From an uncultured Chloroflexia bacterium (GTDB lineage: Bacteria; Chloroflexota; Limnocylindria; Limnocylindrales; CSP1-4), in NCBI GenBank assembly GCA_963766735.1, contig CAVYBU010000006.1, positions 128,001 through 192,000 of the forward strand: DNA of 64,000 nucleotides. The letters run 5' to 3'. A program made the position numbers and the translations under genes. Position 1 is the first letter of the stretch. Every line of letters starts with the position of its first letter. This document shows, in pieces, positions 1 through 64,000 of the stretch. A model generated the notes under the pieces. It was not told the origin of the DNA. It did not search any database and saw only the letters and a program-made list of their open reading frames with translations.

Positions 1-1371
1 CAGCTGCGGTTCGGGCTCGCCCAACCGGACACGGACGGGATCCTCGTGCCCAATCCCGAAGCCAACCTGGGCTTCGACATGCCGCTGGACACGGAGCCCG
101 CGAGAGGCCAGGTGCGAGATCCGGCGATCGCCCCGGCTCGCTCCGACGTTGCCCATACAAACGCGGTGCAGGACTGGGGCATGAGCGTGACGCTCTCCAA
201 CCCCTATACCAGCCGCGCCACGACGCTGGCGGCCGTCACCGGCCTGCTGTTGGTCATGGCATCGGTCGCGTTCATGATCGCCGTGCTGGTGGCCGCGTTC
301 ATCGCCCACCGCTTCACCACGCCGATCACGCGCCTCACCGAGGCCTCCCGACGGCTCGCCGAGGGCGACTTCACGTCACGCGTCGCCACCGACGAGCTCT
401 CCTCCGGGACGCTCGAGCTGCGCGCCCTGTCGACGCAGTTCAACATGATGGCCGACCAGCTCGAGGAGAGCGTGTCCATCATCCGTCGGGACCGGGACCG
501 GGGCCGGGACTTCCTGGCGGATGTCAGCCACGAGCTGCGCACGCCAATCGCCGCGATGCGCACGTTTGTCGAGCTGCTCCAGGGCCCGGCGGGAACGGAT
601 CCGGCGGCGCGGACGGAGTTCCTCGACTCCTCGGCCGTCCAGTTGGACCGGCTCGACTGGATGGCCCAGAACCTCCTGGAGCTGTCCAAGCTCGACTCGG
701 GGCTGGTGTTGCTCGACCTGCGGCCGGACGACGTGCGCGGGACGATCGAGTCCGCGGTCGAGCAGCAGCTGGCAGCAGCCGAGCGCAAGGGAATCGCCCT
801 GACCTCGACCCTCCCCGATCACCCCCTCCGGATCCACCACGATGCGCCCAGGATCGGCCAGGTGGTCACCAACCTCGTCGGCAACGCCCTCAAGTTCACC
901 AGGCGAGGCGGCGAGGTGCGGGTGTCGGCGCGCCTCGACGGCGAAGGCGGGGCGCGGATCGAGGTTGCCGACACGGGGGTCGGCATCAGTCCGGGCGAGC
1001 TTCCCCAGATCTTCGATCGCTTCTACCGTGGCGCGGAAGCGAACGAGGCACGGAGCACGGGCTCCGGCCTCGGCCTGGCCATCGTCAAGTCCATCGTGGA
1101 CATGCACCACGGGACGATCGAGGTGGAGAGTCGCGTCGGGTCGGGCACCCGGTTCACGGTGGCGCTGCCGCGCGACCCGCGCCAGACCCTCGACCCGCGC
1201 GAGACCGACGGTCCGGAACTCGCCGGAGCCGAACCGGCGCGGAAGGTGGACAATTCTTCACCAACTGACGCCCCGGTGCTGAACCCCGCTCCGGCACCCT
1301 TGACCCCGTCCCCAGGCCGACCCGACCCCGATCAGCCCCCCGTCACGCATGGAAGCCCATCCTCCACATGA
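1..1371 (+). CDS. Two-component sensor histidine kinase (HAMP-HisKA-HATPase), 5'-partial
   Basis: Frame open from base 1; TM helix, HAMP, H-box DVSHELRTP, N-box NLVGNALKFT, G-boxes DTGVGI and GSGLGLAIV. Confidence 0.93.
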   Translation, partial: QLRFGLAQPDTDGILVPNPEANLGFDMPLDTEPARGQVRDPAIAPARSDVAHTNAVQDWGMSVTLSNPYTSRATTLAAVTGLLLVMASVAFMIAVLVAAFIAHRFTTPITRLTEASRRLAEGDFTSRVATDELSSGTLELRALSTQFNMMADQLEESVSIIRRDRDRGRDFLADVSHELRTPIAAMRTFVELLQGPAGTDPAARTEFLDSSAVQLDRLDWMAQNLLELSKLDSGLVLLDLRPDDVRGTIESAVEQQLAAAERKGIALTSTLPDHPLRIHHDAPRIGQVVTNLVGNALKFTRRGGEVRVSARLDGEGGARIEVADTGVGISPGELPQIFDRFYRGAEANEARSTGSGLGLAIVKSIVDMHHGTIEVESRVGSGTRFTVALPRDPRQTLDPRETDGPELAGAEPARKVDNSSPTDAPVLNPAPAPLTPSPGRPDPDQPPVTHGSPSST

Positions 1372-2867
1372 ACGACGACCAGGACCCGACCCCCCGGGAG
1401 GGCGCCGGCGACGCCGGCGCCCTCGAAGACACGCAGCCCATCGAGGTTGAGCGCTACGCGCCTGCACCCGATCCGCGGCCCGACGACCGCTGGGCCTGGG
1501 CGTCCCCCTCGACCGGCGCGGCGGGGGGCGCGGCCCCGGGGTCGGCGGGTGACCACTGGTATGAGCCGGCCCCGGCCGAGCCCGTCCCCGCCTCGGGCAC
1601 CGCCTTCGCGTCGGATCACGTCCCCGGCGGCCAGGACACCTCCCCCTGGGCAAGGCCGGCGGAGCCCGTCCCGGGCCCGTTCGCCCCGCCGCCGTCGTAC
1701 GGCACGCCTGCGCCCGCCCCCACCGGACCGGCTCACCGCCGCGGTGGTGCGGGCATCGGCAGCATCGTGGTGGCCTCCGTGCTGTCCGCAGTGCTGGCAT
1801 CCGGCGGCACGGTCCTGATCCTGGACCGCGCCGGAGCACTGGACCATCCGGTGGTCGTCACGAATGCGGGAACTGTCCAGCAGACCGCCAGCCAGCAGCC
1901 GGTCACGATCGACGAGTCGTCCGCCGTCATCGACGCAGCGGCGAAGGTCGGCCCGGCCGTGGTCAAGATCAACGTTGCGGGCCAGTCCACCGATCCGTTC
2001 GGGTCCGTGCCCACCGAGGGCATCGGGTCCGGCTTCATCTACGACGCATCGGGCTGGATCCTCACCAACCGTCACGTCATCACGGGCGCCGACACCCTTG
2101 TGGTGGAGCTCAAGGATGGCCGTCGTTTCGACGGCACGGTCTACGGCATCGACACCCTGACCGATCTCGCGATCGTCAAGGTGGACGCCACCGGTCTGCC
2201 CACGGCCCCGGTCGGCCGGTCCGACGGCCTCAAGATCGGCCAGCTCGTCGTCGCGATCGGCAGCCCTCTCGGCCTGTACTCCTTCTCGGTCACGAGCGGG
2301 ATCGTCTCGGGCAAGGGCCGTGATATCCGGGTGGAGGACGGGAAGACCCAGATCTCCAACCTGATCCAGACCGACGCGGCCATCAACCCCGGCAACTCGG
2401 GTGGCCCGCTGGTGGACGGCTCCGGCGCCGTGGTCGGAGTCAACACGGCCGTCGCAACCGACTCGAGCGGCATCGGCTTCGCCATCCCGATCGACATCGC
2501 CCGGCCGATCATGGAGCAGGCGGTCCGCGGCGAGGCGCTGTCCCGGCCCTGGATCGGCATCCGGTTCCAGCCCATCGACCTCCAGGTCAAGGAGGACCTT
2601 GGCCTGAGCGTGGAGGCGGGCGCGCTGGTCACCACCAGCGGCGGTTCGGATCCCGCGGTGGTGGACGGCAGCCCGGCGGCACAGGCGGGCATCGAGGACG
2701 GCGACATCATCGTGGCCATCAACGGGATCGGGATCGACCCGGAGCACCCGCTCAATGTCCTGCTGACCCAGTTCTCGCCGAGCGAGACGGTCGAGCTGGA
2801 CATCCTGCGTGCCGGCGCCCCGATGAAGGTCAACGTCACGCTCGGAACCCGCCCGGCCAACCTCTAG
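1368..2867 (+). CDS. htrA: HtrA/DegP-family membrane-anchored serine protease with PDZ domain
   Basis: ILTNRHV, DLAIVK and TDAAINPGNSGGPL catalytic triad motifs; C-terminal PDZ; ATGA overlap with the kinase. Confidence 0.93.
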   Translation: MNDDQDPTPREGAGDAGALEDTQPIEVERYAPAPDPRPDDRWAWASPSTGAAGGAAPGSAGDHWYEPAPAEPVPASGTAFASDHVPGGQDTSPWARPAEPVPGPFAPPPSYGTPAPAPTGPAHRRGGAGIGSIVVASVLSAVLASGGTVLILDRAGALDHPVVVTNAGTVQQTASQQPVTIDESSAVIDAAAKVGPAVVKINVAGQSTDPFGSVPTEGIGSGFIYDASGWILTNRHVITGADTLVVELKDGRRFDGTVYGIDTLTDLAIVKVDATGLPTAPVGRSDGLKIGQLVVAIGSPLGLYSFSVTSGIVSGKGRDIRVEDGKTQISNLIQTDAAINPGNSGGPLVDGSGAVVGVNTAVATDSSGIGFAIPIDIARPIMEQAVRGEALSRPWIGIRFQPIDLQVKEDLGLSVEAGALVTTSGGSDPAVVDGSPAAQAGIEDGDIIVAINGIGIDPEHPLNVLLTQFSPSETVELDILRAGAPMKVNVTLGTRPANL

Positions 2868-2900
2868 CCGGGTCCGCGTCCTTCGAAGAACCTGCCAGGG

Positions 2901-3266
2901 TCAGCTCGTTCGGCGGCGGTGGATCTCCACGCCCGCGCTCCGGAACGGCCCCGAGAGTGTCACGGCGGGCTTGCGGATGCGCACGGTCACCTCGTCGGCC
3001 GGGTAGTTGGCCAGGAGCTCATGGGCGATCGCCTCCGCCAGCGCCTCGATCAGGTTGAAGCGGGTCGACTCCACGATCTGGCGGCAGGCGTCGTACACGG
3101 CCGCGTAGTCGATCGTCTGCGCGAGATCGTCGCTCAGACCGGCGGGCTGCAGGTTCAGCGCCAGGTCCACGTCAACCTCGAAGGGCTGCGGACTGGCCTG
3201 CTCCTCGGGGAACACGCCGTGCGTGCCCCGGAGGACCATCGCCTCGAGATAGATCCTGTCGCTCAC
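2901..3266 (-). CDS. folB: Dihydroneopterin aldolase
   Basis: HGV..EE...Q.F.VD, DDLAQTIDYA and FNLIEALA motifs; GTG at 3266 overlaps the folP stop. Confidence 0.93.
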   Translation of the reverse strand: MSDRIYLEAMVLRGTHGVFPEEQASPQPFEVDVDLALNLQPAGLSDDLAQTIDYAAVYDACRQIVESTRFNLIEALAEAIAHELLANYPADEVTVRIRKPAVTLSGPFRSAGVEIHRRRTS

Positions 3267-4249
3267 GTGCCCGTCCCATCTGGCCACCCGGCAGGCCGCC
3301 ACCCCCGAAGGATCGCATCCGCGATCCTCGCCGTGCGGACGTTCTCGCGCACGTCGTGGACCCGGACCACGTCGACACCCGCCGCGATGCCCAGCGCCGT
3401 GGTTGCAGCGGTGGCCTCCACGCGCTCTGTCGGGGGCAGGTCCAGCACCTTGCCGAGAGTGGACTTGCGCGAGGTTCCCAGCAGGACCGGGCGGCCCAGC
3501 ACCCGTAGCGAACCCAGATCCCGGAGCAGCGCGAGGTTGTGGTCCGGGGTCTTGCCGAAGCCGAAACCTGGATCCAGGATGAGCTGGTCCCAGGCCACCC
3601 CGGCATCCAGGGCCCGCTCCAGCGCCCGTTGCAGGTCCGCCACGACCTCCGACACCAGGTTGCGATAGCGGGCCTCCGCCCGGTTGTGCATGAGCACGAT
3701 CGGGACCGCCCTCTCGGCGGCCAGGCGGACCATCCCCGGGTCGTCGGCCACGCCCCAGATGTCGTTGAGCAGGTGCGCTCCGGCGTCCAGGGCGGCGGCT
3801 GCCACGGTCGGGCTGGTGGTGTCGACGGAGAGCGGCATCCCGGGGAGCGCGGCGGCGACCGCCCGGATCACGGGCACGACACGCCCCGACTCCGCCTCCA
3901 CATCGATTGGAGCGTGGCCAGGCCGGCTGGACGCGCCTCCGATGTCGAGCAGGTCGGCTCCCTCATCGGCCATCCGTCGGGCCTGGTCAACCGCCGCTGC
4001 GACCGGGTCACCAGCGGCGAGCAGCCCGTCGCCGGAGAACGAGTCCGGCGTGACGTTGAGGACGCCCATCACGAACGTCCGATCACCCCAGGCGAAGGTG
4101 GCAGGCCCGATCGCCAGCGGCTGTGGCGACCCCGGCAGACCGGGACCGGCGCCTTCCGGCAACCCGTACGAGGGAGTGGCCGCACCACCGCCCTCCTCGG
4201 GCCGCTCGTGGATGACGCCACCCTCCCCGGGGAGCCGTCGATCGCTCAT
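3263..4249 (-). CDS. folP: Dihydropteroate synthase
   Basis: MGVLNVTPDSFSGDG, LDPGFGFGKT, GTSRKS, VRVHDV. Confidence 0.96.
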   Translation of the reverse strand: MSDRRLPGEGGVIHERPEEGGGAATPSYGLPEGAGPGLPGSPQPLAIGPATFAWGDRTFVMGVLNVTPDSFSGDGLLAAGDPVAAAVDQARRMADEGADLLDIGGASSRPGHAPIDVEAESGRVVPVIRAVAAALPGMPLSVDTTSPTVAAAALDAGAHLLNDIWGVADDPGMVRLAAERAVPIVLMHNRAEARYRNLVSEVVADLQRALERALDAGVAWDQLILDPGFGFGKTPDHNLALLRDLGSLRVLGRPVLLGTSRKSTLGKVLDLPPTERVEATAATTALGIAAGVDVVRVHDVRENVRTARIADAILRGWRPAGWPDGTGT

Positions 4250-5646
4250 GCGGGCACCGGGTCCCGGAGCCCCGGATCATCCACGAGTCGGGTTCGCACG
4301 GCACCAACCAGGTACAGCGAGCCCGCCACGACCACCGGTCCCTCCGCCCGGGCGAGGGCGCGATCCAGCGCGGCACCCGGGTCCGGTGCGGTCAACACCG
4401 TGCCGCCGGGCAACGCTGCACGCCACGCGGCGGCAAGATCCGCGGGTGCCATCGCCCGTGGCAGGTCCACAGCGGTGCAGACGACAGTCGCACCGGCAAG
4501 GGCGTCCGATCGGGCGGCGGCGGCGACGGTGCCGGGGACGTCCTTGTCCACCATCGCCGCCCAGACGAGCGTGAGGGGAACCGGCGGGGTGACGTCGCCC
4601 CCGGCGAGGTGGGGGCGCAGGTCGTCCAGGGCCGTCGCGAGGGCGGCGGCCCCGTCCGGATTGTGTGCGCCATCGAGGAGGACCTCCCGTCGGCCGCGCC
4701 CCGGCACGGGAGCCTCGAGCAACTCCAGCCGACCTGGCCAGGATGCGGTCGCATAGCCCTCCCGTCGCGCCGCATCCGGCACCGTCACCATCCCGGCGGC
4801 CTCGAGCGCGTCGAGCAGCGCGTCCGCAATCGCGACGTTGGCGGCCTGGTGGCGGCCCCGGAGCCCCACCGCGGTGGCACCCAGCCGCGGCAGGTCCACC
4901 GTGAGCGCGTCGCGCGTCCACCCAAGCACGGGCGGCGGCGGGGCAACGGCCAGCGGGACGCCAAGCCGGGTGCAGCGGCGGCGTACGATCGCGAGCGCCT
5001 CGCCGGAGGTGCCTGTCACGGCACGGTCGCCGCGCATCACGATGGCGGCCTTCTCCCGGGCGATCGCCGGGACCGTGGCGCCCAGCCGGTCCGTGTGGTC
5101 CAGGCCGACGTTGGTGATCACGGCCACGCCGCCGTCCCACGCGTGGGTGGCGTCGAGGCGTCCGCCGAGACCGACCTCGACGAGCGCGACGTCCGGTCGC
5201 ACCTCCGCGAAGCGGCGAAACATGATCGCGGTCAGCAGCTCGAACTCGGTCGGCTGGCCCAGGCGGCGCGCCACACGGTCGGCCAGGGGCAGGGCCTCCG
5301 TCACGAGGCGGCTGAAGTCCTCGGCCGCGATCGGCTGCCCATCGACGACGATGCGCTCCCGGTACGTGACAAGGTGAGGCTTGGGGGTTTCGCCGACGCG
5401 GTACCCGGCAGCTCGGAGTGCCGATCCGGCCAGCGCGATAACGCTCCCCTTGCCGTTGGTCCCGGCGACCAGCGCGCCACGCACGGCCAGCTGGGGATCA
5501 CCCATGGCACGCAGGAGCGCGTTCGTCCGGCCAAGCCCCAGGCGAATGCCGAACCGCCCACGGGCCTCGATCGCCGCGAGGGCTTCCGCGTAGGTGAGGT
5601 CGCCGCTCGCAGCGGAGGGCGGCGGCTCGCGGCGGGGCACGTTCAC
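4246..5646 (-). CDS. folC: Folylpolyglutamate synthase/dihydrofolate synthase
   Basis: VAGTNGKGS, EVGLGGRLDAT, WPGRLE, LDGAHNP, VAGSLYLVG; real start inferred at GTG 5646 within the longer ORF. Confidence 0.95.
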   Translation of the reverse strand: MNVPRREPPPSAASGDLTYAEALAAIEARGRFGIRLGLGRTNALLRAMGDPQLAVRGALVAGTNGKGSVIALAGSALRAAGYRVGETPKPHLVTYRERIVVDGQPIAAEDFSRLVTEALPLADRVARRLGQPTEFELLTAIMFRRFAEVRPDVALVEVGLGGRLDATHAWDGGVAVITNVGLDHTDRLGATVPAIAREKAAIVMRGDRAVTGTSGEALAIVRRRCTRLGVPLAVAPPPPVLGWTRDALTVDLPRLGATAVGLRGRHQAANVAIADALLDALEAAGMVTVPDAARREGYATASWPGRLELLEAPVPGRGRREVLLDGAHNPDGAAALATALDDLRPHLAGGDVTPPVPLTLVWAAMVDKDVPGTVAAAARSDALAGATVVCTAVDLPRAMAPADLAAAWRAALPGGTVLTAPDPGAALDRALARAEGPVVVAGSLYLVGAVRTRLVDDPGLRDPVPA

Positions 5647-6113
5647 TCGCGGGTCAGCTCGTCCTCGTAGAAGACGCACTGGTTGAAGCGGGGCGTGAGG
5701 CACACGTCGTTGACGAAGCCGTCTTCGAGATGGACCCCGCCGCGCAACTGGCAGCGAGAGACGTTGTTCGGCTGGCGAAGCAGCCCCTTGAGCAGGTGCG
5801 GGGCCTGAATGGGGATCGCGCCACGGGACCCGGTCATGTAGAAGTGCGGGCAGACGTTGCGCCGGAGGCTGGGGAGGCCGAACCCGCCGCGGATCGGCGG
5901 GGAGTACGGGCGGGCGGGCGCGGCGCCACGCATCGGATACCCGGGGTCCGGTGGCCGGCGGGCCGGCGGCATGCGCGGGGCAACCGGCTCGGGAGGCGCC
6001 GCTTCCTCGACCGGTGCCGCATGGCGCGTCTGCACGCGGGCGATCGGTCCGTGGCTCCAGGCGCTGCGGTCTCCCGGGCTCGGGCGCACCGGCCTGCGGT
6101 CTCGGGGCTCCAC
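5643..6113 (-). CDS. Hypothetical protein with Cys/His-containing C-terminal domain
   Basis: Purine-rich SD (GGAGAGAGGGA) before GTG 6113; coding-like C-terminus NVCPHFY...SRCQLRG...DVCLTPRFNQCVFYE; stop overlaps folC start. Confidence 0.6.
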   Translation of the reverse strand: MEPRDRRPVRPSPGDRSAWSHGPIARVQTRHAAPVEEAAPPEPVAPRMPPARRPPDPGYPMRGAAPARPYSPPIRGGFGLPSLRRNVCPHFYMTGSRGAIPIQAPHLLKGLLRQPNNVSRCQLRGGVHLEDGFVNDVCLTPRFNQCVFYEDELTRE

Positions 6114-6234
6114 TCCATCCCTCTCTCCGTGACCCTCGGGGACGACGGGGCCACGTGGACGCAGCGTACCACCGGGTCCCACAACCGCACCGGGCGGCGC
6201 CGCCCACAATCCGGCGGGTCGGCTCCGTCGCTTC

Positions 6235-7461
6235 ATGCGACAATCCCGCCCGATGGATCCCCGCCAGGGTGGCCGACCGCCGCAGGTCCGCCCCCGTCCC
6301 TCGTCCAACGGCCGTCCGCGACGCGTGAAGGTTCGCCCTGTCGGTCCGTCGCCGACCCGCCTTGGGCGATACCGGCGCCTCGAGCGCCGCCGTGGGCTGC
6401 CGATCGTGGCCAAGGCCTTCCTCGTTGCCTCGATCGTGGTCATGGGCGGGTTCATCGTGTGGGCCGGGAGTGGCGGCGTGGGCCCGTTCCTTGCCTCCGT
6501 CGCGAGCGGGTTCGGCGGCTTCGTCGAGACCGTGGGTGCGGCCGTCGGCAGCGCACCGCCGACCGCGGCCCCGATGACGAGCGACGCCCCCGCCATCACC
6601 ATGCCCGAGCAGCCGTACACGAACGCGGAGACCATCGACGTGACCGTGACGGTCCCGGCCGCCGTCGCGGGCAGGACGGGCTACACCGTGCGGCTGTACG
6701 TGACCGTGCCCGACACGGCTCCGACGATCCTTGCCCAGGAGCCCGTCGGAGCCACGTCCGTCCTGGTCATCCCGCATGTCACGCTCGCCAAGGGGCCCAA
6801 CGACCTGCAGGCGTCCATCGTGGGGCCGGGCGGCGAGAGCGAGCTGTCGGCGGTCGTCTCCTGGGTTCGCGACAACGTCAAGCCCAAGGTCTCCGTGACA
6901 TCGCCCAAGAGCGGCGCCTCCATCAAGAAGACCAAGACGGCCGTGAAGGGCAAGACCCAGGCCCTCAGCACGGTCCGCCTCAACAACAGCGTCAACGGGG
7001 CCACGACCACGGTCGCGGCCGACGAGGACGGTCTGTGGGAGACCAGCATCGCGCTGGGCGACGGTCTCAACACCATCACCATCACCATCACCGACCCTGC
7101 TGGCAACGAGAACACCGGCACGCTGGACGTGCGCCACGGATCCGGCGAGCTCCGCGCGGATCTCACGGGCAGCGCCTACCGCTTCAAGGCCTCGAAGCTG
7201 CCCACGCGAGTGACCTTCACCGTCACGGTCACCGACCCGGGTGGTCGCCGCCTCTCCGGAGCCACGGCGCTGTTCGCGGTGACCGTGCCCGGCCTCGAGC
7301 CGATCGTCTCGGGCCAGCTCCGCACGAACGGTTCCGGGATCGCGACGTTCACGACGAACCTCCCGAAGGGCGTGGCCAAGGGCAGCGGCCTCGCTGTCGT
7401 GCAGGTGACCACGAAGGGTTACGGGACGATCACCGACCGCCAGGTGCTCACCGTCGAATAG
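6235..7461 (+). CDS. Membrane-anchored protein with extracellular Ig-like repeats
   Basis: Basic N-terminus, single TM, Thr/Val-rich beta repeats (L..G.NTITIT.TD.AGN, D...P.VSVTSP). Confidence 0.8.
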   Translation: MRQSRPMDPRQGGRPPQVRPRPSSNGRPRRVKVRPVGPSPTRLGRYRRLERRRGLPIVAKAFLVASIVVMGGFIVWAGSGGVGPFLASVASGFGGFVETVGAAVGSAPPTAAPMTSDAPAITMPEQPYTNAETIDVTVTVPAAVAGRTGYTVRLYVTVPDTAPTILAQEPVGATSVLVIPHVTLAKGPNDLQASIVGPGGESELSAVVSWVRDNVKPKVSVTSPKSGASIKKTKTAVKGKTQALSTVRLNNSVNGATTTVAADEDGLWETSIALGDGLNTITITITDPAGNENTGTLDVRHGSGELRADLTGSAYRFKASKLPTRVTFTVTVTDPGGRRLSGATALFAVTVPGLEPIVSGQLRTNGSGIATFTTNLPKGVAKGSGLAVVQVTTKGYGTITDRQVLTVE

Positions 7462-7486
7462 GCGTTCGATCCGGGGCAGAAACGCC

Positions 7487-7515
7487 TCGACAAAGGGCGA
7501 GGGCGCAGCTACGAT
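7487..7515 (+). promoter_or_regulatory. Sigma70-like promoter, leaderless
   Basis: TCGACA-17 nt-TACGAT, 6 nt before ATG 7522. Confidence 0.55.
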
Positions 7516-7521
7516 CCCCGC

Positions 7522-7980
7522 ATGCCGCTCTGGCGCTGTCCCCACTGCGGGACCCCGCAGGTCGAGAGCTCGCGCTGCTGGGTCTGCCGGCGTTCGACCA
7601 CGTCGTGCGCCGCGTGCCGCCACTTCCGCCGCGGCGTCGCGGGTGGGCTGGGCGTCTGCGGGCTCGACCCACGCCGCCTGGCGCTGCGGGGCTCCGAGAT
7701 GCGAGCCTGCTGGGAGGCGGCCACCACCACCGGCTCGCTCGGGCCCGTCGCCCCGAGGCCCGGAAGCCCCGAGATGATCCCGGTGATGGCCGCGGCCTCG
7801 TTCCCCGCCGACCGACCGGTTCGAACGTTCGTTCCGGTTGTCACGGGCGAACCGGCCGCGGACAGGCAGTTCGCTGGGTTCCCGGTCCAGGCCACGTTCG
7901 AGGATGAAACGCCCGTTCCGGCGGTCAGGCCGCGGCGGATCCCCGGCTACTGGTCGCTCTGGGGCGACTTCGAGCCCTAG
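7522..7980 (+). CDS. Small Cys-rich (zinc-ribbon-like) hypothetical protein
   Basis: CPHC-x8-CWVC-x6-CAAC...C...C pattern; own promoter. Confidence 0.7.
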   Translation: MPLWRCPHCGTPQVESSRCWVCRRSTTSCAACRHFRRGVAGGLGVCGLDPRRLALRGSEMRACWEAATTTGSLGPVAPRPGSPEMIPVMAAASFPADRPVRTFVPVVTGEPAADRQFAGFPVQATFEDETPVPAVRPRRIPGYWSLWGDFEP

Positions 7981-8007
7981 GCTCAGTGTTGGCGGCGGGT
8001 GCTTCCG

Positions 8008-9879
8008 TCAGGGGGTGCAGGTCCCCACGACCGCCGGGTCCTCAAAGTCGAGCTTGATCGGCGTGCCGGCCGGGTTCTTGGTGCCCGCCGCGGGCGACTG
8101 GCTCGTCACGATCCAATCCGCCGGAACCGGGTCGGGATTGAGCGTCCCGAGGCTGAACCCGTCGTCGTCGATCGTCGTCGTGGCCTTGTCGAGCTTCATG
8201 CACTTGTAGTTGCCCACGTTGGCCGGCGCCGGCGTCGGCGTCGGTGTGGGCGGCGGGGTCGGCGGCGGAGTGGGGCTCGGTGTCGGGCTCGGGGTGGGTG
8301 TGGGCGTCGGGCTCGGGGTGGGCTCAGGCCCCATCGAGACGACGTAGGCCACCGGCGACTCGGGCGCCATCAGCTGGCCGGGTCCGGGTGACTGGTCGAT
8401 GACGGACCCGAGCGGGACCTGCGGGTCGAAGGCCTCTGAGCGCGATCCCACGACGAGGCCCTCGCTGACGATCAGCTGCAGCGCCTCGGCCTCGGTCAGG
8501 CCGCTGAGGTCCGGAACGGCGACCGCGACCTTTCCCCGCGCGAGGATCAGCTTGATCTCGGCACCCTCGGCCACGAGGGCACCTTCGACGGGAGTCTGCT
8601 TGAGGACCGTCTCCGGTTCGACGTCCGCCCGCTCCTCGGTGCCATCGATGACGACGACCAGCCCGAGCTCCTTGGCGGCAACGTCGGCATCGGCATACAG
8701 CATGTCCACGAAGCTGGGGACCGTCACTTCGGCGGCCGCGCTGGGCGACGGCTCGTCCCGACCGCCGGTCAGTGTCTGGAACAGGAGGAAGCCAACGACG
8801 ATCAGGATGCCGACGCCCAGCAGTCCTGCGACCCAGGCCCACGGGGACCCACCCGTCGGCTCATCGTCGGAGATGGGCGGGGGAGGCGGCGCACCCGTCG
8901 TGGACACGGAAGGAGTGGACGACGCCGAGCGGGCGTACGCGTCGGGCGGGTAGGGCACGGGGTTCGGACGAGCCTGGGCGGACGCGACGGTCGCGGCAGC
9001 CGCGGTGGCGGCAGCCGCGCCCGCGGCGGACGCTCCGGCGGCGGTGGCACTGCTGGGATCCGCGAGATACCCCTCCAGGGCGCTGGCCATGGCGGCGGCA
9101 GTCGCATAGCGGGCGGCCGGATCCAGGGCCATCGCGCGCTGGACGACGGTGTCCAGCTGTGCCGGCACGCCGGCACGCAGGGACGAGGGGCGCGGCGGCG
9201 TGGTCGTGAGCCGGGCAAGGGCAACCGCGGCGGCACCATCGCCTGAGAACGGGCGCTGTCCGGTCAGCGTCTCGAACAGGACGATGCCCAGGGCGTAGAT
9301 GTCGGAGGCGACCGTCGCCGGCTCGCCGCGGGCCTGCTCCGGGCTGAAGTAGTGGACGGATCCCATCGTGACGCCCGGCATCGTCAGCTGGGACTCGGCG
9401 AGGGCACGCGCGATGCCGAAGTCGGCAACCTTCACGCGGCCGTCGCGACCGACGAGGACGTTGGACGGCTTGACGTCCCGGTGGACGATCCCGCGGACAT
9501 GCGCGGCGTGCAGCGCCTTCGCGACCTCCACGGAAACCCGCGCGGCCTGCCGGGGGGCCAGGGGACCGTTCTCCCGGAGGATGGCGCCAAGATCCTGGCC
9601 GTCCACCAGCTCCATGACGATGTACGGGCCGGATGCGTCCTCGCCAAAGTCGAAGACGGCCACGATGTTCGGGTGGTTGAGCGACGCGGCGGCACGCGCC
9701 TCGTCCCGGAACCGGGCGAGGAAGTCCGGGTCCTTGCCGAACTCCGGGCGGAGGAGCTTCACGGCAACATCCCGCTCGAGCTGCGCGTCGCGCGCCCGGT
9801 AGATGGTGGCCATGCCGCCCTGTCCGAGGAGCTCCAGGAGGCGGTAACGACCGCCGAGCGTGCTCCCGATCTCCGTCAC
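8008..9879 (-). CDS. pknB: PASTA-domain Ser/Thr protein kinase (PknB/Stk1 family)
   Basis: LGQGGMATIY, VAVK, HRDVKPSN, DFGIARA, SPEQARG; TM; PASTA repeats (VPSFV, VPDLSGL); SD before GTG 9879. Confidence 0.93.
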   Translation of the reverse strand: MTEIGSTLGGRYRLLELLGQGGMATIYRARDAQLERDVAVKLLRPEFGKDPDFLARFRDEARAAASLNHPNIVAVFDFGEDASGPYIVMELVDGQDLGAILRENGPLAPRQAARVSVEVAKALHAAHVRGIVHRDVKPSNVLVGRDGRVKVADFGIARALAESQLTMPGVTMGSVHYFSPEQARGEPATVASDIYALGIVLFETLTGQRPFSGDGAAAVALARLTTTPPRPSSLRAGVPAQLDTVVQRAMALDPAARYATAAAMASALEGYLADPSSATAAGASAAGAAAATAAAATVASAQARPNPVPYPPDAYARSASSTPSVSTTGAPPPPPISDDEPTGGSPWAWVAGLLGVGILIVVGFLLFQTLTGGRDEPSPSAAAEVTVPSFVDMLYADADVAAKELGLVVVIDGTEERADVEPETVLKQTPVEGALVAEGAEIKLILARGKVAVAVPDLSGLTEAEALQLIVSEGLVVGSRSEAFDPQVPLGSVIDQSPGPGQLMAPESPVAYVVSMGPEPTPSPTPTPTPSPTPSPTPPPTPPPTPTPTPAPANVGNYKCMKLDKATTTIDDDGFSLGTLNPDPVPADWIVTSQSPAAGTKNPAGTPIKLDFEDPAVVGTCTP

Positions 9880-9933
9880 AGTGTGCTCGTCTCCCTCTTC
9901 GGTTGCGATGGTCCGTCGCAGCGGACGCATCCT

Positions 9934-9981
9934 AGCGCGCGGGCGGTCTGGCCGCCGAGCGCGCGGGCGGTCTGGCCGCCG
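9934..9981. repeat. Perfect 24-bp tandem duplication (AGCGCGCGGGCGGTCTGGCCGCCG x2)
   Basis: Read directly between the galU stop and pknB start. Confidence 0.9.
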
Positions 9982-9982
9982 G

Positions 9983-10861
9983 TCAGATGTCCAACGTGTG
10001 CAGGTAGTCGCGGAAGGCGCCGCCGAACTCGGGGCGGGCGAGCGCCATCTCCACCGACGCCTGGAGCCAGCCCATCGTGGTGCCGGCGTCGTAGCGGACC
10101 CCCTCGAACGCGTAGCCGAACACGCTCTGCTCGTCCATCAGCGCGTGGATCGCGTCGGTGAGCTGGATCTCGCCCCCGGACCCGCGCTGCGTCTGCTCCA
10201 GCTTCTCGAAGATCTTCGGCGTCAGGACGTACCGCCCGATGACGGCCAGGTTGGATGGGGCCTCCTCCGGGCTCGGCTTCTCCACCACCTCCGTGATGCG
10301 GTACGTCCGATCGCGGTCCGGCCCATCGGTGACACGCTCGCCGCCGATGACGCCGTAGCGGGGCGTGTCTTCGTGCGGGACCTCCATGACCGCGACCACG
10401 GAGCCGTGATGCTGGTGGTAGGCGTGGATCAGCTGGCCGATGCACGGACGGTCCGAGACCACCACGTCGTCCGGCAGGATCACTGCGAACGGCTCGTTTC
10501 CGATCAGGTCCTTCGCCATCAGGACAGCGTGCCCGAGGCCCAGCTGCTCCTTCTGGCGGATGTAGGCGATCTGCGCGAGGTCGCTGATGTGCCGGACCTG
10601 GCGCAGCTTCTCGATCTCGCCCTTCTCCTCGAGCAGGTGCTCCAGCTCGAAGTTGAGATCGAAGTGGTCCTCGATCGCCCGCTTCTGCGAGGAGGTGACG
10701 ATGATGACCTGCTCGATGCCGGCGGCGACCGCCTCCTCGACGGCGTACTGGATGACGGGTTTGTCGACGAGGGGGAGCATCTCCTTCGGCTGGGCCTTCG
10801 TGGCCGGCAGGAAGCGGGTACCCCAGCCGGCGGCAGGGAAGACAGCTTTTCGGACGCGCAT
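9983..10861 (-). CDS. galU: UTP--glucose-1-phosphate uridylyltransferase
   Basis: RKAVFPAAGWGTRFLPATKAQPKEMLP, VEKP, GEIQLTDA. Confidence 0.96.
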   Translation of the reverse strand: MRVRKAVFPAAGWGTRFLPATKAQPKEMLPLVDKPVIQYAVEEAVAAGIEQVIIVTSSQKRAIEDHFDLNFELEHLLEEKGEIEKLRQVRHISDLAQIAYIRQKEQLGLGHAVLMAKDLIGNEPFAVILPDDVVVSDRPCIGQLIHAYHQHHGSVVAVMEVPHEDTPRYGVIGGERVTDGPDRDRTYRITEVVEKPSPEEAPSNLAVIGRYVLTPKIFEKLEQTQRGSGGEIQLTDAIHALMDEQSVFGYAFEGVRYDAGTTMGWLQASVEMALARPEFGGAFRDYLHTLDI

Positions 10862-10968
10862 CGAACCTCTCGGACGGGGGGAAGGAGCCAGCCCAGTATA
10901 CCCGTCACCTTCTCGCAACCATCGTGGGCCGCCCGGGATGTGGTGGCTGCGGGCCGGGGCGCCGCTGG

Positions 10969-11748
10969 TCAGGAGCGACCGGCAACCCCGTCCACGAAGC
11001 GTGCGACATGCCCGGAGAAGATCCGCGGCTGATCGAGGCTGGAGAGGTGCATGGCCCACGGGATGACGACCCGGCGGCCCTGCCGACAGGACGCAGCCCA
11101 CAGGTCGCCACCGGGCGCGAACACCGGGTCCAGCGCCCCGTTGATGATCAGGACGGGCGTCCACAACCGGCCGAGCCGCTCCAGGACCCGGCGGCCCACC
11201 AGGGACCGGACCGCGCGCGCGCCACCTGCGGGCCAGAAGCCGCCGGCGATGATCGGCTCGGCGATCGATCGGCGGTACCGGAGCCGGAAGAACCCGACAT
11301 TGAGCAGCTGGAGGACGCGCTGCGGCAGGTGCTCCAGGGCCCGGGCAAAGGCGCGGAACGGGAGCGCCATGAATCCGAGGGCCTCGCCAGAGCATCCCGC
11401 GAGCACCAGGCCCGCGACGCGGTCCGGAGCCGCATCCGCCACCTCGATGGCGACGAACCCGCCCAGGGAGAGCCCCACGAGGACCGCCCGTCCGGACGGC
11501 ACCTCGGCTTCGATGGCGGCGATCACGCCTGCCCGCGCGGCCTCGATCGACCACGGTTCGCCACCACGCTCGCCATGTCCGGGCAGGTCCACCGCAACGC
11601 ACCGGTACCGCGCGGAGAGGCGTCGCAGCTGCGGGCGCCACTGGCTGCGCGACAGTCGCGTCCCGTGCAGGAACACGATCGCGGGCGCATCGCGGGGACC
11701 GACCGCTGTCCAGGGACCGTGTCCGGTCGTGGCCGGGGCATCATTCAT
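10969..11748 (-). CDS. Alpha/beta fold hydrolase
   Basis: VFLHGT, DLPGHG, GLSLGG nucleophile elbow; TATGCT 7 nt before ATG 11748. Confidence 0.88.
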   Translation of the reverse strand: MNDAPATTGHGPWTAVGPRDAPAIVFLHGTRLSRSQWRPQLRRLSARYRCVAVDLPGHGERGGEPWSIEAARAGVIAAIEAEVPSGRAVLVGLSLGGFVAIEVADAAPDRVAGLVLAGCSGEALGFMALPFRAFARALEHLPQRVLQLLNVGFFRLRYRRSIAEPIIAGGFWPAGGARAVRSLVGRRVLERLGRLWTPVLIINGALDPVFAPGGDLWAASCRQGRRVVIPWAMHLSSLDQPRIFSGHVARFVDGVAGRS

Positions 11749-11770
11749 CGTCGTCAGCATAGCCCGGTGG

Positions 11771-12817
11771 TCAGGGAGGCCCCGCGCGCTCCCGTCGAGC
11801 CGTGGCCAGGCGGACGGAGGTGAACGGTATCCGGAACTCGCGGAAGACCTCCGACGAGACGAGGAACCCGGCCAGGAGGAAGACGACGCCCAGCAGCTTG
11901 CCGATCCCGAACAGCTCCGTGGAGCCGGCGCGATTGAGCGAGTCGGCGATGGTGGGAAAGAACGCGCCGAGGGCAATCAGGATCGTGGCGGGCACCCGCG
12001 AGTGCAGCCTGCCGGCGACAAGGTCCCGGCCCGCGGCCGGCAGCGAGGCCACGAGGTTGACCGCGATCGCCACCGGAGCGATGCACAGGTTGAACAGGAA
12101 CTGGTCGCCGGGCTGGTTGGGGTCCAGCGAGTACGGCAGAACGCGCTTCTTGGGCATGAACGTGTACGTGGAGAACACCGCGCCCAGCAGCAGCGACAGG
12201 GCCCCCGGGATGTTCATCACGGGGGTGAGCAGCCGGAGATAGCCCGGCATCGCGTCACCCACGGGCTGGCCTGTTGCGGGGTCCAGCGCGTAGCCGGGCG
12301 CGGATAGCGGGGGCATCACGACGGTCAGAACCGTCGCCAGCACGGTCACGGCGATGATCGCGCCCGCGGCAAAGCGCGGCCACCGCTCGTTGCCAAAGTA
12401 GGTCTCCATCCCGATCGCCAGGGCCAGGATGACCGTGCCGATGAGGTAGAGGAGCGGCAGCGGCCCCGCGCCCGCGTAGGCGGGGCTGTTGCGGATCATC
12501 AGCGCCACGATGCCCGACAGCAGGAGCAGGACCGCGTACGTGTAGCCGAAGCGGGTCCGGCCCAGCAGGAACGCCGTCCCCAGGCCCAGCCAGGCGGCCG
12601 TCAGCACGGCCCCCGCCAGGTACCAGGCCCGGTACAGGGTCTCGCTCCAGCCGGAGGCGGCGGCCAGGGCCTCCGAACCCGAACCAACGGCGTAGCACAG
12701 CATCCCGAACGCCCACACCAGCTGGAAGCCGTGCCGCCGGTCCCGCCACTGGTCCAGCAGCAGCACGGCGAACAGGAGGGCCAGCAGCGAGGTGACGGTG
12801 GGCAGGAGGACGGACAC
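11771..12817 (-). CDS. Polytopic membrane protein of unknown function
   Basis: About 9 hydrophobic segments; LYRAWYLAGA..TAAWLGLGT motif; coding-like codon usage. Confidence 0.8.
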   Translation of the reverse strand: MSVLLPTVTSLLALLFAVLLLDQWRDRRHGFQLVWAFGMLCYAVGSGSEALAAASGWSETLYRAWYLAGAVLTAAWLGLGTAFLLGRTRFGYTYAVLLLLSGIVALMIRNSPAYAGAGPLPLLYLIGTVILALAIGMETYFGNERWPRFAAGAIIAVTVLATVLTVVMPPLSAPGYALDPATGQPVGDAMPGYLRLLTPVMNIPGALSLLLGAVFSTYTFMPKKRVLPYSLDPNQPGDQFLFNLCIAPVAIAVNLVASLPAAGRDLVAGRLHSRVPATILIALGAFFPTIADSLNRAGSTELFGIGKLLGVVFLLAGFLVSSEVFREFRIPFTSVRLATARRERAGPP

Positions 12818-12831
12818 GGGCGACGCGGGGG

Positions 12832-13542
12832 TCAGGTTTCGGCCGGGGGCGCTTCGGGCTCGGGCTGGACGACAGACAGCTCCCCGGCAGCAGCCTCGTG
12901 GCCCGCCACGAACGCCAGCAGGAGCCGATCCAGAAGGCCGGTGGACACGTCGTACAGGTCCCCGATCCGGACCGCGTCAACGCCCCTGCGCCGGGTGACC
13001 ATGCTCATCTCCGCGAGGAACGGCCGTCGAGCGGACACGAACATCGCGACCCCATCCGCGAGCGGCACCCCGTTGAGCGCGAGCCGCTCTCCCAGGTGGG
13101 TGGCGAGGTCGACGGCGTCGCGCTCCGCCATCGCGCGGGCAGGCCCGGTCTCGTCCAGGTGGCGAACCAGGGCATCGACCAGGCGGCGGCCCGTCTCGCG
13201 AAACGACTCCCGCTCGGCGGCAGGGACATAGGCACGCGGGTCCAGACCGCTCCCGTGGGACTCGCCGTAGCGACGGCGGTACGCTGCGCTCAGGCGGTCC
13301 TGGCTGGCGCCCAGCCCGGCGAGGCCGTTGGCGGGGCCGGTCCGCCTGGATGCGATCAGGCGCTCGAGCGCCCGTCGATCGAAGCGACGATGGCCGCCGG
13401 GCGTGGTGAACGCGGGCACGCGACCCTCGTCCGCCCAGCGGCGCAGGGTGTCGGGGTCCACCCCCAGCAGGCGGCTCGCCGCACCCAGTGCGAGGCGATC
13501 GGGCAGCGGGCGGTCGTCGGGCAGCGGGCGGTCGTCGGACAC
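12832..13542 (-). CDS. Excisionase/MerR-like HTH DNA-binding protein with helical C-terminal domain
   Basis: AASRLLGVDPDTLRRWADEGRVPAFTTPGGHRRF is an HTH_17/MerR-type motif; GTG 13542 with GGAGA SD. Confidence 0.82.
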   Translation of the reverse strand: MSDDRPLPDDRPLPDRLALGAASRLLGVDPDTLRRWADEGRVPAFTTPGGHRRFDRRALERLIASRRTGPANGLAGLGASQDRLSAAYRRRYGESHGSGLDPRAYVPAAERESFRETGRRLVDALVRHLDETGPARAMAERDAVDLATHLGERLALNGVPLADGVAMFVSARRPFLAEMSMVTRRRGVDAVRIGDLYDVSTGLLDRLLLAFVAGHEAAAGELSVVQPEPEAPPAET

Positions 13543-13728
13543 GGGATCTCCGGATGGGGCTCCGGGGCCATGGTCACGCGAGCACAGAACCTGAGTAAAT
13601 CTGGGTATGGTTGGCCGACCGGACCGGGCGAGTGTAGGAGCGGTCGGACCGGGCGTCAAACGAGGCCAACTGGAGCCGGGGTCGGGTCGACGACCGGCCG
13701 GCGCCCGTCAGGCGGGCACGGGCGAACG

Positions 13729-14082
13729 TCAGGCGGGCACGAACTCGTGATCGTCCCGGTGGAGCCCATCACACAGCCCCCAGGCGGGCGGTTCGCCCGG
13801 CAACGGGACGGGGCGCATGATCTCGCGTACCTCGCCGCGACGGCAGAACAGGTGACCGCGCTCGGCCATCCAGCGGCGAACGCACGCTGGGTCCGAGTGG
13901 AACTGGTGCGGGCCTGGGTTGAGCGGCGTGGACTCCGCCCAGCCAACCGCCACCTCGGGAGCGACGATGTCCAGGAGGCTCACGCGCCACGGCGTCCCCG
14001 GGATGGTCTCCCGGCAGCCGTCACACCGGATCGCGAGGTTGTCGTTGACGATCGTACGGATCGTCACACCCATGATCTCCAT
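13729..14082 (-). CDS. Small Cys/His-containing hypothetical protein
   Basis: CDGC...HFH...C...CRR...CDGLHRDDH; GGAGG SD and TATTCT upstream. Confidence 0.7.
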   Translation of the reverse strand: MEIMGVTIRTIVNDNLAIRCDGCRETIPGTPWRVSLLDIVAPEVAVGWAESTPLNPGPHQFHSDPACVRRWMAERGHLFCRRGEVREIMRPVPLPGEPPAWGLCDGLHRDDHEFVPA

Positions 14083-14112
14083 CGCCTCCGAGAATAGCAG
14101 GAGGGACGATGC

Positions 14113-15111
14113 TCAGGGCATCACGTCGGGCACGGTCCTGGGCGGCAGACGGCGGGCCAGGGAGATCGCGACGGGTGCCAGGTGGCGGGCCCAGAAGCGG
14201 CCGGCCTCGCCGTTCGCGGCCTCGTGGTCAGCCGCGCAGCGCACGTACCCGCCGTCGCGCGCCCACGCGACCGCCGCGCCCAGGAGCGCGCTGGCGACGC
14301 CCCGGCCACGGGTGGTCGGGATCGTGTAGGCCGCGGTGATGCTGGCCGTTCCCGGGTCACGGACGATGGTCGCCACGTCGTCGGCGGAGGGGCCGATGCG
14401 CAGGTAGGCGATGGGCTGGTCGTCCGCGAACGCGACGAACGTGGCGCTCGCAGGATCCTCCAGCCGGCGACGCTGGATCTCCAGGACCGGGGCACTCGGG
14501 GTGCGCAGGAACACGGGCGAGGCCCGCAGGTGCCGGACAAGCCCCGCGTGGAGCTCGAGGACAGCGGCCGCATCGGCCGGGGATACGCGCCGGATGGTGA
14601 CGCCCAACGGGACGTCCGCCCCGGCCAGGGGCGACACGTCGCGGACCAGGTCCACGACGTGGGGAGCGAACCCCAGCCGGCCGAATGCTGCCAGTGCGGG
14701 CGCGTCGTCGGCGAGGACGGTGACCACGTGCTCCACGCACGCCGCGCGGACCCAGCCGTCGGCCAAGGAAGCGTAGAGACGTTCCACGACGCGCTCGACG
14801 TCCAGCGATCCGCCCGCCGCCATGCCGGCCGTCGCGTGCCCGATGTCCGGCGTGTAGGCCCAGCGGCTGCCGTGCCCATCGAGCAGCGTGGCCGCCTGGA
14901 AGCCCACGAGCTCACCCCCGGCGAGCAGTGCGGCGCCGTTGCCACGCTCCGCGAGGGCGCGGGTCAGCCGTTCCACGACGGCCGTATCGGACCACGCGGC
15001 CGGCAGGACGGGGACGGCCAGGCGCATGCGGCGCACGCCGACCGTGACGAGGGCCGCGGCAGCCGCGGCATGGGACGCGTCGAGCGGCACGACGGCAAGG
15101 GCACGGGTCAT
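14113..15111 (-). CDS. GNAT family N-acetyltransferase (tandem GNAT)
   Basis: C-terminal RGRGVASALL motif A and ANGEAGRFW. Confidence 0.8.
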   Translation of the reverse strand: MTRALAVVPLDASHAAAAAALVTVGVRRMRLAVPVLPAAWSDTAVVERLTRALAERGNGAALLAGGELVGFQAATLLDGHGSRWAYTPDIGHATAGMAAGGSLDVERVVERLYASLADGWVRAACVEHVVTVLADDAPALAAFGRLGFAPHVVDLVRDVSPLAGADVPLGVTIRRVSPADAAAVLELHAGLVRHLRASPVFLRTPSAPVLEIQRRRLEDPASATFVAFADDQPIAYLRIGPSADDVATIVRDPGTASITAAYTIPTTRGRGVASALLGAAVAWARDGGYVRCAADHEAANGEAGRFWARHLAPVAISLARRLPPRTVPDVMP

Positions 15112-15180
15112 GAGACAAGGATGCCGAGTCGGCGCAACCGGCGTCGAGTCACCGAGTGCGTCCTCAAGCGGTGCGGGAGG

Positions 15181-15257
15181 TGGTACCCCCAAGGGGATTC
15201 GAACCCCTGATCTCCACCTTGAAAGGGTGGCGTCCTAGGCCTCTAGACGATGGGGGC
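15181..15257 (-). tRNA. tRNA-Glu(TTC)
   Basis: Reverse complement GCCCCCATCGTCTAGAGGCCTAGGACGCCACCCTTTCAAGGTGGAGATCAGGGGTTCGAATCCCCTTGGGGGTACCA: cloverleaf, anticodon TTC, T-loop GTTCGAATC, encoded CCA. Confidence 0.97.
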
Positions 15258-15365
15258 CCGTGCCCGCGTGGGGCCGGCCGAGTGTACCAGAGGGGGTTCT
15301 CGGCCCCGGCCGGCGCGTCACCCTGCCGGGCCGGCGCATCCAGGCATCCGTCCGTCAAGACCGCC

Positions 15366-15767
15366 TCAGGCGCCGGGCGTGCCTCGCCAGATGAGGCTCG
15401 CGATCCACGCGGCGGCCAGGGACATCAGGGCTGCGATGGCAAACAGCCCTCCCAGCAGGGCCGTCAGCACCGCGGCCCCATCCCTGCCCTCGCGGCCGGC
15501 CCGCGCGACCGCCGCGACCGACAGGACCGCAGTTGCGGCGAAGACGAGCCCGCAGGTCGCGAAGCCGGTCGCCATCAGCGGCACCTGGAGATGGTCTCGG
15601 ACCAGCACCGACCAGGCGAGGAACCCAAGACCCCCTGCAAGCGCGACGAGCAGCATCACCCGAACGGGTGTGATCCGGATCGGCCCGACATGGTGCCCTG
15701 CACGACGGCGGCCCGACGGATCCCGCGGCACGGCGTGCGAGCGGGCGTCGTACTGGTGGCGGCTCAT
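15366..15767 (-). CDS. Small 3-TM membrane protein
   Basis: Three hydrophobic helices; TACGCT 7 nt before ATG. Confidence 0.7.
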   Translation of the reverse strand: MSRHQYDARSHAVPRDPSGRRRAGHHVGPIRITPVRVMLLVALAGGLGFLAWSVLVRDHLQVPLMATGFATCGLVFAATAVLSVAAVARAGREGRDGAAVLTALLGGLFAIAALMSLAAAWIASLIWRGTPGA

Positions 15768-15802
15768 CGCGGCGAGCGTAGCAGGGCGGGGCTGGCCGTG
15801 GC

Positions 15803-16438
15803 CTACTCGACCACTCCGGCCGGTGCCTCGCCACCCCGCCAGCGGTGATAGACCGCAACGTTCCAGGCGAGTCGCGGCCGCTTGAGCGCAGCGCCGGCCG
15901 CGACTCCCCGCTCCCCGAAGGCATCCGCCAGAAGGTCCTGCGCCTCCTCGACCGTGGCGAACGTCCAGAAGCAGTGCAGCACGCGGATCTTGAACCCGCC
16001 ACCCGCCAGGAACGGGCCGTCACGCCGGCCCCACGAGGCGTACTCGGGCGCGTCGGCGTCGCGCAGGGCGGAGACGTCGTCGCGCCCGTAGTCGTGGACG
16101 ACCAGCAGGCGCCCGCCCGGGCGCAGCGCCCGGTCGACCTCGGCCAGCTCCGCCCCGTCAACGCCGCGGAACCCGGACCAGAGGCTGACCACCGCGTCCA
16201 GGCTGGCATCGGGCACGTCCAGCCGGAAGGGATCCGCAAGGGGGAGGGCGAGCCCGGTGATGCCCGCCGCGGCAAGCCGATCGAGGAGGGGGCCGGCGGG
16301 CACGTCGATCAGGGCCAGGTCGCGTCCCGCGAGCGGGCCGAGCGCCTCGAGGGCCCGGATGATCTTGCCCTCCACGTCGGCGGCCGCCCTGAGACGTTCG
16401 GCCTGCGGAGCCGCAAGCTGGAACGGTAGGTCTGACAC
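15803..16438 (-). CDS. Class I SAM-methyltransferase-like protein (degenerate SAM motif)
   Basis: L..PDASLDAVVS and E..RALRPGGRLLVV motifs; glycine-rich motif I poorly conserved. Confidence 0.65.
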   Translation of the reverse strand: MSDLPFQLAAPQAERLRAAADVEGKIIRALEALGPLAGRDLALIDVPAGPLLDRLAAAGITGLALPLADPFRLDVPDASLDAVVSLWSGFRGVDGAELAEVDRALRPGGRLLVVHDYGRDDVSALRDADAPEYASWGRRDGPFLAGGGFKIRVLHCFWTFATVEEAQDLLADAFGERGVAAGAALKRPRLAWNVAVYHRWRGGEAPAGVVE

Positions 16439-16499
16439 GTCCCCACGAGCATACGTCGTCGGTTGGCGCCGGACTCACCCAAGTCGGACGGGAGCCGGG

Positions 16500-18047
<1,548 letters not shown>

Positions 18048-18247
18048 GCGGCGGACCTCTGTGCGAGCGGGAACGATACAGGCCGCAGTGCAGGAGAGCC
18101 GCCCCGCCCTGCACCACGCCAGGAGGCGCGCGGGCATCGGCTGTCGGGACCGAGCCGGGTGATGAGGGCAGGAACCCTGCCCGGGCCTGGCCGCCAGGCG
18201 TCGCAGCCGACCCCACCGGCGGGCCCGCCGGTGGCATCATCAGGCGT

Positions 18248-18619
18248 GTGTTCGCCCAGCTTCGCGCGATGCCCCCCGGGATCCGCATCTTCCTCGGCTA
18301 CGCCTTCCTCGTCCTGGGCCTGATCGGCCTGTCGCTGCGCTGGGTCGTGGACCAGGCCATCAGCACTCCCATCTCGCTGCCGGGTCTGGTCGTGATGATC
18401 CTGCTCGCCTACACGATCTTCACCACGACGCTGGTGCTCCAGCGCAAGGAGGCGGCGCGGGGATTGGCGCTCGGCCTCTCCACCCTGACGATTCCCGCCG
18501 TGCCGCTGGCGCTGCTTGCGGCCCAGCCGCTGTTCGCAGTGATCGTGGGGGCGCTCGCGATCCTGCTCTTCTCCGGCCTCACCCGCCCCGCAGTCCGCGA
18601 CTGGCTCAACGAGCCCTGA
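18248..18619 (+). CDS. Small 4-TM membrane protein
   Basis: Four hydrophobic segments, coding-like GC3. Confidence 0.7.
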   Translation: MFAQLRAMPPGIRIFLGYAFLVLGLIGLSLRWVVDQAISTPISLPGLVVMILLAYTIFTTTLVLQRKEAARGLALGLSTLTIPAVPLALLAAQPLFAVIVGALAILLFSGLTRPAVRDWLNEP

Positions 18620-18798
18620 CCGACCACGCCCGGGGGAAGTGCCCGCCACGGGCCCATCGCCGATGGCACGACGACGGCAGCAACACGGGCACGGGCGCAT
18701 GGCCACGCGGGGCGCTACGCTTCGGGAAGCGGCACGGTCCTCCGTGCCGCCCGCGATCGGACGTCCCGCGGTCGCGGCCTCGAACAGGGAGCCCCGCT

Positions 18799-19605
18799 TT
18801 GACCGATCCCAGCAGCCGGCCAAGCCGTCGCGATCACAGCACCAGCCCAACCGGCACCTCACGCGCCGGTCGCCGCCAGACGGATCGCCGCAGGCATCAC
18901 GAGGTGTCCACGCTCGAGCGGCTGCGCACGCCGGTGCTGGCGCTCGTGGTCATTGCCGCCCTCGTGGGCATCGGTCTCTTCGTGTTCACCTCCGCGACGT
19001 CGCCCGCCTACGCGTGCTCGAGCATCGACACGATCCAGGCGCCCGCCGAGGGCGAGCTGGGCCAGGTCCAGCCGGACCAGGGCAGCGCCCATGTCCAGGT
19101 CGGCGACCGGATCACATACCCCGTCTGTCCGCCCGCCTCGGGCAAGCACGTCAACCGCGAAGGCTTCGGGCCGCTGGCGCCCAAGATCTTCGGACCGGAC
19201 GACCGGAGCGCTCCCGACGGCTGGGTCCACAACCTGGAGCATGGCGCGCTCGTGCTGCTCTACTCGTGCGAGAAGGGTGCCTGCGACGAGGCATCCCTCG
19301 AGGCGCTCAAGGGCTTCAGCGCCGGGTTCCCCGACAGCCCGGTCTGCGGCCTCCCTGCCGGAACGGTCGGTCCGGTCGTCGCGCGGTTCGAGGAGATGCC
19401 GGCGAAGTACGCGGCGCTCGTCTGGGACCGCGTCCTGTACCTCGACACGCTGGACGCCGCCGCGGCGTACGACTTCTTCCTGCGCTACGCCGAGCGCGTC
19501 GCCGATGATGGGACGTGGCTCGCTCCGCCCGAGCAGCAGTGCCCCACGCCGACATCCACGCCGGTCCCCTCGGCGGATGCCAGTCCCAGCCCGTCCGGCG
19601 GCTGA
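18799..19605 (+). CDS. DUF3105-family membrane-anchored protein
   Basis: Y...PPASGKH and WVHNLEHGALVLLY motifs; N-terminal TM. Confidence 0.8.
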   Translation: MTDPSSRPSRRDHSTSPTGTSRAGRRQTDRRRHHEVSTLERLRTPVLALVVIAALVGIGLFVFTSATSPAYACSSIDTIQAPAEGELGQVQPDQGSAHVQVGDRITYPVCPPASGKHVNREGFGPLAPKIFGPDDRSAPDGWVHNLEHGALVLLYSCEKGACDEASLEALKGFSAGFPDSPVCGLPAGTVGPVVARFEEMPAKYAALVWDRVLYLDTLDAAAAYDFFLRYAERVADDGTWLAPPEQQCPTPTSTPVPSADASPSPSGG

Positions 19606-19615
19606 AAGGAGACCC

Positions 19616-20599
19616 ATGCGGCTGTACGCCTACGAGGACCGGTACGGGGACGAGCGTTTTGGCGTCCTGGTGCTGGGCCGCCTGCTGACCGGAGCGCAGC
19701 TCGAGAAGCGAGGGGGACTCGACCCCGCGGTGGACACCCACCTGGGCATCGGCTTCCAGCTCTCGTTCCAGGACGGCTGGCTGCAGGAGGTCGCCCGCGC
19801 CGCGCGGCGCGCGCTCAAGCGCGGTGCCCCGCTGCTTGACCCCGGGGCGCGACGACCAAGTGCGGCGATCAGCGCGGCGAGCCTCGGCGAGAAGATCGTG
19901 TGCGTCGGCCTCAACTACGCCGACCACGCCGCAGAGGGCGGACGCGCCACGCCGGATCGTCCGATGCTGTTCGCGAAGTTCGCGAACGCGATCGTTGGGG
20001 ACGGCGAGGCCATCGTCCGGCCGCCCGGCACCCGCGCCCTGGACCTCGAGGTGGAGCTGGGGGTGGTGATCGGCCGGTCAGCCCGACGCGTGACCCCGGA
20101 CGAGGCGCAGGATCGCGTCGCCGGCTACGTGGTCGTCAACGACGTCAGCGCCCGGGACTGGCAGGGCAACCCGGGGGCGTTGCGCGAGGGAGAGAAGGGC
20201 GACGGCCAGTGGCTGCGGGCCAAGGGCAGTGACACCTTCCTTCCGGTCGGGCCGGTGTTCGTCACGGCGGACGAGGCGGACCCGGCGGCCGGGATGGCGC
20301 TCCGCAGCTGGCGGATCCCGGGGGACGGCCCCAGCGCAGGCATCCCGGTCCCGATGCAGGACGGCAACACGGCCGACATGCTGTTCACCGTCCCGCAGCT
20401 CGTCAGCTTCATCTCGCAACAGGTCACGCTCCGGCCGGGTGACCTCATCGCCACCGGCACGCCCTCGGGCGTCGGCGTGTTCCGCGACCCGCCCGTGTTC
20501 CTGCAGCCCGGCGATCGCGTCCGGTGCGAGATCGAGGGCATCGGCGCCGTGGAGAACCCGGTCGTCGACTGGACCGACGACACGCGCCAGGACATCTGA
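19616..20599 (+). CDS. Fumarylacetoacetate hydrolase family protein
   Basis: [49 protein letters not shown]; AGGAG SD. Confidence 0.92.
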
Positions 20600-20639
20600 C
20601 CACGCCACGGCCGGCGAGGCCGGGAAGGAGGAAGGGTCC

Positions 20640-21668
20640 ATGCTCGCGCTCGTGAAGACCGCGCCCGGCCCGGGGCTCAGCCTCCTGACGGTCCCCGACC
20701 CCGTGGTGGGCATCAACGACGTCCTCATCCGGGTCCGCCGGACCGGGATCTGCGGGACGGACCTCCACATCGAGTCCTGGGACCCGTGGGCCGCCAGGAC
20801 GATCAAGCCCCCGCTGATCGTCGGCCACGAGTTCGTGGGCGAGATCGTCGAGGTCGGCTCCAACGTCGCGGACTACTCGCCGGGCGACATCGTGAGCGGC
20901 GAGGGGCACGTGACGTGCGGTCGCTGCCGCCACTGCCTGGCCGGCCGCCGGCACCTGTGCGCCAACACCGTCGGCCTGGGCGTCGGGCGGGACGGTGCCT
21001 TCGCCGAGTACGTGGTGCTGCCCATGGCCAACATCTGGCGCCACTGGCCGGGGATCGACGAGGAGGTCGCCTCGATCTTCGACCCGTTCGGCAACGCCGT
21101 GCACACGGCCCTGGCGTTCCCGGTGCTGGGCGAGGACGTCCTGATCACGGGCGCCGGCCCGATCGGGCTCATGGCCACGGCGGTCGTCCGCCACGCCGGC
21201 GCCCGCTTCGTCGTGGTGTCGGAGCCCAACCCGGTCCGCCGGGAGCTTGCGATGCGCATGGGCGCCACGGTGGCCGTGGACCCGCTGGAGCAGGACCTCG
21301 GCGACGTCCAGCGGGACCTGGGGATGGTCGAGGGCTTCGACGTGGCCCTGGAGATGTCCGGCAACCCCGCGGCCATCCGGAGCGCGATGGACAACATGGC
21401 CCACGGCGGCTCGATCGCCATCCTGGGCATTCCCACCCAGGACATCAGCATCGACGTCAACGAGATCGTGTTCAAGCTTCTGACCATCCGGGGCATCTAC
21501 GGCCGGGAGATGTACGAGACCTGGTACAAGATGACGGTGATGCTCCAGTCCGGACTGGACATTCGGCCCGCGATCACGCACCGCTTCCCGTTCCGGGAGT
21601 TCGAGGCGGCCTTCGCGACCGCCCGCTCCGGCGACTCGGGCAAGGTCATCCTGGACTGGACCGCGTGA
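20640..21668 (+). CDS. tdh: L-threonine 3-dehydrogenase
   Basis: [49 protein letters not shown]; adjacent to kbl. Confidence 0.96.
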
Positions 21669-21681
21669 GCGGCACGGAGGA

Positions 21682-22914
21682 ATGACGATGGGCAGCGCAT
21701 CCCGCCCCAACCCGCTCGGGTTCCTGGACGAGGACCTGGCCGCCATGCGGGAGCGGCACCTGTACCGGCCATTGCGGATCATGTCGTCCGCGCAGGGCCC
21801 GATCGTCTCCCTCGACGACCGCCGGGTCATCAGCCTCTCATCCAACGACTACCTGGGCCTCACGCACCACCCGCGCATGAAGAAGGCGGCCATCGAGGCC
21901 GTCGAGCGGTACGGGGCGGGGTCGGGGGCCGTGCGCACGATCGCGGGAACGATGACCCTCCACGAGGCCCTGGAGGCGGATCTCGCCGTGTTCAAGCACA
22001 CCGAGGCCGTCCTGACCTTCCAGTCCGGCTTCACGACCAACACGGGCGTCATCCCCACGATCACCGGTGAGACGGACCTGATCGTCTCCGACGAGCTCAA
22101 CCACGCCAGCATCATCGACGGCATGCGCCTGTCGAAGGCGCCGCGCAGGATCTTCCCGCACGCGGACGTGGACTCGCTGCGCGAGGTGCTGCGCGAGGCC
22201 CGGGCGAAGGGCCGTGACGGCGGCGGCAGCCCCCACCGCCTGATCCTCGTGGTGACCGACGGCGTGTTCAGCATGGACGGCGACATCGCGCCGCTGCCCG
22301 GCATCGTGGAGGCAGCCGAGGCATATGGCGCGGCGGTCATGGTCGATGACGCCCACGCATCCGGCGTCCTGGGCAGGGACGGGCGCGGTACGGTCAGCCA
22401 CTTCGGCCTCGAGGGACGGGTGGCAATCCAGGTCGGCACGATGTCCAAGGCGGTGGGCGTCCTGGGCGGGTACGTGGCGGGGTCGCAGGCCCTGCGCGAC
22501 GTCCTCGTCCAGCGCGCGCGGCCGTTCCTGTTCTCCAACAGCCACCCGCCCGCCGTCGCCGCGGCCTGCCGGGAGGCCATCGCGATCATGCAGGAGGAGC
22601 CGGAGCTGATCGAGCGGCTGTGGACCAACACCCGCCGGTTCAAGGCGGAGCTGGCACGCCTGGGCTTCGACATCGGCCGCAGCGAGACCCCGATCACGCC
22701 GGTGATGCTGGGCGACAGCGAGACCGCGATCCGGTTCTCGGACCGCCTGTTCGCGGAGGGTGTGTTCGGGACGAGCGTGGTGTTCCCAACGGTGGCCCTG
22801 GACCGCGCCCGGATCCGGACGATCGTCACGGCCGCGCACACCGACGACATGCTGGACGAGGCCGTTGCGGCGTTCGATCGGGTCGGCCGCGAACTGGGCG
22901 TGATCGCAGGGTGA
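21682..22914 (+). CDS. kbl: Glycine C-acetyltransferase (2-amino-3-ketobutyrate CoA ligase)
   Basis: SSNDYLGL, DELNHASIIDG, DGVFSMDG, DDAH, GTMSKA; in operon with tdh. Confidence 0.9.
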   Translation: MTMGSASRPNPLGFLDEDLAAMRERHLYRPLRIMSSAQGPIVSLDDRRVISLSSNDYLGLTHHPRMKKAAIEAVERYGAGSGAVRTIAGTMTLHEALEADLAVFKHTEAVLTFQSGFTTNTGVIPTITGETDLIVSDELNHASIIDGMRLSKAPRRIFPHADVDSLREVLREARAKGRDGGGSPHRLILVVTDGVFSMDGDIAPLPGIVEAAEAYGAAVMVDDAHASGVLGRDGRGTVSHFGLEGRVAIQVGTMSKAVGVLGGYVAGSQALRDVLVQRARPFLFSNSHPPAVAAACREAIAIMQEEPELIERLWTNTRRFKAELARLGFDIGRSETPITPVMLGDSETAIRFSDRLFAEGVFGTSVVFPTVALDRARIRTIVTAAHTDDMLDEAVAAFDRVGRELGVIAG

Positions 22915-23855
22915 CCCACCACCGCCAGGGGTTGCCGGACGCCGCGGACACGCGGCCGCGCGCGGAGGTCGAGCGCGACGTGTGGAGGGCGGGCGTGGCC
23001 GCGGGCCTGGGTGGGTCGCGGGACCTGCCGCTCGACTCGCATCTCCATACCGTCCGGTCCCCGGACGCCAACGCGATGCTTGACGCGTACTGTGCGCTGG
23101 CCCTGGAGCGCGGCATCCCGGAGCTGGCGATCACGGATCACGTCGACTTCGACCCCACGATGCCGGCGTACGGGTTCTCGTCCTTCGCCGACCGCGAACG
23201 GGACGTGCGTGAGGCGGCCACGCGCTGGGCTGACAGGGGCCTTGCGATCCGGTTCGGCGTCGAGGTCACGTACGAACGCCGTCTGGAGCACGACATCCGG
23301 GGCTGGCTCGCCCGCCACCCGCACGACTACGTGATCGGCAGCGTCCACATCAGCGAGGTGTCACCGTACAAGGCCTCGAACGTGCGCGCGTTCGTCGCCG
23401 GTCGCTCGCTGGGAGACATCGTGGCGCCGTACTTCGACGAGGTGATCGGCGCGGCGCGATCGGGCCTGTTCGACACGATCGGCCACCTGGACTTCGTCAA
23501 GCGGTACCTGGTCCCGCACGTCATGCCGGCAGACCTCGCCCTGGCGCCCGAGCTGTACGAGCCCGTCCTGGCTGCCCTGGTCGAGACCGGCACCGCCCTC
23601 GAGGTCAACGCCTCGGGGCTGCGACAGCTGCCGCGGGAGACGTACCCGGCAGCGCCGATCGTGGCTCGCTACCGGGAGATGGGCGGGCGGCACGTGACTA
23701 TCGGCTCGGATGCCCACCGAACGGAGTGGTTCGCCTACGGCCTGGCCCAGGCGTATCGTCAGGCTGCGAGCGCCGGGTTCGAGGCTCTCGCGTTCAGGCG
23801 CGGCGGTGAGCGCGTGGCGGTCGCGAACCCCGCATACGGAACTCCACCTACCTGA
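22911..23855 (+). CDS. PHP-domain histidinol-phosphatase (HisJ/HisK family)
   Basis: DSHLHT, ITDH, GVE, GSVH, GHLD, GSDAH; GTGA overlap with kbl. Confidence 0.85.
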   Translation: MTHHRQGLPDAADTRPRAEVERDVWRAGVAAGLGGSRDLPLDSHLHTVRSPDANAMLDAYCALALERGIPELAITDHVDFDPTMPAYGFSSFADRERDVREAATRWADRGLAIRFGVEVTYERRLEHDIRGWLARHPHDYVIGSVHISEVSPYKASNVRAFVAGRSLGDIVAPYFDEVIGAARSGLFDTIGHLDFVKRYLVPHVMPADLALAPELYEPVLAALVETGTALEVNASGLRQLPRETYPAAPIVARYREMGGRHVTIGSDAHRTEWFAYGLAQAYRQAASAGFEALAFRRGGERVAVANPAYGTPPT

Positions 23856-23886
23856 GCCGCCCTAACACCGGGGAGCACGGATCGTT

Positions 23887-24474
23887 ATGACGATCGACGA
23901 CGAGGCGGTCGAACGCCTCGTGGTTGCGGCGAAGGACGGTGATCCCGAGGCATTCGGGTCGCTCTTCGACCACTTCCACGGGCCGGTCTACCGTTACGTC
24001 GCCGCCCGCGTCGGCCGCCCGAGCGACGCGGAGGACCTGGCGCAGCTTGTCTTCGTCAAGGCCCTGGAGGCGCTGCCGCGGTACGAATCGCGGGGCGTCC
24101 CCTTCGGGGGCTGGCTGTTCCGGCTGGCCAGGAATGTCGTCATCGACCATGTCCGGACGCGTCGCGAGCACGCGACGCTCGATCTCATCGTGGAGTGCTC
24201 CGGCAACGATGAGGGACCAGACGATCTGGCGGTGCTCCGCCAGGAAATGGACTGCGTCGCGAGGGCACTGCGAAGGCTGACGCCGGAGCAGCGCGAGGCG
24301 ATCGAGCTGAGGTTCTTCGCGGGACTCTCCGCGAGGGAGGCGGCCGATGCCATGGGCCGGCAGGAGGGCACCGTTCGGGGCCTCCAGTTCCGGGCCATCG
24401 CGGCGCTCCGCCGGGAGCTGGGCGTGGAGCCCGACTCGGACGAGCTGGGCCGGGTCGCCGGGACGACCCGGTGA
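23887..24474 (+). CDS. ECF sigma factor
   Basis: DAEDLAQLVF, WLFRLARN, region 4 LTPEQREAIELRF...GTVRGLQFRA. Confidence 0.93.
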   Translation: MTIDDEAVERLVVAAKDGDPEAFGSLFDHFHGPVYRYVAARVGRPSDAEDLAQLVFVKALEALPRYESRGVPFGGWLFRLARNVVIDHVRTRREHATLDLIVECSGNDEGPDDLAVLRQEMDCVARALRRLTPEQREAIELRFFAGLSAREAADAMGRQEGTVRGLQFRAIAALRRELGVEPDSDELGRVAGTTR

Positions 24475-25415
24475 ACGAGGACGAGATGCAGGCACTTGAG
24501 CCGCAGGCGGGCGAGACGCTCGAGCGGATGCTGGCGCGGTACGCGCGGGTGAGGCTGGACCCCACCCCCGCCGCGGCTCGGCGCGCCCGCGCGGCCGTGA
24601 TGGAGGAGGCCTGGCGCCGCCGGTTCGAGCTGCCGTCCGGAGCCGGGGCCGATCCGTCCGGATCTCGGGCTGCGTCCGCCGTGATCGCCCCGGTCGCCAG
24701 AGCCCGCCGTTGGCCGTTCGCCGGCTGGGGCGCGCGCCGAGTCTCGAGCGCCGTCTCCGCCGCCGTCCTCGCGGGCATGCTCCTGGGAACGACAGCCTTT
24801 GCGACGTCGCGGGCCGGCGGCCCCCTCTACGAGACACGGCTGGCCGTCGAGGAGCTCACGCTGCCCTCGGACCCCGCCTCGCACGTCGAGGCGGAGATCG
24901 CCATGGCGCAGGCGCGCATCGCCGAGATCGTCGAGGCGTCCAGCCGGGACGATGCGGGGGCCCTTGCGGCGGCGCTGGCGGCCTACGAGCACACCGCCGA
25001 GACCCTGGGCGTCACCACCGGCCCTCCGGCCAGGCGAGCCCTGGAGGCGGTTGCCTCGCACCAGGCCGTGCTCCAGCGCGTCGCCGGCGCAGCGCCCGCG
25101 CAGGCTCGTAGCGGCCTCGATCGTGCGCTCGCCGCCAGCGGCAAGGTGATCGACAGGCTCTCGGCCGCGGGTGGCGGGTCGCCCGGCGCCGGGTCGCCCG
25201 GTGGCGCCCCGAACGCGGGCGGCGGCACCGGCGGGAATGGGAACGGAAACGGGAAAGGCCCGGGCAACGGGAATGGTCCTGGGGTCACCGCGACGTCGGA
25301 GCCCGGCCCGACGGACAAGCCCGGTCGCACGCCGCGTCCGCGCCCGGTGAAGGAACCCGTCGACCAGGGCGGCAAGCGCGGAGCCACCCCCTCGCCTGCG
25401 ATCGGCAAGCCCTGA
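24471..25415 (+). CDS. Putative anti-sigma factor (DUF5667-like)
   Basis: Coupled to the ECF gene; TM followed by SRAGGPLYETRLAVEE; Gly/Asn/Pro-rich tail. Confidence 0.7.
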   Translation: MNEDEMQALEPQAGETLERMLARYARVRLDPTPAAARRARAAVMEEAWRRRFELPSGAGADPSGSRAASAVIAPVARARRWPFAGWGARRVSSAVSAAVLAGMLLGTTAFATSRAGGPLYETRLAVEELTLPSDPASHVEAEIAMAQARIAEIVEASSRDDAGALAAALAAYEHTAETLGVTTGPPARRALEAVASHQAVLQRVAGAAPAQARSGLDRALAASGKVIDRLSAAGGGSPGAGSPGGAPNAGGGTGGNGNGNGKGPGNGNGPGVTATSEPGPTDKPGRTPRPRPVKEPVDQGGKRGATPSPAIGKP

Positions 25416-25464
25416 ACAGGATCCCTCCGGCACGCTACCCTGCTCCGACTATGAGGAGCACGCA

Positions 25465-26208
25465 ATGCGACTGACGGTGCTGGGCGCCGGCCCCGCCTAC
25501 ACCGACCGGGATGGAGCCACGGGTGCGTGCTACCTGGTCACCGAGGGTGACACCAACCTGCTGCTCGACCTTGGGCAGGGGTCGTTCACGCGGATCTTCC
25601 GCCATCTGGCGCCCGAGAACCTCACGGCAATCGTGGTGAGTCATCTCCACCCGGATCACATGGTGGATCTCGTCCCGATGCGGCACTACCTGCGCTACGA
25701 GTTCGAGCCGCCGCGCAGGATGCGGGTGCTGGGCCCGGGAGCCTTGGCGGAACGCCTGGATGCGCTGCACGCTGAACCGGGCTTCACGGCCGAAGCGCTG
25801 GACGTCGAACGCCTCGGGGAGGGCGCCAGCAGCATCGGGGCGCTCAGCCTGGAGACTCGCCTGGTCACCCACACCGACGAGAGCTACGGGATCCGCGTTG
25901 CCGGCGACGAGGGGCCGGGGCTCGTCTACAGCGGGGACTGCGGCCGCGCCGAGGACCTGATGCCGCTCGTGCGGCCGGGGGACACCCTCCTCGCCGAGGT
26001 CTCGTTCGGAGCGGGGCCCGTCCCGCCCGGCGTGCTCCACCTGGACGGGCCCGCGGTCGGACGCCTCGCGGCTGCGACGGGCGCCGGCCGAGTGCTCCTC
26101 ACGCACCTCCTGATCGGCCGCGATCCATCCGCCACGGTTGCCTCCGTCCGGACCTCCTTCGATGGACCGGTGGAGATGGTCTGGCCGGGGAGCCGGATCG
26201 AGCTCTGA
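25465..26208 (+). CDS. MBL-fold metallo-hydrolase (RNase Z/YhfI-like)
   Basis: SHLHPDH, YSGD, LTH motifs. Confidence 0.9.
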   Translation: MRLTVLGAGPAYTDRDGATGACYLVTEGDTNLLLDLGQGSFTRIFRHLAPENLTAIVVSHLHPDHMVDLVPMRHYLRYEFEPPRRMRVLGPGALAERLDALHAEPGFTAEALDVERLGEGASSIGALSLETRLVTHTDESYGIRVAGDEGPGLVYSGDCGRAEDLMPLVRPGDTLLAEVSFGAGPVPPGVLHLDGPAVGRLAAATGAGRVLLTHLLIGRDPSATVASVRTSFDGPVEMVWPGSRIEL

Positions 26209-26246
26209 GACTCCCGCACGCAGCGGCCGGGGCCAGCACACAAAGA

Positions 26247-26284
26247 GAACCGGCCGGGGGGCAGATGCCCGACCCGGCCGGTTC
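26247..26284. terminator. Hairpin between convergent genes
   Basis: GAACCGGCCGGG...CCCGGCCGGTTC inverted repeat. Confidence 0.6.
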
Positions 26285-26326
26285 GATCGTGTGGTCCGGC
26301 GCCGCGCGGCGCCGGCTATGCAGGTG

Positions 26327-27334
26327 CTAGCGCTTGCGCGGCGCCTTGGCAGGCGTCGCCGGCGTCAGCAGGAGGACCGTGGCCAGCAGGCCGGCCATGG
26401 CGATCAGGAGCAGCTGCCAGGAGTTGCCTGACGGGCTCGAGCCACCGGAGATCGCGCCGGTGTCGGTCGGGGGAAGGGTGGGGTCCGGCGTGCCGGTCTC
26501 GGCCTCGACCGAGCCGCTGGGCGTCGGAGGCGGCGTCGGGGTCGGCGTGATCACCGGCTCGGGCGTCGGTCGGCGTCGGCGTCGGCGTCGGCGGGGGGTC
26601 GGCGTCGGCGTGGGGGTCGGCGTCGGCGTGGGGGTCGGCGTCGGCGTGGGGGTCGGCGTCGGCGTGGGGGTCGGCGTCGGCGTGGGGGTCGGCGTCGGCG
26701 TGGGGGTCGGCGTCGGCGTGGGGGTCGGCGTCGGCGTGGGGGTCGGCGTCGGCGTGGGGGTCGGCGTCGGCGTGGGGGTCGGCGTCGGCGTGGGGGTCGG
26801 CGTCGGCGTGGGGGTCGGCGTCGGCGTGGGGGTCGGCGTCGGCGTGGGGGTCGGCGTCGGCGTGGGGGTCGGCGTCGGCGTGGGGGTCGGCGTCGGCTCA
26901 ACGTCGTAGCAGAACGAGATGTGGCTGATCCCGTTGCCGTTGCCCGCCTGCGGTCCGAGGTTCGTATCGGACGTCGCCTCGGGGTCGTACACGTACAGGT
27001 TGTGCTTGTCACTGCCGGCCTTCACGAACACGGCGTCCACGCCAATGTTCGATGCCCAGTCGAAGCTGCCGGGAGTGCCGCTAGATGAGTTCACGTAGTT
27101 GGAGATCGTGACGGTCAGCGTCCCGTCGGTCACGGTGCCGTTGCCGAGATCTCCGCCTTCCACCTTGAGCTGGGTCCAGCCGGCGTTGAAGTCGTCGCAG
27201 TCGGGATTGCCCGCGTTGACAGGCGTTGGCGCGACGCTGGCGGCTGCGGCACCCGATGGTGCGATAAGCGCCGCGCCGAGCATCGCGGCGACCGCCAACC
27301 AGCCGGCCTTTCGAGTGATCCCCGTGAGTTTCAT
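26327..27334 (-). CDS. Secreted surface protein with long Pro-Thr linker and C-terminal LPPTDT-TM-basic anchor
   Basis: Signal peptide MKLTGITRK...AAA; small domain with VFVKAG and ISHISFCY; (PT)~50; TLPPTDT, hydrophobic helix, KAPRKR. Confidence 0.85.
26594..26897. repeat. 18-bp tandem repeat (GGGGGTCGGCGTCGGCGT) x16 plus partial copy, coding poly-(Pro-Thr)
   Basis: Read directly; identical units. Confidence 0.95.
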
Positions 27335-27583
27335 ATGCGGTCCCCTGTGCGGCCTGAGCGGCATTCGCCGCGAATGAGAGCCGGGCGATGAGTTGGATCA
27401 TCGGCCGCTGCCTGATCGATGCGCCAATCCTGACGGAAGGTTCGGTGCGAGTCCAGTACTGATTCTCTATCGATAACCGCCTATAACGGCACCCAACCGC
27501 AACGCGGTCTGCGGTTCCGTTGCCCATCAGCAACGCCGGGTCCCGGTACCAATGGCCGAACGCGCTTCCGCGGGAGGAAGCGA

Positions 27584-27613
27584 ACGGGACGCACCCAGGC
27601 TGGTGCGTCCCGT
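27584..27613 (-). terminator. Hairpin downstream of adhesin-like gene
   Basis: ACGGGACGCACC-CAGGCT-GGTGCGTCCCGT inverted repeat followed by TCGCTTC on the minus strand. Confidence 0.55.
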
Positions 27614-27689
27614 CCTGGTCTCGGGGACCCGAGGTGAGGCGACGGATCAAGCAGGGCCGGCCGGAGACCGACCCTGGCTCAGCGGAGCG

Positions 27690-29428
27690 TCAGCTCCGAT
27701 TGTTCCGCCGGCGAGCCCGCGCCGGGGCCGGGACGAGATACCCGGCGGTCAGCATGAGCCCGGCAAGGGAGATCAGGATGAAGAGCAGGCCGTTGCCAGC
27801 CGTGCCGGTGGTGCCGCCATCAACGGTGGACGTCGGCGGCAAGGTCAGGTCCTCGACCGTCCCGGAGGGTGTCGGGGTCGGGGTGACCTCGGGCTCCGGG
27901 ACACGGATGACGGCGTCATCCGTGTCGCTGACCTTGCCCTCGGGGTCGAGGACCGGCTGGCCGTGACCGTGGCGATGTTGACCCGGAGGCCGATGCCCAC
28001 GGGCAGCGTCGCGGAACAGGTCATCGCCTCGCCGGCGGCGAGGGTGGTCTTCGGGCAGATGATGGCGATGTCATCGGACGTGTCGCCCTGGCCGGCGAGG
28101 ATCGGGCTGTTGTCGGCGGTCTTGCTGATCGTCACGTCGGGCGTCACGACGTTGACGGTGGAGTCATCGTCGCGCTCGGCGCCGATGCACGGGCCCTCGG
28201 TGATCTCGGCCACGTTCGTGTAGCTGCCGGCGGGGTTCCGTCGGCGATGCCGAGGAGGATGTAGCCGGCGCGCGGATCCAGGTCGTTCGCGTCGCCGTCG
28301 GTGATCGTCAGGGTGGAGTTCGCCGGGGCTCCCAGGAGCGGGTTCGGCGCGATCTCAAAGGTGGCACCGGCGAGGTGCTTGCCGTCCTTGTCGACCTTCT
28401 CGATGCGGATCTGGGCGCAGGTGTTGACCGTCAGCGGGAAGGGCTGGCTGGCGTCCTTGAGCGCCGACGTGGACGGCGAGCCGCCGGTCCGGCTGCGGAT
28501 GGAGCCCTGGCCGAAGTTGAGGCAGGTCACGGGCAGGCCGAGGGAGGCGATGTTGACCGAGGCCTCGGCCCACGCAAAGGCCGGCACGTGTAGGTCGCCG
28601 AGGGGAAGGCGACGTTGGCAGCGTCGGAAGTTGGTCGCCGAACGGACGGCGTTCGCCACATTCGCGTCGCTGATCTTGCTGAAGGTCACCTTCTGCCCGG
28701 TGTTGAACGCCTGCTACCGCGCTAACGCGGTAGAGGGTGACCTCGGGGTTCGAGCCGCCGTTGGCATACTCGAGGGAGATGAGGATGTCGTTGATGCTCC
28801 GGTCGGGCTTCGAGACGCCGGGGGCACCCGGGAAGACCTTGAAGGGCTTCTGGTTCAGCTCGAAGTCGACGACCATCGTCCCGGTGGTGTCGATACGCTC
28901 GGCACCGAGGAAGACGTACGGATTGCCGCCGGAGACCTTGACGCCCGCCATCACGTGGCGGTAGTCGGTCTTGTCGTTGGGGCCGGAGTTGTTGAAGTAG
29001 CCCCAGTCGGTGGTGTCGAACTCCTTGTTCCCACCCACGTAGGCGCTGGTGTCCGGCGCGACGTCGCCGGGGACGCTCGCCTTGTCGACCGCGTCGCGGA
29101 AGAGAAACGACTCCGGCGGGCTCGCCGGGTCAACGAGGCCATTGATCCCGTTGCCGTCCAGCCAATCCTGGGCATTGGTCAGGCCGCTGTACAGGCCGGC
29201 CGGGATGTTGCCCGGGTTGCTGGCGGCGTTGCCGGACTTCAGGTCGCCGTCGACCTCGAAGCCCGCCACCGTGCCCGCCAGCAGGCCGCTGGCGGCGATG
29301 ACGGGCGCTGGTGCGGCCGCGACCACGTACTGCAGCAGCATCGAGCACAGAAGGACCGCCGTCCAGAGGAGCACAAGGCCTCTCCTGGCACCGGCGCCCA
29401 AGGCGTACATGGATCCCCGAGACTTCAT
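27690..29428 (-). pseudogene. Frameshifted/decayed surface adhesin-like gene (SpaA/CnaB- and DUF11-like Ig fragments, LPPTST anchor)
   Basis: GGGGAGG SD and ATG 29428; signal/TM; coding continues across several frames: IRIEKVDKDGKHLAGATFEI, VTISKTAD, CPKTTLAAGEAMTC; ends TLPPTST-TM-ARARRRNNRS* at 27690. Confidence 0.72.
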
Positions 29429-29569
29429 GATCCCCGACCTCCCCGTGTGTTGGGACGCGAAACTGGCGATACCGCCAATCTCCTTTGGTTCGACTGCCGG
29501 CCATGAGGGCCGGTGATAAGTCCTGGCGGGACCGCTCCCTGGTGACAGAGGGCGGTACCGTCGCCGCAC

Positions 29570-29619
29570 GGTACTGCTCGAGGGCCGAAATAGGTACTGC
29601 TCAGGACTGCACCGGACTG
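29570..29619. promoter_or_regulatory. Phased direct repeats, putative transcription-factor site
   Basis: G(T/G)ACTG at 29594, 29604 and 29614 (10-bp period) plus 29571; GGTACTGCTC repeated at 29570 and 29593. Confidence 0.5.
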
Positions 29620-29726
29620 ACAGGCGAGCGGCGGCCGCCTCGTGACATGCGGACCGCGACACAGGAAGTGGTGCGGTCTCGCAACGATCGTCCTGGTACC
29701 AAGGGCGCATCCGCGGACCCGCTACG

Positions 29727-31462
29727 ATGACCGTCGCGACCCCCGCAAGCACCCAGGAGATGTCCGTGCCCAGCCCCGCCGATCCCACCGCACTGCGCGC
29801 CTCCATCCGTGCCCGGGTCCGCGCCGCGGTGGATCGGGCGTGGGCCGACTCGGTGGCGGCCGGGCGCCTGCCCGCGCTCGAGGACGGAGCCGTCGTGCCG
29901 GTCGTGGAGATCGAGCGACCGGGGAACCCTGCGTTTGGCGATTTCGCCACGAACCTCGCGATGAAGCTGGCGCGGCCGCTCCGCCGGTCCCCGCTGGAGA
30001 TCGCGGAGGCTCTGGCGACCGCGCTGCGGATGGGGACGGCCACTGCGTTGATCGCCTCGGTGGAGGTCGCGAGGCCGGGCTTCCTCAACATCCGCCTCAC
30101 GGACGTCGCCCTGGAGGGCGTCGTCAGCGGGATCCTCGCGGCGCCCACGGCCTGGGGCCGGATCCCGGCGGTCAACCCGCGCCGGGTCAACGTGGAGTTC
30201 GTGTCGGCCAATCCGACCGGGCCGCTCACGGTGGGCAACGCGCGCGGGGCGTTCGTCGGCGACCTCCTGTGCCGGGTGCTGGAGGCGGGCGGCCAGACCG
30301 TCACGCGGGAGTACTACTTCAACGACTCGGGCACGCAGATCGAGCACCTGGGCGCCTCCGTGGCGGCCGTCCGGCGCGGCGAGCCGGTGCCCGAGGACGG
30401 GTACAAGGGCGCGTACGTGGAGGACCTGGCCAGGGCGGTTCCGGCGGACGTCTGGGCGGCCGCCTCCGCACCCGGCGCCGATGTGGCGGATGTCGTCGGC
30501 CGGTGGGCGGCGACCCGCGTCCGGGCAATGATCGAGGCCTCTCTCGCGCGGCTGGGTGTCCGTTTCGACGTCTGGAGGACGGAGGCCTCGCTTCACGAGG
30601 ACGGCTGGGTCGCCCGGGCAGTGGACCGGCTGCGCGAGGCCGGCCACGTCTACGAGCTGGATGGCGCCCTGTGGTTCCGCTCCACGACGTTCGGGGACGA
30701 CAAGGACCGCGTCGTCTACCGCGCGGACGGGCGGCCGACGTACTTCGCGGCCGACATCGGGTACGTGACCGAGAAGTTCAGCCGCGGATTCGACCACCTG
30801 ATCTACATCTGGGGCGTGGACCACCACGGGACGGTCGCCCGCAACCAGAACGCCGCGCAGGCGATGGGCTACGACCGCGAGCACTTCCAGGTGCTGCTGA
30901 TCGGCTGGGTCCGGTTCGTGGTGGAGGGCGTCGAGGTCTCGATGTCCAAGCGGGCCGGGACCTTCGTGACGCTGGACGACCTGCTGGACGCGGTGGGCAC
31001 GGACGCGGCGCGCTGGTTCTTCGCCTCGCGTGCCGCGCACGTGGAGATCGACTTCGACATCGAGCTGGCGCGCAAGCAGTCGGCCGAGAACCCCGTCTAC
31101 TACGTCCAGTACGCCCATGCCCGGATCGCGTCGATCCTGCGCAAGGCGGAGGAGGCGGGGCTGGCTCCCGCGGCGGACGTGGCGGGTCTGCTGGCCGGCG
31201 AGGCGGAGGGCGCCCTGGCCCGCGCGGTGACCCGGTTCCCGGAGGTGGTGGAGGACGCGGTCCTGGCCGAGGAGACGCAGGGCATCACGGCGTACGCGAC
31301 GGAGCTCGCGACGCAGTTCCACGCGTTCTACCGGGATGCGCGGGTCGTGGACGCCACGAGCCGGAGCGATCCGGGAAGCGGCTGGCGCTGGCGCTGGCCG
31401 CCAGGACGACGCTGGCGAACGCGCTCGCGCTGCTGGGGATCTCCGCGCCCGAATCGATGTAG
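29727..31462 (+). CDS. argS: Arginine--tRNA ligase (single-base frameshift near 31355)
   Basis: FGDFATNLA, VEFVSANPTGPL.VGNARG, MSKRAG, NPVYYVQYAHAR; C-terminal LALLGISAPESM is in a different frame. Confidence 0.93.
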
Positions 31463-31486
31463 GCCCAGCGCCGGCTGGTGGACCGC

Positions 31487-31705
31487 TCAGCGGTCTCCGT
31501 CCGGAGGTTGCAGCCGCGCCCCCAGGATCGCCTCGATCGACGGCATCTGTGGACCGGCCGGCTCGCCGCATCGCGGGCACGCGAGCACCTGCCCGTCGCC
31601 GGCAGGGCCGGGGCCCGTCATCTGTGCTTCGAGACCGTTCCAGCCGCAGGCGTCGCAGGTCCGCGATCGGTCAGGATCAAGGCCGAGTGCAAGGGGCTCG
31701 TCCAT
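31487..31705 (-). CDS. Small zinc-finger-like protein
   Basis: CDACGW...CPRCG. Confidence 0.55.
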   Translation of the reverse strand: MDEPLALGLDPDRSRTCDACGWNGLEAQMTGPGPAGDGQVLACPRCGEPAGPQMPSIEAILGARLQPPDGDR

Positions 31706-31732
31706 CGGAACGCTCGCGATCTCCGGTGCGAC

Positions 31733-33037
31733 CTACTGGGCCAGCCCGAGGACGTTCGCGAGCCGACCGAGCACGTCGTCGGAGCTGCCGCTGACCAGGA
31801 CGACCCGCCCCGGCTCCGGAACCAGCACGGCGGCGCTCCGGCCCGCGGCCTTGAGCTTCGCGACGAGCGGCTCGAGCGCCGCGGCGTACTCGCCCGCGTC
31901 CGCCTCGGTGTCCCAGGCGGTGTCGAGGACCACGCCAACAGCCCCATCCGGGCCTTTCACGAGCGCAACGCGGTCACCGCCCCAGCCCGCCGCCGCGTCG
32001 CTCGAGTTCGCGGCACCGCCCTCGCGCAGGAGGATCTCGAGCTGCATCTCTCCGAACGTGTCCTGGAGCGGGACCGTCCAGCCGGTGCCCAGCCGCTGCG
32101 CGAGGTCCTCGGGGAACGTCACGACCACCGGCTCCTCCCCCGCGGCCAGCTTGTCGGCGTGGAGGACCTGCTCTGTCGAGGCGGGAGGATTGGCAAAGCG
32201 ATCATCGATCGCGCCGAAGCCTCCCCGGGAGTAGTCGCTGATCGCCAGCCCGATCCCCGAGGTCGCGGGGAACAGCAGGGCCTGTTTGACGATCTCCGGC
32301 AGCTTCGCCAGCGCCGCCTCCGAGGCGGGATCGGTCAGGGACGCCACCTGGCCAAGCTCCGCGGCCGACAGGTTCGCCTGCGCCCACAGACCCATCGTGA
32401 GGTAGGCGTCGCCCTCAACGGCCGTCGTGCGAGCCAGGGACCGGTCGGACTGATCGGTCGCGTCACCGATGAACGCCTCCAGGTCGTGGTTCTGGTCCTG
32501 CAGGGCGTGGGTGTACTCGTGGGCATACGTGATCCTCTCGAGCAGGCCGATCTCGCCCGACTTCGACACCACGTACAGCTGCTTGGTCTTCGAGTCGTAC
32601 ACGCCTGCGGCAGAGCTCGAGTACAGCTCGATGAAGAGGTCCTCCAGCGACGCGTCCTGCGGCATGAGGAGCAGCTCCTTGTAGAGCGTCTCGCCGGCCT
32701 CGACAAGCGACACCGGGGTGTTCTCCCTGAAGTTCTCCGTGAGGATGGTGCGGAGCTCCGCCTCGTCGACCACGTTCCGGGAGACCGGTGTCTTCGGCTG
32801 GAGGCCACGCAGCGCGACCACCTGGTCCTCGATCTCCGCGTAGAGCGCGGCGAGATCAGCCGGGGAGGTGAGGGACGGCGAGGCGGAGGGACTGGCCGGC
32901 GCGGCGGACGAGCCCGGGGATGCGGTGGGCTCCGGGCTGGCCGGAACCCCGCTCGGGCTGGCGGTTCCGCAGGCCGCGACCAGGAGAACGACGGCCGCGA
33001 GGGCGGTTGCGAGCCCGCGATTTCGTAGGAGGGTCAT
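31733..33037 (-). CDS. Lipoprotein with zincin-like HEXXH motif
   Basis: Lipobox VAAC; AHEYTHALQDQ, EGDA, PPASTEQVLH, AAAGWGGD motifs. Confidence 0.85.
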   Translation of the reverse strand: MTLLRNRGLATALAAVVLLVAACGTASPSGVPASPEPTASPGSSAAPASPSASPSLTSPADLAALYAEIEDQVVALRGLQPKTPVSRNVVDEAELRTILTENFRENTPVSLVEAGETLYKELLLMPQDASLEDLFIELYSSSAAGVYDSKTKQLYVVSKSGEIGLLERITYAHEYTHALQDQNHDLEAFIGDATDQSDRSLARTTAVEGDAYLTMGLWAQANLSAAELGQVASLTDPASEAALAKLPEIVKQALLFPATSGIGLAISDYSRGGFGAIDDRFANPPASTEQVLHADKLAAGEEPVVVTFPEDLAQRLGTGWTVPLQDTFGEMQLEILLREGGAANSSDAAAGWGGDRVALVKGPDGAVGVVLDTAWDTEADAGEYAAALEPLVAKLKAAGRSAAVLVPEPGRVVLVSGSSDDVLGRLANVLGLAQ

Positions 33038-33305
33038 GGTGGTGGATATTGCCATGTCTGGCCGACGCACCCCGACTGCGGCACCCTTCCCGGATCGAGA
33101 TGTCCGTTTCTTAACCGTTAGGCCGCTCACGGCTGAATCCGCCGCCGCGTATGTTGCTCTCGGAACAACCCTCACGTTCCATCCTCCCTCCCTCGGGACC
33201 GGGGGCGCCGATTGGGCAGGCGTCTCCGGTCCTTCTCTTTGCCCCGGTTTCACGGGTTCGCAGGACAGGGAGGCCCGAGTGAGCGGCCTGTGCAAGAATC
33301 GGGCC

Positions 33306-33977
33306 ATGGAGCTCACTTGGTACGGAAGAACCTGCATCCGCCTGCGCGGCAAGGACGCTGTCGTCGTGAACGACCCCTACCCATCGATCGTCGGGCCGAC
33401 CGGCCGCGGGATCACTGGTGACGTCGTCACGTTCAGCCACCCCGACGACAGCCCGATGGGCAAGAAGGCGGGCAAGGTCTCGCGGGACGGCGGCACCGTC
33501 ATCCCGACCAGCCTGGAGACGGCGTTCGTGCTGGACGGGCCCGGCGAATACGAGGTTCACGATGCCCTGGTGACGGGCGTTCGGACGTACCGGGATGCGA
33601 CTCGGGGCATCGAGCGGGGTCGCCAGACCGCGTTTGCCACGGAGCTGGACGGGATCCACACGATCCACCTCGGGGACATCGGCCACGAGCTGACCCAGGA
33701 GAAGCTGGGCGATATCGGCCACGTGGACGTCGTGTGCGTCCCGATCGGTGGTGCGCTCTCGGCCACCACGGCGGCCGCCATCGTCGCCCAGCTGGACCCC
33801 AAGATCGTGGTCCCGATGCCGGTCTGCGAGGAAGAGGCGGACTGCGAGGAAGCGCTGAGCAGGTTCCTGCACGAGATGGGCGCGGAGCGGGTGGTGCAGC
33901 AGAAGCTCTCGATCACGGCCTCGAGCCTGCCGGCCGAGACGACGACGGTCCTGCTGGAGTCGCGCGGCAAGGCCTGA
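33306..33977 (+). CDS. MBL-fold metallo-hydrolase (Lactamase_B_3-like)
   Basis: MELTWYG, DP, GPGEYEV, HLGD, PKIVVPM. Confidence 0.85.
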   Translation: MELTWYGRTCIRLRGKDAVVVNDPYPSIVGPTGRGITGDVVTFSHPDDSPMGKKAGKVSRDGGTVIPTSLETAFVLDGPGEYEVHDALVTGVRTYRDATRGIERGRQTAFATELDGIHTIHLGDIGHELTQEKLGDIGHVDVVCVPIGGALSATTAAAIVAQLDPKIVVPMPVCEEEADCEEALSRFLHEMGAERVVQQKLSITASSLPAETTTVLLESRGKA

Positions 33978-33981
33978 GCCG

Positions 33982-34647
33982 GTGACGCCGATCATCGGGG
34001 GGCTGCTCGCGATCGCCGCCTGCGCGGCCGTCATCGACTGGATCGCCGTCTGGGTGGACGGACCGCACTCGCGGACGGTCGAGCGAATCGCCAAGCCGCT
34101 CGTGCTCCTGGCGCTCCTTGGCGCAACGCTCGCCTGGCCGGTGGATTCGGGTGACACCGCCTCCGTTCGTCCGTGGCTGGTCGCCGCGCTGACGGCATCA
34201 CTTGTCGGTGACGTGCTGCTGCTTCCGCCCGGACGGTTCATCCCGGGGCTCATCGCGTTCCTCCTCGCGCACCTGGCGTACCTGGTCGCGTTCGTCCAGA
34301 TGCCCGGTTCGATGCCCTGGGTCATCGTGGGCGTCGTAATGGCGGGCGTCGTCGTCGCCACCGTGGGTCGCGTGGTGCTGCGGGCGGCGCGGCGGGTCGG
34401 GCTCGTGGCGCCGGTTGCCGTCTACCTGGTCGCGATCTGCGGTATGGCGATCGCCGCGACGAGGACGGGCCTGCCGGCCGCGATCCTGGGCGCGTGGCTG
34501 TTCGTCGCCTCCGACGCGATGCTCGCGTGGGGCAGGTTCCGGGTGCCCCTGGCCGGGTCCCCGAGGGGCGCGGCCCGCCTGCGCGGGGCGGTGATGGTCA
34601 CCTATCACCTCGGCCAGGTGCTGCTGGTGGCGGCGCTCCTTCGGTAG
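33982..34647 (+). CDS. YhhN/lysoplasmalogenase family membrane protein
   Basis: KP, SLVGDVLL, FLLAHLAY, GAWLFVASD, TYHLGQ. Confidence 0.9.
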   Translation: MTPIIGGLLAIAACAAVIDWIAVWVDGPHSRTVERIAKPLVLLALLGATLAWPVDSGDTASVRPWLVAALTASLVGDVLLLPPGRFIPGLIAFLLAHLAYLVAFVQMPGSMPWVIVGVVMAGVVVATVGRVVLRAARRVGLVAPVAVYLVAICGMAIAATRTGLPAAILGAWLFVASDAMLAWGRFRVPLAGSPRGAARLRGAVMVTYHLGQVLLVAALLR

Positions 34648-34736
34648 GGCGAGCGCGGACCGGGTCGCTCTGACCACTTGGGCGGGCGCAGATCGGTGGC
34701 TCGTCCGGCGGCCGGAGTTGACCGGACCCGGAGGTG

Positions 34737-36104
34737 TCAGGTTCCGCGGCGATGGACGACGCGGCCGCGCTTCACCACGACGTCGACCAGGTCGGCGCCC
34801 ACCCAGTACGGCAGCTGCTCGACCGACGGAACCCGCCAGATCACGAGGTCGGCCACCTTGTCGGGCTCGATCGCGCCCGCCTGGTCGCCAATCCCGACGG
34901 CGTGCGCCGCGTTGACCGTGACCGCCGCCAGCGCCTCCGCCGGCGAGAGCTTCATCTCCAGGCACGCAATGGTCATCACCAGCGGCAGGTTGGATGTGGG
35001 CGAGGTCCCCGGGTTGAAGTCCGTCCCCAGCGCCACCGGCACACCCGCGTCGATGAACCGGCGGGCCGGCGCGGCGTCGCCGGTCATGAGGAACCAGGTC
35101 GTCGCGGGGAGCAGGGTCGCCACCACCGGCTGCGGACCCTCCGCGGCGGCCGCAAGGGCCGCCAGCCCCTCATCACTCGGGACGTGCAGGTGGTCCGCCG
35201 ACAGCGCCCCAAGCTCCGCGGCGAGCTCAGCGCCGCCCGAGGGCGCCAGCTCGTCCGCATGGAGCCGGACGGCCATCCCGTACCCGATCGCCGCCTGCAG
35301 GATCCGCCGGCTCTGGTCCGCCGTGAACACGCCCTGTTCGCAGAACACGTCGCACGAGCGTGCCCGGCCCTGGGCCGCCACGCCCGGCAGCTGGTCTTCG
35401 ATCACGCTCCGGACGTAGGCCTCCGTACCGTCCGGGCGCGCCCGGAACTCGGGCGGAACAGCGTGGGCGCCCAGGAACGTGGGCACGACGTCCACCGGAC
35501 CCTCGCTCCCCAGCTCGTGGGCAACCGCCAGCAGCCGCAGCTCCGTGGGGAGGTCCAGGCCGTAGCCCGACTTGGCCTCGATCGAGGTGACGCCGTGGCG
35601 AAGCATCTCGTCCAGCCACTGGCGGCCGTGCGCCGCCAGATCCTCGGCCGAGGCTTCGCGGGTGGCGGCCACGGTGGCCAGGATCCCGCCACCCGCCTGG
35701 AGGATCTCCATGTAGCCAGCACCCCGCTGGCGCAGGACCAGCTCCTGCTCGCGGGTCCCGGCGAACAGCAGGTGCGTGTGCGGGTCCACGAGCCCGGGCG
35801 TGACGACGCCACCATCGGCATCCACCCGGACGAACCGGGCCAGGGGATAGCCGCTCAGCTCAAGGCCCTGCTCCACGCGGTCCCGCGGCCCGACCCCGAC
35901 GATCCGGCCCTCCCAGCACGCCACGACGGGCGCGCCCGCCGCGCCGGGACCGCCGACGGGTGCCGCGTCCAGCAGCGCAAGGTCCGCCTGTCCGGGGCCG
36001 CGCCGGATCCCGCCCGCCAGCGTGGCGATCTGCGACGCACCGTGGATCAGGAGCCCGGGGACGTCCGCGTGGCCCAGGCCCCCTTCGATGAGCCGGAGGG
36101 TCAT
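34737..36104 (-). CDS. hutI: Imidazolonepropionase
   Basis: PGLVDPHTH, EAKSGYGL, FLGAHA, DVFCE, LHADEL, GTDFNPG. Confidence 0.96.
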   Translation of the reverse strand: MTLRLIEGGLGHADVPGLLIHGASQIATLAGGIRRGPGQADLALLDAAPVGGPGAAGAPVVACWEGRIVGVGPRDRVEQGLELSGYPLARFVRVDADGGVVTPGLVDPHTHLLFAGTREQELVLRQRGAGYMEILQAGGGILATVAATREASAEDLAAHGRQWLDEMLRHGVTSIEAKSGYGLDLPTELRLLAVAHELGSEGPVDVVPTFLGAHAVPPEFRARPDGTEAYVRSVIEDQLPGVAAQGRARSCDVFCEQGVFTADQSRRILQAAIGYGMAVRLHADELAPSGGAELAAELGALSADHLHVPSDEGLAALAAAAEGPQPVVATLLPATTWFLMTGDAAPARRFIDAGVPVALGTDFNPGTSPTSNLPLVMTIACLEMKLSPAEALAAVTVNAAHAVGIGDQAGAIEPDKVADLVIWRVPSVEQLPYWVGADLVDVVVKRGRVVHRRGT

Positions 36105-37075
36105 GCGGGCTCGCGGGCGGCGGCGAGCCGGAGCTCGAGCGCCATCTGGGGCGAGAAGTCGCGGAGGTGGATCGCGGCGGCCGCGGCGGCCAGGCGCACT
36201 CCGGTGGGGGCATCGGCAGGAACGCCCGCGTGGTCCGCGACGCCCATGAAGGCCGCCAGCGGCGCGAGGCCGATCAGCTCCGACTCGGCCAGCTCCACGC
36301 CGTCCTCCGCGGCCAGCTCCCCCACCGCCTCCCAGGCCTGCCAGAGCGGTGTGACGCGGAAGTCGAGCAGGTTCATGGAAACCTGGGCAAGGACGGGGTG
36401 GCCGCGCTCGGGCTCCTCGACGCGGAACCCGTTGCCCTGGACGCGCGGCAGACCGCCCCCGGACTCCCGGACCCGCCGCGCGATGCGCTTCGCCAGATCC
36501 ACGTCGTCCGAGTCGAGGTTGATGTTCCAGGCGATGAGGAAGGGGCGGGCTCCGACGGCCACCGCACCGGCCCGCGGATGCATGCGGGACGGGCCGAAGT
36601 CCGGCTCCCGGCCGTTGTGCGCGATCTCCGCCTTGAGGCCCTCGTACTGGCCCCGACGCACGTTTGCGAGCGTGACCCTGTCGGAGCGCGTCGCGGCCTG
36701 CGCGTACAGGTAGACCGGCAGGTCATGGCGCGTGGCGATCCTGGCCCCGAACTCGCGGGCCATCTCCACGCAGGCGTCCATCGAGGTGTCGCCGAGCGGC
36801 ACGAACGGGACCACGTCGACGGCCCCGATGCGGGGGTGCTCGCCGGCGTGGGCCTCCATGTCGATGTCGTCGATCGCCTGGGCGATGAGCCGCTCCAGGC
36901 CGGCACTGACGGCCACGTGCTCGCCCGCGACCGTGAACACGGACCGGTTGTGGCTGGCATCCGAGGTGCGGTCCAGGAGATGGACACCCGGTACCGAGGT
37001 CAGGGCATCCGCCAATCGCTCGACCACGTCGAGGCGCCGACCCTCGGAGACGTTGGGAACGGATTCGACGAGCAC
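36101..37075 (-). CDS. ftcD: Glutamate formimidoyltransferase
   Basis: VESVPNVSEGR, D.SHNRSV, HPRIGAVDVVPF, QVSMNL. Confidence 0.94.
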   Translation of the reverse strand: MLVESVPNVSEGRRLDVVERLADALTSVPGVHLLDRTSDASHNRSVFTVAGEHVAVSAGLERLIAQAIDDIDMEAHAGEHPRIGAVDVVPFVPLGDTSMDACVEMAREFGARIATRHDLPVYLYAQAATRSDRVTLANVRRGQYEGLKAEIAHNGREPDFGPSRMHPRAGAVAVGARPFLIAWNINLDSDDVDLAKRIARRVRESGGGLPRVQGNGFRVEEPERGHPVLAQVSMNLLDFRVTPLWQAWEAVGELAAEDGVELAESELIGLAPLAAFMGVADHAGVPADAPTGVRLAAAAAAIHLRDFSPQMALELRLAAAREPA

Positions 37076-37151
37076 GGATCGATGCTACCTGTCCCCGGCG
37101 TCCCGATTGTGACGTGTGCGCGAACCCGCGGGGCACCGATGCCCGGTGCGT

Positions 37152-38837
37152 CTACCCGTCGAGCATCGGGATATGCACCCCGCGCTCCCGGGCAACCTCG
37201 ATGGCGTGCTCGTAGCCCGCGTCCACGTGTCGCGCGACGCCCATTCCCGGGTCGGACGTGAGTACCCGCTCCAGCTTGCGCGCCGCCAGCTCGGTCCCGT
37301 CGGCCACCACGACCATCCCGGCGTGCTGTGAGTACCCGATGCCCGTCCCGCCGCCGTGGTGGATCGAGACCCAGGTGGCTCCCGCGGCGGTGTTCACGAG
37401 CGCGTTGAGCAGCGGCCAGTCGGCCACGGCATCGGACCCGTCCAGCATCGCCTCCGTCTCCCGGTTGGGCGACGCAACGGATCCCGCATCGAGGTGGTCC
37501 CGCCCGATGACGATGGGCGCCTTGACCTCGCCGGCCGCAACCAGGCGGTTGAACTCCAGCCCCGCCTTCGCCCGCTCGCCGTAGCCCAGCCAGCAGATCC
37601 GCGCGGGCAGCCCCTGGAACGGCACCTTGGCCTCGGCCAGCTCCAGCCATCGCCGGAGGCCCCGATCGTGCGGGAACAGCTCCAGCATCGCCTGGTCGGT
37701 GCGGCGGATGTCGTCCGGGTCGCCGGAGAGCGCCACCCAGCGGAACGGGCCCTTGCCTTCACAGAACAGCGGGCGGATGTAGGCGGGCACGAAGCCCGGG
37801 TAGTCGAAGGCGTTTGCGACGCCTCCCTCCTGGGCCTGCGCCCTGAGGTTGTTGCCGTAGTCGAATGCGACGGCGCCGGCCTCCTTGAACGCCAGGATCG
37901 CGCGGACGTGGTCCGCCATCGACCGCACCGACCGCTGCATGTACACGTCCGGCTGCGTGATCCGGAGGACGTGCGCATCACGGAGGGTCAGCTCCGCGGG
38001 CACGTAGCCACCCAGCGAATCGTGCGCAGAGGTCTGGTCCGTGACCACGTCGAAGTATTCGCCGGCCTTCGCCCACGCTGGCTCGATCTCCGCCGCGTTG
38101 CCGATGAGCGCGATCGACAGCGGGTCGTTCGCCTCGGCCGCCTGCCGCGCCATCGCGAGCGCCTCCTGCGGGGAGTGCGTGAACCGGTCCACGTAGCCGA
38201 TCTCGTGACGCCGCCGGGCCCGGGTCTCGTCCACCTCGATCGCGATGCAGACACCCTCGTTCATCGTCACGGCCAGCGGTTGGGCGCCGCCCATCCCGCC
38301 CAGGCCGGCGGTGAGGACCACCTTCCCGCGCAGGGTCCCACCGAAGTGCTGGTGCGCCAGCTCCGCGAACGTCTCGTACGTGCCCTGGAGGATCCCCTGG
38401 GTGCCTATGTAGATCCAGGACCCCGCTGTCATCTGGCCGTACATCATCAGGCCCTGCCGTTCGAGGTCCCGGAAGACGTCCCAGTTCGCCCACTTGCCCA
38501 CGAGGTTCGAATTGGCGATGAGCACCCGGGGCGCCCACTCGTTTGTGCGGAACACGGCCACCGGCTTGCCGGACTGGACGAGGAGGGTCTCGTCGTCGGC
38601 CAGGTTGCGCAGCTCGCGCACGATGGCGTCGAACGCGGGCCAGCTGCGGGCCGCGCGCCCGGTGCCGCCGTAGACGACCAGCTCGTCCGGGTTCTCGGCG
38701 ACTTCCGGGTCCAGGTTGTTCATCAGCATCCGCAGCGCGGCTTCCTGCTGCCAGCCGCGGGTGGACAGGGTGGTGCCGTGCGGGGCTCGGACGGGGCGCG
38801 GACCGGAGGGCGCGACGCCGGGGGCTTCGGTGCTCAC
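37152..38837 (-). CDS. hutU: Urocanate hydratase
   Basis: [56 protein letters not shown]. Confidence 0.98.
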
Positions 38838-38898
38838 GAAGCGAGTCTACGACGGGCACGACGGCGGAGAACGTCCGTAGCGTGCCAGTGGCGAACCG

Positions 38899-39531
38899 TC
38901 AGGGGCGCAGGCCCCGAACCAGCTGCTCCCCGAACCTCTGTTCCCCCAGGGAGAACACGGATACCACGGCCTCGCGCTCCGGCACGTATGCGTGGTAGAC
39001 GCGCAGGCCGCCGGAGCAGGTCGTGACGTACATCGTCCGGTCATCGTCAAGGCCCACCTGGGCATGCGCGGCAACGCCGCCGGCCTGTGCGCAGGCGCCC
39101 TCGTCGTAGGAATCGCGCCAGTCACGGAAGAACGCGTCGGAGAACACGTCCGGCCGCAGGTGGGCGACCACGCCCGAGGCCAGGTCATCCCCCTCCGTCA
39201 CGATCGCGAAGGCGGCGGCATCCACGTTGGCCACGAAGGACGGATCCGCGACCGCCTCGCCGAACGACTCCGGCTCGATCTCCACCCTGGCCGCCCCGAC
39301 GGCTGCCGGCAGGATCTCGATGAGGGCCGGGTCCATCACGACGTCCACGCCGGGGATGTCGCGAGGGCGGGCCGGGCGAGATCGCGGGCACGCCGATGCC
39401 GATGCCGACGGGGTGGGGGTCGATATGGCCGGTGAGGTCGATGTGGCCGGTGGGATGGACCCTTCCGTGGAGCCGCAGCCCGCAATCGCGAGCGCGACCG
39501 CGACCACCGCGAGCCCGCCCCGCACCCTCAC
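38899..39531 (-). CDS. Hypothetical lipoprotein
   Basis: Lipobox IAGC; Ser/Pro/Thr linker; WRDSYDEGAC. Confidence 0.7.
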   Translation of the reverse strand: MRVRGGLAVVAVALAIAGCGSTEGSIPPATSTSPAISTPTPSASASACPRSRPARPRDIPGVDVVMDPALIEILPAAVGAARVEIEPESFGEAVADPSFVANVDAAAFAIVTEGDDLASGVVAHLRPDVFSDAFFRDWRDSYDEGACAQAGGVAAHAQVGLDDDRTMYVTTCSGGLRVYHAYVPEREAVVSVFSLGEQRFGEQLVRGLRP

Positions 39532-40292
39532 CCCAGCTCCCGGCGCAGCACCGGGAAGCGCTCGTCCGACGCCGCGACCACGAAGCCGAGTCGTTCCCAG
39601 AACCCCGGGCCGGCGGCGCTGGTCGCCTCGAGCCGCGCCCCCACCTCCGGGTAGACCTCCACGGCCGCAAAACCCCGGGTGGCGAGGTCGTCGCAGACGG
39701 CGGCGACCAGCGCGGCAGCGTGGCCGCGCCCCCGTCCCTCGGCGGTGGTCGAGATGCAGGTGATCACCGCGGGTAGCGGAGAGACCGGCAATTGCGGGTA
39801 GAGCTCGCGGGTCCGCATTGCCCGAGGGTACGCGGACAACGGGCCGAACTGGGCGTACGCCGCTGGAACGCCGTCCTCCTCCAGCACCTTGGCGTACGAA
39901 CCGAACACCTTGAGGCCGCGGGCGAGGAGCCGGAGCTTGGGCGGCGCGTCGGCAGCCACGCTGGGCCCGGCGGCGGGGCGTGGGGCGAACGGGTTCTCCA
40001 CCGGTTCGTCGTCGCGCTCCAGGAACGGGTTTGCCGCAGGCTGGCGGGCGGCGGGGAGGAACGGGTTCACGGCGGCCCCGTCGTCATCGTCGAGCGCGAA
40101 CGGGTTCCGCGGACGTGCGCGAGCGGGAGCAGGCGCGGACGACGGAGCGAGCCAGGACGCGCGGGCCGCCTTCGAGCCGTGGTCGGCGTCCTCCCAGTAG
40201 TTGCAGGACCGGTGATCGAAGCCGGCGTCCGCGCACGGCGGCACCAGCGCGAACCCGGCCCCATCGATCACGTCGAGGATGCGGATGACCAT
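39528..40292 (-). CDS. GNAT-like acetyltransferase with NPF-repeat insertion
   Basis: C..WE N-terminus, AQFGP...YPR, RGRGHA, FW..LGF; four NPF motifs. Confidence 0.75.
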   Translation of the reverse strand: MVIRILDVIDGAGFALVPPCADAGFDHRSCNYWEDADHGSKAARASWLAPSSAPAPARARPRNPFALDDDDGAAVNPFLPAARQPAANPFLERDDEPVENPFAPRPAAGPSVAADAPPKLRLLARGLKVFGSYAKVLEEDGVPAAYAQFGPLSAYPRAMRTRELYPQLPVSPLPAVITCISTTAEGRGRGHAAALVAAVCDDLATRGFAAVEVYPEVGARLEATSAAGPGFWERLGFVVAASDERFPVLRRELG

Positions 40293-40326
40293 AGGCGGAG
40301 TCTATCGGGCCGCCCGCGAGCCGGGC

Positions 40327-42009
40327 TCAGCCGGGCGTGACGAGGTCCGCCAGGACACCCTCGCGAACGATCGCCAGGCTCGCGGCGAGGTCCGGACCCG
40401 GCTCCCGGTCACCGCCCAGCGGCGTCACGCGCTCGCGGATGCGATCCAGCGCCTCTGCCACGCCCGCGCCCGGAACCGGGGCGCCGGCATTCGCGCCAAC
40501 CGGGGTGCCGGCATCCGCGCCAGAGCCTGACGCCTCACCCGCCTGCGCCGCCAGCGCCGCCAACCGCAGGTCCAGCCCCTGGGCAGCACACATCAGCTCG
40601 ATCGCCACTATCTGCTGCACGTGTCCCAGCACCGTGCGGGCGTGCCGCGCCGCAGCCGCGCCCATCGACACGTGGTCCTCCTGGTTGGCGGACGTGGGGA
40701 TCGAGTCCGCCGAGGACGGGTGCGCCAGGACCTTGTTCTCTGACGCGAGTGCGGCCGCCGTGTACTGGGTGATCATCAGCCCGCTGTTGAGGCCGGGGTC
40801 GGGTGCCAGGAATGCCGGCAACCCGCCGTTGAGACGCGGGTCCATCAGCAGTGCCGTCCGCCGCTCCGAGATCGCGCCGAGCTCGGACAGGGCGAGCTTG
40901 GCAAAGTCCAGCGCCAGCGCGATCGGCTCGCCGTGGAAGTTGCCGCCGCTGATCACCAGGCCACCGCCGGTGGCAAGCGCATCCACGGGCACCTCGCCGC
41001 CGGCCGGGAACACCAGCGGGTTGTCCGTGGCCGAGTTCAGCTCCACGTCCAGCACGCGCCGGAGATGATCCATGGCATCGCGCACGGCCCCGTGGACCTG
41101 CGGCACACAGCGCAGGGAGTACGGGTCCTGCACCTTGTGCGCGCTCCCGTGGTGGGCAGCCTGGAGCCCTGAGTCCCGCAGCAGGTGCCGAAGCTCCGCG
41201 GCCACCATGACCTGCCCGGGGTGCGGGCGCGCCAGCTGGTACGGCGCCGCGTAGGCGACCTCCGTCCCCAGCAGCGCCTCCAGGGACATCGCCGCCGCGA
41301 CGGACGCCGTCCGCAGCAGCCGATCCGCATCGACCAGAAGCAGCGCCCCCAGCGCGCTCATCAGCTGCGTCCCGTTGAGGAGCGCCAGCCCCTCCTTCGC
41401 CTGCAGCACCAGGGGCTCGAGGCCGCACTCGCGGAGCGCAATCATCGCGGGCATCACCTGCCCGCCAAGCTCCACCTGCCCCCGCCCGATGAGCGGCAGC
41501 GCGAGGTGCGCGAGCGGAGCCAGGTCCCCGGACGCCCCGACGCTCCCCTGCTCCGGCACGACCGGATGGATGCCCTTCTCCAGGAACTCGCAGATCCGGT
41601 CCACCAGCAGCGGCCGGCACCCCGAGTGGCCGAGAGCCAGCGTGTTCGCGCGCAGCAGGAGCATCGCCCGCACGACCTCGCGCGGGAACGGGCGGCCGAC
41701 CCCCGCCGCGTGCGAGGCCAGGAGGTTCTCCTGGAGCCGCTCCGCATCCTCGGAGGGGATGAAGGTGGTGGCCAGGTCGCCGAACCCGGTCGTGACCCCG
41801 TAGACCACCTCGCCGCGGGCGACGAGCGTCTCGATGACGTCGCGCGCCTCCTGCATCCGCCCGCGGGCGGCCTCGTCGAGCGATACGCGGGCGCCCGACC
41901 GGGCCACCGCCTCCACGTCGGCCACGGACAGGTCCGCGCCGGTCAGCACGATCAGGTCGCGCGGACCGCGGGCGGGGGATCGCTCGGGGAGCGGATGGGT
42001 CTCGGTCAC
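40327..42009 (-). CDS. hutH: Histidine ammonia-lyase
   Basis: [17 protein letters not shown] (MIO), [33 protein letters not shown]; start GTG 42009 or 42012. Confidence 0.97.
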
Positions 42010-42040
42010 CACGCCGAGGATAGTCCGCTACCCTCAGTCC

Positions 42041-42742
42041 GTGTTCGACTTCCTGAACGGCCCCGTCCGTGATCTCGTGACACAGATCTACGAGGCGGTC
42101 GGCTACCTCGGCGTCGCCCTGTGGGTGGCGATCGAGAGCGTGATCATCCCCATCCCGTCCGAGGTGGTGCTGCCGTTCGCCGGCTTCCTGGCGGCTGACC
42201 CGTCGTCCCTCGAGTCGATCACCGGCGCGCGCTGGAGCATCCCCCTGCTGGTGGTCTTTGCGACGATCGGCTCGCTCGTCGGGGCTCTGATCGCCTATGC
42301 CATCGGGTACTGGGGTGGACGACCGTTGCTCATCCGCTGGGGCCGCTTTCTGCGGTTCACGGAGGACGACCTCGTGCGCACCGAGGGGTTCTTCGAGCGA
42401 TGGGGCACGGCTGCGGCCCTGCTCGGACGGCTGGTACCGGTCGTCCGGTCGCTGGTCTCGTTCGGGGCAGGGGTGGGCAGGATGCGCCTCGGCCCCTTCG
42501 TGCTGTACACGGTCCTGGGCTCCGCGCTCTGGAACTTCGCCCTGATCCTCACCGGCTACCTGCTGGGCGAGAACTGGAACGTGGTCGGCGCACTGCTCAA
42601 GCAGTACGAGTACCTTGTCCTGGCGGTCCTGGCGGTCGCGTGCCTGGTCTGGGTCTGGTTCCGCTTCATCCGGCCGCGGCGGGGTGCGCCCGGACTCGAG
42701 GAGCCACCCGCGCCCGAGGCCTCCGCCGGACCTGACGCGTAG
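42041..42742 (+). CDS. DedA family membrane protein
   Basis: IESVIIPIPSEVVLPFAG, GRLVPVVRSLVS..AG. Confidence 0.92.
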   Translation: MFDFLNGPVRDLVTQIYEAVGYLGVALWVAIESVIIPIPSEVVLPFAGFLAADPSSLESITGARWSIPLLVVFATIGSLVGALIAYAIGYWGGRPLLIRWGRFLRFTEDDLVRTEGFFERWGTAAALLGRLVPVVRSLVSFGAGVGRMRLGPFVLYTVLGSALWNFALILTGYLLGENWNVVGALLKQYEYLVLAVLAVACLVWVWFRFIRPRRGAPGLEEPPAPEASAGPDA

Positions 42743-42798
42743 CCCGCCACCCGAACGCTGGGCGGCCACGCGCTACGCCCAGCTGCGGCGGCCTCGCG

Positions 42799-43191
42799 CT
42801 ACTCCAGCCGCGGGGGGATCGGGTCCCCGTTCACGGCGTCCTCGTTGAGCGGCAGCAGCGGATCCGTGCCCGGCGTGCCCGTGAGCGTCGTAGTCAGCCA
42901 CTCCGCGGAGAGCTGTGCCATACGGGCGAAGTTGACCCCGTCGCCGAGAACACGGGCCGCCTCCTGCGGGCTGTGGAACCCGGTGCTGTCCTCTGAGGAG
43001 ATGAAGTCCCAGCGCAGACTGGCCTTGCGGTGGAAGTCGCGCGCCTCCTCCAGCTGCCCGTCCGTCGCGCCCGCCGCCCGGGCCGCGTTGATCGCATCGA
43101 TGGCGGCGATGATCGCCGTCTCCGTCTCGCGGAGCTGCCCGGAGGTGCGCTCCTGGATGGTGAGGATCCGATCGACCAGCGGGCGCCTCAC
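42799..43191 (-). pseudogene. C-terminal fragment of NrfA-like cytochrome c552 nitrite reductase
   Basis: AR.FHRKA..RWDF.SSEDSTGFHSPQEAARVL matches the NrfA C-terminal helices; no CXXCH and no signal peptide. Confidence 0.7.
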
Positions 43192-43202
43192 TCCCGGGAG
43201 GA

Positions 43203-43913
43203 TCAGCAACCCCAGGGTGCCTCGCTGGCGCCCCGCAGGTGCTGCGTGTCGTTCGCGACCAGGAGCTTCGCGTCCTCCGGCCCATCCCCCACCTCCCAGC
43301 GCAGCACCGTGAGGTTCGCCTGCGCCTGGACGAAGCGCTTGCGGTAGTCCCGCAGGTCCGTGCCCAGCGCCACGCACATGAGCACCCGGTTCGTGGAGCT
43401 GTGGCCGACGGCCAGGATCGGGCGCTCACCGGGACCGCCGCCGGGACCGCCGACCGCGGTGGCCGCCCGGAATGAGGCGCGCGCGTGCCACGCCGCGTGT
43501 TCCGCGATGAGGTCCGCCAGGAACGAGCGGACGCGGGTCGCCACGTCATGGCCGGACTCGCCACCCGGGCAGGCGAGGCGATCGGGCGCCAGCTCCCATT
43601 CGCGTCGGAAGGCTCCGTCGCGCTGGTCGATCTCGCCGTAGGTCATCCCCTCCCAGGCGCCGTAGTCCATCTCCCTCAGGCGCGGGTCGGGCTCGATTCG
43701 GGCGCCGGCGTCAAGGATCCCGGCGGTCTCCTGGGCCCGGAACAGCGGGCTGCTGATGACCCGGTCGAAGCGCACCGGCGCCAGGCGGCGCGCCAGGGCC
43801 TGCGCCTGCCGACGGCCGGCGTCGCTGATGGAGATGTCGATGTGCTGGCCCAGGTGCTGCTCGGGCTCCGAGCGGTCCGTGAGGCCATGACGGGTGAGGA
43901 CAAGGGTGAGCAT
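43203..43913 (-). CDS. Histidine phosphatase (phosphoglycerate mutase) family protein
   Basis: RHG, SSPLFRA, LREMDYGAWEG, GGES, VGH. Confidence 0.9.
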   Translation of the reverse strand: MLTLVLTRHGLTDRSEPEQHLGQHIDISISDAGRRQAQALARRLAPVRFDRVISSPLFRAQETAGILDAGARIEPDPRLREMDYGAWEGMTYGEIDQRDGAFRREWELAPDRLACPGGESGHDVATRVRSFLADLIAEHAAWHARASFRAATAVGGPGGGPGERPILAVGHSSTNRVLMCVALGTDLRDYRKRFVQAQANLTVLRWEVGDGPEDAKLLVANDTQHLRGASEAPWGC

Positions 43914-43975
43914 CAGGCCCAGTCTAGGACGGGCGCTCATGGGAGAATGGGGGCGGAGGTAGCAATCAGACAACC

Positions 43976-44212
43976 ATGAGCGATATGCACGGCACCAACG
44001 GCCCTGAGCAGCATGGCTCGGCCCACGCGGCGGCGGACGATCACGGCTCCGCGGACGACCACGCGGACGCTCACGGCCACGACGACCACGGGGGCGAGGC
44101 GCTCGGCCCGATCGACTGGCGGATGTGGGGCGCGGGTGTGGTCGGCGTGGTCTCGGCGCTGATCGTCGTCGCCGGGTTCGTGGCCGCGACGGACTTCTCC
44201 TTCATCGCCTGA
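43976..44212 (+). CDS. Small His-rich single-TM protein
   Basis: GGAGG upstream; 8 His in an acidic N-terminus, then LGPIDW and a TM helix. Confidence 0.65.
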   Translation: MSDMHGTNGPEQHGSAHAAADDHGSADDHADAHGHDDHGGEALGPIDWRMWGAGVVGVVSALIVVAGFVAATDFSFIA

Positions 44213-44307
44213 GCGCACCGTCTCCGCGCTCCGCGCTTGCCCAAGCGGCGCCCCTGCGCGACTCGCGCGATCGGGCTCGGCGCTTTGGGGCGCGGCGCGA
44301 TAGTGCG

Positions 44308-45262
44308 TCAGCCCGAGAACACGACCGCCACGATCGGGAACGCCACCAGCGTGGCCAGGGTGGCCAGGGACAGCGTGTCGGCAACGTAGTCGCGCTCGTC
44401 CTCGTCCTCCGGGCGCGACCCCATGTACAGCGGGATCACGAAGGGCGGCGGCAGAATCGCCATCGTCATCACGGCCGCCCCGAACAGCGCATCCAGCCCC
44501 AGCATGCCCTCCACGACCACCTTGTCGAAGACGATCGCGAGCAGCACCCACGCAGTCAGCCGCACCGCAACCGTCCGCGACGGCCAGCTCAGCGCCCCGC
44601 GGCTCAGCCGCGTGCTGTACCCGATCACGATGGCGATGAGCGGCGTCGTGCAGACAGCCAGCAGCCCCAGCGTCCGCAGCAGGGATTCGGTGAGCGGTGT
44701 CGAGTCCATCGCCGGGCCCAGTCCCACGAAGTTGCCGGCCACACCGGCCAGGATGGCGAGGATCACCGGCGTTCGCAGGAAGCCGCCAACCGTGTCCCGC
44801 AACCCCGGGGTCACGCCGGTCGCCCGCCGCGTGAGCATCGTCGCCAGGACGAAGAACACGAACAGGACCTGGCCGAGATCGACGATCCCGAAACGGTACA
44901 GCGCCTCCTGGCCGAACACGCCGCCGTAGATCGCATAGCCCAGCATCCCGACCTCGAAGCCGGTCATGAGGGGCCCGGTCAACGGCGAGCGCACCCCCGC
45001 CACCCGGCACAGATAGGGCCCGACGAGCAGCATCCCCACGCACGCGGCGAACACGAGCAGCACGATCGGCAGGTAGCGCAGCTCCAAGCGAGACGCGCAG
45101 GAAGGTCAGGAACAGCGCCGAGGGGAGCGTGATGGCGAGCACGAACCGCCGGAGGTCGACGATCGTCGACTCCGACAGGAACCCACGCCGGCGCATGACG
45201 GCGCCCAGCGCGAACAGCAGCAGGACCGGAAGCACCCGCCCGAGGGCGTCGATGATCGCCAC
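44308..45262 (-). CDS. AEC-family membrane transporter (single-base frameshift near 45090)
   Basis: GGAGG-GTG 45262; ITLPSALFLTF, GFEVGMLGY, PPPFVIPLY; N- and C-terminal halves in different frames. Confidence 0.8.
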
Positions 45263-45317
45263 GAGCCTCCTCGCGGACCGGGAAGCGTGCCCGGGAAGTG
45301 GCCCGGGCGCCCTCCGC

Positions 45318-47024
45318 CTAGAAGAGGCCGACGATCTCCCCGTCGTCGTCGATGTCGATGCGCTCGCCGCCGGGGCGGCTGTTGAGGCCCGGCATCGTCC
45401 GCATGTCGCCGCAGAGCGGGGTGATGAACCCGGCGCCGGCGCTGAGGCGGACCTCCCGGATCGGCAGCCTGTAGCCGCTGGGGCGGCCCAGGAGCTTTGC
45501 GTCGTGAGAGAGGCTGTACTGGGTCTTGGCCATGCACACGGGCAGGTGGCCGTAGCCCATGTCCTCGTACAGCTTGAGGCTCTTCGTCGCGGCCGGCGTG
45601 TAATCCACGCCGTCCGCGCCGTAGACGCGGGTTGCGATCGTCTCGATCTTGTCCTTGAGGGACATCTCGTCCGGGTAGAGCAACTGGAAGTCCGGGGAGC
45701 CCTCCTCCGCCGCCGCCCAGACTGCCCGGGCCAGGTCCTCGGCACCGGCGCCACCGTCGGTGAAGTGGCGGGCGACAACCGCGTCGCGCGCCCCGGCCGC
45801 GAGAGAGACGTCCTTGATCGCCTGGATCTCGGCCTCGGTGTCGGTCGGGAAGACGTTGATCGCCACGACGACCGGCACGCCATACGCGCGGACGTTCTCG
45901 ATGTGCTTGGCGAGGTTGACGCCGCCGCGCCGGACCGCGTCCGGGTTGTCCTCCAGGAGCGCCGGGTCGAGCGGCTTGCCAGCGACGATCCGGCCGACGC
46001 CACCGTTCATCTTGAGCGCGCGGATCGTGGCGACGATGACGGCGGCGTCGCAGGTCAGGCCCGATGCGCGGCACTTGATGTCGAAGAACTTCTCGGCGCC
46101 CATGTCGGCACCGAAGCCGGCCTCGGTCACGACGATGTCGGAGCCCGGCAGCGCGGCACGATCGGCGAGCACCGAGTTGTTGCCGTGGGCGATGTTGGCG
46201 AACGGGCCGCAATGGACGAAGGCGGGACCGCCTTCGAGCGTCTGCATCAGGTTCGGCTTCAGCGCGTCCTTGAGCAGCACCGTCATCGAGCCTGCGACCT
46301 TGAGGTCCTCGGCCGTGATCGGGGTGCCGTCCTTCTTCGTGGCCAGGACGATGCGGCCGAGCCGGGCCCGGAGATCCTTGAGGTCCGAGGCGAGGGCCAG
46401 GATCGCCATGACCTCGGACGCGACCGTGATCACGAACTGGCCCTGGCGGGGATACCCGTTGTCCTTGCCGCCGAGGCCGATGACGATCTCGCGCAGGGCG
46501 CGGTCGCTGATGTCGAGGACTCGCGGCCAGAGCACGTTGTTGGCGTCGATCCCGAGCGCGTTGCCGTGGTGGATGTGGTTGTCGATGAACGCCGCGGCGA
46601 GGTTGTGCGCTGCGCCGATGGCGTGGATGTCACCGGTGAGGTGGAGGTTGAAGTCCTCCATCGGGATGACCTGGCTGTAGCCACCGCCGGCGGCGCCGCC
46701 CTTGATCCCGAAGACCGGACCGAGGCTGGGCTGGCGAAGGGCGACGGTCGCCTTCTTGCCGATTCGCTGGAGGCCCTGGGCGAGGCCGACGGTGGTCGTG
46801 CTCTTGCCCTCGCCGAGCGGTGTCGGGCTGATGGCGGTGACGAGCACGTACTTGCCTCGCGGGCGCTCCCGCTCCTGGCGCTCGATCCCCTCGATCGTGA
46901 CCTTGGCCTTGCTGTTGCCGTAGAGCTCGATCTCGTCGTCGCGGTAGCCCAGCTCGTGGGCGACGTCGACGATGGGACGGGGCGTGACCGAGCGGGCGAT
47001 CTCGAGATCGGACGGGAAGGACAT
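45318..47024 (-). CDS. fhs: Formate--tetrahydrofolate ligase
   Basis: TPLGEGKST, RQPSLGPVFGIKGGAAGGG, HCGPFANIAHG, EAGFGADMGAEKF, AKTQYS. Confidence 0.98.
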   Translation of the reverse strand: MSFPSDLEIARSVTPRPIVDVAHELGYRDDEIELYGNSKAKVTIEGIERQERERPRGKYVLVTAISPTPLGEGKSTTTVGLAQGLQRIGKKATVALRQPSLGPVFGIKGGAAGGGYSQVIPMEDFNLHLTGDIHAIGAAHNLAAAFIDNHIHHGNALGIDANNVLWPRVLDISDRALREIVIGLGGKDNGYPRQGQFVITVASEVMAILALASDLKDLRARLGRIVLATKKDGTPITAEDLKVAGSMTVLLKDALKPNLMQTLEGGPAFVHCGPFANIAHGNNSVLADRAALPGSDIVVTEAGFGADMGAEKFFDIKCRASGLTCDAAVIVATIRALKMNGGVGRIVAGKPLDPALLEDNPDAVRRGGVNLAKHIENVRAYGVPVVVAINVFPTDTEAEIQAIKDVSLAAGARDAVVARHFTDGGAGAEDLARAVWAAAEEGSPDFQLLYPDEMSLKDKIETIATRVYGADGVDYTPAATKSLKLYEDMGYGHLPVCMAKTQYSLSHDAKLLGRPSGYRLPIREVRLSAGAGFITPLCGDMRTMPGLNSRPGGERIDIDDDGEIVGLF

Positions 47025-47939
47025 CTAGCGGGCCTCCGGCATGGGAACGGCGAGGGATCGGGCGCCGAGCGGGATGCGGCCAGTCGCCTGGTCACGCGCG
47101 GCGCGCACGAGGTGGGTGAGGAGGATGGCGTTGGTCAGCGGGCCGACACCGCCCGGGACGGGGGTGATCGCGGAGGCGACGAGGCTGGCGGATGCAAACT
47201 CGACGTCGCCTACGAGCTTGCCGTCGACGACGTTGATGCCGACGTCCACGACCACGGCGCCGGGCTTGAGCATGTCGCCGGTCACGAAGTTGGCCTTGCC
47301 GATCGCCACGACGACGATGTCGGCGGTCCGGATCACCGAAGGCAGGTCCTGGGTCTTGCTGTGGCAGACCGTCACCGTGGCGTTCTCGCGAAGGAGGAGG
47401 AGCGCCGCGGGCTTGCCGATCACGTTCGACCGGCCGACAACGACCGCATGCTTGCCGGCGATCTCGATCCCGGACTGCTTGAGGATCTCGATGCTCGCAT
47501 GCGCCGTGGCGGGGAGGAAGCCGTCGTAGCCCAGCGACAGCAGGCCCGCGTTGAGCGGGTGGATGCCGTCGATGTCGCGCATCGGGTCAAGGACGTCGAT
47601 GACGGCCCGCAGCCCGATCCCCTTCGGCAGCGGCATCTGGGTGATGATCCCGGCGACCCGCGGGTCCGCCTGCAGCGTGCGGAGCGCCGCGGCGATGTCC
47701 GGTTCGCCGGCGTCGCCCGGCAGCTCGACGAGGCGGTCCTCGATGCCGACGAGGCGGCAGCCGTCCAGGATCTTGTGGAGGTAGACCGCCGACGGGGCGT
47801 CCTTGCCCACGACCACGACGGCCAGGGCGGGCGCGTAGCCGTGTTCCCCGCGGAAGGAGGCGACGTCGGTGGCCACCTGCTCCCGGATTGCGGCCGCGAT
47901 CGGGCCGCCCCGCAGGAGGCGGGGTTCAGACTCGGTCAT
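47025..47939 (-). CDS. folD: Bifunctional methylene-THF dehydrogenase/cyclohydrolase
   Basis: QMPLP, DIDGIHP, GRSNVIGKP, DVGIN, TPVPGGVGP. Confidence 0.96.
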   Translation of the reverse strand: MTESEPRLLRGGPIAAAIREQVATDVASFRGEHGYAPALAVVVVGKDAPSAVYLHKILDGCRLVGIEDRLVELPGDAGEPDIAAALRTLQADPRVAGIITQMPLPKGIGLRAVIDVLDPMRDIDGIHPLNAGLLSLGYDGFLPATAHASIEILKQSGIEIAGKHAVVVGRSNVIGKPAALLLLRENATVTVCHSKTQDLPSVIRTADIVVVAIGKANFVTGDMLKPGAVVVDVGINVVDGKLVGDVEFASASLVASAITPVPGGVGPLTNAILLTHLVRAARDQATGRIPLGARSLAVPMPEAR

Positions 47940-47946
47940 CGGGGGC

Positions 47947-48615
47947 TCACTCGGTGCCGCGCTCGAGCGGCTCGCGGGGGTCTCCGCCGCGCACGACGCC
48001 GCGGGTCTGGCCCGCCAGGCGGTCGATTGCGTCCGCGAGCTCCTCGGTGCGGCGGAAGAGGTCACGCTCCATCAACGGGTCCCCGATGGATGGCAGGTTG
48101 ATGTACACGTTCGCCGCGGCGGAACGGGCGGCCGCGACGGCCATCAGGCTGGCGACCTCGAGGTCCGAGGAGGCGTTCCTGTTGCTGCGCCCGGCGAGCG
48201 CCTCGGCGAGGACGGCAACCTCGTAGCAGGCCTCGACGGTCCGGAACGGCGCAGCGGACGCGCCCTTGGCGGCCTCGCGCAGGGCCGCGGCGCGCGCTTC
48301 GCGCTCCTCGTCCGTCTCGCGGGGCATCTTCATCACCCTGGCGTAGACGGCGAACGCCGCGGCGTCCTCGTCCGCGAGGGCCAGGAAGCGGTCCGCCAGG
48401 GCCCGGGCAGCGGCGCCGGCCTCGGCAATGAGGGCTGCGTGCTCCGCGTACTTCGGGCGGCCCTCGGACAGGGTCGCGACCATCGCGACCAGTGCTGCCC
48501 CAAGGCTCCCGGCGATCGCGGCGGCACTGCCGCCCCCGGGGACAGGCTCGCCGGATGCGAGCCTCTCAACAAACGTCGCGACGGTCAGGTCGCGGAAGCG
48601 GGCATTTGGTTCCAC
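47947..48615 (-). CDS. fchA: Formimidoyl-THF cyclodeaminase/methenyl-THF cyclohydrolase (FTCD_C)
   Basis: ASGEPVPGGGSAAA, D.DAAAF, N.NASSD, NVYINL. Confidence 0.88.
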   Translation of the reverse strand: MEPNARFRDLTVATFVERLASGEPVPGGGSAAAIAGSLGAALVAMVATLSEGRPKYAEHAALIAEAGAAARALADRFLALADEDAAAFAVYARVMKMPRETDEEREARAAALREAAKGASAAPFRTVEACYEVAVLAEALAGRSNRNASSDLEVASLMAVAAARSAAANVYINLPSIGDPLMERDLFRRTEELADAIDRLAGQTRGVVRGGDPREPLERGTE

Positions 48616-48751
48616 CCGGCGATTGTAGGGATACGGAATGGTTGCGAGGGGGCCCGACCGGCCGGATTGTGACGGGCCGTCCAGCCCACCGCCCGTCATG
48701 GCCCGCGGGGCGAGCGCGCCGCGCCCGCCCCGCAGACGACCCGAGGAAGCC

Positions 48752-48777
48752 GACGGGGAGGAGCCGCGACTCCCGTC
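48752..48777. terminator. Hairpin downstream of SOS-regulated small gene
   Basis: GACGGGGAG...CTCCCGTC. Confidence 0.45.
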
Positions 48778-48790
48778 TGTGGTGGCGGGC

Positions 48791-49060
48791 TCAGGCGGCG
48801 GGCGCCAGCTCGTCCAGCCCGTCGATCGTCCAGCGCCGCGAACGGTGCTGGAAGGTGAGAGCCACCCGGAGTCCGGGCGTGTCCACCTCGAACAGCGTGC
48901 GGGGCCCGGTGATGGCCGGGTAGGCGGACTGCTCGTCCCGGACCGCCACGAGGCGGGTCACGGTGAGGTGTTCCTCACCCCAGGTGATCTCCCGGGGCGT
49001 GCCGCTGAACCAGTCGGTGCGGACCTGGACCTTCACGGGTGCGACGCGAACCATCGCCAT
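48791..49060 (-). CDS. Small beta-rich protein under LexA boxes (DUF6504-like)
   Basis: GGAGA SD, ATG 49060; G.P..I.W...L.V.R...F.V.T...W pattern. Confidence 0.7.
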   Translation of the reverse strand: MAMVRVAPVKVQVRTDWFSGTPREITWGEEHLTVTRLVAVRDEQSAYPAITGPRTLFEVDTPGLRVALTFQHRSRRWTIDGLDELAPAA

Positions 49061-49114
49061 GGCGGTGTCTCCTTGGACTTGGCGGGTCATCGTCACCCGG
49101 GGGCACTCCGGATG

Positions 49115-49167
49115 CGAACGTTTGTTCGTTTCGAGAGACACTAGATCGAACATGTGTTCGATGTCAA
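49115..49167 (-). promoter_or_regulatory. Sigma70 promoter with two LexA (SOS) boxes
   Basis: TTGACA-18-TAGTGT on minus strand; TCGAACATGTGTTCGA (49146-49161) and CGAACGTTTGTTCG (49115-49128) match GAAC-N4-GTTC. Confidence 0.88.
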
Positions 49168-50459
49168 GCGTCCGTGTCGAAATCTTCCGCCGTGTCCGTG
49201 ACATCTTGGATGTCACGATCCTCGGGCTCCGGGATGGATCTTCGGAGGCCCTGGCGATGCTCGACAGGGGTCATCGGGTCGCGTTCGAAGGGCGCCGGCA
49301 ACGCGGCCCTGACGAGGCGCGCCCGGGTCACGGCACGGTCGCCGTACTTGCGGCGGATGCGGTCGAGCGCCTCGGCCGCCTGGTGGCGTCTCGGATCGTC
49401 GCCGCCGAAGAGCGCCAGCTGGTCCCGGTCCCGGAAGTTCGACGCCGTCACGCCCACCAGCCGGATCCGCTGGCCGTGAAGCTCCTTGCGGAGCAGGGCC
49501 AGGGCGGCCTCGTAGATCGGTTCGGTGAGATCCGCCGCCACCTCGAGGCTCACCTGCCGCGTGAAGGTCGTGAAGTTCGAGTCGCGGAGCTTGAGCGTGA
49601 TCGTCACCGCCTTGATCCCCGAGGCCCGCAGGCGCCAGGCCACCCCATCGGCCATGCCCAGCAGGGTGCGTTCGATGACCTCGCGATCGGACGTGTCCAC
49701 GTCGAAGGTGTGCTCGTGCCCGATCGACTTCGCCGGTTCGCCGGTCGCCACCGGGTCCGGGTCCACCCCGCGCGCCCGCCCCACGAGCGCGGCCCCGTGC
49801 TTGCCGAAGCGACGCTCCAGCACCGCCGGATCGAGCGCGGCCAGGTCCCCGATCGTCCGCACCCCGAAGTCCAGCAGTGCGGCCGCGGTCTTCTCGCCCA
49901 CCCCCCACAGGCGCGAGATCGGCAGCGGGGCGAGGAACGAGGCCTCCTCGCCGGGCGACACCACGACCAGCCCGTCCGGCTTGCGCAGGTCGGACGCCAC
50001 CTTTGCGACCAGCTTGGTCGTCGCCACGCCGACCGAGGCCGTCAGGCCAACCTCGTCCCGGACCGCCTCCCTGATCCGGTGCGCGATCGCCTCCCCGTCG
50101 CCGAACAGGGCGCGCGACGCGGTGACGTCCAGGAATGCCTCATCGATCGAGATGGGCTGCACCTGCGGCGTGAACCGGCGGAGGATCGCCATGACCTCGC
50201 GGCTGGCCTGCTGGTACCTGCGGCCGTCCACGGGGAGGAACACGCCGTGGGGGCAGAGGCGGCCGGCCGTGCGGAGGGGCATCGCCGAATGGACGCCGAA
50301 CGTCCGGGCCTCGTAGCTGGCGGCGCTGACCACCCCGCGCTGGTTGGGCCCACCGCCGCCGACGATGACGGGCCTGCCCCGGAGCTCCGGCCGGTCGCGC
50401 TGCTCGACCGCGGCGAAGAAGGCGTCGAGGTCGACGTGCAGGATGGTCCGGGTGCTCAC
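49164..50459 (-). CDS. dinB: DNA polymerase IV
   Basis: HVDLDAFFA, SAASYEAR, SIDEAFLD, KVASDLRKPDG. Confidence 0.96.
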   Translation of the reverse strand: MSTRTILHVDLDAFFAAVEQRDRPELRGRPVIVGGGGPNQRGVVSAASYEARTFGVHSAMPLRTAGRLCPHGVFLPVDGRRYQQASREVMAILRRFTPQVQPISIDEAFLDVTASRALFGDGEAIAHRIREAVRDEVGLTASVGVATTKLVAKVASDLRKPDGLVVVSPGEEASFLAPLPISRLWGVGEKTAAALLDFGVRTIGDLAALDPAVLERRFGKHGAALVGRARGVDPDPVATGEPAKSIGHEHTFDVDTSDREVIERTLLGMADGVAWRLRASGIKAVTITLKLRDSNFTTFTRQVSLEVAADLTEPIYEAALALLRKELHGQRIRLVGVTASNFRDRDQLALFGGDDPRRHQAAEALDRIRRKYGDRAVTRARLVRAALPAPFERDPMTPVEHRQGLRRSIPEPEDRDIQDVTDTAEDFDTDA

Positions 50460-50572
50460 GTGCGTGATTCTCCCCCCCGTGAGGTGACAACGTCATGGCA
50501 TGGTGACGGGGGCTATCGCAGGGGACGCATGTTGCTACTCTCAGCGCCACGGGAACCGAAGGGATAACGAGC

Positions 50573-51871
50573 GTGGGAGAGGGCAGGGCCATCGAGGCGG
50601 CGCGACCGGGCACGACCGCGCGAGTTCGCGTCTACTTGGGTGAGACCGACGGCGCGCGGGCCGTGGAATATGCCCGACGCCACCCCGACCTGTCAGGCTT
50701 CGTCATCGTTGCTGTCCTCGCGGCAGGCGTGTTCCTGTTCACCGCGGACCGCACGCCCCAGTCCCTCGACTACTTCAACCGGCTGGCCGAGGCACTTCTC
50801 CACGGCCGCTGGTGGCTCGACGACGGGCCGTCATGGCTCAACGAGCTCATCCCCGGCGGCGACGGTCGCTGGTACGTGCCCTATCCGCCCGTGCCGGCCG
50901 TCCTGGCACTGCCGTTCGTCGCGGTGTTCGGCCGAGAAGTACCGGCACAGGTCTACAGCTCGCTGTACGCGGGCCTCGCCGTGGGACTGATGTACCTCGT
51001 CTTCGGGCGACTCGGCCTGGTCCTGCGAACCCGGGATCGCCTCGCTCTCGCGGCCGTGTTCGCGTTCGGGACAGTCTTCTGGTTCACGGCGATAGGCGGT
51101 TCGGCCTGGTACTTCGCCCATGTCGCGGCCGTGCTGCTGTTCGCCGCCTCCCTGCTGTGCGCGTTGACGAAGAGGCCGGCGTGGATGGCGGGGCTGCTGC
51201 TGGGGCTCGCCGCCCTGTCGCGACTCCCCGTCGGTCTCGCGCTGCCGTTCGTCCTGGCCGCGCAACTCGGCTTCCCGGGCCTCGCGGCCCTCCGGTCGAT
51301 CGACCGCCGCCTCGTGCGGACGGTCGTCGTGTTCGGCCTCGGGCTGGCGGTCCCGGCTGGTGTCTATGTCGCATTCAACCTGGTCCGGTGGGGCACCGTC
51401 CTGGACCAGAGCTACGTGCTCATCCCCGGAGTCCTCGAGGACCCCATCTACGCGAAACACGGGATCCTGTCGCCCTGGTACATCCCGCGGAACCTTCACG
51501 CGATCCTGTTCCGCAGCTGGAACTACGTCGACGACGCGCCGTGGCTCCAGCCGAGCTGGTGGGGCCTCGGCATCTTCCTCACGACGCCCCTGTACCTCTG
51601 GCTCCTCAAGGCGCGCCTGCGGACGCCGACGGTCGCGTGGGCCGTACTGGCCACCGCGATCGTCTCGATCCCGATCATCACCCACGGCAACGTCGGCATC
51701 AGCCAGTTCGGGTACCGGTTCAGCCTCGACTTCCAGCCGCTGTTGTTCGTGATCCTGGCGACGGTCATCGTCCGCGGGTGGTCGAGGCTCGCGACCGTGG
51801 CCGCGGTCGCCTCGATCGTGATCTGCGGCTACGCGGTCTGGGCGATCTCCATCGGCTTCGTCGCCTTCTGA
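50573..51871 (+). CDS. Polytopic membrane glycosyltransferase-like protein (GT-C fold)
   Basis: Many TMs; YVPYPPVPA, WYFAH, L.R.P, QFGYRFSLDF. Confidence 0.65.
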   Translation: MGEGRAIEAARPGTTARVRVYLGETDGARAVEYARRHPDLSGFVIVAVLAAGVFLFTADRTPQSLDYFNRLAEALLHGRWWLDDGPSWLNELIPGGDGRWYVPYPPVPAVLALPFVAVFGREVPAQVYSSLYAGLAVGLMYLVFGRLGLVLRTRDRLALAAVFAFGTVFWFTAIGGSAWYFAHVAAVLLFAASLLCALTKRPAWMAGLLLGLAALSRLPVGLALPFVLAAQLGFPGLAALRSIDRRLVRTVVVFGLGLAVPAGVYVAFNLVRWGTVLDQSYVLIPGVLEDPIYAKHGILSPWYIPRNLHAILFRSWNYVDDAPWLQPSWWGLGIFLTTPLYLWLLKARLRTPTVAWAVLATAIVSIPIITHGNVGISQFGYRFSLDFQPLLFVILATVIVRGWSRLATVAAVASIVICGYAVWAISIGFVAF

Positions 51872-51911
51872 GCCCGGCCCAAGGCCACCGGGCCAGACGA
51901 CGACCAGCGGG

Positions 51912-53129
51912 TCAGGCCACCCAGTCGCCGATGATGAACAGCCAGGTGAGCGCCCCCAGGGCAAGCGTGGACATGACCGTCCAGGTCACGGCCCGCCGCC
52001 GCCCGCTGGTCGCAAGGGCGACGACGACGAATGCTGGAAACACCACCTCCAGCAGCCGGGCCGTGGACGTCAGCGGCGTGGGCTGGATACGGACGGCGAT
52101 CAGGGCGACTTGCGGGATCGCGAGCAGCGAATAGGAGACAGGCAACCGGCGCGCTCCGACGACCACGAGCACCATGAACAGCAGCAGCATGCCGAGGTTG
52201 AGCGCCTGGAGCGAGTCGTGCCGGTCGATGATCCACTGCAGACTGGCGCCGACGACCTCCCACGGAGGATGGAAGTTCTTGCCGCCCCACACGTCCTGCG
52301 TGTCGAGCGGCGACCTGCCCATGACGAGACCGGTTGCCAGCACGAATGAGCCGAAGCCAATCACCGGGGCAGCGATGGCGGCGATCGACGAGAGTGCCGG
52401 CATCGATCGCCCGGTCTCCTCCGGGCGCTCACGCCACGCGGACCAGGCTTCCCATGCGACGGGGAGGACGAGGAACAGGCCCTGGATGCGCGTGAGACCA
52501 GCAAGCAGGCCGACGATGGCCGCAACACCCCAGGAACGCTCCCGTGCGGCGAGGATCGTCCATACGGTGAACGCGAGGAAGGGCGCTTCGGTGAACGGCG
52601 CGAACAGGAAGAGCGCCGCGGGGGCGACCGTGATGAACAGCACCGTTCGCTGGGCGACCTCCCGGCTGAAATCCCGGGCCACCAGCCGGAACAGCCCGGT
52701 GATCGCCGCAACGTAGGCCAGTCCGGCGACGACGAGCCCGCTCAGCGCGATGTTCCCGCCAAGCGGCCAGGCCACGAGGCGCATCAGTGCGGGCAGGACC
52801 GGCCAGAAGTTGGTCGAGTCGCCCCCGGGCTCGTACCAGAAGGCCGCCACCTTCGAGTACCAGCACGCGTCCCACCGCTGCCACACCCCGACCAGCGGGA
52901 ACTCGAGTCCGGAGTCCGCGAGGGGCGGGATCGTCGTCCAGCCATCCCGCGCCAGCTCGAAGTGGCATGGCCCAGGGATTGCCATGTGGGCCCAGATGAA
53001 GAGGGCGAGCAGCCCGAGGCCCAGGCGCATGACCACGAAGAGCCACAGAGCCTCTCCGAGCCCTTCCGGCAGGGCTGGGAGGCGAACGGGCCCAAACCGC
53101 GACGGTGGCCGGGTGACGCCGGTCGTCAT
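51912..53129 (-). CDS. PIG-V-like mannosyltransferase family protein (GT-C)
   Basis: RWDACWY..VA...Y, F.P..P, FTEAPFL, TR..G. Confidence 0.8.
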   Translation of the reverse strand: MTTGVTRPPSRFGPVRLPALPEGLGEALWLFVVMRLGLGLLALFIWAHMAIPGPCHFELARDGWTTIPPLADSGLEFPLVGVWQRWDACWYSKVAAFWYEPGGDSTNFWPVLPALMRLVAWPLGGNIALSGLVVAGLAYVAAITGLFRLVARDFSREVAQRTVLFITVAPAALFLFAPFTEAPFLAFTVWTILAARERSWGVAAIVGLLAGLTRIQGLFLVLPVAWEAWSAWRERPEETGRSMPALSSIAAIAAPVIGFGSFVLATGLVMGRSPLDTQDVWGGKNFHPPWEVVGASLQWIIDRHDSLQALNLGMLLLFMVLVVVGARRLPVSYSLLAIPQVALIAVRIQPTPLTSTARLLEVVFPAFVVVALATSGRRRAVTWTVMSTLALGALTWLFIIGDWVA

Positions 53130-53220
53130 GAGGCAAGAGTCTAGCGCCCGCTCCGGCACGCACGGGCCTCTGCCGGCACCCTGGGCCCTCGCGATGCCCC
53201 TGGCCATTGGCCCGGGGCAC

Positions 53221-53252
53221 AGAAACGCCCGGCTCCGCATCCGGGCCGGGCG
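53221..53252 (-). terminator. Rho-independent terminator of rplI
   Basis: CGCCCGGC..GCCGGGCG hairpin followed by TTTCT on minus strand. Confidence 0.65.
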
Positions 53253-53295
53253 AGTCTTCGTGCTTCGAGCGGGCGGGCGGCGGGCCCGCGAGCCG

Positions 53296-53742
53296 TCAGC
53301 CCTTCGGCTCGACGACGATCGTGACCTCGGGCGTCATGCCCGCGTGCACCCTGATCGCCACCTTGTAGGTGCCGAGGGACTTGATCGGCGATTCGAGCTC
53401 GATCTTGTGCTTGTCAACCACGATCCCACGCCGGCCGAGAGCCTCCGCGATGTCCTGGTTGTTGATGGAGCCGTACAGCTTGCCGCCCTCGCCAACCTTG
53501 ACGCCCATCGTCAGGGTGGTGCTGGCGATCCGGGTCGCGGCGATCTCGGCGTCCGCGCGCTCGCGCTGGCGCTTGTCCTCGCGGCTCGCGATGTCGTGCT
53601 GGTACGCGCGATAGGCGCCACCCGAAGCGGACACGGCGAGCTTCTGCGGGATGAGGAAGTTCTGGGCGTACCCGTCAGCAACCGTCTTCATCTCGCCCGT
53701 CTTGCCGAGCTTCGCGACGTCCTTCGTCAGGATGACCTTCAC
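53296..53742 (-). CDS. rplI: 50S ribosomal protein L9
   Basis: MKVILTKDV.KLG..G....VADGYAQNFLIP, GKLYGSI. Confidence 0.97.
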   Translation of the reverse strand: MKVILTKDVAKLGKTGEMKTVADGYAQNFLIPQKLAVSASGGAYRAYQHDIASREDKRQRERADAEIAATRIASTTLTMGVKVGEGGKLYGSINNQDIAEALGRRGIVVDKHKIELESPIKSLGTYKVAIRVHAGMTPEVTIVVEPKG

Positions 53743-54281
53743 GCGATCGAACCCTCCTTGTTGATCCAGGTCCGGAGCCAGGGCCCGAGCCTGCTGTTGT
53801 TGAGCGTATCGCCTGCGAACGAGATGAGCTCGGGCGCCTGCCGCATGATGCGCCGGAGTGGTGCCGGCGTGAAGCGCCGGATCCTGGCCACATCCGCGTG
53901 GAACACCCGGCGATCGATCCCCAGGTCGTCCAGCTTCTCGTCGAGCACGAGGTCCGGCACGCCGTCCAGGAACAGGTCCACGGCCAGCACCACGATGACC
54001 AGGTCCTCGATGCCTCCCACCAGCGGCAGGTCGTCCGGGACGAGGTCCCGTCCGATGATCAGGTACCCGAGGGCCGCCGCGAGCAGCGCCTTGCGGCCAA
54101 CGGGGGTCCGATCATCGCGGATCAGCTCCCAGAACAGGCGTCCGTAGATCGGCGCCCGGCTCGCAAGCGGCAGGACGAGGACCAAGCCCAACAGCCGCCT
54201 GAGGCCGATCCGCCGGTCGCGGCGTCCCCGTGGCGTGTGCTGACGGTCTTCCTCGCGGTCAACCCGCGATCCTCGAGCCAC
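53739..54281 (-). CDS. YkvA/DUF1232-like membrane protein
   Basis: DDRTP...K..L.A.LGY....DLVPDD.P.VG..ED. Confidence 0.8.
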   Translation of the reverse strand: MARGSRVDREEDRQHTPRGRRDRRIGLRRLLGLVLVLPLASRAPIYGRLFWELIRDDRTPVGRKALLAAALGYLIIGRDLVPDDLPLVGGIEDLVIVVLAVDLFLDGVPDLVLDEKLDDLGIDRRVFHADVARIRRFTPAPLRRIMRQAPELISFAGDTLNNSRLGPWLRTWINKEGSIA

Positions 54282-54381
54282 CCTGCTCCTCGTGTCGAAC
54301 CCGGCGACCCGCTGCGGCTGCCGGGGAGGGGGAGTCTATCAGGGGCGCCGGACCGTTCCCCAGGGCCGCATCGGACCATGG

Positions 54382-54409
54382 TTGACATCGAACGTCCGTT
54401 CGGTATGAT
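54382..54409 (+). promoter_or_regulatory. lexA promoter with LexA box between -35 and -10
   Basis: TTGACA-TCGAACGTCCGTTCGG-TATGAT. Confidence 0.92.
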
Positions 54410-54432
54410 GCTAGGTGGAAAGGAGGCGCCCG

Positions 54433-55098
54433 ATGACTCGTCACGACGCCGAACGCAAGCGCAAGATCCTGGACGTGATCGCCGCGACCATCCGCGCGCG
54501 CGGCTTCCCGCCGTCTGTCCGCGAGATCGCGAAGGCCGTCGGGCTCGCCTCCACGTCTGCCGTGCACCACCACCTCCAGATCCTCGAGAAGGAGGGCTAC
54601 CTGGAGCGCGGCGTGTCGGACGACGGCACGTCCCAGTCACGCGCCATCCGCTTCACCCCCCATGCCGCCCTGATGCTGGGTCTCGCGTCCGAGCTGACGC
54701 CCCAGACCATCCCGGGGGACTCGCACACCCTGCCGATCATCGGGGAGATCGCGGCCGGCGGCCCCATCGAGGCCTACCAGGACGCGTCCGAGACGCTTGC
54801 CGTGCCGGACATCCTCGCCCCCGCCGGGGACGCCTACGTCCTCCGCGTGCGCGGGGACTCCATGATCGAGGCCCACATCGCGGACGGGGACTTCGTCGTG
54901 ATCCGCCCGCAGGAAACAGCCAGGGACGGGGACATCGTGGTGGCCCAGGTGGAGGAGAACGCCGTCACGCTCAAGCGGTTCTTCCGGGAGAAGGACCAGG
55001 TCCGCCTCCAGCCCGCCAACACGGCCTACGCGCCGCAGTTCTACCCCTCCGTCCGGATCCAGGGCAAGCTCATCGGCGTGATCCGGCGCCTGGACTGA
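54433..55098 (+). CDS. lexA: SOS repressor LexA
   Basis: FPPSVREI..AVGL.STS.V..HL, IAAG cleavage site, GDSM, TLKR; AAGGAGG SD. Confidence 0.96.
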   Translation: MTRHDAERKRKILDVIAATIRARGFPPSVREIAKAVGLASTSAVHHHLQILEKEGYLERGVSDDGTSQSRAIRFTPHAALMLGLASELTPQTIPGDSHTLPIIGEIAAGGPIEAYQDASETLAVPDILAPAGDAYVLRVRGDSMIEAHIADGDFVVIRPQETARDGDIVVAQVEENAVTLKRFFREKDQVRLQPANTAYAPQFYPSVRIQGKLIGVIRRLD

Positions 55099-55128
55099 TC
55101 GCCGGCGGACCGGCGGTGCGCGGACACG

Positions 55129-55195
55129 AGTGGACCGCACCGGGATCCGTCCACATCTCGTCCACAGTCGCGGCAACTCCGTGGATGAACCACAG
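55129..55195. promoter_or_regulatory. Cluster of degenerate DnaA-box-like 9-mers upstream of dnaB
   Basis: CCGTCCACA (55147), TCGTCCACA (55158), TCATCCACG (minus, 55180-55188), TGAACCACA; consensus TT(A/G)TCCACA. Confidence 0.45.
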
Positions 55196-55282
55196 CGCGG
55201 AGGCCGCATTCGTTGACCCGTACGCCGGGCAGCCCGGCGACCATCTGAGCCTGACCCAAGCCCGTCGGAGTCTCCGCGCCCC

Positions 55283-56632
55283 GTGATCGATCGCCTGCCG
55301 CCGCAATCCCTCGAAGCCGAGCAATCGGTTCTGGGCGCCGTGCTCATCGACCGCGACGCCATGATCGAGATCGCAGAGTTCCTCAAGCCCGAGGACTTCT
55401 ACCGGCAGGCCCACGGTCGCATCTACGCCGTGATGCTGGACCTGTCCGAGCGCCGCGAGCCGATCGACGTCGTGACGGTCTCGGAGGCCCTGGAGCGTTC
55501 CGGTGACCTCGAGACCATCGGCGGCCGCGCCTATCTGAGCACGCTGACCAACCAGACCCCGACGGCCGTGCATGCCGCGCAGTACGCGCGGATCGTGGAG
55601 CGGAAGTCGCTGCTGCGGAACCTCATCGGGGCGGCAGGCAAGATCGCAGGGATCGGCTACGAGGACCCGGCGGAGGTCCAGGAGGCGATCGACCGGGCGG
55701 AGTCAGAGCTGTTCGCCGTCAGCCAGCGGCGCGTCGGGGCCAGCTTCTCGCCCCTGAAGACGCTGCTGCACGACGCGTACGACCGCCTCGACTACCTCCA
55801 CGCGCATCGCGGGGAGATCAGCGGCATCAGAACGGGCTTCGGGGACCTGGACACGCTGACGACCGGGCTCCAGAAGAGCGACCTCGTGATCGTCGCGGCA
55901 CGGCCGTCCGTGGGCAAGACCAGCCTCGCGCTCAACATCGCGGAGCACGCGGCGGTCACGGACCGCAAGAGCGTCGGCATCTTCAGCCTCGAGATGAGCA
56001 AGGAGCAGCTCGTGCTGCGCCTTCTCTCATCCGTCGCGAACATCGACTCGCAGCGGCTGCGGACCGGCTTCCTGGAGGAGCTGGACTTCGCCCGGATCGC
56101 CCCGGCGATGAATGCCCTCTCGGAGGCGCCGATCTACATCGACGACACGCCCAACATCACCACGATGGAGCTCCGGACCAAGGCGCGCCGGCTCCAGGCA
56201 GAGGCGGGCGTCGACCTGATCATCGTGGACTACCTGCAGCTGATGCAGTCCTCCACCACCAGCCGGGATGCGAACCGCGTGCAGGAGGTCTCGGAGATCT
56301 CGCGCGGCCTCAAGGCGCTCGCCCGCGAGCTCAAGATCCCCGTGATCGCCCTCAGCCAGCTATCGCGCCAGCCGGAGATGCGCGAATCGAAGGAGCCCCG
56401 GCTCTCTGACCTCCGGGAGTCCGGCAGCATCGAGCAGGACGCGGATCTCGTGATGTTCCTGTGGCGGGAGAAGGAGCGCGGTTCGGACGACCAGGTCACC
56501 GACGGAGAGGTCGTGAAGCTCAAGCTCTCCAAGCACCGCAACGGCCCCACCGGCGAGATCGATCTGTGGTTCAAGAAGGCCCAGACGCGTTTCGTGTCCT
56601 ACGCCGGGGAGCGGTTCGCGGACGTCAACTAG
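55283..56632 (+). CDS. dnaB: Replicative DNA helicase
   Basis: PPQSLEAEQSVLG, AARPSVGKT, FSLEM, DYLQL, SDLRESGSIEQDAD, KHRNGPTG. Confidence 0.98.
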   Translation: MIDRLPPQSLEAEQSVLGAVLIDRDAMIEIAEFLKPEDFYRQAHGRIYAVMLDLSERREPIDVVTVSEALERSGDLETIGGRAYLSTLTNQTPTAVHAAQYARIVERKSLLRNLIGAAGKIAGIGYEDPAEVQEAIDRAESELFAVSQRRVGASFSPLKTLLHDAYDRLDYLHAHRGEISGIRTGFGDLDTLTTGLQKSDLVIVAARPSVGKTSLALNIAEHAAVTDRKSVGIFSLEMSKEQLVLRLLSSVANIDSQRLRTGFLEELDFARIAPAMNALSEAPIYIDDTPNITTMELRTKARRLQAEAGVDLIIVDYLQLMQSSTTSRDANRVQEVSEISRGLKALARELKIPVIALSQLSRQPEMRESKEPRLSDLRESGSIEQDADLVMFLWREKERGSDDQVTDGEVVKLKLSKHRNGPTGEIDLWFKKAQTRFVSYAGERFADVN

Positions 56633-56642
56633 ACGCCCGCCG

Positions 56643-57539
56643 CTACTGGTCCTCGTCCGGCAGCAGCGGCCGCAGGGCCAGCGAGTACAGCGTCCCGTCG
56701 GGGGCGTTGAGGTACACACCGGCCACGATCCCTCCCTCGTACCCGTCCACGCCGACGGCCGATGCCTCGGCGGGCGTCAGCACCCTCGTTCGCAACTGGA
56801 GCGTGTTCGGGTCGGCCGGGAGCGCGAAGTCGGCCGGCGTGAGGTCCGGCCACGGCCACTCGCGAACCCTGACGCCCTGGGCGCCAGCCGCATCGATCAG
56901 GACGCCGCGGAAGGCCGCGGGCTCGTACGGCGCGCTGCCCAGCGAACCGCCCCGATCGAAGTCCCGCAGTGAGTCGGCGAGCTTCATGAATGCGCCCTTG
57001 ATGGCGGTGTCGGCGTCCGGCTCCCCCATCAACCCGAGGGCGGAGATGGTGACAACCTTCGAATCGCCATCCGCGTGGATCTCGAAGACGGTGCTCGGCG
57101 CGTCGGCGACGAGCGGGTTCTGGTACTCCTTCCTGGCCGCAGCGAGGCCGCCCTCTGCCAGCGCGAACACGAGCAGGTCCTGGATCTGGGCCTCCGAGAG
57201 AGTGGCGGTGCGGACCGGGCTGCCCGTGATCACGTCATCGGCCGAGGGCGTGATCGTCGTTGAGTTGCTGACGAACACGACGCGTCCGTCGCCGTAGAGC
57301 GTGAAGTACGGGACGTGGGCGGCAATCCACTCGACGGGCACGAAGCCGCCGGCCTCGTCGGCCCGCAGGATGATCTCGTTGGCCCCGGTCGGGTGGGCCA
57401 GCCCTTCCGGAGTGGCCGTGGGCGGTGACGTCGGGTCGGTGTCGGCGGGGCGCGCGGTGCCGGAGCCCGTCGCGGTGCAGGCAGAGAGGGCGATCGCCAG
57501 GGTGAGGAGCGCGGCTGGGCGCCGCAGGCGGGTGGACAT
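56643..57539 (-). CDS. Hypothetical lipoprotein
   Basis: Lipobox LSAC; P.FTLYGDGRV, ADAPST.F, LRPLLPDE. Confidence 0.8.
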   Translation of the reverse strand: MSTRLRRPAALLTLAIALSACTATGSGTARPADTDPTSPPTATPEGLAHPTGANEIILRADEAGGFVPVEWIAAHVPYFTLYGDGRVVFVSNSTTITPSADDVITGSPVRTATLSEAQIQDLLVFALAEGGLAAARKEYQNPLVADAPSTVFEIHADGDSKVVTISALGLMGEPDADTAIKGAFMKLADSLRDFDRGGSLGSAPYEPAAFRGVLIDAAGAQGVRVREWPWPDLTPADFALPADPNTLQLRTRVLTPAEASAVGVDGYEGGIVAGVYLNAPDGTLYSLALRPLLPDEDQ

Positions 57540-57572
57540 GTCGTCCGGGACGCGGGTCCGCGCCGTGCGGTT

Positions 57573-57625
57573 CCATCGCCGTTCGGTTCCATCGCCAGTC
57601 GGCCCATCGCCGTTCGGCCCATCGC
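57573..57625. repeat. Short imperfect tandem repeat CCATCGCC(GT/AG)TCGG x3.5
   Basis: Units of 15-16 bp at 57573, 57589, 57604 and 57619. Confidence 0.8.
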
Positions 57626-57725
57626 GGGAGGCAGTCCAGTGGGGCGCTCCGTCGGTCAGGGCCCGCGGACGCCCTGCCGCCGCGAAGCCTATGCTGGCCA
57701 CGACCCAACCACCAGGAGGAGCCCG

Positions 57726-57929
57726 ATGGGCGTGATCATCATCCGGGAAATGGTCGGGACGAGCCCCCGATCGTGGAGCGACGCCGCTCGCCAGGCCGTG
57801 GCGACCGCCTCGAAGACCGTGCGCAACATCCGCACGATCGAGGTGGTGAAATCGACCGCCCAGATCGACGACGGTGAGATCGTCGAGTACGAGGTCCAGC
57901 TCAAGATCGGCTTCGAGTACGAGGGCTGA
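57726..57929 (+). CDS. Dodecin family flavin-binding protein
   Basis: EMVGTS..SW.DA...AV..ASKTVRNI...EV....GEI.EY.V.LKIGF; AGGAGG SD. Confidence 0.92.
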   Translation: MGVIIIREMVGTSPRSWSDAARQAVATASKTVRNIRTIEVVKSTAQIDDGEIVEYEVQLKIGFEYEG

Positions 57930-58247
57930 TCCCAGATAAGTCGCGGGTGAGCGGCGCGCGGCACCATGCCGCGCATGCCTGCGACGACCCATGGCTCCGA
58001 CCGCCACGGAGCCAGATCCAACCACCCAGGGCCAACCGCCCGGGTTCCCGGGCACCCGCCGCTGGGCGGCCGGGTTGACGCTGCCGATCCCGCATCCCTA
58101 TCGTTCGCGCCATCAGACGGCGCCGCTACCGGCAGCAGTTCCCGGCCGAACCCGTCGACGTCAGGGCACGAGGGACATGCGCTGGTCGCGGTCGGGCCTG
58201 GGATCGCAGGTTCAATGCTGTTCGCGGGACCGATCGGGCGGCTGGGG

Positions 58248-61200
58248 ATGAACCCGCTGCCGATCCAGCCGGCGAAGATCCACCCGCCGCTGCTCCGCCA
58301 CGATGTCCTCTCCCGAGAGCGCCTCAACGGCTGGCTGGACAACGCGGCGAACGGGCGCGTCGCGCTGGTCATCGCCGAGGCCGGGTTCGGCAAGACCACG
58401 TTCCTTGCGGACTGGGCGCGCCACACCCGACGCGCAACGGCGTGGTACCGCCTGGAACCGGATGACCGGGACTGGCTCGCCTTCATCAGGCATCTGGTCG
58501 CAAGCGGCCGGGAGATCGACCCCGGGTTCGCTCCGGATACCTACGACCTGCTGGCCGCACTGGGGCCAGGTGGTCCGTCCAGGGATGACCTGATCGTCAG
58601 CGTCGCCCAGGAGATGGCCGAACTCGCATCGTCGCTGCCCAACGGCCTGAGCCTCCTGTTCGACGACTACCACTCCGTCGACGGCAGCCCCGAGACCGAG
58701 CCCGTCATGAAGGCCCTGGTCGATCGAACGGGACCCGAATTCTCCCTGGTCATCGCGTCCCGGGCGGCGCCATCGCTCGCCCTGGGCAGGCTGCGCGCCC
58801 GCGGCGCCCTCTCGCGGATCGACGGCGACGGCCTCTGTTTCGACGTCCCCGAGACGGAGCGCCTCTTCCGGGATGCCTACCACCAGCCCCTGGACGCGGA
58901 CGTGGTGGTGGACCTGATCGCCCGGACGGAAGGCTGGGCCGCGCTCCTGTCGCTGGTCCACACGAGCCTTGAGGGCCGAGCGGCCGTCGAGGCTCGCGGG
59001 CTCGTCCGGCACCTGTCGGGCGCTCGCGGCGACATTCGTGACTATCTCGCCGAGGAGGTTCTCGACCACCTTGCTGATCATCTTGCTGACTTCTTGGTGC
59101 GCGCTTCGATCCTCGATGTTGTCGGGCCCGAGTCTGCGGCGCTACTTGGGATCGGCTCCAGAGATGAGTGCGTGGCAATGATCCGAGACGCCGCTGGCCT
59201 TGGTCTTTTGGTCGAGATCACGACGGGTGATGGCCACAGGTTCGTTCCGCTCGTTCGCGAGTACTTGTCCGCCCGTCTGAGCCGAGAAGAGGGGTGGGCC
59301 GCGATCCGCGATGCCCACATGATGCTGGGTGCGCACTACGTCGACTCTGACTGGAGGCTCGCCGCTCATCACTATCGCGCTGCGGGGCAGCCGAGTTTGG
59401 CAGTCCAAGTCATCCAGAACTCCCTGAGCACCATCCTCGGCAGCGGACAGTACCGAGCTGCAGCTGACCTACTCGCCGGTTCCGACGAACTCGTCGTAGG
59501 CGAGGTCCTTCGCTCACGACTCTTGCTACAAGTCGGCGCGGTCGCCGAAGCCCGATCCGCGTCGAGTTCCGCAGTCGCTGCCGCAGCATCGCACCGCCCA
59601 GCCGACCAATCGCTCGCTCTGCAGAACGCCGCAACGATCTCTCTGGTGTCTCGTCAGTACGAGGAAGGTCTCAAATACGCCGAAGAGGCGGAGGCGGCAG
59701 CCACCGACAGGTGGGAAGGGGAGCTCGCCCGGGCTCATGTCGCTCTGCTTGGCGCATCGGGAACTGGGAGCCTTCCGGCCCTGGTGCACCAACTTGAGCG
59801 CCTTCTGGGCGTCCAGCGCAAGCGGGCCTACTGGCATCACGCCGCCATCACAAGCCTCAACCTTGCTCAGGTCCTGGTTTGGCTGGACCGAGACACGGAA
59901 GCGCTGCGACATGCAGCCGACGCTGAAGAATTCCTGACCCGGTCATCCCAAGGCTATGAGTTGGTTTCCGTCAAGCTGGCGCAGGCTCACGCCGAGGCGC
60001 ACCTCGGTCACTGGTGCGCAGCGCAGGCACTACTCGAGACCTCAGTTCAGACAGGCCACCCCGAGGGACAGGCTGAAGCGGTTCTAGACGCGGCAGGACT
60101 TGCTGCGTGGTTCGGGCCGAACGATCTCCCAGCGCGAATCCTGGCTCAGGTTCGGCGCGAGTCCCTCCCGTCCAGCTGGAAGGCACATTGGCGTATCGTC
60201 GATTTGTGGCTTGAGGAAGAGTCGCAGCGGCGGTCAGAGATCCTCGATGAGTTGCGGGCCGATCCGCCCCCCTCACTGGAGGTGGGGGCGGCATTTCGAT
60301 GGCACTACACGAAGGCCAGGGCCTACCACGCTCAAGGGGATGCCAAAGGGTTCGACGACGAGATCGCGCGGGTTGACCAAGTCTGCCAACTCCAACGCTC
60401 ACCGGTCGAGGAGCGGCTTCAGGCGTTGCTCCGTGGGGTCGCATCAGGACCACAGCATCTGTCGAGGGTGATTGAGTCTTGGAGTCCGGCCTCCGCCCCT
60501 CTGATTGGGGTACTCGCGTACGAGGTCGCGGGCCTCCTAGGCTCCCTATCCGATGACGCCGCCGCTGCGGTTGGTCGTGCCGTGGCAGGTGCCCCATACA
60601 GATGGCGACGACCTCTGAGGGTCATGCTCGAGAAGGCCGGCCCGGCGCGACACCTGGACCGTATTGCACAACTGCTTGAGGAGATCGGCGAATCGGCCGA
60701 TGTTCAACTGCTTCGCGAGTACGGTCGTAGGTCGAAACGCGCGCGCGGAAACTGGGGCGAGGACTTGGGGCGACGACTCGCCCCGAGGGCGTTCATCGAG
60801 GATCTAGGCCCGATCTCGATCATCATTGGTGATCGCGTGATCGACGGGCGAGGAATCCGCCGCAGAGTCCTCGGCCTTCTTGCCTTTCTGATTAGCCAGC
60901 CCAACGGATCAGCAACGCCCGACCGCGTCATGGATGCACTGTGGCCTGAGTTGGACCCCGGGCAAGGGAGCAACTCGATCCACCAGACCATCTACTTCCT
61001 TCGGCGCGTGATCGACCCAGACTACCGGGCAGGCGTCTCTCCCGAGTACGTGCACTTCGATAGTGAGGTGATCTGGCTCGATCGGGATCTCGTGCAGTGC
61101 AGGAGTTGGCGCTGTCAGGCTCTCCTAGGCAAGCGCGCCCTCTCGCCATCAGAGGTCGACGAACTCGTCCGGGACTACTGCGGGCGGTTCGCGGCCGAGT

Positions 61201-61493
61201 TCCCGTACGAGGACTGGGCGTCGGACTATCGGGACCATCTACATGCGCGCTACCTGGGCGAGATCGAGAAGGTCCTCTCAGAGCCTCGTCATAGTCCAGA
61301 CCTGCGATGGAGATTATGGGTCGGCCAGCGGGCGCTTTCGGTCGATCCTGAAGCCGATGCGGTCGAGGCTCACGTGATCCGGTTGTATCGCCGACTTGGG
61401 GCGTCTGCCGCCGCGGCAGAGCAGTACGGGCACTACTCGACCGTCATGAGAGACCAGCTCGGCGTCGAGCCCCCTGGGATCGAGGACCTCTGA
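58248..61493 (+). CDS. Large MalT-like AAA ATPase - TPR - wHTH/BTAD transcriptional regulator
   Basis: KIHPP..R...RERL, Walker A AEAGFGKTT, LFDDYH, TEGWAA, DYLAEEV; helical TPR-like middle; LLAFL...DALWPE...LRRV wHTH and BTAD-like end. Confidence 0.88.
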   Translation: MNPLPIQPAKIHPPLLRHDVLSRERLNGWLDNAANGRVALVIAEAGFGKTTFLADWARHTRRATAWYRLEPDDRDWLAFIRHLVASGREIDPGFAPDTYDLLAALGPGGPSRDDLIVSVAQEMAELASSLPNGLSLLFDDYHSVDGSPETEPVMKALVDRTGPEFSLVIASRAAPSLALGRLRARGALSRIDGDGLCFDVPETERLFRDAYHQPLDADVVVDLIARTEGWAALLSLVHTSLEGRAAVEARGLVRHLSGARGDIRDYLAEEVLDHLADHLADFLVRASILDVVGPESAALLGIGSRDECVAMIRDAAGLGLLVEITTGDGHRFVPLVREYLSARLSREEGWAAIRDAHMMLGAHYVDSDWRLAAHHYRAAGQPSLAVQVIQNSLSTILGSGQYRAAADLLAGSDELVVGEVLRSRLLLQVGAVAEARSASSSAVAAAASHRPADQSLALQNAATISLVSRQYEEGLKYAEEAEAAATDRWEGELARAHVALLGASGTGSLPALVHQLERLLGVQRKRAYWHHAAITSLNLAQVLVWLDRDTEALRHAADAEEFLTRSSQGYELVSVKLAQAHAEAHLGHWCAAQALLETSVQTGHPEGQAEAVLDAAGLAAWFGPNDLPARILAQVRRESLPSSWKAHWRIVDLWLEEESQRRSEILDELRADPPPSLEVGAAFRWHYTKARAYHAQGDAKGFDDEIARVDQVCQLQRSPVEERLQALLRGVASGPQHLSRVIESWSPASAPLIGVLAYEVAGLLGSLSDDAAAAVGRAVAGAPYRWRRPLRVMLEKAGPARHLDRIAQLLEEIGESADVQLLREYGRRSKRARGNWGEDLGRRLAPRAFIEDLGPISIIIGDRVIDGRGIRRRVLGLLAFLISQPNGSATPDRVMDALWPELDPGQGSNSIHQTIYFLRRVIDPDYRAGVSPEYVHFDSEVIWLDRDLVQCRSWRCQALLGKRALSPSEVDELVRDYCGRFAAEFPYEDWASDYRDHLHARYLGEIEKVLSEPRHSPDLRWRLWVGQRALSVDPEADAVEAHVIRLYRRLGASAAAAEQYGHYSTVMRDQLGVEPPGIEDL

Positions 61494-61587
61494 TCCAGCT
61501 GGTCGCGCCCGGCGACGAATGGGCGAGCGAGCGTGTCGGTATTGGCTTCCGAGTGGGCGGCCCGGTGGGCATAGGTAGGGTTGCGTA

Positions 61588-61649
61588 TTGACCGGTGTAG
61601 TCCGCCGTGCATATAGTCCGGCCCTGCACCAGTACTTTCGTACGGTGCA
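61588..61649 (+). promoter_or_regulatory. Putative promoter with direct repeat and inverted repeat upstream of peptide genes
   Basis: TTGACC-18-TATAGT; TAGTCCG x2; TGCACC-A-GTAC-TTTC-GTAC-GGTGCA. Confidence 0.5.
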
Positions 61650-61795
61650 CCAAGGAAACGCTTGGACGCGCTGATGCCACCACCTGAAATGGGCACTTAG
61701 GGTGGAGGCGGAGCGAGTAGTGCAACCGACCGGCTTTCGAGTCAGGTCGGTTTTCGTGTTCCCGGCGGACACGGAGGCCGCAAGGAGGTACGAGC

Positions 61796-61828
61796 GTGGC
61801 ACCGAGCAAGGGCCTCAAGGGCTGGTAG
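61796..61828 (+). CDS. Putative 10-aa micropeptide MAPSKGLKGW
   Basis: Strong SD AAGGAGGT 6 nt before GTG; TAG stop; C-terminus resembles the tail of the next peptide. Confidence 0.5.
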   Translation: MAPSKGLKGW

Positions 61829-61854
61829 GACCAGGATCGCGGGAGGATCGACCG

Positions 61855-61944
61855 ATGAAGGATCGCCTCATGCGACTCCTGGCCACTCTCGGCGCAGTCG
61901 CCGCATTGGCGCTCGCCGGAGGCGCGTCGCTAAAGGGCTTCTAG
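61855..61944 (+). CDS. 29-aa signal-peptide-like precursor MKDRLMRLLATLGAVAALALAGGASLKGF
   Basis: GGGAGGA SD; basic n-region, hydrophobic h-region, LAG-G, short tail. Confidence 0.75.
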   Translation: MKDRLMRLLATLGAVAALALAGGASLKGF

Positions 61945-62029
61945 AAGCAGGCAAGGGCCTCAGTACACAAGTCCTCTTCACTTGTGGGTCGAAGGGGCTA
62001 GAGTCCCACCGTTCGGGAACTGAGGACGA

Positions 62030-63394
62030 ATGCCGACAAAGCTGAAGCTCTACATTATTGGAGTCGTAGCGACGAGCGCTATCGCGCTCGCTGCTACGAC
62101 TCGTTTGATTCCAGTCGAGGACGGGGTTGCCCTGACTGTGGGGCCGTTCGGATCTCTCTCGACTCAGGCAGGCCTCGCATTCTGGTGTGCGGTGACCCTG
62201 ATCGCGTCCGCGCTTCCCGTCCGAATGCCTCGCGGAACCATGGTGGGCGTTTCGATCGCGCCGCTGATTGCGGCCACGGTCCTGGGCGGTCCGACTGCCG
62301 GAGCCTGGGTCGCGCTCATCGGGACGACGGAGGTGCGTGAGCTGCGCGGCCGTGTTCCGTGGTACGGCTCGCTGGCCAACCACGCCGGGCTGATGATCCC
62401 CGCGATGGTGGCCGGCATGGTCATGCGAGTACTCGGCGTCCCGGGGAGCGAGGAGTACGCGATCACCTTCATCGCGGCTCTGATCGGTGCGGCCGCCTTC
62501 TTCCTGGTCAACGCGACGCTCACCGCTGCCGCGGTGGCCCTCCAAACTGAGCAGCCATTTCGCAGCGTGTTGCTGGGCGACGCCAAGGTCTTCGCCACGA
62601 ACCTAATTGGGCTTGCCCCGCTCGCTTGGCTCATGGCCCAGATGTACGAGGTAGCTTGGTGGGCGAGCTTGCTGTTCGCCGTTCCGCTCTACACGACGCG
62701 GCTCGCGTACCACAACATCATCGAGATGCGCGAGATGTTCACTCAGACCATCACCGCGCTGGCTGGGGCCGTGGACAAGCGCGATCCGTACACCAGCAAG
62801 CACTCGTGGCGGGTCAAGGAGATCGCAGGCGATATCGGACGGGTCATGCGCCTGGGCGAGAGTGACCTCGAGGCCCTCGAATGGGGCGGCCTGCTGCACG
62901 ACGTGGGCAAGATCGGCGTGCGGGACGCGGTGCTGCTCAAGCAGGAGAAGCTCAACAAGGAGGAACGGGCGCAGATGAACGCGCACCCGGTCCTCGGTGC
63001 GGAGATCATCGCGCCGGTGACGCGGCTGTCCCGGGAGCTGCCGATCATCCGCCACCACCACGAGTGGTACAACGGCTCGGGGTACCCGGACCGGCTGATC
63101 GGGGACGAGATCCCGCTGCTGGCACGCATCCTTCACGTCGCGGACGCCTTCGAGGCGATGACCGCCGCCCGGCCATACCGGATGACGCCGCTGACCTCGG
63201 AGCAGGCACTGGGCGAGCTGCGCAAGTTCGCCGGCGTCCAGTTCGATCCCAAGGTGGTGGACGCCTTCGTGAAGACAGACTGGGCCCAGGATGTGGCCGA
63301 CCCGGGCCGGACGGCGCAGGCGCGACCGATCCCGCTGATCTCGCAGCACGCGAACCGGACGGCCAACGCCGTTGCCACTCCCGACGCAACCTGA
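62030..63394 (+). CDS. Membrane-sensor (MASE-like, about 7-8 TM) HD-GYP c-di-GMP phosphodiesterase
   Basis: N-terminal TMs; DKRDPYTSKHS, LHDVGKIG, HHHEWYNGSGYP, ADAFEAMT..RPYR, QFDP. Confidence 0.92.
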   Translation: MPTKLKLYIIGVVATSAIALAATTRLIPVEDGVALTVGPFGSLSTQAGLAFWCAVTLIASALPVRMPRGTMVGVSIAPLIAATVLGGPTAGAWVALIGTTEVRELRGRVPWYGSLANHAGLMIPAMVAGMVMRVLGVPGSEEYAITFIAALIGAAAFFLVNATLTAAAVALQTEQPFRSVLLGDAKVFATNLIGLAPLAWLMAQMYEVAWWASLLFAVPLYTTRLAYHNIIEMREMFTQTITALAGAVDKRDPYTSKHSWRVKEIAGDIGRVMRLGESDLEALEWGGLLHDVGKIGVRDAVLLKQEKLNKEERAQMNAHPVLGAEIIAPVTRLSRELPIIRHHHEWYNGSGYPDRLIGDEIPLLARILHVADAFEAMTAARPYRMTPLTSEQALGELRKFAGVQFDPKVVDAFVKTDWAQDVADPGRTAQARPIPLISQHANRTANAVATPDAT

Positions 63395-63503
63395 GCACTT
63401 CCGCCTCGCCGGACAGCCTCGGCGGAGGTCGCACGGGTCGTAGCGGCAAACCGCTGCGGCACTGGCCGCACATGGATCGGGTGCCCGGCCCCACAATCTC
63501 GGG

Positions 63504-64000
63504 ATGCTGATCGGCGGTATCGCGCTCGGGCTGGTGCTCGGTCTGCTCCTGGGCGGGCGCCTGGAGAACCTGGCCGGCATCCGGCTGCGCTTCCTGCCGC
63601 TGCTGTTCGCGGCGGTGATCCTGCGGTTTGCGACGGAGGCGCTGCTCGGGATGGGCGTCGAGGTCGTGGACCTGCTGCGCGTGCCGCTGCTCGGAGGCGC
63701 GTACGGGCTCCTGCTCTTCACCCTCTGGCACAACCGCTCGTACCCGGGCCTGGCGCTGGCCTTCATCGGGATCGCGTCCAACACCCTGGTGATCGTGTGG
63801 AACGGGGGCTGGATGCCGGTGTGGCAGCCCGCCTACGACGCGTCCGGGCTGGCGGGACCGCTCTACTCGCAGCTCCACTTCCCGATCAGTGGCACCGGCG
63901 CCGAGTTCCTGGTCCACCTGGGCCCGCTGGCGGACGTCGTCCCGTTCCCCATCCCACCGCTGCAGAACGTCGCCTCGGTCGGTGACCTGTTCCTGACGGC
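63504..64000 (+). CDS. DUF5317-family membrane protein, 3'-partial
   Basis: Translated by hand: MLIGGIALGLVLGLLLGGRL.NL..IRLR...N..VI..NGGWMPV...LADVVP...SVGD; runs off the window. Confidence 0.85.
   Translation, partial: MLIGGIALGLVLGLLLGGRLENLAGIRLRFLPLLFAAVILRFATEALLGMGVEVVDLLRVPLLGGAYGLLLFTLWHNRSYPGLALAFIGIASNTLVIVWNGGWMPVWQPAYDASGLAGPLYSQLHFPISGTGAEFLVHLGPLADVVPFPIPPLQNVASVGDLFLT

Follow-up and report, generated by a model that had tools for sequence, protein, structure and literature searches.

DUF5317, a membrane domain with a near-invariant aspartate pair, and its partner micropeptide in a c-di-GMP-riboswitch operon: a possible membrane peptidase

DUF5317 and a membrane peptide of about 30 amino acids are tight genetic partners, a conclusion which is strongly supported by their co-location across the genomes of the phylum. 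In the window (the whole stretch of 64,000 nucleotides that was analysed), both are encoded in an operon comprising, in this order, a c-di-GMP-II riboswitch, an ORF of 10 amino acids, a peptide of 29 amino acids, a membrane HD-GYP protein and a DUF5317-MFS fusion. It is possible that DUF5317 is a peptidase which acts on the partner micropeptide in the manner of LspA (peptidase A8), though without kinship to it; this reading is preferred tentatively and stops somewhat short of probable. The features concerned are the following (window coordinates).

57966..61493, plus strand: regulator of 1175 amino acids with an AAA_16-like ATPase, an OmpR-type winged helix (Trans_reg_C) and BTAD; a conserved neighbour on the upstream side of the operon
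61655..61738, plus strand: c-di-GMP-II riboswitch aptamer at the operon head (Rfam RF01786, 59.5 bits with gathering score 53.5, E 3.9e-12)
61796..61828, plus strand: mini-ORF of 10 codons with a GTG start and AAGGAGG 7 nt upstream, ending K-G-W-stop
61855..61944, plus strand: micropeptide of 29 amino acids, MKDRLMRLLATLGAVAALALAGGASLKGF, with no Pfam or NCBIfam family
62030..63394, plus strand: membrane HD-GYP phosphodiesterase of 454 amino acids, an N-terminal multi-helix membrane domain followed by HD-GYP
63504..64000, plus strand: DUF5317 part of the DUF5317-linker-MFS gene (719 amino acids), with residues 1-165 of about 185 inside the window
63780..63803, plus strand: N93 to N100 of the near-invariant motif G89-x3-N93-x6-N100-G-G-x-M-P, at the outer end of helix 4
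63933..63986, plus strand: D144 to D161, the aspartates flanking the hairpin (codons 63933-63935 for D144 and 63984-63986 for D161)

The ORF read from window position 63504 (plus strand) has a translation containing FIGIASNTLVIVWNGGWMPV and GPLADVVPFPIPPLQNVASVGDLFL. The motifs described in the initial annotation (GIASN-x2-V-x3-NGG, and LAD followed by 16 residues and D) were found in the checked translation exactly as it gave them, and both GIASNTLVIVWNGG and LAD-x16-D lie inside the Pfam DUF5317 domain. The PF17248 (DUF5317) match spans residues 26-172 of the full protein (76.5 bits, E 2.8e-21; gathering 25 bits) and residues 26-164 of the in-window part taken alone (E 6.7e-20), and it was also recovered by a whole-genome scan. 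As had been supposed, the frame continues past the window, ending at contig position C6:193663 (1663 bases beyond the window end), and the suspected fusion to another domain is borne out by the downstream sequence, which encodes an MFS_1/MFS_3 transporter. In Pfam, this half (residues 307-709) scores 70.4 bits for MFS_1 (cut-off 33.4) and 61.2 bits for MFS_3 (cut-off 27); since its 200.4 bits for NCBIfam TIGR00900 lie under the cut-off of 319.6, the MFS subfamily is left unassigned. The gene product is a DUF5317 membrane domain joined through a low-complexity cytoplasmic linker of about 110 residues to a 12-helix efflux-type transporter (DHA3/MFS_3). Contigs of the RNA libraries X15, X16 and X18 leave most of the HD-GYP and fusion genes without cover, and these uncovered parts are uninformative on expression.

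The micropeptide consists of a basic N-terminus, one hydrophobic helix, a Cys-less lipobox-like L-A-G-G-A and a tail of five residues with a C-terminal aromatic residue. Its family is recognised by the motif [LIMV]-[AG]-[GAS]-G-A at the helix end, followed by a tail of 4-10 residues with an aromatic residue; in all 22 sequences the motif keeps its G and A, and the helix itself is variable. Searching the peptide alignment against Pfam gave a best E of 0.047, with one member each, and against NCBIfam no match. The peptide was also considered as a lipoprotein, a reading which was ruled out because Cys stands at +1 in 0 of 22 aligned peptides.

When 201 whole genomes were searched with an HMM built from 22 peptides, 39 places were found at E<=1e-3, 36 of which have a PF17248 place no more than 5 kb away, in every case on the same strand; this count is partly circular, since the HMM and the regex were built from peptides beside DUF5317, and it is drawn from genomes which are kin and not independent, while at least 12 of the 36 co-located peptides stand outside the HMM training set. 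A strict regex recovered the peptide in 14 of 22 class loci, 6 of 29 stand-alone loci and 0 of 30 control loci; in the own genome of 3.6 Mb it gave three places, two of them beside the two DUF5317 copies. At loci without HD-GYP, the peptide is found 130-290 nt from DUF5317. Co-folding of the two gave a median ipSAE of 0.51 (runs of 0.61, 0.38 and 0.51), a value in a band which is more often wrong than right unless the pairing is likely beforehand, and the best of three controls (replacements by unrelated natural proteins of unknown type) gave 0.00. At least 98% of contacts are common to the runs, with a partner pLDDT of at least 66. Of 157 solved pairs, 116 reach the co-fold mark, as do 2 of 215 mismatched ones; those which reach it at 0.60 or less are only 18 of the 157 solved pairs and both mismatches. 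The models thus lend weak support to a contact between DUF5317 and the peptide. The earlier proposal that DUF5317 is dedicated to the LAG-G peptide holds as regards genetic partnership and, weakly, co-folding, cleavage of the peptide being putative.

The aptamer is canonical and lies upstream of the first ORF, as in c-di-GMP-II riboswitch operons (RF01786); the genes that it would regulate here are two micropeptide ORFs, HD-GYP and DUF5317-MFS. Of 20 related class loci, 11 have RF01786 at gathering score in this position, and no match at that score was found in the stand-alone loci L009-L028 with their 1.5-kb flanks (L029-L038 were left out). The mini-ORF and the membrane peptide have matching tails. 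In all 16 class loci examined, a mini-ORF of 7-10 codons ending in such a tail is placed 5-47 nt upstream of the membrane peptide, the tail being K-[GSA]-W or K-G-F in 15 of them; 13 of 2000 random 176-nt windows yielded one as a control, and inspection by eye upstream of 8 peptides at stand-alone loci revealed none.

The HD-GYP protein is identified by Pfam HD_5 (E 1e-37) and HD (E 3e-22) and by NCBIfam HDIG, and its membrane domain gives a weak MASE9 match (E 6.4e-05, 23.4 bits) which narrowly misses the cut-off of 24.3. In all 20 class loci the gene immediately precedes the fusion gene, and a membrane HD-GYP neighbours DUF5317 in 14 of 31 loci with 1.5-kb flanks. For the regulator, Pfam returns BTAD (E 8.6e-05, 23.4 bits; cut-off 22.1), with AAA_16 and Trans_reg_C under their cut-offs; 13 of 20 related class loci have a homologue of it upstream, and a BTAD regulator adjoins stand-alone DUF5317 in 7 of 17 loci scanned. 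The genomic-context survey covered genomes of this phylum, in which DUF5317 occurs in 64 of 201 sampled genomes (about a third); Thermus and Thermotoga control genomes also carry it. In a protein atlas, Actinomycetota is the commonest phylum of the nearest DUF5317 clusters; only DUF5317 clusters were returned, and no usable match was left once PF17248 was skipped. A literature search found no paper using the term DUF5317.

The initial annotation had staked its protease proposal on conservation of the two Asp residues, and conserved they are. Among the 107 homologues which span the domain (picked from 246 stored proteins), D144 is kept in 105, D161 in 106, N93 in 107, N100 in 106, S158 in 107 and G160 in 106. 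Among distant stand-alone members from the phylum, 29 of 30 keep Asp at D144 and 29 of 30 at D161, the single miss being a gap in a cut alignment row, and an alignment of 46 sequences (A3) has G89, N93, M104, P105, D144, G160, D161 and G167 invariant. The Asp pair and the Asn/Ser cluster remain near-invariant down to about 25% identity and, judged from the alignments, conservation of the motif pattern is far beyond chance.

The AF2 model (pLDDT 90.9) has five helices, with a four-stranded sheet between helices 4 and 5; its elements include a helix at 83-99, a strand at 104-107 and strands at 144-148 and 155-158. D161 lies within S-x-G-D at the N-terminus of helix 5. With D144 at the beginning of strand 144-148 and D161 just after strand 155-158, the pair forms the two ends of one hairpin, and the two residues are probably close in space at its base. 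N77, N93, N100, D144, S158 and D161 make up an invariant polar cluster at the predicted outer helix ends. The K/R-rich loops 16-30 and 77-82, together with the C-terminal MFS fusion, point to the outer membrane face as the likely side of the Asp pair and the small sheet, the N-terminus of MFS transporters being cytoplasmic.

On the preferred reading of DUF5317 as a peptidase, the D144/D161 pair at the hairpin base would cut the micropeptide at or beside its G-A motif, at the outer membrane surface, and thereby free a short tail. Export of the leaderless peptide of 10 amino acids, which has the same K-G-W tail, would in this class fall to the fused MFS; the membrane HD-GYP would serve as c-di-GMP output, and the c-di-GMP-II riboswitch would close the feedback loop. 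A link of MFS to DUF5317 recurs in three forms (fusion, permuted fusion and adjacent genes). Similarity to any peptidase family was looked for in Pfam with 39 members at E<=10, and none was found. Of the initial description, an LspA-like aspartic protease, the likeness in action may hold: both aspartates are invariant and would lie, as ends of the hairpin, at the outer face, as in LspA. Kinship to LspA is not supported, the searches having found neither family nor fold similarity and only one marginal hhalign local alignment.

Short single-helix proteins are often stable regulatory subunits and not substrates. A non-catalytic role is a real possibility, if a doubtful one: DUF5317 and the micropeptide may form a stable membrane complex which acts as co-sensor or regulator of the adjacent membrane HD-GYP (MASE9-like) and, in this class, of the fused transporter, with the Asp/Asn cluster binding the peptide tail, a cation or another ligand. 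Conservation of the peptide-DUF5317 pair, the recurrent adjacency of a membrane HD-GYP and the weak co-fold support for a stable contact are all in keeping with such a complex, as is the outcome that no fold or family link of DUF5317 to any enzyme was found; moreover, the ligand of MASE9 is described as unknown (bioRxiv 10.1101/2021.11.05.467447). Nevertheless, where an invariant Asp pair and an Asn/Ser cluster are kept at about 25% identity, catalysis or ion binding is a more usual reason than plain helix packing, and it is the outer-end motif of the peptide that is invariant while the helix varies. Furthermore, the leaderless twin shares only its tail with the membrane peptide, an indication that the activity resides in the tail.

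Fusion of DUF5317 to a transporter raises the alternative of a transport accessory or channel-like module, i.e., a gating, substrate-binding or ion-coupling subunit of MFS_3 or AI-2E-type exporters with the micropeptide as cargo or third subunit. The DUF5317-MFS fusion is represented by 20 long frames, all in families f1 and f3, the permuted order MFS-DUF5317 occurs at L084, and genes for MFS_3, DUF5317 and an AI-2E transporter are adjacent at L028, L029 and L032; the polar residues at helix ends would also suit this role. However, the DUF5317 genes of the phylum mostly stand alone and have no transporter within 1.5 kb, and the peptide is a more constant partner than the transporter, which makes a transport module decidedly unlikely.

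The comparison with LspA separates likeness in arrangement from kinship. The LspA fold combines four transmembrane helices with a beta-cradle; in the S. aureus enzyme the catalytic Asp residues are 18 apart, and the other 12 highly conserved residues are Asp21, Lys25, Asn52, Gly54, Gly102, Asn106, Asp109, Arg110, Val116, Phe132, Asn133 and Ala135 (PMC6952399, which describes structures of the S. aureus and P. aeruginosa enzymes). DUF5317 is similarly a small polytopic membrane protein with a small sheet on the membrane, in which one Asp precedes a beta-hairpin and the other stands at the start of the last helix, towards the outer face. At 17 apart, near-invariant and on the predicted outer face, D144 and D161 match the LspA spacing of about 18, and their catalytic role is putative. 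A GxxxN motif in the helix preceding the Asp pair and an N-x-G before a strand are likewise shared, and the candidate peptide resembles LspA substrates in its signal-peptide-like helix ending in L-A-G, as at lipobox positions -3 to -1, but differs from them in having Gly at +1 instead of diacylglyceryl-Cys. Unlike LspA, DUF5317 has five helices, draws all four strands from one loop and lacks the DR, D..K and FN residues. By eye, only GxxxN (G89, N93) and N-x-G (N100, G102) resemble any of the 12 other conserved LspA residues, and they come in an order differing from that of LspA; N93 is followed by V96 and I97, with no counterpart of Asp109-Arg110, and no equivalents of Asp21/Lys25 were found.

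Direct homology to LspA was rejected on sequence searches: in the Pfam scan, 0 of 39 DUF5317 members match PF01252 (A8) at E<=10, nor does the fusion protein itself match it; BLASTP of the DUF5317 protein against the LspA of its own genome gave only E 1.7; and an HMM of alignment A1, searched against all PDB sequences, returned only ExsF (E 1.9) and no LspA. At this level, DUF5317 is a family of its own, without detectable A8 membership. Fold searches gave a similar picture, in lists from which, by the rule of the tool, absence excludes no family and proves no difference in fold: Foldseek of the whole model against the PDB gave 0 matches at E<=0.001 and 45 weak ones without LspA, a second look at these 45 gave a best Z of 6.0 with LspA absent among the 18 matches listed, VIA-align of the whole model against 48,161 chains gave a best Z of 8.4 (generic helical) with LspA absent from the top 50, and a sub-model of helix 4, sheet and helix 5 (pLDDT 86.6) gave a best Z of 4.6 with 0 chains at Z>=5 in VIA-align and 0 matches at E<=0.001 in Foldseek, LspA being absent from both. 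As far as these tools see (AF2 with Foldseek and VIA-align), structural similarity to LspA, on which the protease proposal had also been made to depend, is not found.

Profile comparison by hhalign (137 DUF5317 and 34 LspA sequences) produced one local alignment of 46 columns (P 0.0038, Prob 8.7%, score 24.4), which pairs D144 with the Asp of LspA VVD, D161 with that of FNxAD and helix 5 with LspA H4, and sets S158 and G160 opposite Asn133 and Ala135. Of the 28 pairings it ranks first; with both profiles reversed, this pair gave P 0.012, the best other control P 0.026, and control scores reach 22.1, just under the 24.4. That DUF5317 is a true, very remote LspA (MEROPS A8) homologue, with an extra N-terminal helix and a rearranged sheet, which cleaves a non-lipidated, Cys-less lipobox peptide, is highly improbable: the hhalign pairing of both Asp and the last helix, the dyad spacing, the shared GxxxN and N-x-G and the fit of the substrate motif to the lipobox speak for it, but they are opposed by an hhalign probability near the controls, the result with PF01252, the absence of LspA from all fold-search matches listed, the differing motif order with its missing equivalents and the presence of a canonical LspA in the own genome (ileS-lspA-rluD context) and, across the phylum, in 40 of 41 genomes. 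GXGD-type aspartyl proteases (presenilin, prepilin peptidase, FlaK) carry their second Asp in G-x-G-D inside a helix, as compared with S-x-G-D in DUF5317; these families are absent from the Foldseek and VIA-align matches listed and from the Pfam matches at E<=10.

MgrB with PhoQ and AcrZ with AcrB are small single-pass membrane proteins which modulate sensors or transporters. The present system resembles them in that a one-helix protein of about 30 amino acids is encoded beside a polytopic membrane partner in a signalling operon, with contact weakly predicted. It differs from them in that conservation falls on a short motif and tail where the helix ends on the outer side, the tail recurs in a leaderless twin and the partner has an enzyme-like invariant Asp pair. 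Enterococcal pheromones are cut from lipoprotein signal peptides by LspA and Eep. As in RRNPP and enterococcal pheromone systems, a short peptide gene lies beside a large regulator, with a membrane protein and an exporter in the cluster; TPR repeats, a further RRNPP likeness, occur in the regulator homologue at L025 but not in the regulator of the window. A lipobox-type site also adjoins the putative released piece, as in the enterococcal pheromones. In contrast to those systems, no RRNPP regulator family, S2P/Eep or ABC exporter is found here, a phosphodiesterase of c-di-GMP, itself under a c-di-GMP riboswitch, forms the output, and secretion of the peptide is putative.

The obligate DUF5317-micropeptide partnership gives both genes a testable function, the micropeptide having been previously unannotated. 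If the Asp pair is catalytic, DUF5317 would constitute a new membrane peptidase family in which an LspA-like solution has been reached on a different scaffold, and it would supply the first candidate input for MASE9-type HD-GYP sensors. In its fullest form, which is unlikely as a whole, the proposal is that DUF5317 founds a family of membrane aspartyl peptidases independent of LspA, cutting a Cys-less lipobox (L-A-G|G-A) in a precursor of about 30 amino acids; a peptide of 5-9 residues would be released outside, the MFS would export its K-G-W twin, the MASE9-like domain of HD-GYP would read the peptides and the c-di-GMP riboswitch would gate the system. The combination of a riboswitch, twin micropeptide ORFs and a phosphodiesterase in one operon suggests an undescribed feedback layer on c-di-GMP signalling.

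The reading frame that opens at position 63504 continues on the contig past the end of the window (G000:C6:128001-192000, where G000 is the source genome and C6 its contig) and encodes a 719-aa protein, bearing out the guess of the initial annotation that DUF5317 (PF17248) might be fused to another domain. The two motifs on which that annotation was based, GIASN..V...NGG and LAD-x16-D, are present in the translation exactly as described, including the 16-residue spacer. The DUF5317 domain is matched by Pfam at E 6.7e-20 for the in-window part and, when all 719 aa are used, over residues 26-172 at E 2.8e-21. For the transporter part, TIGR00900 (DHA3-type) scores 200 bits, under its cut-off. The features of the operon and of the fusion protein are as follows.

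Upstream, + strand: regulator of 1175 aa (BTAD above cut-off; AAA_16 and Trans_reg_C below theirs)
61655-61738, + strand: c-di-GMP-II riboswitch at the operon head (RF01786 at 59.5 bits, E 3.9e-12; gathering score 53.5)
61796-61828, + strand: 10-codon ORF with a GTG start, AAGGAGG 7 nt upstream, and the ending K-G-W-stop
61855-61944, + strand: 29-aa peptide
Between the 29-aa peptide and the fusion gene, + strand: membrane HD-GYP protein of 454 aa (HD_5, E 1e-37)
From 63504, + strand: DUF5317 frame, the translation of which contains FIGIASNTLVIVWNGGWMPV and GPLADVVPFPIPPLQNVASVGDLFL
63933-63935, + strand: codon of D144
63984-63986, + strand: codon of D161
Residues 1 to ~185 of the 719-aa protein: DUF5317 domain
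Up to ~residue 300: low-complexity linker rich in Arg, Pro, Ala and Gly
Residues 307-709: transporter (MFS_1 70.4 bits, MFS_3 61.2 bits)

The DUF5317-MFS fusion is specific to this class: the 20 long frames (623-753 aa) all belong to two families (f1 and f3), and the frames found elsewhere measure ~190-260 aa. The permuted order, MFS_3-DUF5317, occurs in one genome (G106:C3, L084:5884-7929, - strand) with an HD-GYP gene upstream. Just 3' of this permuted fusion lies a c-di-GMP-I-GGC riboswitch (L084:5741-5821, - strand; RF03167, 61.1 bits), which presumably controls the next gene.

Conservation was assessed with HMMER over the full set of 1.84 billion representatives, where 1714 proteins reached E<=0.001 (150 of them among the matches listed), and with a word-indexed search for shorter proteins (at least 120 matches); 246 proteins were taken from the matches listed, and 107 of these span the domain. 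Among these 107 homologues from the matches listed, D144 is retained in 105 and D161 in 106, alongside N93 and S158 (107 each), N100, N77 and G160 (106 each) and H125 (99). In a distant set of 30 stand-alone (unfused) members from a sample of 201 genomes of the phylum, each aspartate is retained in 29, the exception being a gap in a cut alignment row; N77, N93, M104 and P105 are found in all 30 and N100 in 27, and H125 is not kept. In an alignment of 46 rows that covers the C-terminal half, G89, N93, M104, P105, D144, G160, D161 and G167 are invariant. Owing to this near-complete retention in close and distant homologues and in the alignment, both aspartates are real, family-wide features of DUF5317. 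Helix 1 (residues 1-23, window 63504-63572) is not covered by the Pfam model, but it is kept among the close homologues from the matches listed (G13 107/107, G17 103/107, G18 106/107, L23 104/107), and its ending, L-x-G-G, resembles the end of the helix of the 29-aa peptide.

The AlphaFold2 model of DUF5317 (pLDDT 90.9, pTM 0.84, from a 39-row alignment) consists of five helices (2-15, 31-49, 59-76, 83-99 and 159-177) with four short strands (104-107, 125-128, 144-148 and 155-158) between helices 4 and 5. The third strand begins with D144, and D161 comes after the fourth, where helix 5 makes its first turn; the pair thus flanks a single hairpin, one residue at either end, and the two are probably close together in space. 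The termini of MFS transporters are cytoplasmic. Since the loops 16-30 and 77-82 are rich in K/R and the C-terminus of the domain is joined to the cytoplasmic N-terminus of the transporter, the sheet and both aspartates would face outward.

The initial annotation had regarded DUF5317 as an LspA-like aspartic protease, and the comparison with LspA (signal peptidase II, PF01252) separates the two parts of that claim. A canonical LspA is encoded in the source genome (gene order ileS-lspA-rluD), and of 41 genomes sampled across the phylum (one of them, G038, unpublished) 40 carry PF01252. BLASTP of the domain against the genome's own LspA gave E 1.7, the family profile had ExsF (E 1.9) as its sole match among all PDB sequences, and none of 39 DUF5317 members matched PF01252 at E<=10. 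The structural resemblance to LspA was likewise not recovered: with the whole model, Foldseek against the PDB returned no match at E<=0.001 and no LspA among 45 weak rows (a second look at these rows added nothing further), and LspA was not among the top 50 of 48,161 chains in VIA-align, where the best match (Z 8.4, rmsd 4.4 over 98 residues) and the others were generic helical ones. A sub-model of helix 4, sheet and helix 5 alone (pLDDT 86.6) gave a best Z of 4.6, with no chain at Z>=5, in VIA-align and no match at E<=0.001 in Foldseek. Absences from fold searches are no proof of differing folds; together with the sequence results they leave the claim of membership in peptidase family A8 unsupported.

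What stands of the claim is the family-wide pair of aspartates and a marginal likeness in profile alignment. A single local alignment of 46 columns (Prob 8.7%, P 0.0038, score 24.4) was obtained by hhalign between 137 DUF5317 and 34 same-phylum LspA sequences, pairing D144 with the Asp of the LspA VVD motif, D161 with that of FNxAD, and helix 5 with the last helix of LspA. It tops 28 pairings, among which were reversed profiles and comparisons with MFS and with the membrane domain of HD-GYP, the controls reaching scores of up to 22.1 (P 0.026) and DUF5317-LspA with both profiles reversed 21.5 (P 0.012). The two proteins share an Asp pair (17 residues apart in DUF5317 and 18 in LspA; PMC6952399), its outer location (predicted for DUF5317) and a GxxxN helix. 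DUF5317 has neither the D-R that follows GxxxN nor the D..K found in helix 1 of LspA, and it has five helices and a sheet made from a single loop. In our reading, DUF5317 may resemble LspA locally while being built on another scaffold, and might work like it.

The annotation had further held the domain to be dedicated to the 29-aa peptide (the LAG-G membrane micropeptide); a genetic partnership of the two is evident. Twenty-two aligned peptides share a basic N-terminus, a hydrophobic helix, the motif [LIMV]-[AG]-[GAS]-G-A, in which G and A are invariant, and a tail of 4-10 residues with W or F. A lipoprotein reading was ruled out, as Cys at +1 occurs in 0/22. An HMM of this alignment, run over the 201 whole genomes (including the unpublished G145, whose single match is weaker than 1e-3), found 39 places at E<=1e-3, and for 36 of these the same contig carries a PF17248 place no more than 5 kb away. 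This co-location is partly circular because the HMM and the strict pattern were built from peptides beside DUF5317; at least 12 of the 36 are outside the training set. The genomes are also kin to one another. All 36 share the strand of DUF5317 (30 upstream, 6 downstream), and the other three are on different contigs of DUF5317-positive assemblies. Conversely, a peptide is close by at 37 of the 79 DUF5317 places. The strict pattern occurs in 0/30 control loci (99.5 kb) and at three places in the 3.6-Mb source genome, two of them beside its two DUF5317 copies. As the pair adjoins even where HD-GYP is absent (130-290 nt apart), peptide and DUF5317 constitute the minimal conserved unit. Co-folding of the two gave a median ipSAE of 0.51 (runs 0.61, 0.38 and 0.51; best of three controls 0.00), with at least 98% of contacts agreeing between runs and a partner pLDDT of at least 66; the co-folding mark is reached by 116/157 solved and 2/215 mismatched pairs, at 0.60 or under by 18 of the 157 and both mismatches, and a predicted contact thus receives weak support.

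Across 20 loci of the same class, HD-GYP immediately precedes the fusion gene in all 20, the regulator is present in 13, the RF01786 riboswitch reaches its gathering score in 11, and the membrane peptide fits the strict pattern in 12 (14/22 on adding the source locus, L005, and L034), with variants in L073, L075 and L076. In 16/16 loci (14 of the 20, L005 and the second copy on contig C10) a mini-ORF precedes the peptide by 5-47 nt, with the tail K-[GSA]-W or K-G-F in 15 of them; the control rate is 13/2000 random windows, and no matching one was seen upstream of eight stand-alone-locus peptides. The mini-ORF of the window, which follows a strong Shine-Dalgarno sequence, has a K-G-W tail resembling that of the 29-aa peptide; it may encode a leaderless twin of that peptide, or it may serve as a regulatory leader ORF within the riboswitch expression platform. 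In metatranscriptome libraries, four in number and each from a different study, contigs cover 61654-61952, where the riboswitch and the two small ORFs lie, several pieces having 0-1 differences from the window. Two, from two studies, end at 61951 and 61952, within 8 nt after the peptide stop codon, and an inverted repeat (CACAAGT ... ACTTGTG) follows at ~61966-61990; the transcript may end here, or be processed here, ahead of HD-GYP. Such libraries can include DNA and contigs give no expression level, and the coverage hints no more than weakly at a short leader transcript.

The whole module (regulator, riboswitch, the two small ORFs, HD-GYP, DUF5317-MFS and PIG-L gene) occurs a second time on a 16-kb contig (G000:C10:1-16377, L086). 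A comparison over 1 kb gave ~96% identity, and the HD-GYP of this copy is broken into two frames around residue 42-45; strain heterogeneity (assembly contamination 4.2%), recent duplication with a frameshift, or assembly error could account for the copy. The PIG-L family deacetylase gene (L005:11542-12615, + strand) lies downstream of the window and the fusion gene, separated from the latter in the source genome by an oppositely oriented AAA_14/DUF4143 ATPase gene; it is syntenic in L069, L070, L071, L073 and L086. Stand-alone DUF5317 genes have HD-GYP within 1.5-kb flanks in 14/31 loci, and the remaining 17 include 7 with a BTAD regulator and 3 with MFS_3 and an AI-2E transporter. The latter arrangement (family f17: L028, L029 and L032) comprises MFS_3, stand-alone DUF5317 and an AI-2E-family transporter tightly packed on one strand, where the sole peptide match is weak (E 0.006, 2.7 kb upstream, one genome).

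A full-text literature search for 'DUF5317' and 'PF17248' found no paper. The N-terminal domain of the HD-GYP protein is MASE9-like (23.4 bits, just below cut-off); MASE9 was defined by an HD-GYP survey (bioRxiv 10.1101/2021.11.05.467447), which was within the scope of the search and in which 'DUF5317' was not found.

Upon these observed features (domain architecture, invariant Asp/Asn/Ser set, peptide partnership and riboswitch-headed operon), and with the Asp pair predicted at the outer surface where the invariant motif of the peptide should lie, we tentatively favour DUF5317 as a juxtamembrane peptidase, LspA-like in action and unrelated in descent, that would clip the peptide tail. A non-catalytic sensor complex of peptide and DUF5317, with which the partnership and the predicted contact are also compatible and in which the retained aspartates would play no catalytic part, is only somewhat less likely. 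A role as transport accessory, to which the fused MFS and the f17 arrangement could point and for which the stand-alone peptide-DUF5317 pairs offer little, is unlikely. A true remote A8 homologue, marginal in hhalign and unsupported by the other searches, is very improbable, and, as it would also be a peptidase, it is counted within the favoured reading. With DUF5317 as a peptidase, the Asp pair would clip the peptide tail next to the membrane, the fused MFS would probably export the leaderless twin, and HD-GYP would be the c-di-GMP output of an operon which, having a c-di-GMP-II riboswitch at its head, degrades c-di-GMP and is itself under c-di-GMP control.
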